Below, in pieces: positions 1-7,672 of a DNA stretch of 7,672 nucleotides. Each line of letters begins with the position of its first letter. The first letter of the stretch is position 1. Both the position numbers and the translations under genes were made by a program. The notes below the pieces were generated by a model that was given only the letters and a program-made list of their open reading frames with translations, was not told the origin of the DNA and did not search any database. The stretch comes from a virus. Its lineage: Duplodnaviria; Heunggongvirae; Uroviricota; Caudoviricetes. The stretch is from the IMG/VR virus record IMGVR_UViG_2698536646_000001; one strand, given 5' to 3'.

Positions 1-5836: not shown

Positions 5837-7057
5837 ATGAAATACTTTTTTGAGACCAGGCTCGGGGAAACCCGATACCGCCTGGCTGACGGCTCGTTGC
5901 TGTGCAAAGACGTGCCGATAGGACGAACAGGTAAGCAGCTCTATGGTGCTGATGACCTGCCAAAACTGAAACCCGATAAGTTCGGTGAAATAGTCGTCAC
6001 GCGTTCTCCTGAGCAGGTATTCCATCCGGCCACGCTTGCCTCATTCGAAGGGATGAGCATCACGATCCTGCATCCTGAAGATGAAAACGGGAATGTGCGG
6101 CTGGTAAATCCCGAGAACTGGAAAGAGCTTGCTGTCGGGCACCTCCAGAATGTCCGGCGCGGGACGGGTGAGCAGTCTGATTTGATGCTGGCTGACCTTA
6201 TCGTCAAAGACGAAAGCGCCATTCAGCTTATCGAAGATGGCCTGCGCGAAGTGTCGTGCGGCTATGACGCGGAGTACGAGCAGACCGAGCCAGGTAAAGC
6301 CGAGCAGGTCGATATTACCGGAAACCATGTGGCTCTTGTCCCTAAAGGCAGAGCCGGAAATCGTTGTGCAATTGGAGACAGAGACACAATGGCAAATCAA
6401 AAGAAAAACTGGTGGAACCGCATGCGTGCGGCCATCAAGACAGGAGATGCCGACACCATGAACGAACTGGTGGAGTCGGCTCCCGCATCGGTTACAGGAG
6501 ATGAGGGGGATTTGCCGCAGGGCGTTAATCTCAACATCAACCTGTCCCCGCAGCAACCACTACCGGACAAAGCACCAGAGATGGGCGGAGATCCAACCGG
6601 CGACAGTGATGATGACCTCAAAACATTACTGAAAGCCCTGCTGGCTAAGCTGGAAAGAAATGCCACGGGCGATAACGATAATAAGCCTGACGATAATCCG
6701 ACCGGTGACGGCGAGGACGATGAAGAGGAAACCACGATTACTGGTGACTCAGCCTGGCGTGCCGAAGTTATCGTTCCGGGTATCGATCTGAGCCGTAAGA
6801 TGAAACCGACCGCGTTCAAACGCGAGGTTCTGGCTTCTGCTGACAAAACGCTGGTTCGCCAGATAGTCGGTGATGCGGATATCCGCAAATTACCGAAACA
6901 ATCGGTCGACATGGCGTTTAATGCCGTGTCTGAGGTTGCCAAAGGGCGAAACACCCGCGCCACCACCGGCGATGCACAGCGCCTAAACATGGGCATGACC
7001 AGTATCGCTTCCCTGAACAAACAAAACGCTGAATTCTGGGCAAACCGTAAAGGGTAA
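5837..7057 (+). CDS. DUF2213-like head assembly protein (putative scaffold or prohead-processing protein) with an acidic low-complexity C-terminal half
   Basis: 406-aa ORF that starts 3 nt after the upstream stop. It contains the motif GNHVALVPKGRAGNRC, which I associate with the DUF2213 family. The C-terminal half is D/E/G-rich, as in scaffolding proteins. Gene order after portal and Mu F-like genes fits. Confidence 0.55.
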   Translation: MKYFFETRLGETRYRLADGSLLCKDVPIGRTGKQLYGADDLPKLKPDKFGEIVVTRSPEQVFHPATLASFEGMSITILHPEDENGNVRLVNPENWKELAVGHLQNVRRGTGEQSDLMLADLIVKDESAIQLIEDGLREVSCGYDAEYEQTEPGKAEQVDITGNHVALVPKGRAGNRCAIGDRDTMANQKKNWWNRMRAAIKTGDADTMNELVESAPASVTGDEGDLPQGVNLNINLSPQQPLPDKAPEMGGDPTGDSDDDLKTLLKALLAKLERNATGDNDNKPDDNPTGDGEDDEEETTITGDSAWRAEVIVPGIDLSRKMKPTAFKREVLASADKTLVRQIVGDADIRKLPKQSVDMAFNAVSEVAKGRNTRATTGDAQRLNMGMTSIASLNKQNAEFWANRKG

Positions 7058-7060
7058 AAA

Positions 7061-7567
7061 ATGAATAATGTATTTCTGTACCGGATGCCTGTTGGCATTG
7101 CCGGGGCTGTCTCTCGCCCGCAGGACTTAACCGTCGAACCGGTGGTCCTTAAATCCGATAACGCCTTCGCTGCCTATGGCCTGGCTGGTAAATACGATGA
7201 TGACGGTTTTTTCGTGCCGCTGGCAGATGGTGATACCGCAGACAAGGTGAAGGGGATCTACGTGCGCCCTTATCCGACCACGTCGCAGCCGGACATGGTT
7301 CGCCAGGTGGGAACAGGCAAGAACTTCCCGGGCGACGCCATGAAGCGTGGCTACGTGACCGTTAATCTCGGTTCTGATTTTGATGCCAGCACTATCAAAA
7401 AAGGCGATCCGGTATACGTTGTCGTCTCCACTGATGAATCCATCAAAGTGCCGCTGGGTGGATTCATGTCCACGTCAGTCAGTGGCAAAAACGTGGTGCT
7501 GACCAACGCTGAATTCACAGGTGCCGGTGATGCTGACGGCAATGCAGAAATTTCCTGGAAGATTTAA
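7061..7567 (+). CDS. DUF2190-like phage head structural protein (possible decoration protein)
   Basis: 168-aa ORF starting 3 nt after the previous stop, with beta-rich, Gly/Asp-rich composition. Size and position downstream of a DUF2213-like gene match that family pairing in phage head modules. Assigned from memory of family features only. Confidence 0.5.
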   Translation: MNNVFLYRMPVGIAGAVSRPQDLTVEPVVLKSDNAFAAYGLAGKYDDDGFFVPLADGDTADKVKGIYVRPYPTTSQPDMVRQVGTGKNFPGDAMKRGYVTVNLGSDFDASTIKKGDPVYVVVSTDESIKVPLGGFMSTSVSGKNVVLTNAEFTGAGDADGNAEISWKI

Positions 7568-7582
7568 GGAACAGACGAATGA

Positions 7583-7672
7583 GGTGATGCTGCCAACTTA
7601 CTGATTTAGTGTATGATGGTGTTTTTGAGGTGCTCCAGTGGCTTCTGTTTCTATCAGCTGTCCCTCCTGTTC
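7583..7672 (+). mobile_element. Left end of IS1 (IRL plus start of insA); the element continues beyond the window
   Basis: GGTGATGCTGCCAACTTACTGATTTAGTGTATGATGGTGTTTTTGAGGTGCTCCAGTGGCTTCTGTTTCTATCAGCTGTCCCTCCTGTTC matches the IS1 left terminus as I recall it (terminal inverted repeat GGTGATGCTGCCAACTTACTGAT). It begins 4 nt after an ATG that has a canonical SD. Confidence 0.85.
7638..7672 (+). CDS. insA: IS1 InsA, 5' end only (GTG start)
   Basis: GTG GCT TCT GTT TCT ATC AGC TGT CCC TCC TGT translates to MASVSISCPSC, the InsA N-terminus with its zinc-finger cysteines. GAGG lies 7 nt upstream. Confidence 0.8.
   Translation, partial: MASVSISCPSC

Follow-up and report, generated by a model that had tools for sequence, protein, structure and literature searches.

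IS1, an IS1-family insertion sequence of Enterobacteriaceae, is 768 bp long. It possesses imperfect terminal inverted repeats of ~23 bp, an insA gene that starts at nt 56 and encodes 91 aa, an A6C frameshift site, and insB'. A -1 frameshift at A6C joins InsA (Zn ribbon/HTH) to InsB'. Insertion of IS1 normally generates target duplications of 8-9 bp. The gal/chl deletions are the classical IS1-promoted adjacent deletions. Such deletions leave a single IS1 at the junction and keep one of the original flanks; no duplication is seen, and the flanks lie collinear with those of an undeleted relative.

The described phages most closely related to the prophage reported here are the Escherichia phage vB_EcoM-606R2 group and Salmonella phage SEN34. 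Over the segment that runs from the DUF2213 gene through the cement gene to the capsid start, the identity is 98.2% for the vB_EcoM-606R2 group and 83.6% for SEN34, in which the next gene is annotated as the major head protein. A prophage with SEN34 as its homologue has been reported in Shigella sonnei 75/02, where PHAST labelled the region CP019689.1 3461614-3492646 (75/02pp10) as "intact" (PMC5447701). CP019689.1 is the chromosome of this lineage IIIc strain, and HE616528.1 is that of S. sonnei 53G, a lineage II strain (PMC5447701). The decay of prophages through IS elements and the reduction of genomes in Shigella are treated, for example, in PMC8072062.

The DNA analyzed here, referred to as the window, is a stretch of 7,672 nucleotides. 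It is most likely a short-read contig of a defective SEN34-like prophage adjoining pgl in S. sonnei. Whereas the vB_EcoM-606R2 group and SEN34 possess a complete capsid and tail module, the prophage in the window ends at nt 4 of the major capsid gene, where an IS1 begins. Sequence comparison indicates that this IS1 marks a deletion of ~20 kb that removed the capsid and tail genes at the prophage locus. The features at the junction are as follows.

7061-7567, + strand: cement (minor capsid) gene, 168 aa, the last intact prophage gene before IS1 (assigned with Pfam)
7566-7570, + strand: AAGGA, ribosome-binding site of the major capsid gene, 8 nt 5' of the ATG (read from the sequence)
7574-7582, + strand: GACGAATGA, 9 bp abutting the IS1 left end, candidate copy of the target site (single occurrence in the window)
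7579-7582, + strand: ATGA, the only 4 nt that remain of the major capsid gene, PF09950, formerly DUF2184 (assigned from relatives)
7583-7605, + strand: left terminal inverted repeat of IS1, 23 bp, GGTGATGCTGCCAACTTACTGAT (exact match)
7638-7672, + strand: start of insA, GTG-GCT-TCT-GTT, with 11 codons plus 2 nt in the window (translation VASVSISCPSC...)

The element at the right edge is IS1, as the original prediction had proposed from the left inverted repeat and the insA start. Positions 7583-7672 are the first 90 nt of IS1 on the + strand and are 100% identical to the complete 768-bp copies in closed genomes (L002-L011). The exact 23-mer occurs once in the window and in 0 of 200 shuffles, with 3 mismatches tolerated. 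The terminal inverted repeats of the element begin GGTGATGCTGCCAAC / GGTAATGACTCCAAC, with the left repeat located in the window and the right repeat in the closed-genome copies. An insA gene is called at the matching position in L002-L006 (PF03811, PF12759), and PF03400 is also found on called genes. The copy in L005 is 768 bp long, encodes a 91-aa insA, contains the A6C frameshift site (AAAAAAC at nt 307), and has an open insB'. From these features, the closed-genome copy looks functional. It differs from a typical IS1 in that the usual 8-9-bp target duplication is missing, which is expected for a copy involved in a deletion.

The last 90 bases of the window have IS1 matches in ~5,000 of 5,426 complete E. 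coli genomes. When 7061-7672 was used as a megablast query against the same 5,426 genomes, 338 were recovered with at least 80% query coverage. The best 30 of the 338 are all IS1-free, and their alignments cover 7061-7582 and end at 7582. The exact break point is therefore 7582/7583. The TAA stop of the 168-aa ORF (7565-7567), the AAGGA, the ATG, and the first base of IS1 had all been placed correctly to the base by reading the sequence.

The gene upstream of the junction had been described as DUF2190-like, a description that does not hold. No DUF2190 match is obtained at E<=10; the 168-aa product matches only PF23982 (4.4e-30), PF22758 Phage_cement (2.8e-21), and, weakly, PF16587. In relatives, the equivalent of 7061-7567 is annotated as "structural cement protein Gp24" and is followed by a "DUF2184 domain-containing protein". 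In the best-matching IS1-free relative, NZ_CP065615.1 (L001), the DUF2184 CDS (8519-9460) begins at the ATG equivalent to 7579, and its product matches PF09950 Major_capside at 6.8e-88. The same PF09950 gene is called in L015, L017-L019, and L021. The interrupted gene is thus the major capsid gene, which had been named as the probable target, and IS1 sits 4 nt into this gene following the cement gene, one base past its start codon. Among the matches listed, all 120 viral contigs with the capsid 5' end retain the native cement-capsid junction.

The IS1 junction turns the capsid start into ATG-AGG-TGA (7579-7587), an ORF of 2 codons. The expected disruption of head-gene expression amounts to its abolition. 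No capsid protein can be made from this start, and the prophage is unable to form particles.

The window itself stops 90 nt into IS1, and the far side is known from closed genomes. Ten closed-assembly loci (L002-L011) were checked at the base level. Identity to the window is 99.9-100% across 7,036 + 482 bases, and six loci have zero mismatches. IS1 is complete in all ten, with a length of 768 bp (769 bp in L011), and in each it is flanked by GACGAATGA on the left and AACAGGGGG on the right. Downstream of the IS1 right end is AACAGGGGGATTTACC-ATG, which opens a 43-codon DNA-invertase remnant. This 43-aa ORF matches the Resolvase N-terminal domain at its N-terminus; its annotation in the relative is a partial DNA invertase. 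The remnant is followed by a spacer of ~250 bp, pgl, and then ybhD; the invertase-remnant side of IS1 is ~400 bp upstream of pgl. Gene calls give the same layout in L013, L014, L016, and L020, although the last two come from genomes already represented by L005 and L010. The source genome of the window presumably shares this far side.

The original prediction had assumed that a 9-bp duplication of GACGAATGA and an intact capsid ORF would follow the IS1 right end. The right end is present in the closed genomes. The repeat is not: the right flank is AACAGGGGG in 10 of 10 closed loci, and no second copy of GACGAATGA is found on either strand of the 21-kb locus L005. Nor is there a capsid gene beyond IS1 at the locus in closed genomes with identical sequence, where the invertase remnant and pgl are found instead. 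Both the left and the right IS1 junctions are absent from all 5,426 complete E. coli genomes. Within this set, the right-flank DNA occurs only in FDAARGOS_943 and FDAARGOS_944, in both cases without IS1. The actual right junction has no matches in viral contigs, probably because provirus calls end before it.

NZ_CP065615.1 (loci L001 and L012), which has no IS1 at this junction, was used as the reference for the size of the missing interval. On this record, the last base of the left flank is 2072055 and the first base of the right flank is 2051424, with order and orientation as in S. sonnei. A single IS1 in the S. sonnei locus thus replaces 20,630 bp of NZ_CP065615.1. In the window orientation, the left part of the reference is composed of the cement, capsid, head completion, tail, and baseplate genes and two IS1. 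In the right part, these two IS1 are followed by tail-fibre genes, ipaHb, the invertase remnant, pgl, and ybhD. The missing interval therefore contains the capsid, head completion, tail sheath, tube, baseplate, and tail-fibre genes and, in the relative, ipaHb. Since the flanks are collinear and 20,630 bp are missing relative to NZ_CP065615.1, the IS1 is a deletion junction and not a simple insertion. The lesion had been thought to cost the capsid gene only its ribosome-binding site and translational coupling; it is a deletion of ~20.6 kb at the locus.

NZ_CP065615.1 is labelled E. coli. The record is rich in IS1 and carries ipaH, and it looks Shigella- or EIEC-like. Its ybhD is itself interrupted by IS1. 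The T3SS effector gene ipaHb is located at L012 5900-7726, at the right end of the prophage and ~475 bp from the deletion end point.

A simple insertion would leave GACGAATGA-TTACTTTTGATCAGG and a full capsid ORF on the far side of IS1, with the late operon intact. The left junction taken alone fits such an event, as does the habit of IS1 to make 8-9-bp duplications, and the far side lies outside the window. This reading is nevertheless refuted for the closed genomes with an identical locus, all of which lack both a duplication and a capsid gene after IS1, and for the genome of the window it is extremely improbable. The junction is in no complete E. coli genome, and the pattern that a simple insertion predicts, the IS1 right end followed by 4-14 nt and TTACTTTTGATCAGGCAACCG (the capsid 5' end), has no match in viral, genome, or metagenome contigs. 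Native sequence precedes the capsid gene in all 120 contigs with its 5' end, among the matches listed. The capsid 5' end in viral contigs of the four IMG genomes that have the left junction is not among the at least 120 loci listed. In the genome of the window, IS1 could also join the cement gene to an unrelated region, by a further IS1-mediated inversion or translocation or through a difference in assembly. One locus points in this direction: in L024 (IMGVR_UViG_2671180338_000008, reverse strand, 7633-9979), the same left junction and a complete IS1 are followed by IS3/IS629-rich DNA that matches no prophage or pgl locus. Shigella genomes are frequently rearranged at insertion sequences (PMC8072062). 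Yet 10 of 10 closed-assembly loci agree with one another, and L024 is derived from a draft, where one should not rely on joins across a repeat of 768 bp. In L024, too, the far side lacks the capsid gene. An unrelated far side is unlikely for the genome of the window, and the right flank of L024 reflects a misassembly across IS1 or else a further, strain-specific rearrangement.

The deletion itself may have arisen from one IS1 copy or from two. With about even confidence, it is attributed to a one-copy adjacent deletion in the SEN34-like defective prophage, which would require two events. IS1 would first insert at one of two sites, either capsid nt 4 or upstream of the invertase remnant. The same copy would then transpose intramolecularly into the other site and remove the interval; a single IS1 between collinear flanks would remain, without a target duplication. 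The locus resembles the classical adjacent deletions in its single IS1, retained original flank, collinear flanks, and lack of duplication. It differs from them in that the event is deduced by comparison and that its product is the same as from IS1-IS1 recombination. In such a recombination, a first copy at capsid nt 4 and a second, direct copy upstream of the invertase remnant would recombine by a RecA-dependent homologous route, and the resulting hybrid would be flanked on the left as the first copy was and on the right as the second was. This route is a real possibility but a less probable one. Its end product would be indistinguishable, and the genomes are dense with IS1: at least 40 IS1 pieces are found in the record of the relative, two IS1 copies lie inside the relative's interval, and a second IS1, likewise without a duplication, is 2.6 kb to the right in S. 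sonnei. Three events are required, however, instead of two, and the relative's two interval copies are opposite in orientation to the S. sonnei IS1 and at different positions. Complete E. coli genomes and the viral, genome, and metagenome contigs yielded no genome with IS1 at one site alone or at both. Precursors with IS1 and a duplication at either site were likewise absent from complete E. coli genomes and from these contig scans, and the ipaH-side flank GACGCAGTGTCTTGTT followed by 0-14 nt and the IS1 left end had no match in viral or genome contigs. The one-copy adjacent deletion is favored over recombination on parsimony, with two events against three; it is in this sense that we infer the mechanism and the order of its events. 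One locus considered as an intermediate, L022, was rejected, as it has a native capsid start and a different, IS3-family element farther downstream.

The boundaries of the window are best explained by an origin as an assembly fragment. Positions 1-86 are the terminal 86 nt of IS2 in inverted orientation, and in closed S. sonnei genomes the full IS2 is located between the holin and endolysin genes. With an IS2 end on the left and an IS1 end on the right, both ends of the window are assembly breaks. A run of 154 N (483-636) is present in the endolysin/Rz region, where closed genomes have 408 bp. A 236-aa ORF at 109-819 that appears to be a lysozyme-Rz fusion, with Phage_lysozyme and Phage_lysis matches, is an artefact of read-through across these 154 N and was discarded.

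Indexed public assemblies contain the product of the truncated portal ORF (4117-5199), as an exact match, in 2,576 blocks. In 2,304 of the 2,576, the longest portal-carrying contig is 5-10 kb, the size of the IS2-to-IS1 fragment, and the junction is thus widespread in draft assemblies. The closed chromosomes that match the window include S. sonnei 53G and 75/02. Because the junction is common to these two strains, it predates the split between lineage II and lineage III.

The prophage has other lesions. The portal gene contains TAG codons at 3907-3909 (TGG, W59, in the relative) and 4108-4110 (CAG, Q126, in the relative), together with an A308V substitution. Gene callers split it into products of 58, 54, and 360 aa. 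Comparison with the relative and closed genomes confirms the IS2 insertion and the two portal ambers, and the IS1 event stands beside them as an independent lesion, as had been suggested. It is the most destructive of the prophage lesions. In the 75/02 strain, the region reported as 75/02pp10, which spans L010, has no capsid or tail genes and carries two portal stop codons, which contradicts the "intact" label.

The terminase ORF in the window (2222-3733) is uninterrupted. NZ_CP065615.1 has its own IS2 (L001 2388-3717) in the large terminase gene, at the equivalent of window 2778-2783, and an internal stop in a Mu F-like head morphogenesis gene. With a terminase IS2 of its own in the relative and an intact terminase in the window, the relatives decay by independent IS insertions.

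The locus is a case of ordinary IS-mediated prophage decay in IS-rich Shigella, and the kind of event is already known. It belongs to the same organism group as the decay treated in PMC8072062 and corresponds to the prophage region 75/02pp10; the particular lesions here, independent of one another, are IS2 beside the lysis genes, the two portal ambers, and the IS1 deletion. A prophage region that is widespread in S. sonnei has no capsid or tail genes at its locus and is not inducible as a phage. Short-read contigs of S. sonnei break exactly at IS elements such as these. Where a contig runs into IS1 beside a start codon, a simple insertion should not be assumed; the loss here is 20 kb. Outside annotation, the significance is small.

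It is very unlikely that the deletion was non-neutral, with its fixation in S. sonnei owed to the DNA that it removed or to the arrangement that it created. If it was, the candidate among the removed items would be the ipaH-family effector gene at the prophage end. The arrangement created would be the inverted-IS1 bracket around pgl-ybhD, with an IS1 end ~400 bp upstream of pgl; it could change pgl expression or make the segment invertible, or mobile as a composite element.

The second IS1 of S. sonnei 53G (L005 16832-17599) is in inverted orientation, 2.6 kb to the right of the first, and has no target duplication. This copy starts 25 nt inside ybhH, and the next gene is ybhJ, so that ybhI is wholly absent and ybhH largely so. 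With this copy to the right, two inverted IS1 copies enclose pgl-ybhD in a composite-transposon-like layout.

In the window, a DedA/VTT-family membrane protein gene on the opposite strand (908-1420, - strand) separates the Rz lysis gene from the terminase region. This gene is conserved in relatives and looks like a moron.
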